A stretch of 48,253 nt of DNA from Minisyncoccota bacterium (GCA_036517375.1 DATDWM010000021.1:1-48253), one strand, 5' to 3'; positions 1-48,253 are shown, numbered from the stretch's first letter. Notes: generated by a model not told the origin, from the letters alone. Numbers and translations: made by a program.

Positions 1-1
1 A

Positions 2-2089
2 GGCAAGACGGCGGTAGTGGAAGGGCTTGCTTCCAGAATTTCGAAAGGCAATGTGCCAGAATCCCTAAAAGACAAAGAGCTTGTTTCCCTCGATTTAGGT
101 ATGCTGATTGCTGGTACAAAGTATCGGGGAGAATTCGAGGAGAGGCTAAAAGGTATCATGAAAGAAATAGAACGCTCTGATGGGAAAATAATTTTATTTA
201 TCGACGAAATACATACCATCGTAGGAGCAGGAGGCGCTGAAGGAACTATGGATGCGTCAAATATGTTGAAGCCGGCGCTCTCTCGTGGGGAGTTGCGGGC
301 TATTGGCGCCACGACTTTGCGGGAATATCAGAAGCATATTGAGAAAGATCCTGCTTTAGCGAGGAGGTTCCAACCAGTGTACATTGATGAGCCATCTGTT
401 GACGATGCAGTGGCAATATTGCGGGGGCTTAAAGAACGATACGAATTATTCCACGGAGTAAGAATCACAGACGATGCCATCGTGTCCGCGGTAAACTTCT
501 CAGCTAGATACATCACCAACAGGTTCTTGCCAGATAAAGCGGTGGACTTAATAGATGAAGCTTCAAGTTCGCTTAAAATAATGCTTGAGAATAAACCGCC
601 AGTGCTTGAAGAAGCGCATGGTAAGATCATGCGATTTGAGATAGAGAAGGAAGCACTTAAGAAAGAAGTGGTGGCTCTGTCTGGTGATAAACAGAAGGCA
701 AAAGAAAAAAACAGCGACATCAAGAACAGAATTAGAGAAATAGACAAAGAAATAGGGAACCTGTATGAGAAGACCAAGGAGCTTGAGCTCAAATGGCAAA
801 ATGAAAAGAGTACGGTGCTAGAAATTCGCCAGATTAAAAAGGATCTGGAAGTCTTGCGTCTAGAAGCAGAAAATGCGGAAATGAAGTCAGACCTCTCTCG
901 AGCGGCGGAAATCCGTTATGGTAAAATTCCTGCGCTCAAGAAGGAGCTGGAGGTAAAACTTACTCGATTAAAAAAATTACAAAAGTCCCGCCGCATACTT
1001 AAAGAAGAAATTACTGCAGAAGACATAGCGGAAGTGGTAGCGCGCTGGACCGGTATACCGCTCTCGAAGATGCTAGAAGAAGAACGCGCCAAGCTCGAGC
1101 GTATGGAACAGGAACTCAAGAAGCGTGTCATCGGCCAAGATGATGCTATTAGGCGTGTGGCGGATGTCATACGCCGTTCTCGGGCTGGAATATCAGACCC
1201 AAACAGGCCAATAGGATCATTTATTTTCTTGGGTCCGACGGGAGTGGGCAAGACGGAGCTTACTAAGGCTCTAGGGCAATTCATGTTCAATGATGACCGC
1301 GCAATAATCCGGGTAGATATGTCTGAATACATGGAGCGTCATTCAATATCTAAACTCATCGGTTCACCTCCAGGCTATGTGGGTTACGATGAATCCGGAC
1401 AGCTCACCGAGGCGGTACGTCATAGGCCTTATGCCGTGATACTTTTCGACGAAATAGAAAAGGCGCATCCGGAAGTTTTCAACATGCTTCTACAAGTCAT
1501 TGATGAAGGACGTCTTACGGATGGCAAGGGGCGAATTGTGAATTTTAAAAATACAATAATTATTCTAACTTCAAACATCGGTTCTCAATTCATAGAGAAG
1601 ATGGAGTCTATTGGATTTTCTAATAATTCTGAAAAGCAGGATTACAATCAAACGAAAGAAAAGATTATGGAGGCTCTTAAGGATAATTTCCGTCCAGAAT
1701 TCTTAAATCGCATTGATGAAACTATTGTCTTCGATATTCTATCCGAGTCTGCAATTCGGGAAATAGTTAACTTGCGAGTGCAAGTTGTAAAAGACCGCCT
1801 CACCGCCAAGGGTATAGAATTCAAGATTTCTGACGAAGCTCTAGCATATCTATCGCGCGGGGGATACGATCCGCATTATGGAGCAAGACCTCTTAATAGA
1901 TTGATTCAAAATAAAATTCTAAATCCAGTAGCCTCGTACATTATTTCAAATGGAGTGAAGAAAGGAGATACAGTGGCTGTGTCTGTAAAGGCTGGTGAGC
2001 TATTAATCGAAACTCAAAAAGGCCACGCCGGAGGACGGGCAAGCAAAATCAAAAGCAATATTCGTACCCGACCTCGTTCATCGGTGTAA
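2..2089 (+). CDS. clpB: ClpB-type AAA+ disaggregase (Hsp100), 5' end outside window
   Basis: Frame runs from the window edge ([10 protein letters not shown]...). Long coiled-coil M-domain between two NBDs. NBD2 has Walker A GPTGVGKT and Walker [11 protein letters not shown]. Stop at 2087-2089. Confidence 0.93.
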
Positions 2090-2110
2090 GTCATACTTTA
2101 AGTAATGTGT

Positions 2111-2140
2111 TACGTAATTAAATACGTACTAGTTTTTTTT
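2111..2140 (+). terminator. Weak intrinsic terminator candidate after clpB
   Basis: TACGTA(2111-2116)/TACGTA(2123-2128) form a 6-bp stem with a 6-nt loop. A T8 run follows at 2133-2140, 4 nt after the stem. Confidence 0.3.
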
Positions 2141-2225
2141 GGTGCGTCGAGTAGGATTCGAACCTACGAAGCCCGAAGGCAACACGTTTACAGCGTGTCG
2201 TATTTGACCACTCTACCATCGACGC
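2140..2225 (-). tRNA. tRNA-Tyr (anticodon GTA), class II, CCA encoded
   Basis: The reverse complement folds as a cloverleaf. Acceptor GCGTCGA/TCGACGC; 3-bp D stem; anticodon stem ACACG/CGTGT with loop CTGTAAA; 14-nt variable arm; T arm GTAGG-TTCGAAT-CCTAC; discriminator A plus CCA. Total 86 nt. Confidence 0.9.
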
Positions 2226-2281
2226 GTGCGTATAAAATACCACAAAAATTACTTTTGTGCATCTTTTAAGACCAACTTATA

Positions 2282-2827
2282 CTATGTAATCTTACAGTGA
2301 ACTACTTTTAAATTAGGGCACTTTGTTAAATCAACGTCCTCAATAAATCTAATTTTATCTTCAAAGTAAAAAACTTCCTCGTCTTTATTGTCGTTACAAA
2401 TCGTATAGATAAATTCTTTCTTACTGCCCGGCACTATATGGATTTCTTTAAACAGGGGAGTAATACCGCTGCGCGCCATTTTATCTTCCTGGAATTTTCT
2501 CTCTCCGTTAGTGATTATATAGCAATTATCCTTTCCAAATGTTTTTACTTTTTCGATTAATTCTATATTGATAAAATCTTTACACTTAGACATTATCTTT
2601 CCGTAAATTTCTTCTGTAGTAGTACCCCCTTTTTGTTCTGAGACACTTTGGCTTAGCAGGTTAGATATAAAATCTATTAAAGAAAATTCTTTCGTGCGGA
2701 CGGTCTCGTAGTATGCTTCTGCGTCGCTACGAGCCACACCAGCCTCTTCTAGGCAAGCGTACATGTATATCCTAAACTCTTTAGTGTTATTAAATAAGAC
2801 ATCATCAAAATCAAAAATATATTTCAT
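2282..2827 (-). CDS. HAD-superfamily hydrolase-like protein
   Basis: N-terminal motif I FDFDDVLF (DxDxV). Size 181 aa. No further specificity visible. Confidence 0.6.
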   Translation of the reverse strand: MKYIFDFDDVLFNNTKEFRIYMYACLEEAGVARSDAEAYYETVRTKEFSLIDFISNLLSQSVSEQKGGTTTEEIYGKIMSKCKDFINIELIEKVKTFGKDNCYIITNGERKFQEDKMARSGITPLFKEIHIVPGSKKEFIYTICNDNKDEEVFYFEDKIRFIEDVDLTKCPNLKVVHCKIT

Positions 2828-2858
2828 CTTAGTATTTTAATACAATTATTCATTTTTA

Positions 2859-3608
2859 TTAAAGAGTCTTCCAGAGGGAGTTAAAAATCAAGAGTTCTGT
2901 CTCGTAGATAGCTTTGTCCTCAATAATAAGACCGTGGGGAATGTTTTGTACTCCAACTGATATCTTTGCTACCTTGCCCGTGTATAGAAGTGTATAGGTG
3001 GGTGAACCATCTTTTTTTGATAACCATTTCCTCTCATCTTCACCTTGTACTTTTCCACCAGCGCCTATCGCGATAGTTCTGACGTGTATTTTTTTAGCGA
3101 TTCTTTTTTCAGTAAAGTCAGGGAAGGCGTCTTTATGATAAAGGTAGGGGCGAATTGATGAAGAAGAGTAGACGGAGTATTCCTTTTTAGGTGTCTTTAC
3201 TAAAGAGCTCAAGACATCTTCTAGAATAGTTCTTATCCCAGAATAATTTTCATAAAATTTAATTACTGGTTGATTGTTAGATACTTTTGAAAGGGAAGAG
3301 AGCTCAGAAATAATTTTTTGTAAATCATTTTCAGCTTCGCCGATTTCTTTCTTTTTCCTGGTAAGGATGTTCGACAGCACACTAGGGTTTTCTGCAACGA
3401 AATGCTGACGTTTGCCTTTGTGAAAGTAAGATACTAAACCATGGGATTGGAGCCTTTTTAGTAGCTCATAAGTTGTGCCTCTATTTATGCTAACCTTTTC
3501 TGCTATTTTTCTTATCGCAGTTGGGCCCATTGAAAGTAAAGCCAAGTAAATTTTGGTTTCTTTTTCCGATAGACCCATTTGCCCCAAGGTTTTGGCTAGA
3601 TTATCCAT
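2859..3608 (-). CDS. TrmB-family transcriptional regulator
   Basis: N-terminal winged HTH of TrmB type (LGLSEKETKIYLALLSMGPTAIRKIAEKVSINRGTTYELLKRLQSHGLVSY). On the minus strand TGtTATACT lies 6 nt before the ATG, which looks leaderless. Confidence 0.8.
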   Translation of the reverse strand: MDNLAKTLGQMGLSEKETKIYLALLSMGPTAIRKIAEKVSINRGTTYELLKRLQSHGLVSYFHKGKRQHFVAENPSVLSNILTRKKKEIGEAENDLQKIISELSSLSKVSNNQPVIKFYENYSGIRTILEDVLSSLVKTPKKEYSVYSSSSIRPYLYHKDAFPDFTEKRIAKKIHVRTIAIGAGGKVQGEDERKWLSKKDGSPTYTLLYTGKVAKISVGVQNIPHGLIIEDKAIYETELLIFNSLWKTL

Positions 3609-3623
3609 ACATAAAGTATAACA

Positions 3624-3644
3624 TTGTCACAATATAATTGACAA
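3624..3644. promoter_or_regulatory. Operator candidate 1: TTGTCA-N9-TGACAA
   Basis: Inverted hexamers at 3624-3629 and 3639-3644. The site lies between the -35-like and -10 elements of the minus-strand TrmB promoter. Confidence 0.55.
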
Positions 3645-3674
3645 GTAGTAAAATCTCTTCAGTAATGATGAATA

Positions 3675-3695
3675 TTGTCAATTTTAAATTGACAA
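3675..3695. promoter_or_regulatory. Operator candidate 2: perfect 21-bp palindrome TTGTCAATTT-T-AAATTGACAA
   Basis: 10-bp perfect arms, with the same TTGTCA-N9-TGACAA architecture as site 1. The centres are 51 bp apart. The right arm contains the TTGACA -35 of the plus-strand promoter. Confidence 0.6.
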
Positions 3696-3716
3696 ATAAA
3701 TGATATTTAATACAAT
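3689..3716 (+). promoter_or_regulatory. Sigma70-like promoter TTGACA-N16-TACAAT driving the 3798 ORF
   Basis: TTGACA at 3689-3694 and TACAAT at 3711-3716. Predicts a ~75-nt 5' UTR ending in AAGGAG. Confidence 0.55.
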
Positions 3717-3797
3717 CTAAGAGAGTTCACGAGTTCCTTCTAGGGTGTTAAGGGTAATACCCCCTGATGGTTCTCGCTTTGCAATAAGGAGCACACC

Positions 3798-4127
3798 ATG
3801 TGGCAAGAGTTACCTGAGACGAAGCAGATTCTGGAATACGTGCTCCGGGTTCGCAAGGAGCACGCAAAAGGCTTGGAGTGTGAGGATTTCGGCGAGATGG
3901 GGCAGTTCGTGAATTTCGACCTCGTCCGCTCTCCGGAGTTCACGGGTCCATGGGCGAAGCTCGCGGATCAGGAGTTCCGAGAGAGGGCCAGCTCTTACGT
4001 GCGGGACGAAGTTGCCCACCACGAAAGAGTTCAGCAACGGGCTCAGACTGCCCAGCTCTACCGATTGAAGGGTCGTCCAGCATTTCGCGACGACATTCTT
4101 CAGACGAGACGGCGGGATACAAAATAA
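3798..4127 (+). CDS. Hypothetical 109-aa protein on GC-rich island 1
   Basis: AAGGAG lies 6 nt upstream of the ATG. Codons are G/C-ending biased. A strong terminator follows. No family recognised. Confidence 0.6.
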   Translation: MWQELPETKQILEYVLRVRKEHAKGLECEDFGEMGQFVNFDLVRSPEFTGPWAKLADQEFRERASSYVRDEVAHHERVQQRAQTAQLYRLKGRPAFRDDILQTRRRDTK

Positions 4128-4142
4128 ACCCGCACATCTATG

Positions 4143-4183
4143 CACGCGCTTGGGACCCCGGTCCTTGGCGCGTGTTTCTCTTT
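4143..4183 (+). terminator. GC-rich intrinsic terminator of island 1
   Basis: CACGCGC...GCGCGTG outer stem plus GGACC/GGTCC inner stem (4143-4174), then TTTCTCTTT. Confidence 0.7.
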
Positions 4184-4204
4184 CATTTAAATTTTTTATT
4201 TGTA

Positions 4205-4213
4205 TGCTACAAT
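4205..4213 (+). promoter_or_regulatory. Extended -10 (TGcTACAAT), 7 nt before ATG 4221
   Basis: TGcTACAAT followed by AATTCCC, then ATG. Leaderless geometry. Confidence 0.5.
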
Positions 4214-4220
4214 AATTCCC

Positions 4221-4439
4221 ATGTTTCAAAATTTTTTTATTAGAAAGATGCTTCGGACTCAGGGTGTGCCACCGGCGCAGATAGAGATGTTCGTAAATAT
4301 GATTGAAAAGAATCCCGAACTTTTCAAAACTATTGCCTCGGAGATAGAGGTTAAGGTAAAGGCGGGCCTTAGTCAGACGGACGCCAGCATGCTAGTTATG
4401 AAGAAATACGAGCAGGAACTGAAGAAATTGGGGGCTTAA
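4221..4439 (+). CDS. Hypothetical small helical protein (72 aa)
   Basis: Start chosen at MFQNFF because of the upstream -10 box; the ORF track starts it at 4200. No family recognised. Confidence 0.5.
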   Translation: MFQNFFIRKMLRTQGVPPAQIEMFVNMIEKNPELFKTIASEIEVKVKAGLSQTDASMLVMKKYEQELKKLGA

Positions 4440-4484
4440 TTGGTGTTTTTATAAAAGGTGTGTTATTATAATTAGGTTAACTTC

Positions 4485-4507
4485 AAAGCCCTCGGGCTTT
4501 TTTATTT
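4485..4507 (+). terminator. Intrinsic terminator
   Basis: AAAGCC-CTCG-GGCTTT stem followed by a T run. It directly abuts the typA ATG. Confidence 0.65.
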
Positions 4508-6313
4508 ATGGAAATCAGAAATATCGCAATCATAGCTCACGTGGACCACGGCAAGACTACCCTGACCGATGCTTTAATGAAGCAAAATGGTGGACTTCAA
4601 GACGAGGGAATATCCATGGACTCCAACGCTCTAGAAAAAGAGCGCGGTATTACTATTTATTCTAAAAACACATCAATCTATTATAAAGATACCAAGATCA
4701 ACATTGTGGACACCCCAGGCCACGCGGATTTCGGCGGGGAAGTGGAGCGAGTCTTGCGCGCTATCGACTGTGTGCTCCTCCTAGTGGACGCAGTGGAAGG
4801 ACCTATGCCTCAGACAAGGTTTGTTTTGAAAAAATCCTTAGAACTAGGACTCAAGCCTATTGTGGTAATAAATAAAATAGACAAGCCAGCTTCAGACCCG
4901 AACCGGGTGCATGATGAAATCTTAGAATTATTTTTTGAATTAGGCGCCAATGATGACCAGGCTAACTTCGAAACAATCTTTGCAATAGGTCGCGAAGGTA
5001 AAGCGTTTAAGAAAATAGGGGATAATTCTACTGACCTCTCACCACTCCTTGACCTAATCATGGAAAAAGTTGCCCCTGCATCAGTAGATTCAGATGAAAA
5101 AATGTCTGCGCAGGTTTTCAACTTAGGTTATGACAATTTCCTAGGCCGTATGGCGGTAGCCCGAATATATTCTGGGTTTATCTCTTCTCCTGGTCCGGTA
5201 TATGTGAAAGGGGTGAATGGTAGCAGGCAGGCCAAGATTACAAAATTATTTACCTTTGAAGGAATAAGTAGAAAGGAAGTTACCCGTGCCGAGTCCGGAG
5301 ACATCGTACTTCTAGCCGGTATTCCGGATATATACATCGGGGAGACTTTGTGTCTCGACGAGAGTGTGGAGCCACTTCCAGCCATTGCTATTGACGAGCC
5401 GACACTGTCTTTAAACTTTTTAGTTAACGATTCTCCATTTGCGGGTCAAGAAGGAAAGTTCGTTACCTCACGACAGATCAAAGAGCGACTAGAAAAGGAG
5501 CTCGAGATCAATGTGGGATTGCGGGTAGACTTTTCTCCCAACCAAGGTGAAAAGCAGTCCGGTCCATCTTTCTTTAAAGTGTACGGACGAGGTGAATTAC
5601 ATGTGGCGATACTGCTCGAGAACATGCGTCGGGAAGGATTTGAAATGCAGGTCTCTCAGCCGGAAGTTATTATCAAGGATATTGACGGAGTAAAGTCTGA
5701 GCCATACGAAGAGTTAGTGATGGACGTGCCGATGGAGTTTTCGGGCGCAGTAATTGAAAAAATAAATAAGCGCCGAGGCCTTATGAAAGACATGGTGGAG
5801 AAGCAGGGCATTGCTCGCGTGATTTTCGATATTCCTACTCGTGGACTTTTGGGTTATAGAGGGGAGTTTGTAATAGATACGAAAGGGGAAGGGATAATGT
5901 CTTCCCGAGTTTTAGGCTTTCGGGAGTATGCCGGGGAAATTAAGAAACGAGAGTACGGATCTATGGTTTCTATGACGAGTGGTAAGGCTGTAGCCTTCGC
6001 CCTTGCAAATTTACAGGAACGTGGTATACTATATGTAGAGCATGGAAGTCAACTTTATGAAGGTATGGTGGTGGGTAATGTGTTGAAAGGTGAAGACATG
6101 TCAGTTAATCCGACAAAAGGTAAACAGCTTACCAACATGCGGGCATCTGGTACTGATGAAGCAATTTACTTAAATCCTCCTTTTACCCTCAGCATTGAGC
6201 GAGGCCTCGAGGTTATGAATGCGGATGAATATCTAGAAATCACTCCCAAGTCAGTCCGACTTCGCAAGAAATATCTAACGGAGTTAGATCGAACTCGCGC
6301 GCTTCGGAAGTAA
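4508..6313 (+). CDS. typA: Translational GTPase TypA/BipA
   Basis: G1 [10 protein letters not shown]3 DTPGH, G4 NKID. Size 601 aa with an EF-G-like domain order typical of BipA. Confidence 0.92.
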
Positions 6314-6348
6314 GAATAATAAATAAGTGCCTAAGAGGATGTGAAAGT

Positions 6349-6376
6349 TTGACAGCAATTTAAATGTATGTATAAT
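6349..6376 (+). promoter_or_regulatory. Consensus sigma70 promoter TTGACA-N16-TATAAT
   Basis: TTGACA at 6349-6354 and TATAAT at 6371-6376, upstream of the 6419 ORF. Confidence 0.6.
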
Positions 6377-6418
6377 TAAAAGTAGGAAAAGTTTCAAAGA
6401 GACATAGTAAAAAATTTT

Positions 6419-7447
6419 ATGGCGACAATATCTTTCAAACCAAAACAAGTTACTAAAAGAATTACTTCACATTTACATGACCGCGCTAGCGACGTCATAA
6501 TGAATCGTTTTGGTTTGACCGCTGACGGAGAAAAAAAGACTCTTGAAGAAATTGGTAAAAAATATGGCATCACTCGAGAGCGCGTTCGTCAGGTTGAAGA
6601 GGCAGCCCTCACTCTCATTAAGAAATCCGCAGCTTACAAGGCGGAACAAGCTGTTTTTGAAGAATTAAGGCAGGTAATGCACTCCTTGGGATCAATAGTG
6701 GCGGAACACGAGCTCCTACCTCATATTTCTAAAGACAAAACAATTCAAAACCATATTCACTTCTATCTAACTCTGGGTGACTTTTTCAAAAAGCATCGTG
6801 AAGATGATCATTTTCATTCCCGCTGGAGTGTGGATGACGCGTTGGCTTCCAAGGTTCATGACTCTTTGAAGAAACTTTACTCAACGCTCAAGGATGAAGA
6901 TCTTATTCCAGAAACTGAGATGATTAAAAGATTTTTCGATCAGATGAAAGACGTAGCGGATCACTATCAAACTGAAGAAATAGCCAAGAGATGGCTCGCT
7001 ATGTCTAAAAATATTAAGAAGAATCCTCTGGGTGAATGGGGTAAGGCAAGCTCACCCAACATTCGCACTCACGGCATAAAAGATTATGCTTATTTAGTGA
7101 TGAGGAAGCACGGAACCCCACTACACTTCCGAGAAGTAGCCGATGCTATTTCTAAGACTTTTAGCAAAAAGACTCATTATGCGACTTGCCACAATGAACT
7201 TATTAAAGACTCTAGGTTTGTACTCGTGGGCCGAGGTATGTATGCTTTAGCTGAATGGGGCTATACCAAGGGCACTGCGCGTGAAGTTATAACTGATATT
7301 CTAAAGAAAGAAGGACCGATGTCTAAAGAAGACGTTATAACCAAGGTTATGAAAGAAAGATATTTCAAAAAGAATACTATTCTAGTAAACCTTGTAAATC
7401 CCAAGCACTTCAGGAAAAATAAAAACGGTCTCTACGATCTAGCCTAA
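6419..7447 (+). CDS. Sigma-70 region-4-like HTH protein with C-terminal HARE-HTH-like domains
   Basis: LEEIGKKYGITRERVRQVEEAAL is a region 4.2-type HTH. The later segment KDYAYLVMRKHGTPLHFREVADAI...RFVLVGRGMYALAEWG resembles the delta-subunit/HARE-HTH fold. Confidence 0.6.
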   Translation: MATISFKPKQVTKRITSHLHDRASDVIMNRFGLTADGEKKTLEEIGKKYGITRERVRQVEEAALTLIKKSAAYKAEQAVFEELRQVMHSLGSIVAEHELLPHISKDKTIQNHIHFYLTLGDFFKKHREDDHFHSRWSVDDALASKVHDSLKKLYSTLKDEDLIPETEMIKRFFDQMKDVADHYQTEEIAKRWLAMSKNIKKNPLGEWGKASSPNIRTHGIKDYAYLVMRKHGTPLHFREVADAISKTFSKKTHYATCHNELIKDSRFVLVGRGMYALAEWGYTKGTAREVITDILKKEGPMSKEDVITKVMKERYFKKNTILVNLVNPKHFRKNKNGLYDLA

Positions 7448-7449
7448 TA

Positions 7450-7479
7450 TCTAAACTCGCGTTTAGACTTGTTTTATAT
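7450..7479 (+). terminator. Intrinsic terminator candidate
   Basis: TCTAAAC-TCGC-GTTTAGA 7-bp stem followed by CTTGTTTTA. Confidence 0.5.
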
Positions 7480-7491
7480 TAAAATATAGCC

Positions 7492-8916
7492 ATGGCTGAT
7501 CATGACGAAGGCGGTAGTCCTAGCGTTCTAGGAATATTCGAAATAGTAATCCTCTTGTTAGTGGCTTTTTTTGTCGTTACTTTATTTGTGCCTGACTTTG
7601 GGATAAATAGTATCGGTACCCCGGACTCCATTATTTTATTTTTTTATAAAATATTCTTAGCGGTGCTACCTTTCGTGGTTACAGCTTTTTTAGGCTACAT
7701 TGCTTTCAAGATTTGGCTGCATTATATTCAGCAGGATTTTATTTCCGGAATTGATTTTGTCTTGCTTGAGATTATTCCTCCGCGAGAGGTTGCGCGGTCT
7801 CCTAAAGCCATGGAGCTTTTTATTTCGAATGCGCTTTATCATTTTAGTAACAAAGGTGGACGTGAAGAATACTGGCAGGGTGCCGTCTGGCTGTGGTTTT
7901 CACTTGAAATAGTGTCTATCGAGGGGCAAGTGCATTTCTATATTCGTACACCTTCGCGTATTCGGGGACTCATTGAGACGCAAATGTATGCGCAATATCC
8001 ACAGGCTCAGGTGCGCGAGGTAGAGGACTACACGTTAGCAGTGGACGAAATTTCTCAAAGGAGTACTTGGAAAGCCTGGGGCTGTGAGTTCGGCTTACTT
8101 AGGCCAGAAGCATATCCACTTAAGACCTATGTGGATTTCGGGCTCGATAAAGACCCTGACGAAGAATTTAAAGTTGACCCGATATCTCCCATCATAGAAC
8201 TTTTCGGTTCGATCCAAAAAGGAGAACAAGCCTGGCTACAGTTTGTCATCACACCTTCCAAGAAAATGTATCATACTCATGGAACGTGGTTTGAAAAGCA
8301 CGACTGGGTAGATGAAGCTAGGAATACTTTGTTTAAGTTGGTTAAAGATTTTACAAGCGTAAAAGGTAAAGGTAGTACACTTGGCACGGATGCGCGAATC
8401 GAAATTCGTATTCCAGCATTTCTGGATCGAGCGACAAAGGCCATGAGTGCTAAGACTTCTAAGCTTGGCTTTGAAACAGGGATTAGGCTAATGTACGTAG
8501 CAAAGAAGGAAGCATTTAATATGAACACCAGAAGAGATGTGCGTCTTATTTTCCGACAATACACAGCGCCGGATGTGAATGGTTTAAATCGTATAAACTC
8601 TACACAAGGAGATGCCTACAGCGGAATATTTTCTGCTTCCGAAAAAACAGTCACTATGTTAGCACAGAGAATGCTTACAGAATACAGAGAGCGTTCCTTT
8701 TTCCATGAACCTCTACGCCAGCGTCTTTTTTCCAAAGCTATCATTCCTTGGCCTTTATCTGGTATTGTTGGAGCATATTTTCATACTCATACTTTCGTCT
8801 TAAACACAGAAGAGCTGGCTACTCTTTGGCACTTTCCGGGCCAGATACTTAAAGTTCCTACCCTGGAGCGTATTGAATCTAAAGAAGCCTCCCCGCCTAC
8901 TAACTTACCGATATAA
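7492..8916 (+). CDS. Membrane protein (2 N-terminal TM helices plus a large soluble domain), unknown function
   Basis: TAAAAT lies 6 nt before the ATG. Two hydrophobic helices are followed by LLEIIPPREVARSPKAMELF...FSLEIVSIEGQVHFYIRTP...YAQYPQAQV. Confidence 0.6.
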   Translation: MADHDEGGSPSVLGIFEIVILLLVAFFVVTLFVPDFGINSIGTPDSIILFFYKIFLAVLPFVVTAFLGYIAFKIWLHYIQQDFISGIDFVLLEIIPPREVARSPKAMELFISNALYHFSNKGGREEYWQGAVWLWFSLEIVSIEGQVHFYIRTPSRIRGLIETQMYAQYPQAQVREVEDYTLAVDEISQRSTWKAWGCEFGLLRPEAYPLKTYVDFGLDKDPDEEFKVDPISPIIELFGSIQKGEQAWLQFVITPSKKMYHTHGTWFEKHDWVDEARNTLFKLVKDFTSVKGKGSTLGTDARIEIRIPAFLDRATKAMSAKTSKLGFETGIRLMYVAKKEAFNMNTRRDVRLIFRQYTAPDVNGLNRINSTQGDAYSGIFSASEKTVTMLAQRMLTEYRERSFFHEPLRQRLFSKAIIPWPLSGIVGAYFHTHTFVLNTEELATLWHFPGQILKVPTLERIESKEASPPTNLPI

Positions 8917-8918
8917 TT

Positions 8919-9872
8919 ATGCAGGAATTTCCTACAGAAAATAATCTTCCACCTAGTCTTGGATATATAGAACTCAATGCTCCAGCTCCCGAGAAGTCAA
9001 AGAAAAATATTTTCTATGTATTAGGGGCGGCTTTAGTGCTTGTAATTTTTTATTTTTTTGTGTTGTCAGCTCCTGGTTCTTTCCCGGTTGGTGTTATTTT
9101 AAACATATCAGAGGGTTCAAATTTAAGAAATGTTTCTTTAAAATTACAAAATGAAAATATTATAAGGTCGCGGCTTGTTTTTGAAGCCTTTATAATATTG
9201 TACGGTGGAGAAAAACACATCATACCGGCGGACTATTTATTTGAAAATAAGACTCCGGTTTGGGAAGTAGCGAGACGTATTTCGAAAGGGGATCGGCATC
9301 TAGCGCCAGTGGCGGTGACTGTACCGGAAGGATTTAATGTAGAAGATATCGCAAACACTTTTGTATCCAAGTTGTCTACCTTCAATAAGGAAAAATTCCT
9401 ACTGACCGCTAGAGCCAAGGAAGGATACCTTTTTCCAGACACTTACTTTTTCTTCACGACTGACAACGAAGACGATGCCCTCAGGCTTATGAATGTAAAT
9501 TTTGAAAAAAAGGTGGGACCTCTTCGCCCTTCTATGGTAAGTGTGAATAAAACAGAGAAGGAAATCATTAATATGGCGTCTATCGTTGAGCGTGAAGCCA
9601 AGGGGGACAAAGATCGCGGGCTTATTTCCGGAATTTTGTGGCGCAGGCTCGCTATCGGCATGCCGCTTCAGGTAGATGCCGCTCCGGAGACTTACCAGGC
9701 AAAGGGTTTACCTAAAAATCCAATTTGTAACCCGGGACTTGATTCCATCAAGGCCGCTATTACCCCCGTGAAGTCTGATTATTTGTACTATTTGCATGAC
9801 AAACAGGGGGAAATTCATTATGCTAAAAGTTATGCTGAGCACCAGACAAATATAAATAAATATTTACGTTAA
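8919..9872 (+). CDS. mltG: Endolytic murein transglycosylase MltG (YceG-like)
   Basis: Single N-terminal TM helix. Contains ASIVEREA, LQVDAA and GLPKNPICNPG...YLYYL motifs of the YceG family. Confidence 0.8.
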   Translation: MQEFPTENNLPPSLGYIELNAPAPEKSKKNIFYVLGAALVLVIFYFFVLSAPGSFPVGVILNISEGSNLRNVSLKLQNENIIRSRLVFEAFIILYGGEKHIIPADYLFENKTPVWEVARRISKGDRHLAPVAVTVPEGFNVEDIANTFVSKLSTFNKEKFLLTARAKEGYLFPDTYFFFTTDNEDDALRLMNVNFEKKVGPLRPSMVSVNKTEKEIINMASIVEREAKGDKDRGLISGILWRRLAIGMPLQVDAAPETYQAKGLPKNPICNPGLDSIKAAITPVKSDYLYYLHDKQGEIHYAKSYAEHQTNINKYLR

Positions 9873-9874
9873 AA

Positions 9875-10429
9875 GTGCCAAGCATGATTTTGATAAATCA
9901 CATGAGGAAACACAACTTAGCATTTATCGACATAGAAACAACAGGGCTTAATGTGCTAGTGCATGAGATTATTGAAATTGGCTGCGTAATAACAACGCCT
10001 GAATTTAAAGTCATAGAAGAATTTGAATTAAAAATAAAGCCGGAGCGTATAGAGGATGCGGATAAAGTGGCACTCAAGGTAAATGGCTATGATCCAGCTA
10101 ACTGGGAATCAGCTTATACTTTAAAGCAGGCGATGGAAATTTTCTCCACTAAAGTTAAGGATTGTATCATGGTGGGGCAAAATGTGGCTTTTGACTCAGG
10201 ATTTTTGGAACATGCATTTGCGGAGACGAAAATTGCCAACAGTATGCACTATCACAAGCTCGACACCATCTCTATTGCTTGGGCCAAGTTTCATCGGAGC
10301 CCAGACCTAGAACATTTTTCACTACGGGAAATGTGTGTGCGTTTCGGGATAAAAAATGAACGGGCGCATACCGCGCTTTCAGATGCGCGAGCAACCTTCG
10401 AGCTTTACAAGAAGCTCCTGGAATTGTAA
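9875..10429 (+). CDS. DEDDh 3'-5' exonuclease (DnaQ/epsilon-like)
   Basis: ExoI FIDIETTGL, ExoII GQNVAFDSGFL, ExoIII HTALSDARAT. The true start may be ATG 9887 or 9902. Confidence 0.8.
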   Translation: MPSMILINHMRKHNLAFIDIETTGLNVLVHEIIEIGCVITTPEFKVIEEFELKIKPERIEDADKVALKVNGYDPANWESAYTLKQAMEIFSTKVKDCIMVGQNVAFDSGFLEHAFAETKIANSMHYHKLDTISIAWAKFHRSPDLEHFSLREMCVRFGIKNERAHTALSDARATFELYKKLLEL

Positions 10430-10439
10430 TGTTTGTCTT

Positions 10440-11615
10440 ATGAGGAACGCCAAAAGTTCTGAGCAAAGTCGAAGGGTAGTATTTGTTGGACTCTCAGGAG
10501 GAGTAGACTCTGCTGTTTCTGCCGCTCTGCTTTTAAAGCAGGGATTTGAAGTCGTGGGAGTTTTTATTAAAACTTGGCATCCAGACTTCTTAGAATGCAA
10601 CGAAGAGGAGGAGCGTCGGGATGCCATGCGCGTAGCAGCGTATTTGGACATTCCATTTCTAACTTTTGATTTGGAAGATGTTTATAAAAAGGAAGTTGCA
10701 GACTATATGATTCTCCAATATAAAGCCGGCCGGACGCCGAACCCAGATGTAATGTGCAACAAATATGTAAAGTTTGGCGCTTTTTTGAAGCGAGCTTTAG
10801 CTATGGGTGCAGACTTTGTGGCTACGGGGCATTATGCGGGAATTCCTCCCCTCCTTGATAAGGAGGGGTTCCGGGGTGGTAATTCAAAAAAGAACCACCT
10901 CGCCCAAATAAATTTGGGCACTCCTCCTCCGAAAGGAGGAGAGGGTTTTAAGTTGTATAAAAGTATTGACTCCAGTAAAGATCAAAGTTATTTCCTCTGG
11001 ACACTCAAGCAGGAACAACTTTCAAAAATACTTTTCCCCGTGGGAGGTTTACTAAAGTCAGATGTCCGCAAACTCGGAAAGAAATTTAATTTACCTGTAG
11101 CAGAAAAGAAAGATAGCCAAGGCATATGTTTCTTGGGTGCGGTGGACCTAAAGGAGTTTTTGAAACACTATATTAAAGAAAAGAAAGGAAAAGTACTGAA
11201 TATAAAAGGTGAAGTTATAGGACATCACAATGGTGTGGTATTTTCCACTTTAGGTGAGAGGCATGGATTTACGATAACAAAAAAAGGTCCCAACGATGGA
11301 CCGTATTACATAGTTGGAAAGGATGTAAAGAAAAATATTTTAACAGTTTCGCAGAAGGTAAATTTTCCTAGGCAAGACCTAGGGAAGAATGAATACAAGT
11401 TAGAAAACACAAATTGGATTTCGGAAATTCCTAATGAAACCAAAGATTACACTGCGCAAATTCGTTATCATGGAGAACTTTTGGACTGCAAAATTAAAAT
11501 CATTGGCAAGACAAAAGTAGAAATAATTTTTGAAAAACCGGTACTTGTGGCTTCCGGCCAGTCGGTAGTACTCTACGATGGGGATGTTTGCCTAGGTGGG
11601 GGAGTTATTATATAA
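10440..11615 (+). CDS. mnmA: tRNA 2-thiouridine(34) synthase MnmA, carrying an extra ~28-aa insert
   Basis: PP-loop GLSGGVDSAV, plus ATGHY and KDQSYFLW motifs. Start moved to ATG 10440, because the ORF-track start at 10356 overlaps the exonuclease gene. Confidence 0.88.
   Translation: MRNAKSSEQSRRVVFVGLSGGVDSAVSAALLLKQGFEVVGVFIKTWHPDFLECNEEEERRDAMRVAAYLDIPFLTFDLEDVYKKEVADYMILQYKAGRTPNPDVMCNKYVKFGAFLKRALAMGADFVATGHYAGIPPLLDKEGFRGGNSKKNHLAQINLGTPPPKGGEGFKLYKSIDSSKDQSYFLWTLKQEQLSKILFPVGGLLKSDVRKLGKKFNLPVAEKKDSQGICFLGAVDLKEFLKHYIKEKKGKVLNIKGEVIGHHNGVVFSTLGERHGFTITKKGPNDGPYYIVGKDVKKNILTVSQKVNFPRQDLGKNEYKLENTNWISEIPNETKDYTAQIRYHGELLDCKIKIIGKTKVEIIFEKPVLVASGQSVVLYDGDVCLGGGVII
10848..10941. repeat. 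Block of four consecutive hairpins, in frame inside mnmA
   Basis: Four hairpins: CCCCTCCTT-GAT-AAGGAGGGG (10848-10868); GGTGGT...ACCACC (10875-10899); GCCCAAA-TAAA-TTTGGGC (10902-10919); CTCCTCC-GAAA-GGAGGAG (10924-10941). Confidence 0.75.
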
Positions 11616-11622
11616 TGTTCCA

Positions 11623-12093
11623 ATGCCTCAATTTTTTATAGAAAACAGCGATGTTATTTTAAAATTATTAGTAGCGGTAGGACTCGGTATGCTCATTGGT
11701 GCAGAGCGTCTGCTTGTTCACAAAGAGGCAGGAATGAAAACACATGCGCTAGTATCTCTAGGTGCTGCTGTCTTTATGGTTATTTCTGAAGCTATGACTT
11801 TAAAATATATGAATCTTCCTGGTCTTAACCCTACGATGATGGTGTCTCAGATAATAGTAGGTATTGGATTCTTGGGCGCTGGATCAATAATTTTCCATAG
11901 TAACAAACTTCTAGGCCTCACAACTGCAGGTGGACTCTGGGTAACGGCCGGCATCGGTATGGCGGCAGGGTTTGGACTTTTTGGCTTAGCGACTATTATT
12001 ACCATACTCGTACTATTTATATTAGTTGTATTTAATTTGTTTGAAAAGCCGATTAGGAAAATTTCTGCTGACATAGATTCGACCCCACATTAG
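11623..12093 (+). CDS. MgtC/SapB-family membrane protein
   Basis: LGMLIGAERLLVHKEAGMKTHALVSLGAAVF is typical of MgtC. TATAAT (11611-11616) lies 6 nt before ATG 11623. Confidence 0.7.
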   Translation: MPQFFIENSDVILKLLVAVGLGMLIGAERLLVHKEAGMKTHALVSLGAAVFMVISEAMTLKYMNLPGLNPTMMVSQIIVGIGFLGAGSIIFHSNKLLGLTTAGGLWVTAGIGMAAGFGLFGLATIITILVLFILVVFNLFEKPIRKISADIDSTPH

Positions 12094-12107
12094 TTTAAAT
12101 TAAGAAA

Positions 12108-13847
12108 ATGCAATCAAGTGAAATTAGGGAAAGGTTTTTAAAATTTTTTGAGGCAAGAGGACATAAAATAATTCCTTCAAGTTCACTCGTGCCAGAGAAT
12201 GACCCATCGGTTTTATTTAATACAGCAGGGATGCAGCCCTTAATGCCGTATCTTTTAGGAAAAGAACATCCGAAAGGCACTCGTTTGGTAAATTATCAAA
12301 AATGTTTACGGACGGTTGATTTTGATGAAATAGGAGATAACACCCATAATACATTTTTTGAAATGCTAGGTAATTGGTCCCTGGGGGACTATTTTAAAGA
12401 AGATGCCATAAAGTGGAGTTATGAATTTCTAACTTCTAAAGAGGAAGGCTTAGGTCTAGATAAAAATCGTCTCTATATTACTGTTTTTGGAGGAAGTGAT
12501 GCAGTTCCTAAGGATGAAGAATCGGTAGAAATCTGGAAGTCTTTAGGTGTACCTGAACATAGAATTTATTTTAAAAGTTCTAAGTCTAACTGGTGGAGTG
12601 CAGGACCCACGTCACCCGCAGGACCTTCTACAGAAATGTTTTATGATCTTGCTGGGAAACTTGGAGATGTGAATCAAGAAGGATTTGAAAAAGCAGAAGA
12701 TGCGCAGGAAGTCGTTGAGATTTGGAACGATGTTTTCATGGTGTATCGTCAGGAAAATGGACAGATAGCTGGAGAACTTCCAAAAAGAAGTGTTGATACA
12801 GGTGCAGGATTAGAACGGGTGACGATGGTGGTTCAAGGTAAAGAAAGTATCTATGAAACAGATATCTTTATGCCGGCTATGGAGATGATACAAGAAAGTT
12901 GTGAGAAATATGATGAAAGATCGGCCAGGATTATTGCTGACCATTTGAGAAGTGCAGCTTTTTTAATATCAGATGGAGTTGTTCCTGGAAACAAGGATCA
13001 GGGTTACGTTCTACGAAGGCTTATTCGAAAGGCAGTTTTTAAAATGCAAATTATTGAAAGTTACACAGTCTTACCCGTTAATATTCTGAAGCATTTTATT
13101 GATAAGTATTCCAAAATTTACCCTAAGCTAGGACAAATTAATATAAAATCTATTTTTCAAATAGAAGAAGAAAAATTTAAAAATACTTTAAAGGGCGGAT
13201 TAAAAGAATTCGAAAAAGGTATTGATCCCTTTGTTCTTTTTACTACATATGGATTTCCGATAGAACTTACTATGGAGTTGGCAAAAGAAAAAGGCATGTC
13301 CGTAGACATAGAGAATTTTAATAAAAAAATGATGGAACACCAGAAACTATCCCAGACTTCGTCTGCTGGCATGTTCAAAGGTGGCCTGGCGAATCATAAC
13401 GAAAAAACAATAAAGTTGCATACTGCGCACCACTTGCTCCTAGCGGCCCTACAGGCCGTTGTGAGCCCCGAAATTAAACAGCGTGGCAGTAATATAACTG
13501 AAGAGCGCCTGCGTATCGATTTTTCTTTTGAACGTAAACTCACCGATGAAGAAAAGAAGAAAGTGGAGGATTGGGTAAATGAAAAAATCCAAATGAGGCT
13601 CAATGTTGTTCGCCGAGAAATGCCGCTTTTAGAAGCAGAGAAGATTGGCGCGGAGATGGAATTCGGGGCCAAGTATCCAGAAGTTGTTTCCGTTTATTTT
13701 ATTGAAGACAAAGATGGTAATCCAATTTCTAAGGAATTCTGTGGTGGGCCACATGTAACCAACGTAAGTGAACTGGGAACTTTCAAGATTCAAAAAGAAG
13801 AAGCTGTTTCTGCAGGTGTCAGGCGCATAAAAGGCATACTACTATAA
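12108..13847 (+). CDS. alaS: Alanine--tRNA ligase, short form (579 aa)
   Basis: N-terminal FLKFFEARGH...PSSSLVP...DPSVLFNTAGM. Also has the editing-type HxxxH (HTAHHLL) and CGGPHV motifs. No C-Ala domain. Confidence 0.88.
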   Translation: MQSSEIRERFLKFFEARGHKIIPSSSLVPENDPSVLFNTAGMQPLMPYLLGKEHPKGTRLVNYQKCLRTVDFDEIGDNTHNTFFEMLGNWSLGDYFKEDAIKWSYEFLTSKEEGLGLDKNRLYITVFGGSDAVPKDEESVEIWKSLGVPEHRIYFKSSKSNWWSAGPTSPAGPSTEMFYDLAGKLGDVNQEGFEKAEDAQEVVEIWNDVFMVYRQENGQIAGELPKRSVDTGAGLERVTMVVQGKESIYETDIFMPAMEMIQESCEKYDERSARIIADHLRSAAFLISDGVVPGNKDQGYVLRRLIRKAVFKMQIIESYTVLPVNILKHFIDKYSKIYPKLGQINIKSIFQIEEEKFKNTLKGGLKEFEKGIDPFVLFTTYGFPIELTMELAKEKGMSVDIENFNKKMMEHQKLSQTSSAGMFKGGLANHNEKTIKLHTAHHLLLAALQAVVSPEIKQRGSNITEERLRIDFSFERKLTDEEKKKVEDWVNEKIQMRLNVVRREMPLLEAEKIGAEMEFGAKYPEVVSVYFIEDKDGNPISKEFCGGPHVTNVSELGTFKIQKEEAVSAGVRRIKGILL

Positions 13848-13848
13848 A

Positions 13849-15363
13849 ATGGAACACTTTAAAATAAATAAAGATAAAGGAAAAGAAGATATTGAAAAAC
13901 AAGCTGATGCTTTAGAGGTAGAACTTAGAAATGTGTTAGTACAATGGAAAGGCGAATATATTCCTGAGGCAAGCTTTAAAGAAAAAGCAGTGGAAGTAGT
14001 CAAAAAAAGCGTTTTATTTTTAGCCGATAGAGCAGTTACACTTTCTGATATATTATTTGAAGCTGGGCTCGTAAATAAAGCACTACCAATACTATCTTTA
14101 ATAGAAGATCTCTTTACATCTATTGGAGAAGTTGAAGAAGAACAAAAGACGGAAGCTTATCTGAGATTAAAACAAAATTTTACTTCTGTTGTTATTAGAA
14201 ATATAAGTCAATTAGATCCAAGCACACTTTCGCCCGCTAATAAATTTAATAGCTTGGTTTTATATGAAATATTGTATGATAACTCATATAGTACTGGAAA
14301 ATCTTTGGTAGGGAAAAAAGTGCTAAGCATTATTCCTGAAGTTATACGTTTAGTAAAAGCCAACCCTGGAGTTGCTAAAGATTTTTTTATAAATCTTCAC
14401 AGATTAAGGAAAATGGCAGGATACCGAGGAGGGATAGAATATGAACTAGAAGATGGACTGATAGAAATTTTAAAATTACTCTCTGAAAGAGATAAAGATG
14501 TAGATGGGGAAACAATAGCTATACTTTTGACTGACGGCAATCTCATTATAAGGGATTCGGGAATGAAAATCTTAAACAAGAAATTAGCCGCTACCGGACT
14601 CGATATTCAGGATTTAAGAACTTGGTGGGCACGTGGGCACCAAGGTGACCCTATTGAATTTATTAAAAATAATATTGAAGCAATTGAAAAACTTGAAGTT
14701 TCTAAACCCGGGATTACTAAATTTTTAAATACCCAGTATGGGGTGCGTGATTTTAGCCGATATCCCCAGGAAGTACTCATAAGAATATACGAGCAGAGAG
14801 AAGAAAAAACAGTCCCTTATGGATTAATAATATTCCCAAAAGATGATTGGAATGGAGCTTTTAATCATAAACAGAAAATTTTTAAAGACTTAGCACAACA
14901 ATTACAACAATTTGGCTATTCTTTAAGGATAATAGAGTGTGAGAGTAAAAGAGATTTAGCTAGAAGGATAATTAAAGTTAATAAGTTATATGGTCAGGCA
15001 AGTTTTGCTATAGTTGGAGGACATGGCACGGAAAATAGCATTGCCTTTGGTAATTTTTATAGTGATAATCTGAATTCAAAACTCTCAAAAGAAGATTTGT
15101 TAGGTAGGGGAGTGGGACGTGGTAGTAAATTCTTTATTCCTAATCCTAGTATTATATTATCGTCCTGTAGTACGGGAAAAAATGAAGGTATAGGTCAGCG
15201 TTTATCTGAAGTATATAATGCTAGAGTTATAGCTCCAGATATCCCCACTAGTATTCATAAGATATCAGTAGTAAAAGATGCGGCAACTGACTCCTTGGTA
15301 TTTGAAGTAGGATATTATAAAAAAGAAAGTGGCCGATCATTTACGGCTGGTAGACCAGAGTAA
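13849..15363 (+). CDS. Hypothetical 504-aa protein with C-terminal His/Cys (clan CD-like) domain
   Basis: FAIVGGHG (hydrophobic block plus H-G), then IILSSCSTG 48 residues later. The pattern resembles caspase/C80-type dyads. The N-terminal half is helical and unrecognised. Confidence 0.4.
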   Translation: MEHFKINKDKGKEDIEKQADALEVELRNVLVQWKGEYIPEASFKEKAVEVVKKSVLFLADRAVTLSDILFEAGLVNKALPILSLIEDLFTSIGEVEEEQKTEAYLRLKQNFTSVVIRNISQLDPSTLSPANKFNSLVLYEILYDNSYSTGKSLVGKKVLSIIPEVIRLVKANPGVAKDFFINLHRLRKMAGYRGGIEYELEDGLIEILKLLSERDKDVDGETIAILLTDGNLIIRDSGMKILNKKLAATGLDIQDLRTWWARGHQGDPIEFIKNNIEAIEKLEVSKPGITKFLNTQYGVRDFSRYPQEVLIRIYEQREEKTVPYGLIIFPKDDWNGAFNHKQKIFKDLAQQLQQFGYSLRIIECESKRDLARRIIKVNKLYGQASFAIVGGHGTENSIAFGNFYSDNLNSKLSKEDLLGRGVGRGSKFFIPNPSIILSSCSTGKNEGIGQRLSEVYNARVIAPDIPTSIHKISVVKDAATDSLVFEVGYYKKESGRSFTAGRPE

Positions 15364-15365
15364 TG

Positions 15366-15374
15366 TGATATAAT
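15366..15374 (+). promoter_or_regulatory. Extended -10 TGaTATAAT, 6 nt before ATG 15381
   Basis: Perfect TGnTATAAT followed by TAAAGT, then ATG. Confidence 0.6.
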
Positions 15375-15380
15375 TAAAGT

Positions 15381-16580
15381 ATGAATATCTTTTCTAAGAT
15401 TTTTCACAAAGTATTTTCTTCTAAAAAAAAGAAAAGCGAATTAGTAATGGTGTTGGATGTTGGTTCTTCCTCCGTAGGAGGCGCTCTTTTTGAAACCAAT
15501 GCCGGCGGAGCCCCAAATATTATTTTATCTATCCGTGAGCCAATAGTACTTGAAGATAAATCTGACTTCGATCGATTTTTATCCCTAACAGTTAAAGCGC
15601 TTGATAGCGTGGTTGATAAAATAAGTAAGGCTGGATTTGGAGCTCCGCACAGGGTCTTCTGTGTTCTTTCTTCACCTTGGTATGCTTCTCAGACGAGGGT
15701 TATTACTTCAGAGAAGGCTGAACCATTTCTATTTACTAAAAAATTAGCAGACGTAGTAATTGCGGATGAGGTAAATATTTTCGATAAAGAATATCTAGCC
15801 AAGTACGCGCACCCCGCGGATAAAGTTCGAACTCTCGAACTCAAAACCATCAAGACTACTCTGAACGGCTATGAAACTTCCAATCCTTATAACCAAAAAA
15901 CAAAGCAGTTTCAAATTAATATTTTTGTCTCTGTGAGTCCGGAACAAGTCTTAGTAAAAATAGAGGAGGCTATAAATAAATCTTTCCACCTGTTAGAGAT
16001 TAAGTTCTCTTCTTTTGTGATGGCGTCTTACGTTGTGGCGCGGGATGTTTTCGCGCATCAGGAGAACTTTCTGCTCATTGATATCGGTGGGGAAGTCACT
16101 GACACTTCAATGGTCAAGGGCAATGTCCTCCGGGAATCCATTTCATTTCCTGCCGGTTCCAACTTTATGATTCGCGGTGTAGCCGCCGGTATGAAGTGCA
16201 CCCTTGAAGAAGCAAGGTCACTCCTTTTTTTATATAAAGACGGGCATGCAGTCGGAGAGGTACAGAAGAATTTGAAGCCTATTGTGGCCGGGCTCAAGCA
16301 AGGATGGCTCCAAATGTTTCAGGAGTCTCTAGCGAATCTCTCAAATGATATATCGATACCTTCCCGCATTTTTTTAGCGATAGATAAAGAATTCTACGAT
16401 TTCTTTACAGATGTCATTAAAACTGAACAGTTTAATCAATACACTTTAACGGATTCGAAGTTTGAAGTTTCGCATTTGGGCACTGAAGCGCTTAACGGAA
16501 TTACAACTTTTCGGGCAGAAATACCACGTGATCCATTCATGATATTGGAAACCATTTACATTAATCGCTTTTTTCATTAA
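15381..16580 (+). CDS. Actin-fold ATPase (FtsA/PilM-like)
   Basis: Phosphate-1 motif MVLDVGSSSVGGA and phosphate-2 motif LLIDIGGEVTD. Size 399 aa. Confidence 0.65.
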   Translation: MNIFSKIFHKVFSSKKKKSELVMVLDVGSSSVGGALFETNAGGAPNIILSIREPIVLEDKSDFDRFLSLTVKALDSVVDKISKAGFGAPHRVFCVLSSPWYASQTRVITSEKAEPFLFTKKLADVVIADEVNIFDKEYLAKYAHPADKVRTLELKTIKTTLNGYETSNPYNQKTKQFQINIFVSVSPEQVLVKIEEAINKSFHLLEIKFSSFVMASYVVARDVFAHQENFLLIDIGGEVTDTSMVKGNVLRESISFPAGSNFMIRGVAAGMKCTLEEARSLLFLYKDGHAVGEVQKNLKPIVAGLKQGWLQMFQESLANLSNDISIPSRIFLAIDKEFYDFFTDVIKTEQFNQYTLTDSKFEVSHLGTEALNGITTFRAEIPRDPFMILETIYINRFFH

Positions 16581-16589
16581 AATTACAAT

Positions 16590-17951
16590 ATGGCCAAAGA
16601 TTTTTTCCAAGACATGATAAAAATGAAGTCGGAACTCCGTAAAGAAATGGAGCAAAAAGAGGCTTCCAAAATGAACGCCCGCGAAGTAAGGGAATTTAAA
16701 GATGCTGGTCGGGAGGTCAGAGAGAATCGAAGTACAAGGCAGGAGGTATTAGAAGAACAGGTTCTACAGCCGGCTACTGCGCATACTAAAGTTTCTAGGA
16801 AAAAAGAAAGTAAAAGAAGGAAACCACGATACTCGCTTTGGCTGGTGGCGGCTGTTTCGGTGGTGTTTCTATTTTTTGCTGTTTCATATTTACTAGCTCG
16901 AGCTTCCATCACCATAAATCCTAAAACAAAAGACGTAGCCTTTAATCAAAATTTAGTCGCCGTGAAGGGAGCTAGCGCGGAGGGCAGCCTATCCTTCGAC
17001 GTGATAGAACTCTCTGGCGAAGAAAATAAAGTTGTTCAAGGTGGGGCGGTTGCGGATACCTTGATTGCCGCCCGAGGTACAGTATTGATTTACAATAGTT
17101 ACAGTACTGCTACTCAAAGGTTAGATATTAATACTAGGCTCGAAGGCTCTAATGGTAAAATGTATAAGACCGAGAAGGCGGTAGTGGTTCCAGGCATGAA
17201 GGGTACTACGCCAGGATCTGTTGAAGTAGGAATCTATGCTGCGGAAGCTGGAGAAGCCTCGAACAGCGAGCCTCTGGATTTTCAAGTCTTTGGTTTCAAA
17301 GGAACTTCCAAGTATTCCAAATTCTACGCTCGTTCCAAGGGAGTTATAACCGGTGGTATCAAGGGTAAGGTAAGTATTATCCCAGAAGCCAAGATGGCTA
17401 TCATAGTTAATGACATGAGGGCCATTCTGGAAGAGAAGCTCCTTGCCAAAGCGACTGGGCTCATTCCTCCTGGCTCGGTGCTCTTTAAGGATTCAATTTT
17501 TCTAAACATTGAAAGTCAGAATTTCGACTTCGCAAGTGGTAGTGAACAAGTTCCAGTAACTGTGAAAGGCACTTTCTATGGCTTCATCCTTGATGAAAAG
17601 GAACTTACAAAAAAAATTACGGAAAGTTCCATGCCCGACTACGATGGTAGCGAGGTATATATTTCAAATCTCGAGAGTCTAAGCTTTACCTTTTTAGAAA
17701 AAACAGGACCATCGATCAATGATGTCCAAAATATTAGTTTTAATTTATCTGGCAATCCGAAGGTAGTATGGCGGTTCGATGTGGATAAACTAATAGGGGA
17801 ATTGGCCGGGGGGAGTAAGAGTAATTTCAATCAAATATTATCTAAATATCCAAACGTAGTCTCTGCAGACGTAGTGCTCACGCCTCTCTGGAGGAGGTCA
17901 TTTCCCGGGGATGAAAAGAACATTCAAGTATTGGTAAATTATCCGGAGTAA
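16590..17951 (+). CDS. Single-pass membrane protein, unknown function
   Basis: Charged N-terminus, one TM helix (YSLWLVAAVSVVFLFFAVSYLLA), and a ~340-aa beta-rich ectodomain. Tightly follows the actin-like gene. Confidence 0.55.
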   Translation: MAKDFFQDMIKMKSELRKEMEQKEASKMNAREVREFKDAGREVRENRSTRQEVLEEQVLQPATAHTKVSRKKESKRRKPRYSLWLVAAVSVVFLFFAVSYLLARASITINPKTKDVAFNQNLVAVKGASAEGSLSFDVIELSGEENKVVQGGAVADTLIAARGTVLIYNSYSTATQRLDINTRLEGSNGKMYKTEKAVVVPGMKGTTPGSVEVGIYAAEAGEASNSEPLDFQVFGFKGTSKYSKFYARSKGVITGGIKGKVSIIPEAKMAIIVNDMRAILEEKLLAKATGLIPPGSVLFKDSIFLNIESQNFDFASGSEQVPVTVKGTFYGFILDEKELTKKITESSMPDYDGSEVYISNLESLSFTFLEKTGPSINDVQNISFNLSGNPKVVWRFDVDKLIGELAGGSKSNFNQILSKYPNVVSADVVLTPLWRRSFPGDEKNIQVLVNYPE

Positions 17952-17966
17952 GTACTAAGTTCCTAC

Positions 17967-17995
17967 TTGACGTTCTCGGCTGTGTTTGTTATATT
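17967..17995 (+). promoter_or_regulatory. Promoter TTGACG-N17-TATATT (with TGt) upstream of infA
   Basis: TTGACG at 17967-17972 and TGtTATATT at 17987-17995, 11 nt before ATG 18007. Confidence 0.55.
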
Positions 17996-18006
17996 TAAAC
18001 CATCAA

Positions 18007-18240
18007 ATGAGTGATTCAAAAAGCGAAAAAGTTTTGACAGCTCGAGGCATTGTCACTGAAGCACTGCCTTCCACTTTATTTAGAGTAAAAATGGACAACA
18101 GTAGCGAAGATGCTAAAGAAATTCTGGCTTATTTAGGAGGCAAGATGCGAATGCATCGTATCAAAGTTTTAATCGGAGATGCAGTGGAAATAGTCCTAGA
18201 CCCCTATGGCGGCAAAGGAAGAATAATAAAGAGGTTGTAA
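18007..18240 (+). CDS. infA: Translation initiation factor IF-1
   Basis: S1-like IF-1 sequence (GIVTEALPSTLFRVKMDN...KMRMHRIKVLIGDAVEIVLDPYG). Start taken at MSDSK. Confidence 0.9.
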   Translation: MSDSKSEKVLTARGIVTEALPSTLFRVKMDNSSEDAKEILAYLGGKMRMHRIKVLIGDAVEIVLDPYGGKGRIIKRL

Positions 18241-18374
18241 TTACTTGTAATTTTTTAATGAATGGTGTATTATATTAACTGCAGTCGAGTCACGGTTTCA
18301 ACAAACAAATAAACATTGAAAAATAAGGGTTCTTCTCTTGTTTTTCGTTTGTCTTTGCATACTTGGGTTTAAAA

Positions 18375-18485
18375 ATGAAAATTAAAACATCAATCAGGAA
18401 AATATGTGATAATTGCAAAATAGTCAAAAGGGCTAGGCATTTACGTGTAATTTGTATAAATCCTAAACATAAACAGAAGCAATAA
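18375..18485 (+). CDS. rpmJ: 50S ribosomal protein L36
   Basis: [36 protein letters not shown] (36 aa). Not in the ORF track because it is shorter than 60 aa. Sits in the canonical infA-rpmJ-rpsM position. Confidence 0.9.
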
Positions 18486-18487
18486 TT

Positions 18488-18868
18488 ATGAGAATTCTTG
18501 GAATCACAGTACCAAACGAAAAACGATTGGAGATAGGCCTTACTTGCCTCTATGGTATTGGTTTTTCCACCGCACAAAATATCTTGGATCAGGTTGGTAT
18601 CGACCGTGGAAAGAAAGCTAAGGATCTCACTGACGACGAAGAAAACAAAATTCGTGTGATAATCGAGAAAATCAAAATAGAAGGAAATCTAAAACGAGAA
18701 ATTTCTGCCAACATCAAAAGATTGAAAGATATAAAGAGTTACCGAGGAGTCCGACACATGAAGAGGTTACCAGTGAGAGGCCAGAGGACTAAGACTAATT
18801 CCAGAACCGTTAGAGGGAACGTTCGCAAGACAATGGCATCCGGTAGAAGAAAGGAAACAAAGACATAG
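18488..18868 (+). CDS. rpsM: 30S ribosomal protein S13
   Basis: MRILGITVPNEKRLEIGLTCLYGIG... is typical S13. Confidence 0.93.
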   Translation: MRILGITVPNEKRLEIGLTCLYGIGFSTAQNILDQVGIDRGKKAKDLTDDEENKIRVIIEKIKIEGNLKREISANIKRLKDIKSYRGVRHMKRLPVRGQRTKTNSRTVRGNVRKTMASGRRKETKT

Positions 18869-18893
18869 AAGTTATAAAGTTCATAAATAAAAA

Positions 18894-19328
18894 ATGGGAA
18901 AGACAAAAATAATTGAAGAAAAGAAGGAGGGCGCAAGTGAAGTGGAAGTAAAGGCTCCAGCGCCAAAGACACCAAAGAAGAAAATAACTTCTGGTATTGT
19001 TTTTGTGGATGCAACTTTCAACAACACTAAAGTACTTTTTGGAGACAAGTCTGGTAACACTCTTTTCTGGTCTTCAGCTGGCTCGCTTGGATTCCGTGGC
19101 GCTAAGAAAGGTACTCCCTTTGCTGCGTCTAAAGTGGGGGACATAATCGGCGGTAAAGCTCTAGCTATAGGAGTTAAAGATGCGGACGCGGTAGTCAGAG
19201 GCGTAGGTTCCGGACGGGAGCCCGCAATTCGCGCTTTTATGGCGCACGGTATCGAGATTACTTCAATCAAAGACGCTACTCCGGTGCCACACAATGGCCC
19301 GAAGGCCAAGAAGCCAAGACGAGTTTAG
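18894..19328 (+). CDS. rpsK: 30S ribosomal protein S11 (with Lys-rich N-terminal extension)
   Basis: GIVFVDATFNNTKVLFGDKSGNTLFWSSAGSLGFRGAKKGTPFAA is typical S11. Confidence 0.93.
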   Translation: MGKTKIIEEKKEGASEVEVKAPAPKTPKKKITSGIVFVDATFNNTKVLFGDKSGNTLFWSSAGSLGFRGAKKGTPFAASKVGDIIGGKALAIGVKDADAVVRGVGSGREPAIRAFMAHGIEITSIKDATPVPHNGPKAKKPRRV

Positions 19329-19344
19329 TAATAGTAAAAAATTT

Positions 19345-19950
19345 ATGATATCAAAACCAAAATTTAAAATTTGCAGAAGACTTGGACCAGGAGTGTATGA
19401 CAAATGTCAGACAGCCAAGTTTTCTTCCACTTCCGGTAAATTTGCGGGTCCAGGCGCGCGCCGACCAAAGCAGAGCACAGAGTACGGAGCTCAGCTTATT
19501 GAAAAGCAAAAAATACGATTTTCATACGGTATTACGGAACGTCAACTTTCAAATTACGTTAAAAAAGCTGTCCACATCAAGGGTGCTGGTACTGCGGAAA
19601 AGTTCTATGAAGATTTAGAGTCTCGCTTGGATAACGTTATCTACCGCATTGGATTGGCCACTACTCGCCGGGCAGGAAGGCAGATGGTTTCCCACGGACA
19701 CTTTATGGTCAATGACAAGAAAGTTACTATTCCATCTTATACCCTCAAACAAGGAGATACTATAAAAATTCGCGAAGGTTCTAAAGCTTCAAAATTATTT
19801 CTAGGAGTTACCGAGAGGAATAAGGATTACATAGTACCAGAATGGCTAAATTTTGATTTAAATAAAATGGAAGGGAAAATAGTCACCAAGCCCAAGAAAA
19901 CTGAAACCTTTATTGACTTAAATGCGGTGCTCGAGTTCTACAGTCGCTAA
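19345..19950 (+). CDS. rpsD: 30S ribosomal protein S4
   Basis: KFKICRRLG..., an S4 domain (RLDNVIYRIGLATTRRAGRQMVSHGHFMVNDKKV). Start moved to ATG 19345, after the rpsK stop. Confidence 0.9.
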   Translation: MISKPKFKICRRLGPGVYDKCQTAKFSSTSGKFAGPGARRPKQSTEYGAQLIEKQKIRFSYGITERQLSNYVKKAVHIKGAGTAEKFYEDLESRLDNVIYRIGLATTRRAGRQMVSHGHFMVNDKKVTIPSYTLKQGDTIKIREGSKASKLFLGVTERNKDYIVPEWLNFDLNKMEGKIVTKPKKTETFIDLNAVLEFYSR

Positions 19951-20016
19951 ATTATTATTATTGTTTCCCCCGCTCCCGGCGGACAAGTATTATTAACTTA
20001 AACATTTTTTAAAATT

Positions 20017-20988
20017 ATGCCTGAATATAAAATAATTATACCGTCCTCACCTCGTGCCGTTGAGGAAGTTGGCAATAAGGGAATTTTTGAGATAGATGGT
20101 CTTTCTCCTGGATATGGACATACTCTCGGAAACAGTTTAAGAAGAATTATTCTTTCTTCTCTTCCTGGCGCCAGTATCACCTCAATAAAAGTTGATGGTG
20201 TTTCTCATGAGTTCTCTACGGTTGATGGGATTAAGGAAGACATGATTGTGGTTATTCTAAATTTAAAGAAAACTCGCTTCAAAATGGTATCCGATGAGCC
20301 ACAGACCGTCACTCTGTCTGTTAAAGGTCCTAAGGAAGTGCTCGCTTCTGATATTAAAACAGGTGGACAGGTAGAAATCCTAAATGGTGACTTACACATC
20401 GCTGAAGTCACTGGCAAGGTGAATTTGAATATTGAAATGAGGATTGAAAAAGGCCTAGGCTTTATCCCAAAGGAAATGCATCAGCGAGAGAAGGTAGACG
20501 TGGGTACTATTGCAGTGGACGCAATATTTACTCCTATTCGCCGAGTTTCCTACGAAGTTGAAAATATGCGCGTCGGAGACCGAACCAACCACAACCGTTT
20601 GCGCATCGCTATCGAGACAGACGGCACCCTCACTCCACGTGAAGCGCTTACAGAGTCTATTACCATCATGATCAACCAGCTCAAGGCTATCATTAACTTT
20701 AAAGAGCCTGAAGAAGAGGTAGTAGCTCCAAAGAAAGTAAAAAGCTCAGATACATCTGAGGAAGAAAAGAAGTCCGATGACTTTACTGATGTACTTAAGA
20801 CTAGAATAGACAACCTAGAACTCTCTACTCGCACCTTAAATGCTTTAACTACTGCTAACATTCGAACTCTAGGGGGGCTTGCTCGCAAGAAGCGTGAAGA
20901 CTTGCTTGAGGTAGAAGGCATCGGGGAGAAGGGAATAACAGAGATTAAAAAAGTCTTAGGTAAGTTCGGCCTCAACTTAAAAGAATAA
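20017..20988 (+). CDS. rpoA: DNA-directed RNA polymerase subunit alpha
   Basis: N-terminal domain GYGHTLGNSLRRILLSS-type motif. C-terminal domain LELSTRTLNALTTANIRTLGGL. Confidence 0.93.
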   Translation: MPEYKIIIPSSPRAVEEVGNKGIFEIDGLSPGYGHTLGNSLRRIILSSLPGASITSIKVDGVSHEFSTVDGIKEDMIVVILNLKKTRFKMVSDEPQTVTLSVKGPKEVLASDIKTGGQVEILNGDLHIAEVTGKVNLNIEMRIEKGLGFIPKEMHQREKVDVGTIAVDAIFTPIRRVSYEVENMRVGDRTNHNRLRIAIETDGTLTPREALTESITIMINQLKAIINFKEPEEEVVAPKKVKSSDTSEEEKKSDDFTDVLKTRIDNLELSTRTLNALTTANIRTLGGLARKKREDLLEVEGIGEKGITEIKKVLGKFGLNLKE

Positions 20989-20994
20989 AAATAT

Positions 20995-21357
20995 ATGCGA
21001 CACGGAAATAACAAAAGAAAATTCGGCAGAGTTAGAAAGGTACGTAACGCATTGGTAAATTCTTTAGCGCTCAATTTGATCGTACGCGAGAAAATAAAGA
21101 CCACGGAACCAAAGGCCAAGGAATTGCGTCCCTTTATCGAGAAGCTTGTGACTCAGGCCAAGGAGAATAAGGGTAAGAACGCAGCTACTCGCCGCTTAGT
21201 TATTTCCAAGCTTTCCAACAGAGATCGAGAAGTTAAAAAGCTTTTTGAAGTTATTGCCCCAAAGTATGTAGACAGAGCCGGTGGATATACCCGTATCATA
21301 AAATTAGGCGCCCGAAAGTCGGATGGCGCGAAGATGGCGATAATAGAATTTGTATAA
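20995..21357 (+). CDS. rplQ: 50S ribosomal protein L17
   Basis: MRHGNNKRKFGR... GGYTRIIKLGARKSDGAKMAIIEFV. Confidence 0.93.
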   Translation: MRHGNNKRKFGRVRKVRNALVNSLALNLIVREKIKTTEPKAKELRPFIEKLVTQAKENKGKNAATRRLVISKLSNRDREVKKLFEVIAPKYVDRAGGYTRIIKLGARKSDGAKMAIIEFV

Positions 21358-21376
21358 TTCTTTTAAATGATTTAGT

Positions 21377-21760
21377 ATGGAAAAAGCCATGAAAAACACA
21401 AGTAAAGAAACAAAAGGCCTCAAAACTATAGATGCATCAGGAAGAACTCTGGGTAGAGTGGCTTCAGAAGTGGCAGTTTCACTGTTGGGTAAAAATTCCC
21501 CTACCTTTGAACGCAATGTCTACTCTGGCTTTCCTGTTCAGGTTGTCAACGCTTCAAAGATAAAAATTACTGAAGCCAAGCTTGAGGAAATTTACCATAC
21601 CCGATACTCTGGTATCCCAGGTGGACTACGTATACTTAAGGGTACTGAAACCAAGGAAAAGAAGGGCATGAAAGAGCTTGTCCGCCTTGCAACAATGCAG
21701 ATGCTTCCAGACAACAAGCTTCGTCGCACCATGATGAAACATTTAACAATAGAAGAATAA
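21377..21760 (+). CDS. rplM: 50S ribosomal protein L13
   Basis: IDASGRTLGRVASEVAVSLLGKNSPTF...VVNASKIKIT...YSGIPGGL. Confidence 0.9.
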   Translation: MEKAMKNTSKETKGLKTIDASGRTLGRVASEVAVSLLGKNSPTFERNVYSGFPVQVVNASKIKITEAKLEEIYHTRYSGIPGGLRILKGTETKEKKGMKELVRLATMQMLPDNKLRRTMMKHLTIEE

Positions 21761-21761
21761 T

Positions 21762-22205
21762 ATGATAAAAGATAAAACAACAGGAAAACCTGCCCGTCCG
21801 GCAGGCGGGTACATAGAGGCAATAGGCAGAAGGAAAACTTCAACTGCACGCGTACGTATAACAAGAGCTGCCAAGGCTAGCTTCGTGGTAAACGATGCAG
21901 ATGCGAAGGAGTATTTTAAAACTGAAGAAGGACGCCGCTTAATCCAAGATCCGATAATAAAGGGCGTGGTGACGGGTAAGGAGGCTATCAAGTGGAGTAT
22001 AGAAGTGCATGTGATGGGTGGAGGAACCCACTCGCAAGCTGAAGCAATCCGTCATGGACTTGCTCGAGCTCTGGTAGAATCCGATGGAGAACTACGAACT
22101 AAACTTAAAACTCTAGGCTACCTAAAAAGAGATCCAAGAGCCAAAGAGCGCCGAAAATTCGGTCTCAAGAAAGCTCGTAAAGCTCCACAATGGAGTAAAC
22201 GATAA
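21762..22205 (+). CDS. rpsI: 30S ribosomal protein S9 (with N-terminal extension)
   Basis: GRRKTSTARVRI...GGGTHSQAEAIRHGLARAL...RDPRAKERRKFGLKKARKAPQWSKR. Confidence 0.93.
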   Translation: MIKDKTTGKPARPAGGYIEAIGRRKTSTARVRITRAAKASFVVNDADAKEYFKTEEGRRLIQDPIIKGVVTGKEAIKWSIEVHVMGGGTHSQAEAIRHGLARALVESDGELRTKLKTLGYLKRDPRAKERRKFGLKKARKAPQWSKR

Positions 22206-22223
22206 TTGATTATCGTTTACTCC
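22192..22223. repeat. 32-nt palindrome (15-bp perfect arms) spanning the rpsI stop codon
   Basis: GGAGTAAACGATAAT-TG-ATTATCGTTTACTCC. The left arm encodes the last S9 codons plus TAA. Confidence 0.85.
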
Positions 22224-22348
22224 GGTTTCGTGCAAGAGAAAATTTCCGGTGCGAGCTTGCGAGCCGGAAATAGGAGGGGATACGTGCACTGACCACGACC
22301 CACAAAATACCCCTAGAAATGGGGATTTTTTTGTGCTAAAGTATGAAT

Positions 22349-22972
22349 ATGAAAGATGAAGATGAACAAAAGCAGCCTGAAACTACAGAGTCGGAAGCGG
22401 AGTTGAGCCCAGTAGGTGATTCTACTGAATCAGACGAAGTCGTGGAATTTGAATTCAACGATGACGGTGAGGAAGACTTAAAGAAAACCCTAAAGAAGCT
22501 CCGCGCGGATTTAAAGCAGGTGAAGAAGGAAAAAGAAGAATATCTCCTCGGCTGGCAGAAGGAGCGAGCGGAGTTTGCTAATTATAAAAAAGAAGAGGAT
22601 GCTCGAAAGGCGATGTTTAGTGAAGCCATGCGCGAGAGGATTCTTACTCGATTCTTAACGGTGATGGATAGTTTCAACATGGCTTTTACCAACAAGGAAG
22701 CCTGGGAGAAGGTAGATCCAAACTGGCGCAAAGGAGTGGAATATATTTATTCCCAAATGGGAGGAATCTTCGAAGAGTACGGGGTGAAAGCCATCGGCGA
22801 AGTGGGAGACACCTTTGATCCCAATATTCATGAATCCATAGACCTAATTCCAACTGATAAAAAAGAAGACGATCATAAAATAGCTACAGTGATCCAGAAA
22901 GGCTACAAGCTAGGCGAGCGTGTCATCCGTCCAGCGAGGGTGAATGTATATGAATACAAAGGAGCAGAATAA
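22349..22972 (+). CDS. grpE: Nucleotide exchange factor GrpE
   Basis: Acidic N-terminus and the GrpE core (RAEFANYKKEEDARK...VIQKGYKLGERVIRPARVNV). TGcTAAAGT (22334-22342) lies 6 nt before ATG 22349. An in-frame ATG at 22343 is the alternative start. Confidence 0.88.
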   Translation: MKDEDEQKQPETTESEAELSPVGDSTESDEVVEFEFNDDGEEDLKKTLKKLRADLKQVKKEKEEYLLGWQKERAEFANYKKEEDARKAMFSEAMRERILTRFLTVMDSFNMAFTNKEAWEKVDPNWRKGVEYIYSQMGGIFEEYGVKAIGEVGDTFDPNIHESIDLIPTDKKEDDHKIATVIQKGYKLGERVIRPARVNVYEYKGAE

Positions 22973-24674
22973 AAATTGCCAGAACTGTAAACAAAACTTC
23001 ACGGTAGAACCGGAAGATTTTAATTTCTACGAAAAAATAAAAGTTCCAGCTCCGACTTGGTGCCCGGAGTGTAGATTCCAGCGAAGGATGAGTTGGCGTA
23101 ATGACTGGCATTTGTTTCGTAAAAAAGATGCTCGTACTGGCGAAGAGATTTTTTCATTTTTACCTGAGGAAAGCCCAGTGAAGATTTACGATAGAGATTA
23201 TTGGATCTCCGATGCGTGGGACCCCACTCGATTTGGCCGGGATTTTGATTTTACCAGGCCTTTTTTTGAACAGTTCAAGGAGTTACTTTATGAAGTACCC
23301 CTGCCTTCTCATTCAATGATAAATATAAGTAATTGTAAATATTGCACTAATGCTACAGGCATTAAAAATTGTTATTTAGTTCGGGGCGCAGGTTATACCG
23401 AAGACTCCGCGTATCTGATATGGGATCAGTATTCTAAGCTATGTTTTGATAGTCATATGACTAGTCGATGTGAATTATCTTATGGAAACGTTAATACGTC
23501 TAATTGCTATAAAACATTTTTTTCAGTTGATTGTGAAAGTTGCCAAGAAATGATTTTATCTAAAGATTGTGTTGCTTGTAATAGTTGTATTGCTTCCATA
23601 GGTCTTCGCAATAAGTCTTATTGCATTTTTAATAAACAATACACCAAAGAAGAGTATCAGAAGAAAATCATTGAATTAAATTTAGGGTCTAACGAAAGTT
23701 TTCAATCACTGAAAGCGGAAGCATATAAACACTGGCTTAAATATCCACAAAAATTTATGTATGGACGTCAAAACGTCGCAGTCTCCGGGGATTATATTTT
23801 TGAGTCAAAGAACGCAAAACACTGTTATAGAATAAGGGGGGTGGAAGATAGTAAATTTGTTCAAAATATTTTAATTGGACCAGTTCGAGATACTTACGAT
23901 GTCTCTAATTATGGAGAAAATATAGAACTTAGTTATGAATGTCTGGTTGCGGGCATCGGTGTGTCTAACGTTAAATTTAGTTTCCAAACCTATCCCAATG
24001 TAAGAAACTTAACCTATTGCATATTTTCTAGTAATGCTTTGGATTTATTTGGTTGTATTGGATTAAAGAAAAAACAGTATTGTATTTTAAATAAACAATA
24101 CTCTAAAGAAGAGTATAAAAGACTTGTGTCTAAAATAATTGAACATATGAAAAAAAACGGGGAGTATGGGGAATTTTTCCCATCCTCACTTTCGCCTTTC
24201 CCATATGAGGTAACGGCTGCAAATGAATTTTTCCCACTCACTGAAGAAGAGGCAAAGGCTAGAGGTTTCTTGTGGTACAACATCGAAAGACAAAATTATA
24301 AAATTACTTTAAATCCGGAAGATATTCCAGATGATATAAAAAATATCGATAAAGAGATTCTTGGTGAAGTTATTGGATGCGCAGATCGGGAATCTTGTGA
24401 GCATGAATGTACAGGAGCTTTTCGGGTGATAGAGGCTGAGCTTGATTTTTGTAAAAGAATGAACATCCCCCTACCTCGTCTTTGCACTAATTGCCGTCAC
24501 TACGAACGTTTATCATTAAGAAATTCACCAAGTTTTTACCATCGTGCTTGTATGTGTGATAAGAATCATACACATCATGAAGGCAAGTGTGAAGCTGAAT
24601 TCGAGACCTCATATGCTCCCGATAGGCCAGAAATAGTCTATTGCGAAAAGTGTTATCAGCAGGAAATATACTAA
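22944..24674 (+). CDS. Cys-rich multi-zinc-ribbon protein, paralog B0 (576 aa)
   Basis: The start overlaps the grpE 3' end by 29 nt. N-terminal ribbon CQNC-x24-CPEC; two internal repeats ending GL(R/K)xKxYCIxNKQY(T/S)KEEY; a second ribbon; terminal C-x17-CEKC. Paralog of 30506-32251. Confidence 0.8.
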   Translation: MYMNTKEQNKNCQNCKQNFTVEPEDFNFYEKIKVPAPTWCPECRFQRRMSWRNDWHLFRKKDARTGEEIFSFLPEESPVKIYDRDYWISDAWDPTRFGRDFDFTRPFFEQFKELLYEVPLPSHSMINISNCKYCTNATGIKNCYLVRGAGYTEDSAYLIWDQYSKLCFDSHMTSRCELSYGNVNTSNCYKTFFSVDCESCQEMILSKDCVACNSCIASIGLRNKSYCIFNKQYTKEEYQKKIIELNLGSNESFQSLKAEAYKHWLKYPQKFMYGRQNVAVSGDYIFESKNAKHCYRIRGVEDSKFVQNILIGPVRDTYDVSNYGENIELSYECLVAGIGVSNVKFSFQTYPNVRNLTYCIFSSNALDLFGCIGLKKKQYCILNKQYSKEEYKRLVSKIIEHMKKNGEYGEFFPSSLSPFPYEVTAANEFFPLTEEEAKARGFLWYNIERQNYKITLNPEDIPDDIKNIDKEILGEVIGCADRESCEHECTGAFRVIEAELDFCKRMNIPLPRLCTNCRHYERLSLRNSPSFYHRACMCDKNHTHHEGKCEAEFETSYAPDRPEIVYCEKCYQQEIY

Positions 24675-24720
24675 ACCTGTCTTAGTTTCAGTGTACTAGT
24701 ACGTGAGTATGGGAGGAGAT

Positions 24721-25239
24721 TTATTTGCCGAAAGTTTGCAATAAAACTTTAGCGGTTTCTTCATCTACGAACTCGGTGACTATTACTATCATCTCAGTCG
24801 TGAATCCTAAATCCTTTTTGATATTTATAAACAGGTGCTCGTATGGATGAGGGGAGATCCAGACGGAATTTTTCAGGCAGACGAAGTTTGCTTTCTTTAA
24901 GAGGTAGCGCAGGCTCTCGCGTTCACTCTTTCTTTGCTCTGGCAGGTCGAGCAAAATTATTCTCCAGAATCCGTCCCACTTAGTATTCACGAGTGTAGTT
25001 TCACTATCTAGCATTAGACTGTTTATTTTCTTCTTGCCTTCCCGGGTCAAGCGGGCATAGTCATTCTGCCCAGAGTATATGCTTTCTATTAACCCAGCCT
25101 CTTGTAGGCCCTTTAAGGACCTTGTAACGGCATATTTGTCTTGACCCAGATCGTTTTGTAGGTCAGGGAGGGAAATGGCTGATTTTTCGGCGAGCTTTTT
25201 TAGAATTTTCTTTCCGTATGTATTGTTTTGGCTTGACAT
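24721..25239 (-). CDS. Winged-HTH regulator with PaaX/Cas2-like C-terminal domain
   Basis: N-terminal wHTH (LPDLQNDLGQDKYAVTRSLKGLQEAGLIES). C-terminal WDGFWRIILLDLPEQRKSERESLRYLLKKANFVCLKNSVWISPHP resembles a PaaX-type effector domain. Confidence 0.5.
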   Translation of the reverse strand: MSSQNNTYGKKILKKLAEKSAISLPDLQNDLGQDKYAVTRSLKGLQEAGLIESIYSGQNDYARLTREGKKKINSLMLDSETTLVNTKWDGFWRIILLDLPEQRKSERESLRYLLKKANFVCLKNSVWISPHPYEHLFINIKKDLGFTTEMIVIVTEFVDEETAKVLLQTFGK

Positions 25240-25277
25240 GGATATAGGGTATCATATATACTAACTTTATACAAGTT

Positions 25278-25293
25278 TTTCGCGTTCGCGAAA
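25278..25293. promoter_or_regulatory. Operator candidate TTTCGCG-TT-CGCGAAA in the regulator/dnaK divergent region
   Basis: 7-bp inverted arms. It is the only CG-rich element in an otherwise AT-rich 108-bp intergenic region. Confidence 0.45.
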
Positions 25294-25347
25294 TATATGT
25301 AAATTACAAAATAATCATTTAATTATAAGCATAATTTAAAAAAATAT

Positions 25348-27282
25348 ATGTCAAAAATCATAGGAATAGACTTAGGTACAACAAATTCAGCGGTAGCAGT
25401 TATTGAGGGTGGCGCACCGAAGATTATTGAGAATACAGAAGGTAACCGCACCACGCCTTCAATAGTCTCTATTGCAAAAAATGGGGACAGGTTGGTAGGG
25501 CTTCTGGCCAAGAGGCAGGCGGTGACGAATCCTGAAAATACTGTTTATGGTATCAAGCGCTTCATGGGGCACAATTTTGACGATCCAGAAGTACAAAAGG
25601 ATTTGAAAAATGCATCTTTTAAAATTCAAAAGGGCGCAACAGGTGGAGTGGAAGTAAAAATAGGCGATAAGTGGATGCGTCCAGAAGAAGTTTCCGCCAT
25701 GATCCTTTCTAAAATTAAAACGGATGTAGAAGCAAAGCTTGGCGAGAAGATTACTGAAGCAGTCATCACTGTACCAGCATACTTCAACGATGCGCAAAGA
25801 AAGGCAACCAAAGACGCGGGTATGATCGCGGGCCTCGATGTAAAGCGTATTATCAACGAGCCAACTGCGGCTGCACTTGCGTACGGATTTAATAAAAAGA
25901 AAAATGAAAAAATAGTTGTCTACGACTTCGGAGGCGGAACTTTCGACGTGTCAGTTCTTGAGATTGGGGACGATGTTATCGAAGTTAAGTCTACTGATGG
26001 GGACAGTCACTTGGGTGGCCGCGACATTGACCACAAGATCATTGGCTGGATTGCAGAAGAATTTAAAAAGACGTCCGGCGTGGATGTACGAGCGGACAAG
26101 CTCGCTCTTCAGCGCTTAGACGAAGCGGCAGAGAAGGCTAAGATCGAGCTCTCCACCGCAGTTGAAACTGAAATAAATATTCCATTCATTACTTCTACGG
26201 CGGAAGGTCCACAGCACTTACTGCTCAAGATGACTCGTGCCCAGCTGGAATCCATTGCAGACGAATATATTTCTCGCTCTATTGAGATCACCAAGCGTGC
26301 GATGGCGGCTTCCGGATTCAAGATGGAAGACATGAATGAAATAATCATGGTAGGTGGCCAGACCAGAATGCCGAAGATTGTGGAAGAAGTTAAGAAAGTT
26401 TTCGGCAAGACTCCGAACCTCTCCATTAACCCTGACGAAGTGGTGGCCTTGGGTGCTGCTGTTCAGGCGGGAGTATTGCAGGGGGATGTGCGTGATGTTC
26501 TACTACTCGACGTTATACCGCTATCACTTGGAATAGAAACTCTCGGAGGCGTTGCGACAAAATTAGTAGAAAGAAATACAACTATTCCGTCCAGCAAGTC
26601 GCAGACATTTTCTACTGCGGCGGACAATCAGACTTCCGTAGAAATACACATAGTCCAAGGTGAGCGTCCTATGGCCTCCGACAACAAATCCCTCGGGCGG
26701 TTTGTGCTTGACGGCGTGCCTCCAGCGCCTCGTGGTATGCCTCAGATCGAGGTGGCCTTTGATGTGGATGCCAACGGAATATTGAATGTGACTGCTAAGG
26801 ATAAAGCTTCAGGTAAAACTCAATCCATAAAGATCGAAGCTTCTTCAGGACTTAAGGAAGATGAAATTAAAAAGATGCAGGCGGATGCTGAACTTCATGC
26901 GGAAGAAGATAAAAAGAAAAAGGAAGGTGTGGACATTCGAAATACCGCTGAAATGATTATTTACACTGCAGAAAAAGCATTAAAAGATAATGAAGCCAAG
27001 ATTCCTGCGGAATTGAAAGAGAGCGTGAATCTAAAAATCGCCGCCCTCCGAGGCGCGAAAGATTTACCTGCCGGAGCGGGCGGTAATGACATAGAAACAA
27101 TAAAGAAAGCGACCGAAGAACTCTCAAATGAAATGTCTAAAATAGGGGAAGCGGTAAGTAAGAGTTCAGCTGCCTCTGGCGCGCCTGGAGATGCTGAAAC
27201 TCCACCCACAGGCGACGCTGCCAAAGCCACCGATGCGGAATTCAAAGAAACTCCGCCGGAAGGGGAAGAACCGAAAGCGTAA
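25348..27282 (+). CDS. dnaK: Chaperone DnaK (Hsp70)
   Basis: [20 protein letters not shown] and the full Hsp70 architecture. Size 644 aa. Confidence 0.97.
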
Positions 27283-27287
27283 ATTAG

Positions 27288-27316
27288 AAAAAGCCTCTTA
27301 AGAGGCTTTTTCTTTT
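27288..27316 (+). terminator. Intrinsic terminator after dnaK
   Basis: AAGCCTC-TTAA-GAGGCTT stem with flanking A and T runs. Confidence 0.75.
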
Positions 27317-27345
27317 ACTCTAAAATATTTTATAATAGGTAATTC

Positions 27346-27681
27346 ATGTCCACGCAAAAGGAAACAGTTGAATTCATAATGGCTAAACTAGGGCGGGCCC
27401 CGAGGTTTTCGGTGCGGGCTATGTTTGGTGAATATGCTTTGTATGCTGACGGCAAAGTTGTGGGACTCATATGCAATGATCAGCTTTATGTAAAAATATT
27501 ACCAAAGTCAAGGGAGCTCGAAGATATTTGTGAAAAGGATGAAGCGTATCCGGGCTCTAGGAAGTTTTATGTGGTGGAAGAAGGGGAATTATCAAAATTA
27601 AAAAATCTGCCAGACATACTTTTAAATATTGCAAAGTCCTTGCCTGCTCCGAAAAAGAAAAAACCTAAAATAAAGAAATAG
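27346..27681 (+). CDS. TfoX N-terminal-domain protein with Lys-rich tail
   Basis: MFGEYALYADGKVVGLICNDQLYVK is typical of TfoX_N. TATAAT (27331-27336) lies 9 nt before the ATG. Confidence 0.6.
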   Translation: MSTQKETVEFIMAKLGRAPRFSVRAMFGEYALYADGKVVGLICNDQLYVKILPKSRELEDICEKDEAYPGSRKFYVVEEGELSKLKNLPDILLNIAKSLPAPKKKKPKIKK

Positions 27682-27685
27682 AAAT

Positions 27686-27716
27686 AAAGGCCCCGAGTGG
27701 GGGCTTTTAATTTTTT
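27686..27716 (+). terminator. Intrinsic terminator (copy 1 of a near-identical pair)
   Basis: AAAGGCCCC-GAGTG-GGGGCTTTTAATTTT. Confidence 0.75.
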
Positions 27717-27796
27717 ATATATTAGGTATAATACTAAATGTAAGTGATCTTCAAAATGCTCGCGTATCCAACCGCGAGAGAAAGGGGGTAAAATCC

Positions 27797-28036
27797 ATGA
27801 ACAGACAGAAGAAAAGCGGCCGCTTTTCGTTCCCCGTCAAGAACGAGGACTTCAGAGTCTCGAGCTACAGCGATCCAGGTGGCATCATCAAGACCTGCGT
27901 CGAAGTGGCGGTGAAGCCTGAAGGTGTTGCCATCCGGGACAGCAAGAACCCGAACAGTCCCGTACTCTACTTCACGCACGAAGAGATGGCGGCCTTCAAG
28001 CAAGGCCTCGTGAGCGGCGAGTTCGACAGGGCCTGA
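27797..28036 (+). CDS. DUF397-domain protein (79 aa) on GC-rich island 2
   Basis: Hallmarks CVEVA...VAIRDSKNP..PVLYFT..E..AF..G...GEFD. RBS AAAGGGGGT lies 7 nt upstream. 63 of 79 codons end in G/C (hand count). Confidence 0.8.
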   Translation: MNRQKKSGRFSFPVKNEDFRVSSYSDPGGIIKTCVEVAVKPEGVAIRDSKNPNSPVLYFTHEEMAAFKQGLVSGEFDRA

Positions 28037-28088
28037 AGAGTGTATGCTTATCTCGTAAGTCGAGTACGACAATCTCGGCACCCACGTA

Positions 28089-28137
28089 ACGGACCGTACA
28101 GCTGCAAGCTGTCCGGTCCGTGAGTACTTCTACTCAC
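28089..28137 (+). terminator. Two overlapping GC-rich hairpins downstream of the DUF397 gene (no clear U tract)
   Basis: ACGGACCGTACAGC-TGCAA-GCTGTCCGGTCCGT (13 bp, 1 mismatch), then GTGAGTA-CTTC-TACTCAC. Confidence 0.4.
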
Positions 28138-28215
28138 ATTGCAGACTTTACGTTAAGTATTTGGTACAATTATATAAAGGCCGAGATTATTAATTTAATT
28201 GTTTATATATTTAAT

Positions 28216-28371
28216 ATGCAAAATTATCAAAAAGGAAATACCAATACTGTCTTGATTGTAGTCGTACTTTTGCTTCTTGTTGGTTTCGGAGTATGGTGGT
28301 TCACCATGCGCAACGAAGCAGTAGATAATGATGGAGGAGTAAACATACAGCTAGGTGGGGATAGTCAATAG
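28216..28371 (+). CDS. Small single-pass membrane protein (51 aa)
   Basis: MQNYQKGNTNTVLIVVVLLLLVGFGVWWF... Start chosen at the first Met before the TM helix; the ORF track begins at 28120 inside the upstream hairpin. Confidence 0.45.
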   Translation: MQNYQKGNTNTVLIVVVLLLLVGFGVWWFTMRNEAVDNDGGVNIQLGGDSQ

Positions 28372-28398
28372 TAGGAGTTAAGTTTATGTTCTAAAAAT

Positions 28399-28428
28399 TA
28401 AAGGCCCCTTAGTGGGGCTTTTAATTTT
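28399..28428 (+). terminator. Intrinsic terminator (copy 2 of the near-identical pair)
   Basis: AAAGGCCCC-TTAGT-GGGGCTTTTAATTTT. Confidence 0.75.
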
Positions 28429-28437
28429 GTACTTTTC

Positions 28438-28446
28438 TGGTACAAT
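28438..28446 (+). promoter_or_regulatory. Extended -10 TGgTACAAT, 8 nt before ATG 28455
   Basis: The same TGGTACAAT motif also occurs at 28155-28163. Confidence 0.5.
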
Positions 28447-28454
28447 TTATATAT

Positions 28455-30506
28455 ATGGATCTGCCGCAAATACCTATCAATAGAGAGATAACTTATCTGG
28501 GCATTACTACCTATCGGGACAAGAACCAACTCTTCGGCATCAAGCGCAAGGACAGGCGTCAGCATGTTTATATTTTAGGAAAGTCTGGTACTGGTAAGTC
28601 CGTGCTCATGTTCAACATGATCATTCAAAATATTATAAACGGTGAAGGCGTTTGCGTAGTGGACCCGCACGGGGAGCTAGTCGAGGGTGTACTCTCTGCT
28701 ATTCCGCCGCACCGCATGAAGGACGTAATTTATTTTAATCCCGCGGATACGGACTTCCACATTGGATTTAACGTGCTAGAGCTAGTGGATCCGCAGTACA
28801 AGCACTTAGTGGCTTCTGGACTCATGGGAATCTTTACGAAGATCTGGGCCAATGCCTGGTCCGCCCGAATGGAATATATTTTAAATAACTGTATTTTAGC
28901 CTTGCTCGATACTCCTGGCACCACACTCCTAGGTATTCCTCGAATGCTGGTGGATAAGGATTACCGCCAGAAAATAATTTCTAATTTGAAAGATCCGGTG
29001 ATAAAGGCCTTCTGGGTGCATGAGTATGAAGCCTGGCAGGATAAATTTCGAAATGAAGCCATCGCGCCGATTCAAAACAAAGTAGGTCAATTCCTCTCTA
29101 CTTCAATCATTCGAAACGTGGTGGGCCAGTCCAAGAGCACCATCAACATTTTCGACATTATGAACGAGAGCAAGATTTTCCTAGTTAACGTCTCTAAGGG
29201 GCGCATCGGGGAGGACAACTCTGGGCTACTAGGCGGAATGATAATTACTAAAGTCCAGCTCGCAGCTATGGAGCGTGTGCGTATACCAGAAGAAATTCGA
29301 AAGGACTTCTATTTATATGTGGACGAATTCCAGAACTTCGTGACGGACGCCTTTGCGGGGATTTTATCTGAGGCTCGTAAGTATCGCTTGAACCTGACGG
29401 TGGCGCACCAGTACACGGCTCAGCTTATCTCCGACAAGAGCTCAGCTGTGCGTGATGCTGTCTTCGGCAACGTGGGTACGATGATAATTTTCCGAGTGGG
29501 TGCAGACGATGCGGACTTTTTAGAAAAAGAGTTCGAGCCGGAATTTACTCCGCAAGACATTGTGAACTTGCCGAACTATAAAATATACCTGAAGCTCATG
29601 ATAGAAGGCGTTACGTCTAGGCCTTTTTCCGCTAAGACTCTACCGGCGATGGTAAAGTCTGGCAATAAAGAAGTGGAGGACGAAGTTATCCGTTCTTCGC
29701 GTGAGTTGTACTGTCTGCCGAAAGACGTTATTGAGCGAGAAATAAACAACTGGAGCGGGATGTCTTTAGGCAACGAGAGTGACGTCACGAGTAGTAGTGT
29801 GGAGAGATTTAAAGCAGTGTGTTCGAATTGTGATAAGGAAACCACCGTACCCTTTGCGCCTACGCCTGGCCGGCCGGTGTACTGCAAGGAATGCATGGAG
29901 AAAATAAAATCCGGAGAACTTAAGGTGAAAGGATCTGTCAAAGAAATCAAAATGGATGAAGGCAGATTTTACAAACCTTTGGCAGACTTAGGAATAGAAT
30001 TTGCGCAGAAGGATGCCGACGGAGAGAAGATAGTGCGAATGCCAATGCCAGATAAACCGAAAGTGGTAAGTAGCGTAATGAATAAATTTAAGCCGCCAGT
30101 CAAGAAAGAAAATTTTGCGCTCCGGGATATTTTAAATAAAATTACGAGCGCGGGTGGGACCCCGCCGCCTTCAGTAGCGAAAGTAGTTACTCCGGTGCTT
30201 GCTCCAGCACCTGCGGCTATTTCCCTGGGAGATTTGAAAAATAAAGTTAAAACAGAAATCCCAAAGGATCGCGCGGCAAGCCATGCAGATATGAATAAGC
30301 TTAAAGATTTAATTCAAGAAAAAACCTTATCTACTTCTCCCGTGGCCCCGCCCGCTGTGCAAGCCCAAGCTCAAGTAGAAACTCCACCGCCACCAAACAT
30401 TCCAACTCCTCAAGCTCCTCCTAAAACTCCGCCCTCCGCGAGCAACGGGACGAGTAAAGTGAAAGAAGTCCCAGAAGATGTATTGAAGAAGATACTCGAA
30501 GAGTAA
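28455..30506 (+). CDS. TraD/VirD4-like (FtsK-HerA superfamily) P-loop NTPase A1 with CxxC-x17-CxxC ribbon and Pro-rich tail
   Basis: Walker A GKSGTGKS, Walker B FYLYVDEFQNF, and SEARKYRLNLTVAHQY. C-terminal CSNC-DKETTVPFAPTPGRPVY-CKEC, then a low-complexity P/A/Q tail. Confidence 0.75.
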   Translation: MDLPQIPINREITYLGITTYRDKNQLFGIKRKDRRQHVYILGKSGTGKSVLMFNMIIQNIINGEGVCVVDPHGELVEGVLSAIPPHRMKDVIYFNPADTDFHIGFNVLELVDPQYKHLVASGLMGIFTKIWANAWSARMEYILNNCILALLDTPGTTLLGIPRMLVDKDYRQKIISNLKDPVIKAFWVHEYEAWQDKFRNEAIAPIQNKVGQFLSTSIIRNVVGQSKSTINIFDIMNESKIFLVNVSKGRIGEDNSGLLGGMIITKVQLAAMERVRIPEEIRKDFYLYVDEFQNFVTDAFAGILSEARKYRLNLTVAHQYTAQLISDKSSAVRDAVFGNVGTMIIFRVGADDADFLEKEFEPEFTPQDIVNLPNYKIYLKLMIEGVTSRPFSAKTLPAMVKSGNKEVEDEVIRSSRELYCLPKDVIEREINNWSGMSLGNESDVTSSSVERFKAVCSNCDKETTVPFAPTPGRPVYCKECMEKIKSGELKVKGSVKEIKMDEGRFYKPLADLGIEFAQKDADGEKIVRMPMPDKPKVVSSVMNKFKPPVKKENFALRDILNKITSAGGTPPPSVAKVVTPVLAPAPAAISLGDLKNKVKTEIPKDRAASHADMNKLKDLIQEKTLSTSPVAPPAVQAQAQVETPPPPNIPTPQAPPKTPPSASNGTSKVKEVPEDVLKKILEE

Positions 30507-32251
30507 TGAAACAGGAAATAAAAAACTGTCAGAATTGCAAACTAGACTTCACGATAGAACCGGAGGATTTTAATTTCTACGAAAAAATAAAGGTTCCGCC
30601 TCCGACATTTTGTCCACAGTGTCGGGTTATGCGCAGATTAACTTGGCGCAACGAGCGTTCCTTGTATCACAATGTTTGCGCCCTTTCGGGCAAGAAAATA
30701 ATTTCCATGTTTTCACCAGAAACTAAACTAGTGGTTTACGATCGAGATATTTGGTGGAGCGACAAATGGGATCCATTTGATTATGGGCAAGACTACAACT
30801 TCTCTAAGCCATTTTTCCAGCAATTTAAGGAGCTCCTAGAAAGGGTGCCACTTGCCAACTTAGGTAATACCAATATGGTAAATAGTGATTATGCCAATCA
30901 TAGTTTGGATTGCCGTAATTGTTATTTGATATATGCTTCCACATGGAATGAAAATGTATCTTACTCTACAGGAGTAATGCGTACGAAAGACTCCATGGAT
31001 CTTTATAAAGTTCAGAATTCAGAACGATGCTATGAAGATGTTTTAAATGCTAGCCTTTTCAACACTCATTTTAGTTACGATAGTGATGAATGTATTGATT
31101 CCATGTTCCTAACTTCATGCCTTGGGCTAAATAACTGTTTGGGTTGCGTGAACTTACGTCATAAAAAATACTGTATTTTTAATCAGCAGTATTCAAAAGA
31201 AGATTACGAAAGAGTCCGAGAAACCTATGACTTAGGTAGCTACATAGGTCTGGAGAAATTTAAGCCGGAGTATGCAGAATTTCTAAGTAAACAATTTAGG
31301 AGATATGCTTTTATCTACAAATCTATAAATGTTACAGGAGACAATGTTATGAACTCTAGAAACTGTAAAATGGTATTTGATATTTTTGAAGAAGCTGAGA
31401 ACTCTAAATACCTTTATCATGGCGGATACGGAATTAAAGAAAGCTATGATGGATATGGAACCGGCCTCAGAACAGAATTTTTATATGAAAGCGTGGATAC
31501 AGGTCTAGATGGTTCAAGGCAACTCTTCTCCATTCTTAATCATAGCTGTTTAGAAACTCACTATACTTATATGTGTTATGGTGCCAAATTCTTATTTGGT
31601 TGCGTGGGAGTTCGAGACCATGATTACTCTATTTTAAATAAAAAATATACTAGAGAAGAGTACAAGGAACTTCTACCTAAGGTCGTACAGCACATGAATG
31701 ACATGCCATATGTTGATGAGCAGGGTAGAGTCTATAAATACGGAGAGTTCTTCCCGATGGAACTTTCACCATTTGCTTATAATGAAACCATTTTGCAAGA
31801 ATATTACCCATTAGATAAAAAAAGAGTAAAAGAATATGGTTTAAAATTAAAAGAAAAAGAGCACAGAGATTATAAAATTGAAGTAAAAACAGATGACTTA
31901 CCGGACCATATCAAGGACACTCCAGAGAGTATTGTGGGTAAAGTAATAGAATGCATACACAAAGGTGAGTGTGAAGAGCAGTGCACAGAAGCATTTAAAA
32001 TCAGGCCGGAAGAATTGCAATTTCTTAAAAAAATAAATGTAGCTCTGCCCCGCCTTTGTCCCAATTGTAGACATTTTGCAAGATTAAAACAAAGAAACCC
32101 TATGAAACTTTGGCACCGTCAGTGCATGTGCGACAAGACTAGTCATCAGCACGGAGAAGCAAGGTGCCAAGTGGAATTTGAAACAAGCTATGCTCCGGAG
32201 AGGCCGGAGATAATTTATTGTGAAAAGTGTTATCAGAAAGAGGTGTATTAA
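30506..32251 (+). CDS. Cys-rich multi-zinc-ribbon protein, paralog B1 (581 aa)
   Basis: The ATG shares one base with the A1 stop (TAATG). Same architecture as 22944-24674; ends ...C-x17-CEKCYQKEVY. Confidence 0.8.
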   Translation: MKQEIKNCQNCKLDFTIEPEDFNFYEKIKVPPPTFCPQCRVMRRLTWRNERSLYHNVCALSGKKIISMFSPETKLVVYDRDIWWSDKWDPFDYGQDYNFSKPFFQQFKELLERVPLANLGNTNMVNSDYANHSLDCRNCYLIYASTWNENVSYSTGVMRTKDSMDLYKVQNSERCYEDVLNASLFNTHFSYDSDECIDSMFLTSCLGLNNCLGCVNLRHKKYCIFNQQYSKEDYERVRETYDLGSYIGLEKFKPEYAEFLSKQFRRYAFIYKSINVTGDNVMNSRNCKMVFDIFEEAENSKYLYHGGYGIKESYDGYGTGLRTEFLYESVDTGLDGSRQLFSILNHSCLETHYTYMCYGAKFLFGCVGVRDHDYSILNKKYTREEYKELLPKVVQHMNDMPYVDEQGRVYKYGEFFPMELSPFAYNETILQEYYPLDKKRVKEYGLKLKEKEHRDYKIEVKTDDLPDHIKDTPESIVGKVIECIHKGECEEQCTEAFKIRPEELQFLKKINVALPRLCPNCRHFARLKQRNPMKLWHRQCMCDKTSHQHGEARCQVEFETSYAPERPEIIYCEKCYQKEVY

Positions 32252-32254
32252 ATA

Positions 32255-32263
32255 TGTTATAAT
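32255..32263 (+). promoter_or_regulatory. Extended -10 TGtTATAAT, 11 nt before ATG 32275
   Basis: Perfect TGnTATAAT in the 23-bp B1/A2 spacer. No SD. Confidence 0.5.
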
Positions 32264-32274
32264 ATAACGACGTT

Positions 32275-33741
32275 ATGCCTAAGCCAAATCGAGTCCAGAT
32301 AATAAAATACGCTCCGCCACCACCAGAACTTCCAGTTTTTGGGAAAGTAAAACCCGAGGACGTTTCTTTTATTGGCCGGACGAATTACGTGGCATCGCTC
32401 GAAGAAAAGAAATTTATTTTCGGCATAAAGCGCGTGGACCGTCGCAGACACCTTTATATCATCGGTAAGTCCGGAGTCGGGAAGACCAAGCTTCTAGAGC
32501 TTTTCATCCGCCAAGACGTGAGCTACGGACATGGATTGTGCCTAATTGACCCGCACGGAGACGTGATAGATGCCATGCTTGACTACATACCGAGGGAGCG
32601 CATAGAAGACGTGTGTATCATTGATCCCTCCGACATTGATTTCCCAGCTTCTTTCAATCCTCTCGCGAACGTAGACCCCATGTTTAAATTCCAGCTCACT
32701 CAGGGGCTCATAGAAGTCTTCCAGAAACAGTTCGGCGCCAACTGGACTCCGCGCCTGGAGCACGTTTTCCGCTTTACGTGTCTGGCGCTCCTCGACTATC
32801 CGCATGCTACTATGCGCGGCATGATTTCAATGCTGACTGATCGAAACTATCGCCAGAAGGTAGTAGAGTACATTACAGACGACATGGTAAAAAGATTCTT
32901 CGCTATCGAATTCGCCGACTGGTCCGAGAAGTTCGACACTGATGCTATCATTCCATTGGTGAACAAGCTCGGACAATTCCTCTCGGATCCGCTTCTCCGT
33001 AACATCTTCGGACAGAAAGAAAACAAAATAGACGTAAGTAAACTCATGAACGAAAAGAAAATAATTTTCATCAATCTCTCGAAGGGTCGCCTAGGGGAGG
33101 AGAATTCGTCTTTCTTGGGTTCTATGTTTCTGACTAAAATAAAACAAGCTGGTATGGAGCGCGCGGCCATTCCAGAGAAAGATCGAGTAGATTTTTATCT
33201 TTATGTGGACGAGTTTCAGAACGTGGTAACGCAGACATTTGAAAATATTTTATCCGAAGCTCGCAAATACGGACTCAACTTAACCATCGCGCATCAGTAC
33301 GTGGGACAAATTCTTCAGAAGGTGCATCAGGCGGTATTAGGAAACGTGGGCTCTGTTATAACCTTCCGGGTGGGTGGGGAAGACGCAGTAAAATTGAAGC
33401 CAGAATTCTCCCCAGTCTTCGACGTGAAAGATATGATCAACCTAGCGGTAACGGAATTCTATATTAAAATGACTATTGATGGAGAGTCTTATGATCCATT
33501 TTCCGCAGAGACACTTCGAGTTCTGCCACCACCTCATGCTTCGTACCGGGAGGAAGTAATTGCTTCCTCACGCCAAAAATATTCTATCCCGAAGGATGCG
33601 GCCGCGAAGCTTATTGCTGAAGAAGAATCAACTATTATCCGCAGCGCGGAGGAGAAGTCTATCATTGAAGGTAAAGGCAAGAAAGGGCAAGATTCAGAGG
33701 ACAAAAAAGAGGATAGCCTTGAAGCGGAACCTATGATATAA
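32275..33741 (+). CDS. TraD/VirD4-like P-loop NTPase A2 (paralog of A1, no zinc ribbon)
   Basis: Walker A GKSGVGKT, Walker B FYLYVDEFQNV, and SEARKYGLNLTIAHQY. Acidic/Lys-rich C-terminus. Confidence 0.75.
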   Translation: MPKPNRVQIIKYAPPPPELPVFGKVKPEDVSFIGRTNYVASLEEKKFIFGIKRVDRRRHLYIIGKSGVGKTKLLELFIRQDVSYGHGLCLIDPHGDVIDAMLDYIPRERIEDVCIIDPSDIDFPASFNPLANVDPMFKFQLTQGLIEVFQKQFGANWTPRLEHVFRFTCLALLDYPHATMRGMISMLTDRNYRQKVVEYITDDMVKRFFAIEFADWSEKFDTDAIIPLVNKLGQFLSDPLLRNIFGQKENKIDVSKLMNEKKIIFINLSKGRLGEENSSFLGSMFLTKIKQAGMERAAIPEKDRVDFYLYVDEFQNVVTQTFENILSEARKYGLNLTIAHQYVGQILQKVHQAVLGNVGSVITFRVGGEDAVKLKPEFSPVFDVKDMINLAVTEFYIKMTIDGESYDPFSAETLRVLPPPHASYREEVIASSRQKYSIPKDAAAKLIAEEESTIIRSAEEKSIIEGKGKKGQDSEDKKEDSLEAEPMI

Positions 33742-33742
33742 T
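33734..33742 (+). promoter_or_regulatory. Extended -10 TGaTATAAT, 6 nt before the dnaJ ATG
   Basis: Lies in the last codons of A2. AGGTAG follows, then ATG 33749. Confidence 0.55.
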
Positions 33743-33748
33743 AGGTAG

Positions 33749-34822
33749 ATGAGTAAAGACTATTATGGAGTTCTGGGCGTTAATAAAGAGGCTTCCAAGG
33801 ACGAAATAAAGAAGGCCTTTTATAAGCTGGCGCATAAATATCATCCTGACAAAAAGGATGGCGACGAGGCTAAATTCAAGGAAGTAAACGAGGCCTATCA
33901 AGTGCTCTCGGATGAAGACAAGCGCTCTAAGTATGACCAATTCGGTAGCGCCGACGCACAAGGCTTTGGTGGCTCGCAGTCTGGATTTGAGGGCTTCGAC
34001 TTCTCTGGATTTCAGAATGGTGGGGCGGACTTTGACTTTGGAAATTTAAATGACATTTTTAGTGATTTCTTTGGTGGGGGCGGAGGTAGAACTCAAGCGC
34101 GCCGTGGACGAGACATTTCTACTGAAATTCAGATTTCTTTTTCGGATGCAATTTTCGGTACAAATCGCAAAATTTTAATTACCAAAACTTCTAATTGTGT
34201 TACCTGTAACGGCTCCGGGGCCAAGCAAGGCTCTAAGATGGAGACGTGTAAGTCATGTAACGGCCAGGGGCAGATCCGGGAGATGAAGCGTACCATCCTA
34301 GGTAGTATCTCGAGCACCAAGGTGTGTGAGAGCTGTCATGGGAAAGGAGAAGTGCCAAAGGAGATTTGTGAAAAGTGTAAAGGCAAAGGCGTGCTCCGCC
34401 AGGAGGAAGAAATTTCCATCGTGGTACCAGCTGGAATTCGGGATGGTGAGATGATCCGGATGACCGGACACGGGGAGGCAGTGTCACACGGAACCTCGGG
34501 CGACCTTTATATCAAAATAAATGTAGCTCCACATGCAATGTTTAAGCGTGATGGGCATGACTTGGTGATGAATTTAAACTTAAAACTCTCAGACGCTCTT
34601 CTAGGAACAAAGCATAAAGTTGAAACTCTAGATGGGGAGATAGAAGTAACAATTCCCGAGGGCGTATCAATCAATGAAATTCTCCGCGTCCGCGGCAAGG
34701 GTGTGCCAGTGTCAAAAAATAAAAGAGGCGACCTCTTAATAAAACTCAATATCAAACTCCCTAGCAAGCTGTCCAAGAAATCTCGCGAGCTCATCGAAGA
34801 GATGAAAAAAGAAGGAATATAA
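33749..34822 (+). CDS. dnaJ: Co-chaperone DnaJ (Hsp40, type I)
   Basis: J-domain with HPD (KYHPDK), a G/F region, and four CxxCxGxG zinc motifs. Confidence 0.95.
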
Positions 34823-34823
34823 A

Positions 34824-35417
34824 ATGATTCCGGATAAAATAATTTTCTTTGCACTATCACTCAACCTGCTTGGGCATATCTTATATATTCGCAGTGTAAT
34901 TCGAGGACAGGCGAAACCAAATCTTGCATCTTGGATTCCGTGGATGCTGGCACCACTTGTTGGTGTTTTTTTTCAGCTGAAGGCTGGAGCTGGGCTTTCT
35001 GTCTTACCTGTCTTTATGGCAGGCTTTGGGCCGATGATTATCATAATCGCTGCTCTTTTGTCTAAAAACTCTCTTTGGAAATTGAAAACTATAGATTTAT
35101 TTTGCTTTGGTTTTTCTATCTTTGCTTTAGTACTTTATGTTTTAACTCACAACTTAGCTTTATCAATTATTTTTGCAATACTTAGCGACGCCCTCGCTTT
35201 TATTCCAACGTATATCAAAGCCTGGAAATTTCCAGAATCAGAATCTGTGCATGCTTATTCCTGGGCTATTCTCTCAAATATTATTGGGTTACTAATTATA
35301 AGAGAATGGATTTTTACCATTTATTCTTTCGGAATTTATTTAGTAGTGGCAAACGGAATCTTTGTTTTGATTTTATACAGAAGAAAGCTTTTCTCTAAAT
35401 TTCTCCGCAATTATTGA
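34824..35417 (+). CDS. Polytopic membrane protein, unknown function
   Basis: About six hydrophobic helices. No family recognised. Confidence 0.5.
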   Translation: MIPDKIIFFALSLNLLGHILYIRSVIRGQAKPNLASWIPWMLAPLVGVFFQLKAGAGLSVLPVFMAGFGPMIIIIAALLSKNSLWKLKTIDLFCFGFSIFALVLYVLTHNLALSIIFAILSDALAFIPTYIKAWKFPESESVHAYSWAILSNIIGLLIIREWIFTIYSFGIYLVVANGIFVLILYRRKLFSKFLRNY

Positions 35418-36269
35418 GTACACGAGTTGCGCGACGCTGTATTCAGTGAGCACGGAGCCTTGCATCGGGGAGACTTCTACAATGTCTGCGCCAATTAATT
35501 CTTTTTTATTTATTGCTTCCGTAATTAACTCCACACCATATTCCCAAGTAAGTCCTCCTGGTACCGGAGTGCCAGTGCCGGGCATAACGCTCGGGTCAAA
35601 TCCATCCGTGTCTATGGAAATGTAGAGGTATTTTGTTTTAATGCTTTTTATAATTTCTTTAATAGTTGGAATTTTCTTGTTATTACCCCACTCAAAGACA
35701 GTAATATTGTTTGCCTTGTTGTTGAAGTATTTGTATTCATCTTCGTGATACGTCCTTATGCCTACCTGTATAATTTTATAACCAAGCTCGCTCGCTCGGC
35801 GCATCACCGTCGAGTGAGCTAATGGGGAAGGAGTTTCACTGTAGTCGCTGTCATCATTCCGGAGGTCGCAGTGCGCGTCAATTAGTAAAATAGTTACATC
35901 TTCTGGCGGGTACTTTTTAGCTAAAGCTTGTAAGTGCCCCGTTGAAACGGAATGCTCGCCCCCTAATAGCAAAATGAATTTATTATCTCTGATTAATTCT
36001 TCACAAGTACCTTTAATTTTATTAAGTGTTTCTTCTGGGGACAGGCTCTCCAGATTCCCTAGGTCTTGGTGCGCAGTTAAAACGCGATCATTTACATTAA
36101 CTTTGAATTTTCTATCGAAGAATTCTATTTGGGTATCTAGGCAGGCAACGACTTTAGCGGGACCATTAACAGTTCCTTTGTGGCTTGAGGCGGTCTTCTC
36201 GTAGGCTGCGGATACCAAGATCACATCTGACCCTTTTATATTTTTTGTATTTATGATACTCTTTATCAT
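35373..36269 (-). CDS. Ureohydrolase-family enzyme (agmatinase/arginase-like)
   Basis: Mn-binding motifs GGEHSVS, DAHCDL and SIDTDGFDP. Convergent 45-nt overlap with the preceding gene. Confidence 0.8.
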   Translation of the reverse strand: MIKSIINTKNIKGSDVILVSAAYEKTASSHKGTVNGPAKVVACLDTQIEFFDRKFKVNVNDRVLTAHQDLGNLESLSPEETLNKIKGTCEELIRDNKFILLLGGEHSVSTGHLQALAKKYPPEDVTILLIDAHCDLRNDDSDYSETPSPLAHSTVMRRASELGYKIIQVGIRTYHEDEYKYFNNKANNITVFEWGNNKKIPTIKEIIKSIKTKYLYISIDTDGFDPSVMPGTGTPVPGGLTWEYGVELITEAINKKELIGADIVEVSPMQGSVLTEYSVAQLVYSIIAEKFREKLSSV

Positions 36270-36332
36270 ATTATTTATAATAGTATCATTTTCCCTTTTT
36301 AATGCAAAGGAGAGGTGAGTAAATTATTTTTT

Positions 36333-37397
36333 ATGTTTTATAAACACAACGATAACTATACGGTTGAGTCAGTAACTTCTGGACATCCAGATAAAGTCTG
36401 TGATCAAATTTCAGATGCGATACTAGATGCATGCTTAGCTCAAGATCCGAAGAGTCGGGTGGCGGTAGAGAACTTCGGTGGGCATGGCAAGCTCGTTATT
36501 GGTGGAGAGGTGACTACCTTAGCTAAGGTAGATTATGAAAAGATAGCACGAGAGGTGTATAAAAGTATTGGTTATGACGCTGATTTAGAAATATTAGTAA
36601 ATATTGTGACTCAATCCGGAGACATTGCTCAGGGCGTGGATACCGGTGGAGCAGGAGATCAGGGAATAATGTATGGTTTTGCCACCGATGAAACTAAAGA
36701 GTTAATGCCTCGGGGTATAGTGTTAGTGCACAAGCTTGCCAAGAGACTCCAAGAAGCCAGAGAGAATGGGGAAATAAAGTGGCTCAGGCCTGATGGTAAG
36801 ACCCAGGTCACTTATCGAGATGGCAAACTAGCAACTGTGCTAGTAAGCACACAGCATAACCCGGAAGTATCCCAGGAGGAAATAAAAAAAGAAATTACAG
36901 ATAAAATAATTTTACCATTACTGCAAGACTCAGAGAAAAACATAACAATTTTAGTAAATCCAACAGGAAAGTTTGTGCAAGGCGGATTTGAAGCGGATAC
37001 AGGACTTACTGGCAGGAAAATAATGGTGGATACATACGGCGGGCTCATTCCACATGGTGGTGGATGCTTTTCAGGTAAAGATGCTACAAAAGTGGATCGT
37101 TCCGCAGCTTATATGTGCCGATTCGTGGCCAAAAATTTAGTTGCGGCCGATTATGGGAAGGAGTGCCTGGTTTCCGTAGCGTATGCTATTGGTATGGCGG
37201 ATCCGCTCATGATAGAAGCGATAAATGAAAAAGGGGAAGACCTTTCCGATATAGTAAAAAAGAACTTTGATTTTAGGCCGAGAGAAATAATAAAACGCCT
37301 GGGTTTAAATAAACCAATCTACCAGCAAACAGCTACCTACGGACACTTTGGCAAGGACGGCTTGCCTTGGGAAAACATAGAAAAACTAGAAAAATAA
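36333..37397 (+). CDS. metK: S-adenosylmethionine synthetase
   Basis: ESVTSGHPDKVCDQISDAILD, GAGDQGIMYGFA and the GGGCFSGKD loop. Start set at ATG 36333; the ORF track uses GTG 36315. Confidence 0.9.
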   Translation: MFYKHNDNYTVESVTSGHPDKVCDQISDAILDACLAQDPKSRVAVENFGGHGKLVIGGEVTTLAKVDYEKIAREVYKSIGYDADLEILVNIVTQSGDIAQGVDTGGAGDQGIMYGFATDETKELMPRGIVLVHKLAKRLQEARENGEIKWLRPDGKTQVTYRDGKLATVLVSTQHNPEVSQEEIKKEITDKIILPLLQDSEKNITILVNPTGKFVQGGFEADTGLTGRKIMVDTYGGLIPHGGGCFSGKDATKVDRSAAYMCRFVAKNLVAADYGKECLVSVAYAIGMADPLMIEAINEKGEDLSDIVKKNFDFRPREIIKRLGLNKPIYQQTATYGHFGKDGLPWENIEKLEK

Positions 37398-37401
37398 AAT
37401 C

Positions 37402-37431
37402 TTGACGGAAGTACTTTTTTAGTGTAAAAAT
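37402..37431 (+). promoter_or_regulatory. Promoter candidate TTGACG-N17-TAAAAA upstream of island 3 ORF
   Basis: TTGACG at 37402-37407. A TG-adjacent A/T-rich -10 lies at 37423-37431. Confidence 0.45.
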
Positions 37432-37481
37432 AAAGAGTAATTGTTCTACACTTTTTCATACCTCTAGAAAGGAGGCCTTCC

Positions 37482-37712
37482 GTGTTCGAGCGAATTTTTA
37501 AGCCAGAAGAGGATAGAGTGCCTCCTAATAAGGTGCCTTCGGTGGCCGTGAAGTTGCATGTCAGAACCGCGTGCTGCGGGTGCGTGATATGGAGCTACAC
37601 AGAGCCGGCCAAAGATCACTACAATGCTCAGCCCACTACCTTCACGGACTGTCACGTGAAGGGTTTCAACTGTGCGGACCCAACCCACAAGCCAAACAGC
37701 CCGATCGAATAA
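37482..37712 (+). CDS. Hypothetical Cys-rich 76-aa protein on GC-rich island 3
   Basis: GTG start with AAAGGAGG 6 nt upstream. Six Cys, including the ACCGC motif. A very strong terminator follows. Confidence 0.55.
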   Translation: MFERIFKPEEDRVPPNKVPSVAVKLHVRTACCGCVIWSYTEPAKDHYNAQPTTFTDCHVKGFNCADPTHKPNSPIE

Positions 37713-37718
37713 CCTTCG

Positions 37719-37766
37719 TGGCCGCGCGCGCTCCCATGGAGCCGCGCGGCCAGCTCGTTTTTATTT
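37719..37766 (+). terminator. Very strong GC hairpin terminator between island 3 ORF and the cysS 3' end
   Basis: TGGCCGCGCG(C)GCTCC-CAT-GGAGCCGCGCGGCCA forms a 15-bp stem with one bulge. GCTCG plus TTTTT follow. Confidence 0.75.
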
Positions 37767-37769
37767 GGA

Positions 37770-39197
37770 TTATATTTTAGAAATTTTTGGACCAGTTGCA
37801 GAACCTGCCTCGCCGGCAGGCAGGTCTTTTACTTCGTAGCCGAGAGTATTTATTTTATCTCGAATCTCATCTGAATTTTTAAAATCTTTTTTAAGTCGTG
37901 CTTCCTCACGTTCGTGCACTAATTTCTTTACTTCTTCCGGAATATTTATATTTGTTTCATTTTCCTTTTTCTCCGCATTTGCAAAGTCGAGTCCCAGCAC
38001 CTTGTCAAAGTCTAAAATCGTCGCTTTTTTATCTGCATCTGACACACTGTCGTCCTTTATTAGGTCCCATAGCAAGGAAAGCCCCCTAGGAGTATCTAGG
38101 TCGTCGGCTATACGTTCTTGGAACTTGGATTGGTACTCCTGGCTTACTTTACCAATCTCTTTACCAAGGCCAACATAGAGCCCGTAGAGGCGTTTTAGGG
38201 CTGTTTCTGCTCCTTCTAGGGCATCCCAATTGAAGTTCATCTTAGTTCGATAACTAGCCATTAGAACCCAAAAACGATATGTTAAAGGGTTAATTCCTTT
38301 TTCTGTAAGGCTTGCTAGTCTAAGGAAATTTCCTCCAGATTTTGCCATCTTTGCTCCTACTACATCTATGTGCTCGCTATGTATCCAAAATTTAACAAAA
38401 GGTTTTTTACCAGTCGCGCTTTCTGATTGCGCAATCTCGTTGGTATGGTGGGTGGGAATGAGATCAACACCTCCAGTATGAATATCAAATTGTTCTCCTA
38501 GAAATTTCATACCGATTGCAGAACATTCTATGTGCCAGCCTGGAAATCCAGTACCCCACGGGGACTCAAATCCAATTTTTGGATTAAATTTCCAAAGAGC
38601 AAAGTCTTCTGGGCTTTTTTTCTGCGGATTTTCCGCAATTCTTGTGTGAGCCTCATCTCTAGTGGTTTTTCCGCCTTGCAATATTCCGTAGTCAGGCATT
38701 TTAGACGTATCGAAATAAATTCCGTCGCTTGTTTTATAAGCGAAGCCTTTTTCTTCAAGTTGTTGTACAAGCTGAACGTCTTCTTTTATATAATCACTCG
38801 CGAAATAAATTCCACTTGGTACTTTTATATTTAGTTCAACCAGGTCATCTTTAAATTTGTCGGTATAAAATTCTGCCAACTCTCGCATGTTCTTTAGTGT
38901 TAGTTCCTTTCCTTCGCGCACAAGCGCCATTGTCATCTTGTCTTCGCCGCTATCTGCATCACTAGATAAAATTCCGATATCTGTGATATTCATAACCCGT
39001 TTAACTTCGTAGCCAGAATATTCAAAAGTTTTTTGTAAAATATCAGCAAAGATATATGCACGCAGGTTGCCTATGTGGGCATAGTTATTAACTGTTGGTC
39101 CACAAGTATACATGCTAACCTCGCCCGCTTTAAGTGGTATAAATTCTTCTTTGGTTCGGGAGAGGGTGTTATACAGCTGCATTTTCTTTAAATTCAT
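37770..39197 (-). CDS. cysS: Cysteine--tRNA ligase
   Basis: HIGH-type motif (YAHIGNLR) and KMSKS-type motif (KMAKSGGN). Start trimmed to MNLKKMQLYNT...; the ORF-track N-terminus overlaps the upstream transporter gene. Confidence 0.88.
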   Translation of the reverse strand: MNLKKMQLYNTLSRTKEEFIPLKAGEVSMYTCGPTVNNYAHIGNLRAYIFADILQKTFEYSGYEVKRVMNITDIGILSSDADSGEDKMTMALVREGKELTLKNMRELAEFYTDKFKDDLVELNIKVPSGIYFASDYIKEDVQLVQQLEEKGFAYKTSDGIYFDTSKMPDYGILQGGKTTRDEAHTRIAENPQKKSPEDFALWKFNPKIGFESPWGTGFPGWHIECSAIGMKFLGEQFDIHTGGVDLIPTHHTNEIAQSESATGKKPFVKFWIHSEHIDVVGAKMAKSGGNFLRLASLTEKGINPLTYRFWVLMASYRTKMNFNWDALEGAETALKRLYGLYVGLGKEIGKVSQEYQSKFQERIADDLDTPRGLSLLWDLIKDDSVSDADKKATILDFDKVLGLDFANAEKKENETNINIPEEVKKLVHEREEARLKKDFKNSDEIRDKINTLGYEVKDLPAGEAGSATGPKISKI

Positions 39198-40191
39198 TTC
39201 TGTAAATTGAGATGAGAGTATAGAGTAAGCTGATGGTGAGTGGTCCCACCAAGATGCCGACAGGACCCAACAGTGAGATGCCACCAAGTACTGCAAAAAG
39301 AATTAAGAGAGGAGGAATGTTTGTTTTCCTAGATACCAAGATCGGGCTTAAGAAATTGTCTATCATACCCACAACAATTATCGCCCAGAGCAAAAGTCCT
39401 ACCGCGGACGCAGTGTTGCCCGTAGCAAAGAGGAAAAGTATCGCCGGTAGGGAGACTAGAGAAGTTCCGAAGGTTGGTAATAAGGAAGTCACGGCCGCTA
39501 CTACACCCCAGAGCGCGCCATTTGGTACATTGAATAGCCAGAGTCCAAAGCCCATCAGTATTCCCTGGATGAGCGCTATTAACAAGTTGCCCATAATGAC
39601 GCCGTTCACCGCTAGTCCCAAGCGGTCGATTATTTTCTGGTCACTTTCGTCTGCTAAGGGGCTCAAAACCACAATTGCTTTCTTCCAGCGGTCGCCGTCC
39701 TTGAGAAAATAGAAAATAATTAAGAGCATTAATAAAAATGAAAAGAAAGCGGAGAGAGTGGTGCTGAATATGTTTGCCACATTGCCGGAGAGGTAGGAAA
39801 TAAATTCTGAACTTTTTTCTTTAGAATTTAGATTTATACCGTCTGGAAGAATTTGATTCACTTTAGTGTCTAGCTTGTCGAAAAATGGTTGAGGCCCGCC
39901 ATTATGCACCACGAAATTGTATACATCCTGACTTTGGTTAAAAATTATTACTCCAATTCCTAAAAGCGGGCCACAGAGGAGAATAATAAAGAAAAATACA
40001 GTGAGGAGAGATGCGAGCGTGCCATGGAAGCGCTTTGAGGTAAGCCAAAGATAGATAGGATAGAGAACAATAGAGAAAGAAACTCCAAGTACTAACACTA
40101 TCCAAAAAGGACGGAAAATCATGAAGGTAAAGAACAGGGTGGCAAAAAATAGTCCAAAGAAGAAATACCTTTCAATTATTTTTGTTTGCAT
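39169..40191 (-). CDS. AI-2E (PerM/YhhT) family transporter
   Basis: About eight TM helices with the family-typical layout. TGcTACAAT lies 9 nt before the ATG on the minus strand. Confidence 0.7.
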   Translation of the reverse strand: MQTKIIERYFFFGLFFATLFFTFMIFRPFWIVLVLGVSFSIVLYPIYLWLTSKRFHGTLASLLTVFFFIILLCGPLLGIGVIIFNQSQDVYNFVVHNGGPQPFFDKLDTKVNQILPDGINLNSKEKSSEFISYLSGNVANIFSTTLSAFFSFLLMLLIIFYFLKDGDRWKKAIVVLSPLADESDQKIIDRLGLAVNGVIMGNLLIALIQGILMGFGLWLFNVPNGALWGVVAAVTSLLPTFGTSLVSLPAILFLFATGNTASAVGLLLWAIIVVGMIDNFLSPILVSRKTNIPPLLILFAVLGGISLLGPVGILVGPLTISLLYTLISIYRNEFKENAAV

Positions 40192-40250
40192 AACACTGTT
40201 ATTGTAGCAAATACTTGCTTTTTAGCCAAATTTCGTATAGTATGGAACCC

Positions 40251-40568
40251 ATGGAATTCGCAGTCATACAAACAGGGGGCAAGCAATACAAGGCATCCGT
40301 CGGAGGCCTACTTTCTATTGAGAAAATAAAAGGGGAGTATAAAAAGGGGGATAAAATTTCCTTCGATAAAGTTCTCCTAGTAGATGACGGCAAAGACACA
40401 ACTATCGGCACACCTTACATTGACGGAGCATCTGTCGGCGCGGAAATTGTAGAAATAGGCCGCTCTCGCAAAGTGATGGTTATAAAATATAAACAAAAGT
40501 CTCGTTACCTAAGGCGCAACGGCCACCGCCAGCCTTTCTTTAAGGTAAAAATTACTTCGATAAAATAA
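40251..40568 (+). CDS. rplU: 50S ribosomal protein L21
   Basis: MEFAVIQTGGKQYKASVG... Preceded by TTGCTT-N17-TAGTAT-N7-ATG. Confidence 0.9.
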   Translation: MEFAVIQTGGKQYKASVGGLLSIEKIKGEYKKGDKISFDKVLLVDDGKDTTIGTPYIDGASVGAEIVEIGRSRKVMVIKYKQKSRYLRRNGHRQPFFKVKITSIK

Positions 40569-40574
40569 ATTCTT

Positions 40575-40988
40575 ATGAGTGAAAAGGCTCCAGGTAAATA
40601 TCCTCTTACTCCTGATGAGCTAGCTATCTTGCATAAACAAGATCAAGCAAAAATAGAAGAAGCTAGTAAAAAATTAAATGAGTTAGCTCAGTCTATGGGT
40701 TATACTCCTGTCTCAACATTTGATGACCTAGGTTTGACTAGCGAAGAGATTGCTCAAATTCATTATAGATCTTTAACAGAAAGAAGACCTACAGCTCGAT
40801 ATTATGTAGCAGATCGAAAAGATGGAGGTAAAGCTAAATTAGTTGCTCTGCCAAGAACTGATGGGTGCTATTTTGCAAGTTTTTTCTCTCCAAGTGGTCA
40901 CGGAACTAATCATGATTTTTCTTTATGGGAAATGAAGGGGAACATGGAGAACTATTTAAATAGAGGAAAGGACGGTAACTTAATTTAA
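40575..40988 (+). CDS. Hypothetical 137-aa protein
   Basis: Occupies the position where rpmA usually follows rplU. No family recognised. Confidence 0.5.
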   Translation: MSEKAPGKYPLTPDELAILHKQDQAKIEEASKKLNELAQSMGYTPVSTFDDLGLTSEEIAQIHYRSLTERRPTARYYVADRKDGGKAKLVALPRTDGCYFASFFSPSGHGTNHDFSLWEMKGNMENYLNRGKDGNLI

Positions 40989-41003
40989 CTATTTTAACTG
41001 AGA

Positions 41004-41024
41004 TACAGAGGAGTTTCCTCCGTA
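41004..41024. repeat. Left terminal hairpin TACAGAGGAGTTTCCTCCGTA
   Basis: Self-complementary. It is the reverse complement of 41686-41706 except at one position. Confidence 0.8.
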
Positions 41025-41033
41025 TGGTTACCT

Positions 41034-41666
41034 TTACTCGTTAAAGTTTAACCATTCAAAAAGCTCGTTCTGGTGATCAGTGGGATTCTTGAAATATAGA
41101 GGAAATTCTATGGGATTCGTGACTTCAAACTTGTTGTCTAAGTATTCTTTCAAACTCGAGTATTGATATTGAAATATATACTCTAGAAGCTTAGTAACAT
41201 TTCTATCTGCTTTATCTCTCCAATTTTTATCTATTATTTTGGCTGGGTTCAGGTGTATGTAGGAATAAAGATATTTTAAATAATTGTCTTTTTCTAGGTG
41301 AGTTGATTTAAATACGCCCTCATATAATTTACCAGTTCTTTTATATTTTTTATTAAAGTACATTGAGTATCCAGTCAACAACTTACGCATGTATGTAGAT
41401 ATACCACTTTCAACTTTTTCACGGACAAGAATGTGAAAATGGTTTGACATCAAACAGTATGCCCCAATATCAATTATTGTTTCTCCACGATCAAAATTTT
41501 CATCAATATGTCTTAGTTCAATACTCTTCTTGCTGTTGCAGATGTACATTAAAAACAAAAAATGTCGATAGTCTTTTTTATCTAAAAATATAATTCTTTT
41601 TTCTGTGCCACGGTTATACAAATGATAGTATTCGCCGGTTGCAAAAGATTGTTTTCGTAAAGCCAT
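41034..41666 (-). CDS. HUH Y1 tyrosine transposase (REP-associated RayT / IS200-like)
   Basis: YHLYNRG N-terminus, HUH motif NHFHILV, and the catalytic Tyr region YSYIHLNPAK. Confidence 0.8.
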   Translation of the reverse strand: MALRKQSFATGEYYHLYNRGTEKRIIFLDKKDYRHFLFLMYICNSKKSIELRHIDENFDRGETIIDIGAYCLMSNHFHILVREKVESGISTYMRKLLTGYSMYFNKKYKRTGKLYEGVFKSTHLEKDNYLKYLYSYIHLNPAKIIDKNWRDKADRNVTKLLEYIFQYQYSSLKEYLDNKFEVTNPIEFPLYFKNPTDHQNELFEWLNFNE

Positions 41667-41685
41667 ATAGCTAGTATATCATAGT

Positions 41686-41706
41686 TACGGAGGAAACTCC
41701 TCCGTA
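41686..41706. repeat. Right terminal hairpin TACGGAGGAAACTCCTCCGTA
   Basis: Perfect 9-bp stem (TACGGAGGA/TCCTCCGTA) with an AAC loop. Confidence 0.8.
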
Positions 41707-41711
41707 AAACT

Positions 41712-42341
41712 TTATTGCCTATTCTTTAACGCATTCTTGAGAGTCTCGTTGTCTGAATACTCGAGCTCGGTGCCGGTGGAGAGTCCTCGGCCCAAGGAGG
41801 AGACTTTGATATTTTTCTTTAGAGCGAGATCTTTTATCTGCTCTCTGATGTATGAATCTGTGTGGTCACCCTGCGGAGAGAGAGAAAAGGCCAGGATTAT
41901 TTCTTGCAAACCATTAATCTTTTTAATTTTTTCTTTTAACTCTTCCACTCGCACGCGGCTTTTAGTACTCTTCTCCACTACTGGTACTAGTCCGCCCAAG
42001 AGGAAATATTTTCCCTGGTATGCGTGGCTCTTTCGGACGCTCTCTAAATCAGAATCTTTTTCTACTACCATTAGAATGGAGGAGTCCGTATTCGGATCGG
42101 CACAAATTTCACAGACTTGCCCGCCCTTTGGCGTGGTATTACCGTTATTTTTAACTAAGAAAAATCTAAAGCATTCACGACATTGGGTCACTTCCTTTTT
42201 TAAGTCTAAAATCATCCGGGATAAATTTTCCGCATAGTTTCCATTTCGAGACATGAGGAAATACACAAAACGCTTGGCTTGTCGCTCGCCAATGCCAGGG
42301 AATTCTTTAAATATCTCAGCCAATTTTTCTATCGAATCCAT
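41712..42341 (-). CDS. recR: Recombination protein RecR
   Basis: HhH motif FPGIGERQAKR, a Cys4 zinc finger (CRECF...CEICAD), and a Toprim domain. Confidence 0.9.
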   Translation of the reverse strand: MDSIEKLAEIFKEFPGIGERQAKRFVYFLMSRNGNYAENLSRMILDLKKEVTQCRECFRFFLVKNNGNTTPKGGQVCEICADPNTDSSILMVVEKDSDLESVRKSHAYQGKYFLLGGLVPVVEKSTKSRVRVEELKEKIKKINGLQEIILAFSLSPQGDHTDSYIREQIKDLALKKNIKVSSLGRGLSTGTELEYSDNETLKNALKNRQ

Positions 42342-42473
42342 GTCTAATTTATAAGGAACGAAGAGACTATATAAATCGACACCCTGTTAAATAACTTTTT
42401 CTCAGAAAAAGTTGCCTTAAGGACATTTAACAGGGTAAAAAAAATTATATTCGCTTTTCTCATTAATTTTAAT

Positions 42474-43880
42474 TTAAAATTCATCCAACTCTCCACTGAC
42501 TTTGGCCGGAGAGAAGTCAGAAAGACTGCTTTTCTCAAGACTTAGGAATGTAGTAGTTTTTTCATCAAAGAACAGATCAACCTTGCCGACAGGGCCATTT
42601 CGATGTTTTTCAATTAAAATTTCTGCGATGTTTGTCTTTTCGGATTCATCCTTACCTTTATCATCTCGGTGAATAAACATAACAACGTCCGCATCCTGTT
42701 CGATGGATCCAGAGTCGCGGAGGTCGGAGAGGCGAGGCTTGCCGCCGCGAGATTCCACGGCACGGTTCAACTGAGAGAGCGCCAAGACTGGTACGTCTAA
42801 TTCCTTCGCCAGACTTTTTAGCGACCTAGAAATTTCCGTAACTTGGTTGACCATGGAATCGTAATTTTTAGAAGTGGTCATGAGCTGTAAGTAGTCTACG
42901 ATAATAAAATCTAATCCCTTTTCTGCTTTAATACGGCGGGAAAGAGCTTTCATCCGGACGATAGAATTGCCGGGCTGGTCGTCAATAAATATTTTTGCTT
43001 TAGCGAGTTTATCTAAAGAATCACGTATTTGGGAGAATTCACGATCAGAAGAAATGCGGCCAGTGCGCAAGTTCCAAGCGTTCACGCGAGATTCAGCCGA
43101 GAGCATACGGTCTACCAGCTGTTGAGAGGACATTTCCAATGAAAAGATAAGGATGGACTTTTCATGGGTGACTGCAGCCATGCGCGCCATGTCGAGCGCA
43201 AGAGTTGTCTTACCCATAGATGGACGAGCTGCCAGTATTATCAAATCAGAATTTTGGAGACCGGAGAGCATAGTATCTAGATCTTTGAATCCGGTCGGAA
43301 GTCCGCGAAGCATTCCTTTGTTCTCGTGCAACTTCTCTAGTCTCTCATACGCTTCCGGTAACGCTTCTTTAAGGCTCGTATATTTTTGATTCTTTGGAGA
43401 AGACACTACGGCAAAAACTTTCTTCTCCGCCATATCTAGAATGTCATCCATATGGTCATCGCCTTCTTCGAAAGCGAGCTCGGAGACGAAGTCCGCCGCT
43501 TCTATTAAACTTCTAAGAACATATTTCTTTTGGACTATTTCTGCATAGTGCTTGATGTTGGTGCTCGATGGGACAGTATTCACAATTTCTGCCAAGTACT
43601 GGTTGCCGCCGATTCGTTCAATTTGTTTCTTTTCGGCGAGCTTGGTGGAGAGGGATAGCATATCTATCGGTTCATTCTTACTTGATAGTTCGAGCATGGT
43701 CTGGAAAATTATTTTATTTTTTTCAACATAAAAAGAGTCGGGTGAGATCATGTCTTCTACTTCGTGCATCGCATTCTTGCGGAGCATAATGGAGCCCAGA
43801 ACGGCTTGCTCGGACGGTATGCTCTGTGGTGGGATGCGTAAATTTGTTTTATTTTTATTCTGGCCTTGCATTAAAGTCAT
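42474..43880 (-). CDS. dnaB: Replicative DNA helicase DnaB
   Basis: PPQSIPSEQAVLGSIML N-terminus, Walker A ARPSMGKTT, and IVDYLQLM. TAGCAT lies 6 nt before the ATG on the minus strand. Confidence 0.93.
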   Translation of the reverse strand: MTLMQGQNKNKTNLRIPPQSIPSEQAVLGSIMLRKNAMHEVEDMISPDSFYVEKNKIIFQTMLELSSKNEPIDMLSLSTKLAEKKQIERIGGNQYLAEIVNTVPSSTNIKHYAEIVQKKYVLRSLIEAADFVSELAFEEGDDHMDDILDMAEKKVFAVVSSPKNQKYTSLKEALPEAYERLEKLHENKGMLRGLPTGFKDLDTMLSGLQNSDLIILAARPSMGKTTLALDMARMAAVTHEKSILIFSLEMSSQQLVDRMLSAESRVNAWNLRTGRISSDREFSQIRDSLDKLAKAKIFIDDQPGNSIVRMKALSRRIKAEKGLDFIIVDYLQLMTTSKNYDSMVNQVTEISRSLKSLAKELDVPVLALSQLNRAVESRGGKPRLSDLRDSGSIEQDADVVMFIHRDDKGKDESEKTNIAEILIEKHRNGPVGKVDLFFDEKTTTFLSLEKSSLSDFSPAKVSGELDEF

Positions 43881-43948
43881 TCTATCATGCTAGCGGAATA
43901 GGGGAAGCATTCAAGGGGATATATGTGTTATTAAAATGTGGACAAATA

Positions 43949-43957
43949 TGATAATAT
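43949..43957 (+). promoter_or_regulatory. Extended -10 TGaTAATAT, 6 nt before the trpS ATG
   Basis: ATTTGT follows, then ATG 43964. Confidence 0.5.
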
Positions 43958-43963
43958 ATTTGT

Positions 43964-44977
43964 ATGGAAAATAAAGAAAAGATAGTGCTCACGGGCGACC
44001 GGCCGACAGGAAGACTTCATCTGGGGCATTATGTAGGCTCAATAAAAAATAGAGTAAAATTGCAGGATGAAGCCAGTAAGTCTTTTTACATGATTGCAGA
44101 TGTCCAAGCTCTTACTGATAATGCCGATAATCCAGAAAAAGTTCGAAGTAATGTCATAGAAGTAATACTTGATAATTTAGCTTGCGGAGTTGATCCAAAG
44201 AAAACAATTTTCTTTATTCAATCACAAGTACCAGAGATCGCGGAGCTCACAGTATTTTTTATGAATCTTGTGACTTTCCAACAACTCTCTCACAATCCAA
44301 CTATTAAGACAGAAATAAAAGAAAAAGGATTTGAAAAAAGCACTCCATTTGGATTTTTAGCTTATCCTGTATCTCAAGCAGCGGACATCCTGTTTTGTAA
44401 AGCCAACACTGTGCCAGTCGGAATAGATCAGATGCCGGTCCTAGAACAAGCAAATGAAATTGTTAAAAAATTTAATGCAACATACAACGTAGATTTATTT
44501 TCTAAAATTAACGGAGTTATTAGTAAGAACTCACGACTTGTCGGCACTGATGGAAACGCTAAAATGTCAAAGTCGTTGGGTAATTGTATTTACCTGTCGG
44601 ATTCAGATGAAGAAATTGAAAAGAAAATCATGCAAGCATATACAGACCCAGGCCATATTCACGTAGAAGATAAGGGTAAGGTTGAGGGGAATGTTGTATT
44701 TACATATCTTGATGTGTTCGATGAAGATAAAGAGGGCGTAGCGGAACTAAAAACTCAATATCAAAAAGGTGGGCTCGGCGATGTGGTATTAAAGAAGAGA
44801 TTAATTAAAGTTTTAATAGATATAATTACACCAATACGCACAAGAAGGGAAGATCTTGCTAAAAACCCTAGTCAAGTTATGAAAATTTTAGAACAGGGAA
44901 CCAAAGAAGCACGCAAGGAAGCAGAAAAAACAATGATAGAAGTACGAACGGCGCTCAAGATTGATTACTTTAATTAA
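43964..44977 (+). CDS. trpS: Tryptophan--tRNA ligase
   Basis: TGDRPTGRLHLGHYVG (HIGH-type) and KMSKS motifs. Size 337 aa. Confidence 0.92.
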   Translation: MENKEKIVLTGDRPTGRLHLGHYVGSIKNRVKLQDEASKSFYMIADVQALTDNADNPEKVRSNVIEVILDNLACGVDPKKTIFFIQSQVPEIAELTVFFMNLVTFQQLSHNPTIKTEIKEKGFEKSTPFGFLAYPVSQAADILFCKANTVPVGIDQMPVLEQANEIVKKFNATYNVDLFSKINGVISKNSRLVGTDGNAKMSKSLGNCIYLSDSDEEIEKKIMQAYTDPGHIHVEDKGKVEGNVVFTYLDVFDEDKEGVAELKTQYQKGGLGDVVLKKRLIKVLIDIITPIRTRREDLAKNPSQVMKILEQGTKEARKEAEKTMIEVRTALKIDYFN

Positions 44978-44994
44978 AATGACATACTGACAGC

Positions 44995-45015
44995 GTACTA
45001 GTATGGTGATATAAA
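44995..45015 (+). promoter_or_regulatory. GTACTAGTAT half-palindrome abutting extended -10 TGaTATAAA of the trpR-like gene
   Basis: TACTAGTA palindrome at 44996-45003. TGATATAAA at 45007-45015 lies 4 nt before ATG 45020. Confidence 0.45.
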
Positions 45016-45019
45016 AATC

Positions 45020-45304
45020 ATGAAGAATAATTCGGAACAATATAAAAGAGAATTGATTGACATCTTGTCAAAAGTTGCAAATGACAAGGACCTCTTGGCG
45101 GATTTTGTTAAAGAAATATTAACACCGCGCGAATTTGAAAATATTGGTGTACGCTGGCAGATAGTGAAGCGGCTGGCAAAAGGGGAGCATCATGCCTCGA
45201 TAGCAGAGGCTCTACATTTAGGAGTGGCCACAGTAACTCGCGGTAGTCGAGAAATGAGGAAAGAGAAAGGAGGATTCCGTCGGGCATTAAAGCTAGTAAG
45301 ATAA
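45020..45304 (+). CDS. TrpR-family (YerC/YecD-like) DNA-binding protein
   Basis: TPREFENIGVRWQIVKRLAKGEHHASIAEALHLGVATVTRGSRE matches the Trp-repressor fold family. Confidence 0.75.
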   Translation: MKNNSEQYKRELIDILSKVANDKDLLADFVKEILTPREFENIGVRWQIVKRLAKGEHHASIAEALHLGVATVTRGSREMRKEKGGFRRALKLVR

Positions 45305-45376
45305 GGCTCAATCAACTGACTAGAAATAAGTTATCCACACCTCGGCAATCTCCCCTCTTGCTTTTATTTTTTATAT

Positions 45377-45402
45377 ATACTAGCATACTAGTATGATAGT
45401 AT
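45377..45402. promoter_or_regulatory. Phased CTAG operator array (ATACTAG-CATACTAGTATG-ATAGTAT)
   Basis: CTAG, CTAG and ATAG centres begin at 45380, 45388 and 45396, an 8-bp phase. The core CATACTAGTATG is a perfect 12-bp palindrome (45384-45395). Confidence 0.55.
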
Positions 45403-45488
45403 TAAAAAATTTACAAACAAAGTCACTTGGGTACCGAGCAGGGTATTGGTGGGGCGCAAGCATTCGAGCTTTTGCGCCGTTTTGTTGA
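45393..45488 (+). CDS. Candidate trp leader peptide (31 aa, tandem Trp codons)
   Basis: Encodes MIVLKNLQTKSLGYRAGYWWGASIRAFAPFC*. Preceded by TTGCTT(45358)-N17-TAGCAT(45381)-N6-ATG. TGG TGG at 45447-45452 abuts the terminator stem. Confidence 0.45.
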   Translation: MIVLKNLQTKSLGYRAGYWWGASIRAFAPFC

Positions 45489-45490
45489 TT
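45453..45490 (+). terminator. Attenuator-type intrinsic terminator in the trpR/trpB intergenic region
   Basis: GGCGCAA(GC)-ATTCGA-(GC)TTTTGCGCC stem (45453-45478), then GTTTTGTTGATTT. Confidence 0.6.
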
Positions 45491-45500
45491 TCTTTTATCC

Positions 45501-45519
45501 ACTAGTCACTAGCGACTAG
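45501..45519. repeat. Three ACTAG pentamers at 7-nt period (ACTAGTC ACTAGCG ACTAG)
   Basis: ACTAG at 45501, 45508 and 45515, between the two terminators of the trp intergenic region. Confidence 0.6.
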
Positions 45520-45546
45520 AACCTAACTCATAAGGAATCCACTGAC

Positions 45547-45575
45547 CAGCGCATGAGCGCTGTGTTTTGTTCTTT
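45547..45575 (+). terminator. Second terminator-like hairpin in the trp intergenic region
   Basis: CAGCGC-ATGA-GCGCTG stem, then TGTTTTGTTCTTT. The tail resembles that of the first terminator. Confidence 0.5.
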
Positions 45576-45594
45576 GGAAAGGGGGGTTGTAAAG

Positions 45595-45789
45595 ATGATT
45601 AATAATGAACACTTCGTTGTAACAAGCCAGGAAGCCAGAAAGGTGGTGGAAGCGATTATGGAACATGCGGAAGCCACAGAGAGGTCAGTGGGCAAGGTTT
45701 TAGAAGAAGTAGTGAGTGGCCTCTTGGTTGTGGTTCACTGGAAAGAGGGTCAGCTTACGCTCCTTTACAGCAGTCCAAACGGGCTGTAA
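45595..45789 (+). CDS. Hypothetical 64-aa protein (SD-led) between attenuator and trpB
   Basis: AAAGGGGGGT lies 7 nt before ATG 45595; the ORF-track start at 45553 lies in the hairpin loop. No family recognised. Confidence 0.45.
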
Positions 45790-45866
45790 TTACTAGAAGA
45801 GCGGTGAGTAATAGAAAGGAATACAATCCAATCTATTACTCACAGCTTTATTTAAAAATAACTTTT

Positions 45867-47033
45867 ATGAAATCATATTTTGGAAAATTTGGTGGACAGT
45901 TTGTTCCTGAGACTCTCATGCCTTCACTTTTGGAATTAGAAGAGTCGTATAAAAAGTTTAAAAAAGATAAAAATATACAAGCGGAATTAAAAAACTTGCA
46001 ACAGAGTTTTATTGGTCGTCCGACTCCTCTGTACTTTGCTAAGAATTTATCTAAAATTACTAGTCAAAAAATTTACCTTAAACGGGAAGACCTCGCACAT
46101 ACCGGTGCTCATAAAATAAACAATGCCCTTGGGCAAGCCCTGCTCGCAAAATTTATGGGTAAAAATCGCATTATCGCCGAAACTGGCGCAGGTCAACACG
46201 GCGTTGCTACGGCGGCAGTATGTGCCAAGCTTGGCTTGGCCTGTACTATATATATGGGTGAAGTGGATGTAAAAAGACAACAACCAAATGTATTACGAAT
46301 GCGATTGTTGGGAGCAAAAGTTGTTTCAGTTTCTACTGGTAGTAAGACACTAAAAGATGCAATAAATGAGGCAATACGAGAATGGATTAGTAGTGCTGAA
46401 ACCACCCATTATATGCTGGGTTCGGTTTTGGGCCCACATCCATATCCGACGATAGTTAGAGATTTTCAGAAAGTAATTGGTAAGGAATCTAGAAATCAAA
46501 TTTTAAAAATTGAAGGTAAATTACCAGATTATTTAATTGCATGCGTTGGCGGTGGAAGTAATTCTATTGGCTTGTTCCATAAATTCTTAAATGATTCAAA
46601 AGTTAAAATGATTGGAGTGGAAGCCGGGGGTATGGGAATTAAAAGTGGCAAGCACGCTGCAAGATTTTCTGGAGGACGGGAAGGAATTTTACACGGTACG
46701 AAATCCTTTGTTTTGCAAGATAAAGATGGCCAAATTACAGAAACCCATAGCATTTCAGCTGGACTTGATTATCCTAGCATTGGACCCGAGCACAGCTACC
46801 TATATAAGCTAGGTCGAATTCAATATGTTTCAATTACCGACCAAGAAGCTTTGGATGCATTTATCTTGTTGTCAAAAATGGAGGGCGTAATTCCTGCGTT
46901 AGAATCAGCTCATGCCGTAGCTTTTACTTTAAAGTTGGCAAAAAAATTGCCTAAAAATAAATTAATTATAGTTAACTTGTCAGGTCGTGGCGATAAAGAT
47001 TTATTAGAAATGACAAAAGGATTAAATATATGA
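45867..47033 (+). CDS. trpB: Tryptophan synthase beta chain
   Basis: [14 protein letters not shown], and the PLP lysine motif HTGAHKINN. Start trimmed to [10 protein letters not shown]. Confidence 0.93.
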
Positions 47034-47809
47034 ATAAAATTGATTTAGTTTTTGAGAAGCTAAGAGGGGAGAAACGTTGCGGACTGATGCCATTTTTAGT
47101 TGCAGGATTTCCAAATTTTAATAGTTCATTAAGCTTGCTAAAGTTGCTTGCACAGCACTCAGATTTTTTAGAAATAGGTTTTCCTTACTCTGATCCTTTG
47201 GCTGATGGTCCAATAATTCAAAAGGCTGATCAAGTGGCTTTAAGAGCTGGATCAACTTCAGATTACGTCTTTAAACTTATTAGTAAACTACGGGAAACTA
47301 CTAAAATTCCTATCACAGTTTTAGTATATGCTAATTTAATATATCAGCGAGGTGTAAATAAATTTTATTCTGATGCTAAAGCTGCCGGCATAGACGGGGT
47401 TTTAATACCAGATATTCCATTTGAGGAGATGGATATATTTGTAAAAGCGGCAAAGAAAAATAATGTAGCCAATATTTATTTACTTTCATCTAGTACTAGT
47501 GAGCAGCGCCTCGTTAATATTTTGAAAGTTGCAGAAGGGTATCTTTATTTGACTTCTATTGTTGGTATTACTGGTGTTAAAAAAGATATCCCACAAGATA
47601 CATTAGATTACATAAAAAAACTGAAAAAGAAAACTAAACTACCGGTGGCTGTGGGATTTGGCATATCAAATTCTACTCAAGTAAAAAAATTAAAAAAAGC
47701 TGGCGCAAATGGGGTAATTATGGGAAGTAGTTTAATTCAACTTATCCAAAGATCCCCTAAAGTAAATAGAAGTGCTATCGTAGGATTTTTAGAAAGATTT
47801 AAGATCTAA
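47030..47809 (+). CDS. trpA: Tryptophan synthase alpha chain
   Basis: ATGA overlap with trpB. Contains [17 protein letters not shown] and the GFGIS motif. Confidence 0.92.
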
Positions 47810-47822
47810 AATATCTGAGTAC

Positions 47823-47851
47823 TTGCGTTTTTATCCATAAATCAATTCAAT
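47823..47851 (+). promoter_or_regulatory. Promoter candidate TTGCGT-N17-TTCAAT upstream of island 4 ORF
   Basis: TTGCGT at 47823-47828 and TTCAAT at 47846-47851. Confidence 0.35.
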
Positions 47852-47905
47852 AGACTCTTTTATGACTAAGCGCTACTGTAGCGTCTAGTTCTTTCGGAGG
47901 TAGAT

Positions 47906-48229
47906 ATGCCCAAGGACACGTTCGAAGTATGGCTCTCGAAGCGGAGTTCGAGTCGCACACGCATGACAGTTCCGGCCCATGTGAAGAAACTCGCGTGCGG
48001 CTGCAGTCGCGAAGAACTCCGTTCGCCTAGGTTCAACATTGGGCTCAAGGAGGACGGATGGGTTCACGTCGGGTGGGATACGCATGACCCCCTCCACCTG
48101 CGGCCGGCCCCACCAATGGGTTCGGCGTGTGCGACGACAGTTCTCGCCCCCTCTGACGCGACAAAGGGGCCGGGACACCCCATTGATTCAAAGTCAGTGC
48201 GGGAGGATAGTGGCTGGGAGGGGTACTAG
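47906..48229 (+). CDS. Hypothetical 107-aa protein on GC-rich island 4
   Basis: GGAGG lies 5 nt before the ATG. The HVKKLACGC motif resembles HVRTACCGC of the island 3 protein. The island runs to the window edge. Confidence 0.5.
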   Translation: MPKDTFEVWLSKRSSSRTRMTVPAHVKKLACGCSREELRSPRFNIGLKEDGWVHVGWDTHDPLHLRPAPPMGSACATTVLAPSDATKGPGHPIDSKSVREDSGWEGY

Positions 48230-48253
48230 AAGTCTTCAGGCGGGCGGATCCGA

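Follow-up and report, generated by a model that had tools for sequence, protein, structure and literature searches.

The window, that is the whole stretch of DNA analysed here, comprises 48,253 nucleotides from a Minisyncoccota bacterium. Gene calls and profile searches gave the gene order trpS-trpR-intergenic region-orf64-trpB-trpA, with 290 nt between trpR and orf64. The genes of this locus are the following.

43964 to 44977, plus strand: trpS, tryptophan--tRNA ligase (TIGR00233, E = 3e-78; PF00579), at the head of a conserved trpS-trpR pair.
45020 to 45304, plus strand: gene of a TrpR-family repressor of 94 aa (PF01371, E = 8e-14, above the cut-off).
45595 to 45789, plus strand: orf64, 64 codons, a small protein; the first ORF past the putative attenuator, with the Shine-Dalgarno-like GGAAAGGGGGG ahead of it.
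45867 to 47033, plus strand: trpB (TIGR00263, E = 9e-190), a putative regulated structural gene.
47030 to 47809, plus strand: trpA (TIGR00262, E = 2e-80), a putative regulated structural gene.

The 94-aa TrpR also matches TIGR01321 (E = 6e-12), with a score of 45.9 bits that stays under the curated equivalog cut-off of 67, and the structures of E. coli TrpR (E = 3.4e-7), the DNA-reading helix GVATVTRGS being aligned to GIATITRGS. We found 372 homologues of this protein; among the best 120 of these 372, identity is 73-85% and the named ones belong to Candidatus Nomurabacteria or other Patescibacteria. Searches with Pfam and NCBIfam profiles gave no family match for orf64, and tblastn detected relatives of it at the equivalent position in two of the loci described below, L019 and L026.

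Starting from the TrpR alignment, we collected 48 genomic loci. We observed that trpS immediately precedes trpR in nearly every one and that an element situated 3' of trpR recurs in almost all of them; this leader element was studied in 36 loci. The genes found behind trpR vary: 9 loci (the window counted) have trpBA, 4 have trpEG-like genes, and the rest have other or unidentified genes. In some loci this leader stands ahead of trpEG-like genes, and it is followed by either trpBA or trpEG-like genes in 13. Among the genes that follow it in other loci, 6 of 10 representatives have no Pfam match.

In the window, the following features mark the start of this leader and the operator-like site ahead of trpR.

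44994 to 45005, unstranded: operator-like site O1, CGTACTAGTATG, ahead of trpR, with 1 mismatch to the 12-bp palindrome.
45358 to 45386, plus strand: predicted leader promoter, with -35 TTGCTT (45358-45363), a 17-nt spacer and -10 TAGCAT (45381-45386).
45378 to 45395, unstranded: putative operator O2, TACTAGCATACTAGTATG, with two CTAG cores 8 bp apart, including the palindrome CATACTAGTATG.
45393 to 45488, plus strand: trpL-like leader ORF of 31 codons, MIVLKNLQTKSLGYRAGYWWGASIRAFAPFC*, with the stop TGA at 45486-45488.
45447 to 45452, plus strand: tandem Trp codons TGG TGG, putative regulatory codons identified from sequence and conservation.

An earlier note on this DNA had described an ATG (45393) lying 6 nt after a TAGCAT box, and a 31-codon ORF in which the tandem Trp codons (WW) are followed at once by the arm of a hairpin. 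All of this is present in the sequence, where ACTAGT separates the box (45381-45386) from the ATG. The same note had proposed that a WW mini-ORF is the signature of a Trp-sensing leader upstream of trp genes, and had also considered that the ORF could be fortuitous. The first suggestion is supported by conservation: orthologous intergenic regions do contain the Trp mini-ORF, since in 36 of 36 Patescibacteria loci the ATG and the Trp codons lie in a common frame and this frame is open, when the other two frames are open in just 1 and 6 of the 36. Even with a motif search blind to the frame, the TGGTGG-like motif was found in frame in 34 of 35. The distance from the ATG to the Trp codons ranges from 10 to 30 codons over the 36 loci and the N-terminal two-thirds of the peptide is free in length and sequence. 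The first Trp codon is separated from the stop by 39 nt in 25 of the 36 loci, the ORF extends 18-45 nt further to its stop in 9, and the insertions found in the loop of the first hairpin (n = 4, of 9 or 18 nt) are every one a multiple of 3. The consensus peptide is M[MLI][IV]L...K..[K]SWWGA[EK]xxAFALFC*, with a conserved C-terminal part WWGAxxxAFALFC; the Trp pair is WW in 29 loci and is replaced by WR or LW, that is a single Trp, in 7. Loci of the Doudnabacteria type retain WW within a quite different flanking sequence.

A second sample was obtained by scanning metagenome contigs with TGTTGATTTCTT-N(8-38)-AAGGAATCCA only. We recovered about 40 non-redundant leaders, which share some sequences with the set of 36 loci, and in almost all of them a Trp-containing ORF stops at that TGA; the scan also caught a handful of unrelated chance matches devoid of a Trp ORF. 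This sample includes a second clade with another operator and another start context. As judged from these comparisons, the arrangement of the 31-codon ORF is far beyond chance and the idea of a fortuitous ORF can be abandoned, since the frame is kept in 36 of 36 loci and the metagenome leaders carry the Trp ORF. A predicted hairpin that includes the WW codons themselves (45423-45452, -9.8 kcal/mol) was left out of the model; the stretch matching it differs in sequence and length among relatives.

The promoter geometry is also conserved. A -35 box (TTGCTT/TTGACT), 17 nt, a -10 box (TAGCAT/TATCAT/TAGTAT), the 6 nt ACTAGT and the ATG are kept in nearly all 36 loci, which makes the first base of the ATG (45393) the predicted +1. 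This ATG is the final triplet of the perfect palindrome CATACTAGTATG (45384-45395), so that O2 spans the -10 box, the predicted +1 and the start codon. When ATACTAGCATACTAGT was compared with the E. coli TrpR motif GTACTAGTTAACTAGT, as listed in PMC2811016, 12 of 16 positions matched and the spacing of the CTAG cores was identical. Upstream of trpR, O1 overlaps a predicted -10 box TATGGT (45002-45007), which is part of the promoter-like match ATGACA-17-TATGGT. These features suggest that O1 and O2 would be sites of action of TrpR, through putative binding. In a sister clade with a TrpR of about 50-56% identity, ATGTACTAGTACAT is present in place of the window-type operator, and the WW ORF (MKNNFK...SWW) begins 12-60 nt downstream of the operator or at a palindrome-closing ATG. 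The leader ORF is thus retained though its start context changes.

We found no Shine-Dalgarno sequence before the conserved ATG, or before any later in-frame start, in any of the 36 loci checked. Moreover, 15 of the 36 loci, among them the window, have no alternative in-frame start before the Trp codons. In L007 and L025 the same ATG leads in frame into a racemase-like gene and there is no attenuator. The start just after the -10 box and without a Shine-Dalgarno sequence, pointed out in the earlier note, is consistent with the conserved promoter geometry, and leaderless initiation at 45393 is plausible and the best reading, since the -10 geometry is conserved, a Shine-Dalgarno sequence is missing and the operator ATG is the sole start in 15 loci. 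Another promoter, TTTATA-16-TATGAT (45370-45397, with its -10 at 45392-45397), would start transcription downstream of the ATG. We judged it less likely because its -35 box is not conserved, when TTGCTT-17-TAGCAT is kept in nearly all 36 loci, and because 15 of them offer no in-frame start other than the operator ATG.

Downstream of the Trp codons, the following RNA elements were delineated.

45453 to 45478, plus strand: hairpin T1 (1:2), GGCGCAAGC/GCTTTTGCGCC, -12.4 kcal/mol, directly 3' of WW.
45468 to 45494, plus strand: 5' strand of the predicted antiterminator, made of segment 2 and the tail GUUUUGUUGAUUUCUU, with the UGA stop inside the tail.
45500 to 45531, plus strand: variable spacer inside the central helix, with heptad CTAG/CTAA repeats and a small hairpin (45502-45519) in a subset of loci.
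45532 to 45558, plus strand: 3' strand of the predicted antiterminator, made of AAGGAAUC and the 5' arm and loop of T2 (segment 3).
45547 to 45576, plus strand: predicted terminator T2 (3:4), CAGCGC-AUGA-GCGCUG (45547-45562) followed by the U tract UGUUUUGUUCUUUG.

T1 is built from segment 1 (45453-45461) and segment 2 (45468-45478), and WW abuts its 5' arm in every locus. GTTTTGTTGA comes straight after it, and the TGA at 45486-45488 falls within this U-rich tract. T1 was not listed by a simple terminator scanner, because its stem is bulged and its inner loop is long; T2 is the only hairpin of the intergenic region that the scan listed, with -9.3 to -11.8 kcal/mol. The mean number of U in the 9 nt past the stem is 6.5 for T2 vs 5.2 for T1. 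Past T1 the order is conserved, with the tail GUUyUGUUGAUUUCUU, the variable spacer, AAGGAAUCCAyUAA, T2 and the tract UUUUGUUCUUUG. In addition, the 5' arm and loop of T2 (GGCGCAAnAGC) mimics the 5' arm of T1 (GGCGCAnAGC); segments 1 and 3 therefore compete for segment 2, a competition also known from the trp leader of E. coli.

The earlier note had found no convincing classical antiterminator, but there is one: 45468-45494 can pair with 45532-45558, a pairing that excludes T2. It had been missed because a second hairpin, T2, had not been considered, and this hairpin is very probably the deciding terminator. In the window, the predicted pairs join 45468-45481 with 45544-45558 and 45484-45494 with 45532-45542. 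To measure how well this helix is maintained, we counted the paired cells in alignments and obtained 89.1% with 32 sequences and 90.7% with 62, vs 42-51% in slid controls where the partner strand was moved by 1-3 columns. Double changes were observed in 12 of its pairs, vs 6.5 ± 1.6 and 6.5 ± 1.3 in shuffles (0/500). For T2, 89.2% of the cells are paired and 29 cells have double changes vs 9.3 ± 4.2 in shuffles, one pair being split into CG (14), UA (14) and AU (2). T1 is paired in 83-84% of cells (83.6%) vs 41-62% in slid controls, with double changes in 9 of its 10 pairs among 62 sequences. Run blind, RNAalifold predicts T1, a central helix GAUUUCU:AGGAAUC and T2. According to these models, the central helix would be common to both states, and the switch would oppose its outward extension (segment 2 with segment 3) to T1 plus T2. 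The covariation in these alignments is real but modest, and the pair counts are supportive rather than decisive because the sequences are related and conserved.

We then folded each leader in three situations: free, with the A site of a ribosome on the second Trp codon and with the stop codon in the A site. The stalled ribosome was represented by masking everything to 13 nt beyond the second Trp codon and the ribosome at the stop by a mask from -17 to +12; the extent of the footprint (-17 to +12 nt relative to the A site) is assumed and the folds are equilibrium predictions. In the first set, modelled stalling removes T2 and gives an antiterminator of 21-30 pairs in 31 of 36 leaders, and a ribosome at the stop leaves T2 in place in 34 of 36; the full pattern (T1 and T2 when free, no T2 when stalled, T2 at the stop) was observed in 26 of 36, the window included. 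With the metagenome set, T2 is lost on stalling in 31 of 36 and present at the stop in 35 of 36, and the full pattern was seen in 25 of 36. T2 is still lost on modelled stalling in the Doudnabacteria-type loci L039, L041 and L045, whose sequences are different. When the position of the A site was scanned along the leader in 25 loci, the mean probability of T2, P(T2), was about 0.7-0.95 at other positions and about 0.95 at the stop, with a dip spanning codons -1 to +3 counted from W1, the first Trp codon. It is deepest on the Trp codons themselves (W1/W2, mean 0.41/0.38; 0.00/0.10 in the window), and the P(T2) of the stalled state is not near zero in many loci (mean about 0.4). The earlier note had proposed to look for alternative folds of this RNA, and an antiterminator/T2 switch is indeed predicted in the window, with -28.5 kcal/mol for the antiterminator fold vs -26.1 with T2 enforced, a gap of only about 2.4. 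The order of transcription would favour the antiterminator, because segment 4 is made last.

Taken together, these data make it probable, to our mind strongly so, that 45358-45576 is a two-level Trp control region, with a TrpR-controlled promoter and a trpL-type attenuator ahead of orf64-trpB-trpA. The attenuator is based on the sequences, their conservation, the maintenance of frame and base pairs and the predicted folding switch; from these we infer the transcription start, ribosome stalling, termination and the binding of TrpR at the cassette. At the first level, the neighbouring TrpR-family repressor would bind the CTAG operator over the -10 box, the predicted +1 and the start codon. At the second level, the transcript would start at or just before the AUG at 45393, and the 31-codon ORF would be translated in the absence of a Shine-Dalgarno sequence. 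With little charged tRNA-Trp available, the ribosome would stall on UGG UGG (45447-45452) and cover segment 1 (45453-45461); T1 would be blocked and 45468-45494 would pair with 45532-45558. This antiterminator would consume the 5' arm of T2, and RNA polymerase would continue into orf64-trpBA. When Trp is plentiful, the ribosome would reach the UGA at 45486 and cover segment 2 and the tail, so that T2 (45547-45562 and its U tract) would form and transcription would end near 45565-45576. If the leader is not translated, both T1 and T2 would form. According to the folding models, T2, and not T1, is very probably the deciding terminator of the attenuator; T1 would be the anti-antiterminator, and possibly a pause site or a weak terminator too.

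The earlier note had suggested a simpler variant, where a ribosome stalled on WW occludes the adjacent 5' arm of the hairpin. T1 (45453-45478 and its U tract) would then be the sole regulated terminator, its folding being blocked by the stalled ribosome, and there would be no RNA switch. The physical part of this proposal agrees with our models, since WW adjoins the 5' arm of T1 in every locus, a U-rich tail stands behind T1 (the mean of 5.2 U in 9 nt given above) and a ribosome mask on WW abolishes T1 in all models. However, this explanation leaves aside the second, stronger terminator T2, the conservation of the tail GAUUUCUU and of AAGGAAUC, its partner, and the complementarity, maintained at 89-91%, that links T1 (3' arm) to T2 (5' arm and loop). 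In addition, T1 alone cannot distinguish Trp-rich from Trp-poor conditions, because a ribosome reaching the stop at 45486 also melts it. We consider this explanation improbable as a whole: occlusion of T1 by the stalled ribosome may be retained as one step of the full attenuator mechanism, but not the absence of an RNA switch, since an antiterminator was found. With its own U-rich tail T1 could terminate alone, which the attenuator model merely accommodates.

It could also be assumed that the ORF encodes a functional micropeptide, or that the transcript is a trans-acting small RNA, the hairpins being ordinary terminators and Trp sensing being absent or secondary. The C-terminal motif WWGAxxxAFALFC is conserved, and in S. 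meliloti trans functions have been described for the trpL peptide and the attenuator RNA (PMC7298713, PMC6614838). Nevertheless, the paired RNA segments are precisely those that encode the conserved C-terminal residues, so that constraints on the RNA are enough to explain this conservation, and the N-terminal two-thirds of the peptide varies freely. Furthermore, the element is always directly upstream of genes on the same strand, often trp genes, and its Trp codons sit at the single position where stalling flips the fold. As a replacement for attenuation we hold this explanation for quite unlikely; a trans role on top of attenuation is compatible with the data.

A third explanation, which we regard as very unlikely, would be an RNA sensor working without protein (T-box-like or another riboswitch) or a TRAP-like protein-binding leader, UGGUGG being an RNA motif rather than codons. 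Trp T-boxes use UGG as their specifier, the leader has conserved alternative RNA structures, and UAG repeats are present at 45502-45519. But the frame is kept in 36 of 36 loci, the insertions in the loop of T1 are all multiples of 3 and the position of the stop is conserved, and these signatures are therefore those of translation, not of an untranslated RNA. Rfam searches gave no known RNA family at E ≤ 10 in 44900-45900, with chance-level matches only, and at the gathering score over the whole window they gave only one tRNA, located elsewhere; a T-box riboswitch was ruled out on these two results. TRAP needs 9-11 (G/U)AG triplets with 2-3 nt between them, that is a spacing of 5-6 nt. A TRAP-type leader was ruled out since there are only three UAG triplets, spaced by 7 nt (45503-45519), which are absent from most loci. 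Finally, that TrpR alone regulates, the mini-ORF and hairpins merely ending read-through from trpR, has hardly any probability left: an operator-like palindrome does overlap the promoter and trpR is adjacent, but the WW ORF, T1, antiterminator and T2 are kept over more than 60 distinct sequences and in clades with different operators, and the hairpins lie downstream of the conserved promoter and not straight after trpR.

The proposed attenuator can be compared with the trp system of E. coli, whose attenuation logic is summarised in PMC7755916. In each of them a TrpR-family repressor goes with a CTAG-CTAG operator over the promoter (putative here, from the sequence), and a short leader ORF contains Trp codons in tandem. 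The 1:2 hairpin, the antiterminator (2:3) and the terminator (3:4) are common to both (predicted here), and so is a stop placed in such a way that the terminating ribosome covers segment 2. Several differences are also apparent. The leader ORF has 23-51 codons here vs 14 in E. coli, it lacks a Shine-Dalgarno sequence and the operator palindrome includes its start codon. Its Trp codons are just ahead of segment 1 instead of within it, and its stop is past segment 2. A U-rich tail follows the 1:2 hairpin, and the predicted antiterminator encloses a variable spacer in a long-range helix. Lastly, the regulated genes would be trpBA and a small ORF only, and the organism is a Patescibacterium.

In Sinorhizobium meliloti, the trpL/rnTrpL transcript begins at the trpL ATG and is a possible leaderless mRNA (PMC7298713). 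The leader described here would resemble it as an attenuator with a Trp leader peptide and an ATG-start transcript, the leaderless start being deduced in our case from promoter geometry; unlike it, the S. meliloti operon is not under TrpR repression and its peptide has 14 aa (PMC7298713). The gene arrangement recalls trpRBA of Chlamydia trachomatis, with trpR, a regulatory intergenic region, trpB and trpA, and with TrpR as repressor (PMC7755916). There, the annotated TrpL of 59 aa has non-consecutive Trp codons, is unvalidated and is expected to attenuate poorly, YtgR supplying attenuation in trans (PMC7755916), whereas the intergenic region of the window has a well-formed predicted attenuator in cis. 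In mycobacteria, leaderless polycysteine short ORFs, rich in a regulatory codon, are reported to be amino-acid-responsive attenuators of downstream genes (bioRxiv 10.1101/834739); the amino acid sensed is another one. Our literature search returned no report of attenuation or of TrpR for Patescibacteria or the candidate phyla radiation. All the parts are thus known elsewhere, and the start codon in the operator, the terminator-like 1:2 hairpin and the cassette before different genes are candidate, unproven variants.

A broader proposal, which we put forward only tentatively and regard as rather doubtful, is that this cassette is a portable, "double-lock" Trp sensor. The leaderless start codon would be locked inside the TrpR operator, T1 would be a true terminator relieved by occlusion and the RNA switch would relieve T2; such a cassette would be the mark of a Trp regulon of Patescibacteria comprising, among the genes behind it in other loci, proteins without a Pfam match, W-rich mini-ORFs, the racemase-like gene and GCS2-like ligases.

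Ribosome-mediated attenuation needs translation in step with transcription. A conserved attenuator is therefore indirect evidence of such coupling in bacteria of the candidate phyla radiation, which are not yet genetically tractable. Under the two-level control that we favour, very small genomes would have retained an E. coli-like double control, by repressor and attenuator, over a two-gene Trp salvage module. Since the cassette stands before different genes, many of them without a known family, it may serve as a marker assigning them to Trp metabolism. For the annotation of the window, the 31-codon ORF would be a trp leader peptide, and the attenuator terminator would be placed at 45547-45576 and not at 45453-45478. 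In a search of sequencing runs, no RNA runs with the window sequence were found; the runs containing it were DNA metagenomes from groundwater and soil.

We observed that a sister clade of loci (L052, L055-L057, L059, L067, L070, L076 and others), in which TrpR is ~48-56% identical, has the same leader, with the same tandem Trp codons, 1:2 hairpin (T1), antiterminator and terminator (T2). In this clade the putative TrpR operator is ATGTACTAGTACAT, and the leader ORF, whose product begins MKNNFK..., starts 12-60 nt 3' of it.

The promoter-operator-start module is also used again without the attenuator. In two related loci, L007 (3837-4565) and L025 (3916-4635), a gene for an Asp/Glu-racemase-like protein is directly continuous, and in frame, with the operator ATG; its product starts with MMILDKSSEN-MAEKTVGIIGGLGPETT, and neither tandem Trp codons nor T1 nor T2 was found in L007 or L025.

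In other relatives, we observed Trp-rich mini-ORFs located directly 3' of the attenuator, each behind a strong Shine-Dalgarno site:

L029, 4086-4115: mini-ORF MWWPWFWWI (stop), strong Shine-Dalgarno site upstream
L023, 4043-4069: mini-ORF MLWDPEWC (stop), strong Shine-Dalgarno site upstream
L009, 4083-4115: mini-ORF MLWDIEEWFI (stop), strong Shine-Dalgarno site upstream
L012, 3885-3929: mini-ORF MGWSSLDDWWCLGL (stop), strong Shine-Dalgarno site upstream

Several of the first genes behind the leader encode proteins with a C-terminal Trp (L015, ..ECW; L032, ..AGW; L034, ..SLW; L028, ..PGW), among them the TrpG-like protein of L001 (..SGW) and the TrpE-like protein of L008 (..PMW). The mini-ORFs that follow the attenuator and the Trp-ending first genes may provide a second layer of Trp sensing, at the level of translation.

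The products of the genes that follow the leader in other genomes are candidates for a Trp regulon. When ten representatives were searched, six had no Pfam match, and the matches of the others were to prephenate dehydratase, an AstE/AspA-like domain, DUF6875 and GCS2. Genes at this position include the following:

L022, 4060-5169: gene behind the leader
L029, 4297-4953: gene behind the leader
L030, 4036-4860: gene behind the leader
L031, 4456-6129: gene behind the leader
L036, 4035-5516: gene behind the leader
L042, 4097-5263: gene behind the leader

On the other side, upstream of trpR, two very different types of TrpS occupy the trpS position among loci L001-L040, one ~68-85% and the other ~33-37% identical to TrpS from the window. 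Archaeal-type TrpRS in bacteria of the candidate phyla radiation are reportedly the subject of an existing paper (PMC5370408).

In the window itself (44978-45020), trpR is devoid of a Shine-Dalgarno sequence and lies 42 nt downstream of trpS, with an operator-like site that overlaps a predicted -10 box only ~13 nt upstream of the trpR ATG; the trpR mRNA may be leaderless or nearly so, and the gene may be autoregulated. Between trpR and the leader promoter, we observed an exact match to the DnaA-box consensus TTATCCACA (45331-45339). The same motif, identical or with one difference, ends at a fixed distance of 52-54 nt 5' of the leader ATG in 22 of the 36 related loci, and at 63 nt 5' of this codon in one further locus. 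The motif may serve as an upstream element of the promoter, or may be where a different regulator binds.

The attenuator spacer of the window contains a heptad repeat, CACTAGT CACTAGC GACTAGA ACCTAAC TCATAAG (45500-45534), which brings a TAG or TAA triplet into each of the three frames and folds into a small, palindromic hairpin (45502-45519). The repeat is absent from most related loci; ACTAGAACCTAA is found again in a subset of them (L023, L027, L028, L059 and L067) and CTAGAACCTAA in L009 and L003. It could be a stop trap, a set of extra TrpR half-sites or an insertion.

Further downstream, a perfect 12-bp hairpin, GTGAGTAATAGA...TCTATTACTCAC, is located between orf64 and trpB (45804-45843). 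Its Rfam matches were at chance level only. The hairpin may act in processing or stability, or may terminate transcription weakly. Finally, at the end of the window (47850-48253), the G+C content reaches 50-62%, against ~33-45% upstream. An Rfam search of this segment gave no match at E<=1, and neither strand has an ORF that appears to be coding. The segment could correspond to a structured RNA that has so far escaped recognition, or to foreign DNA truncated where the window ends.
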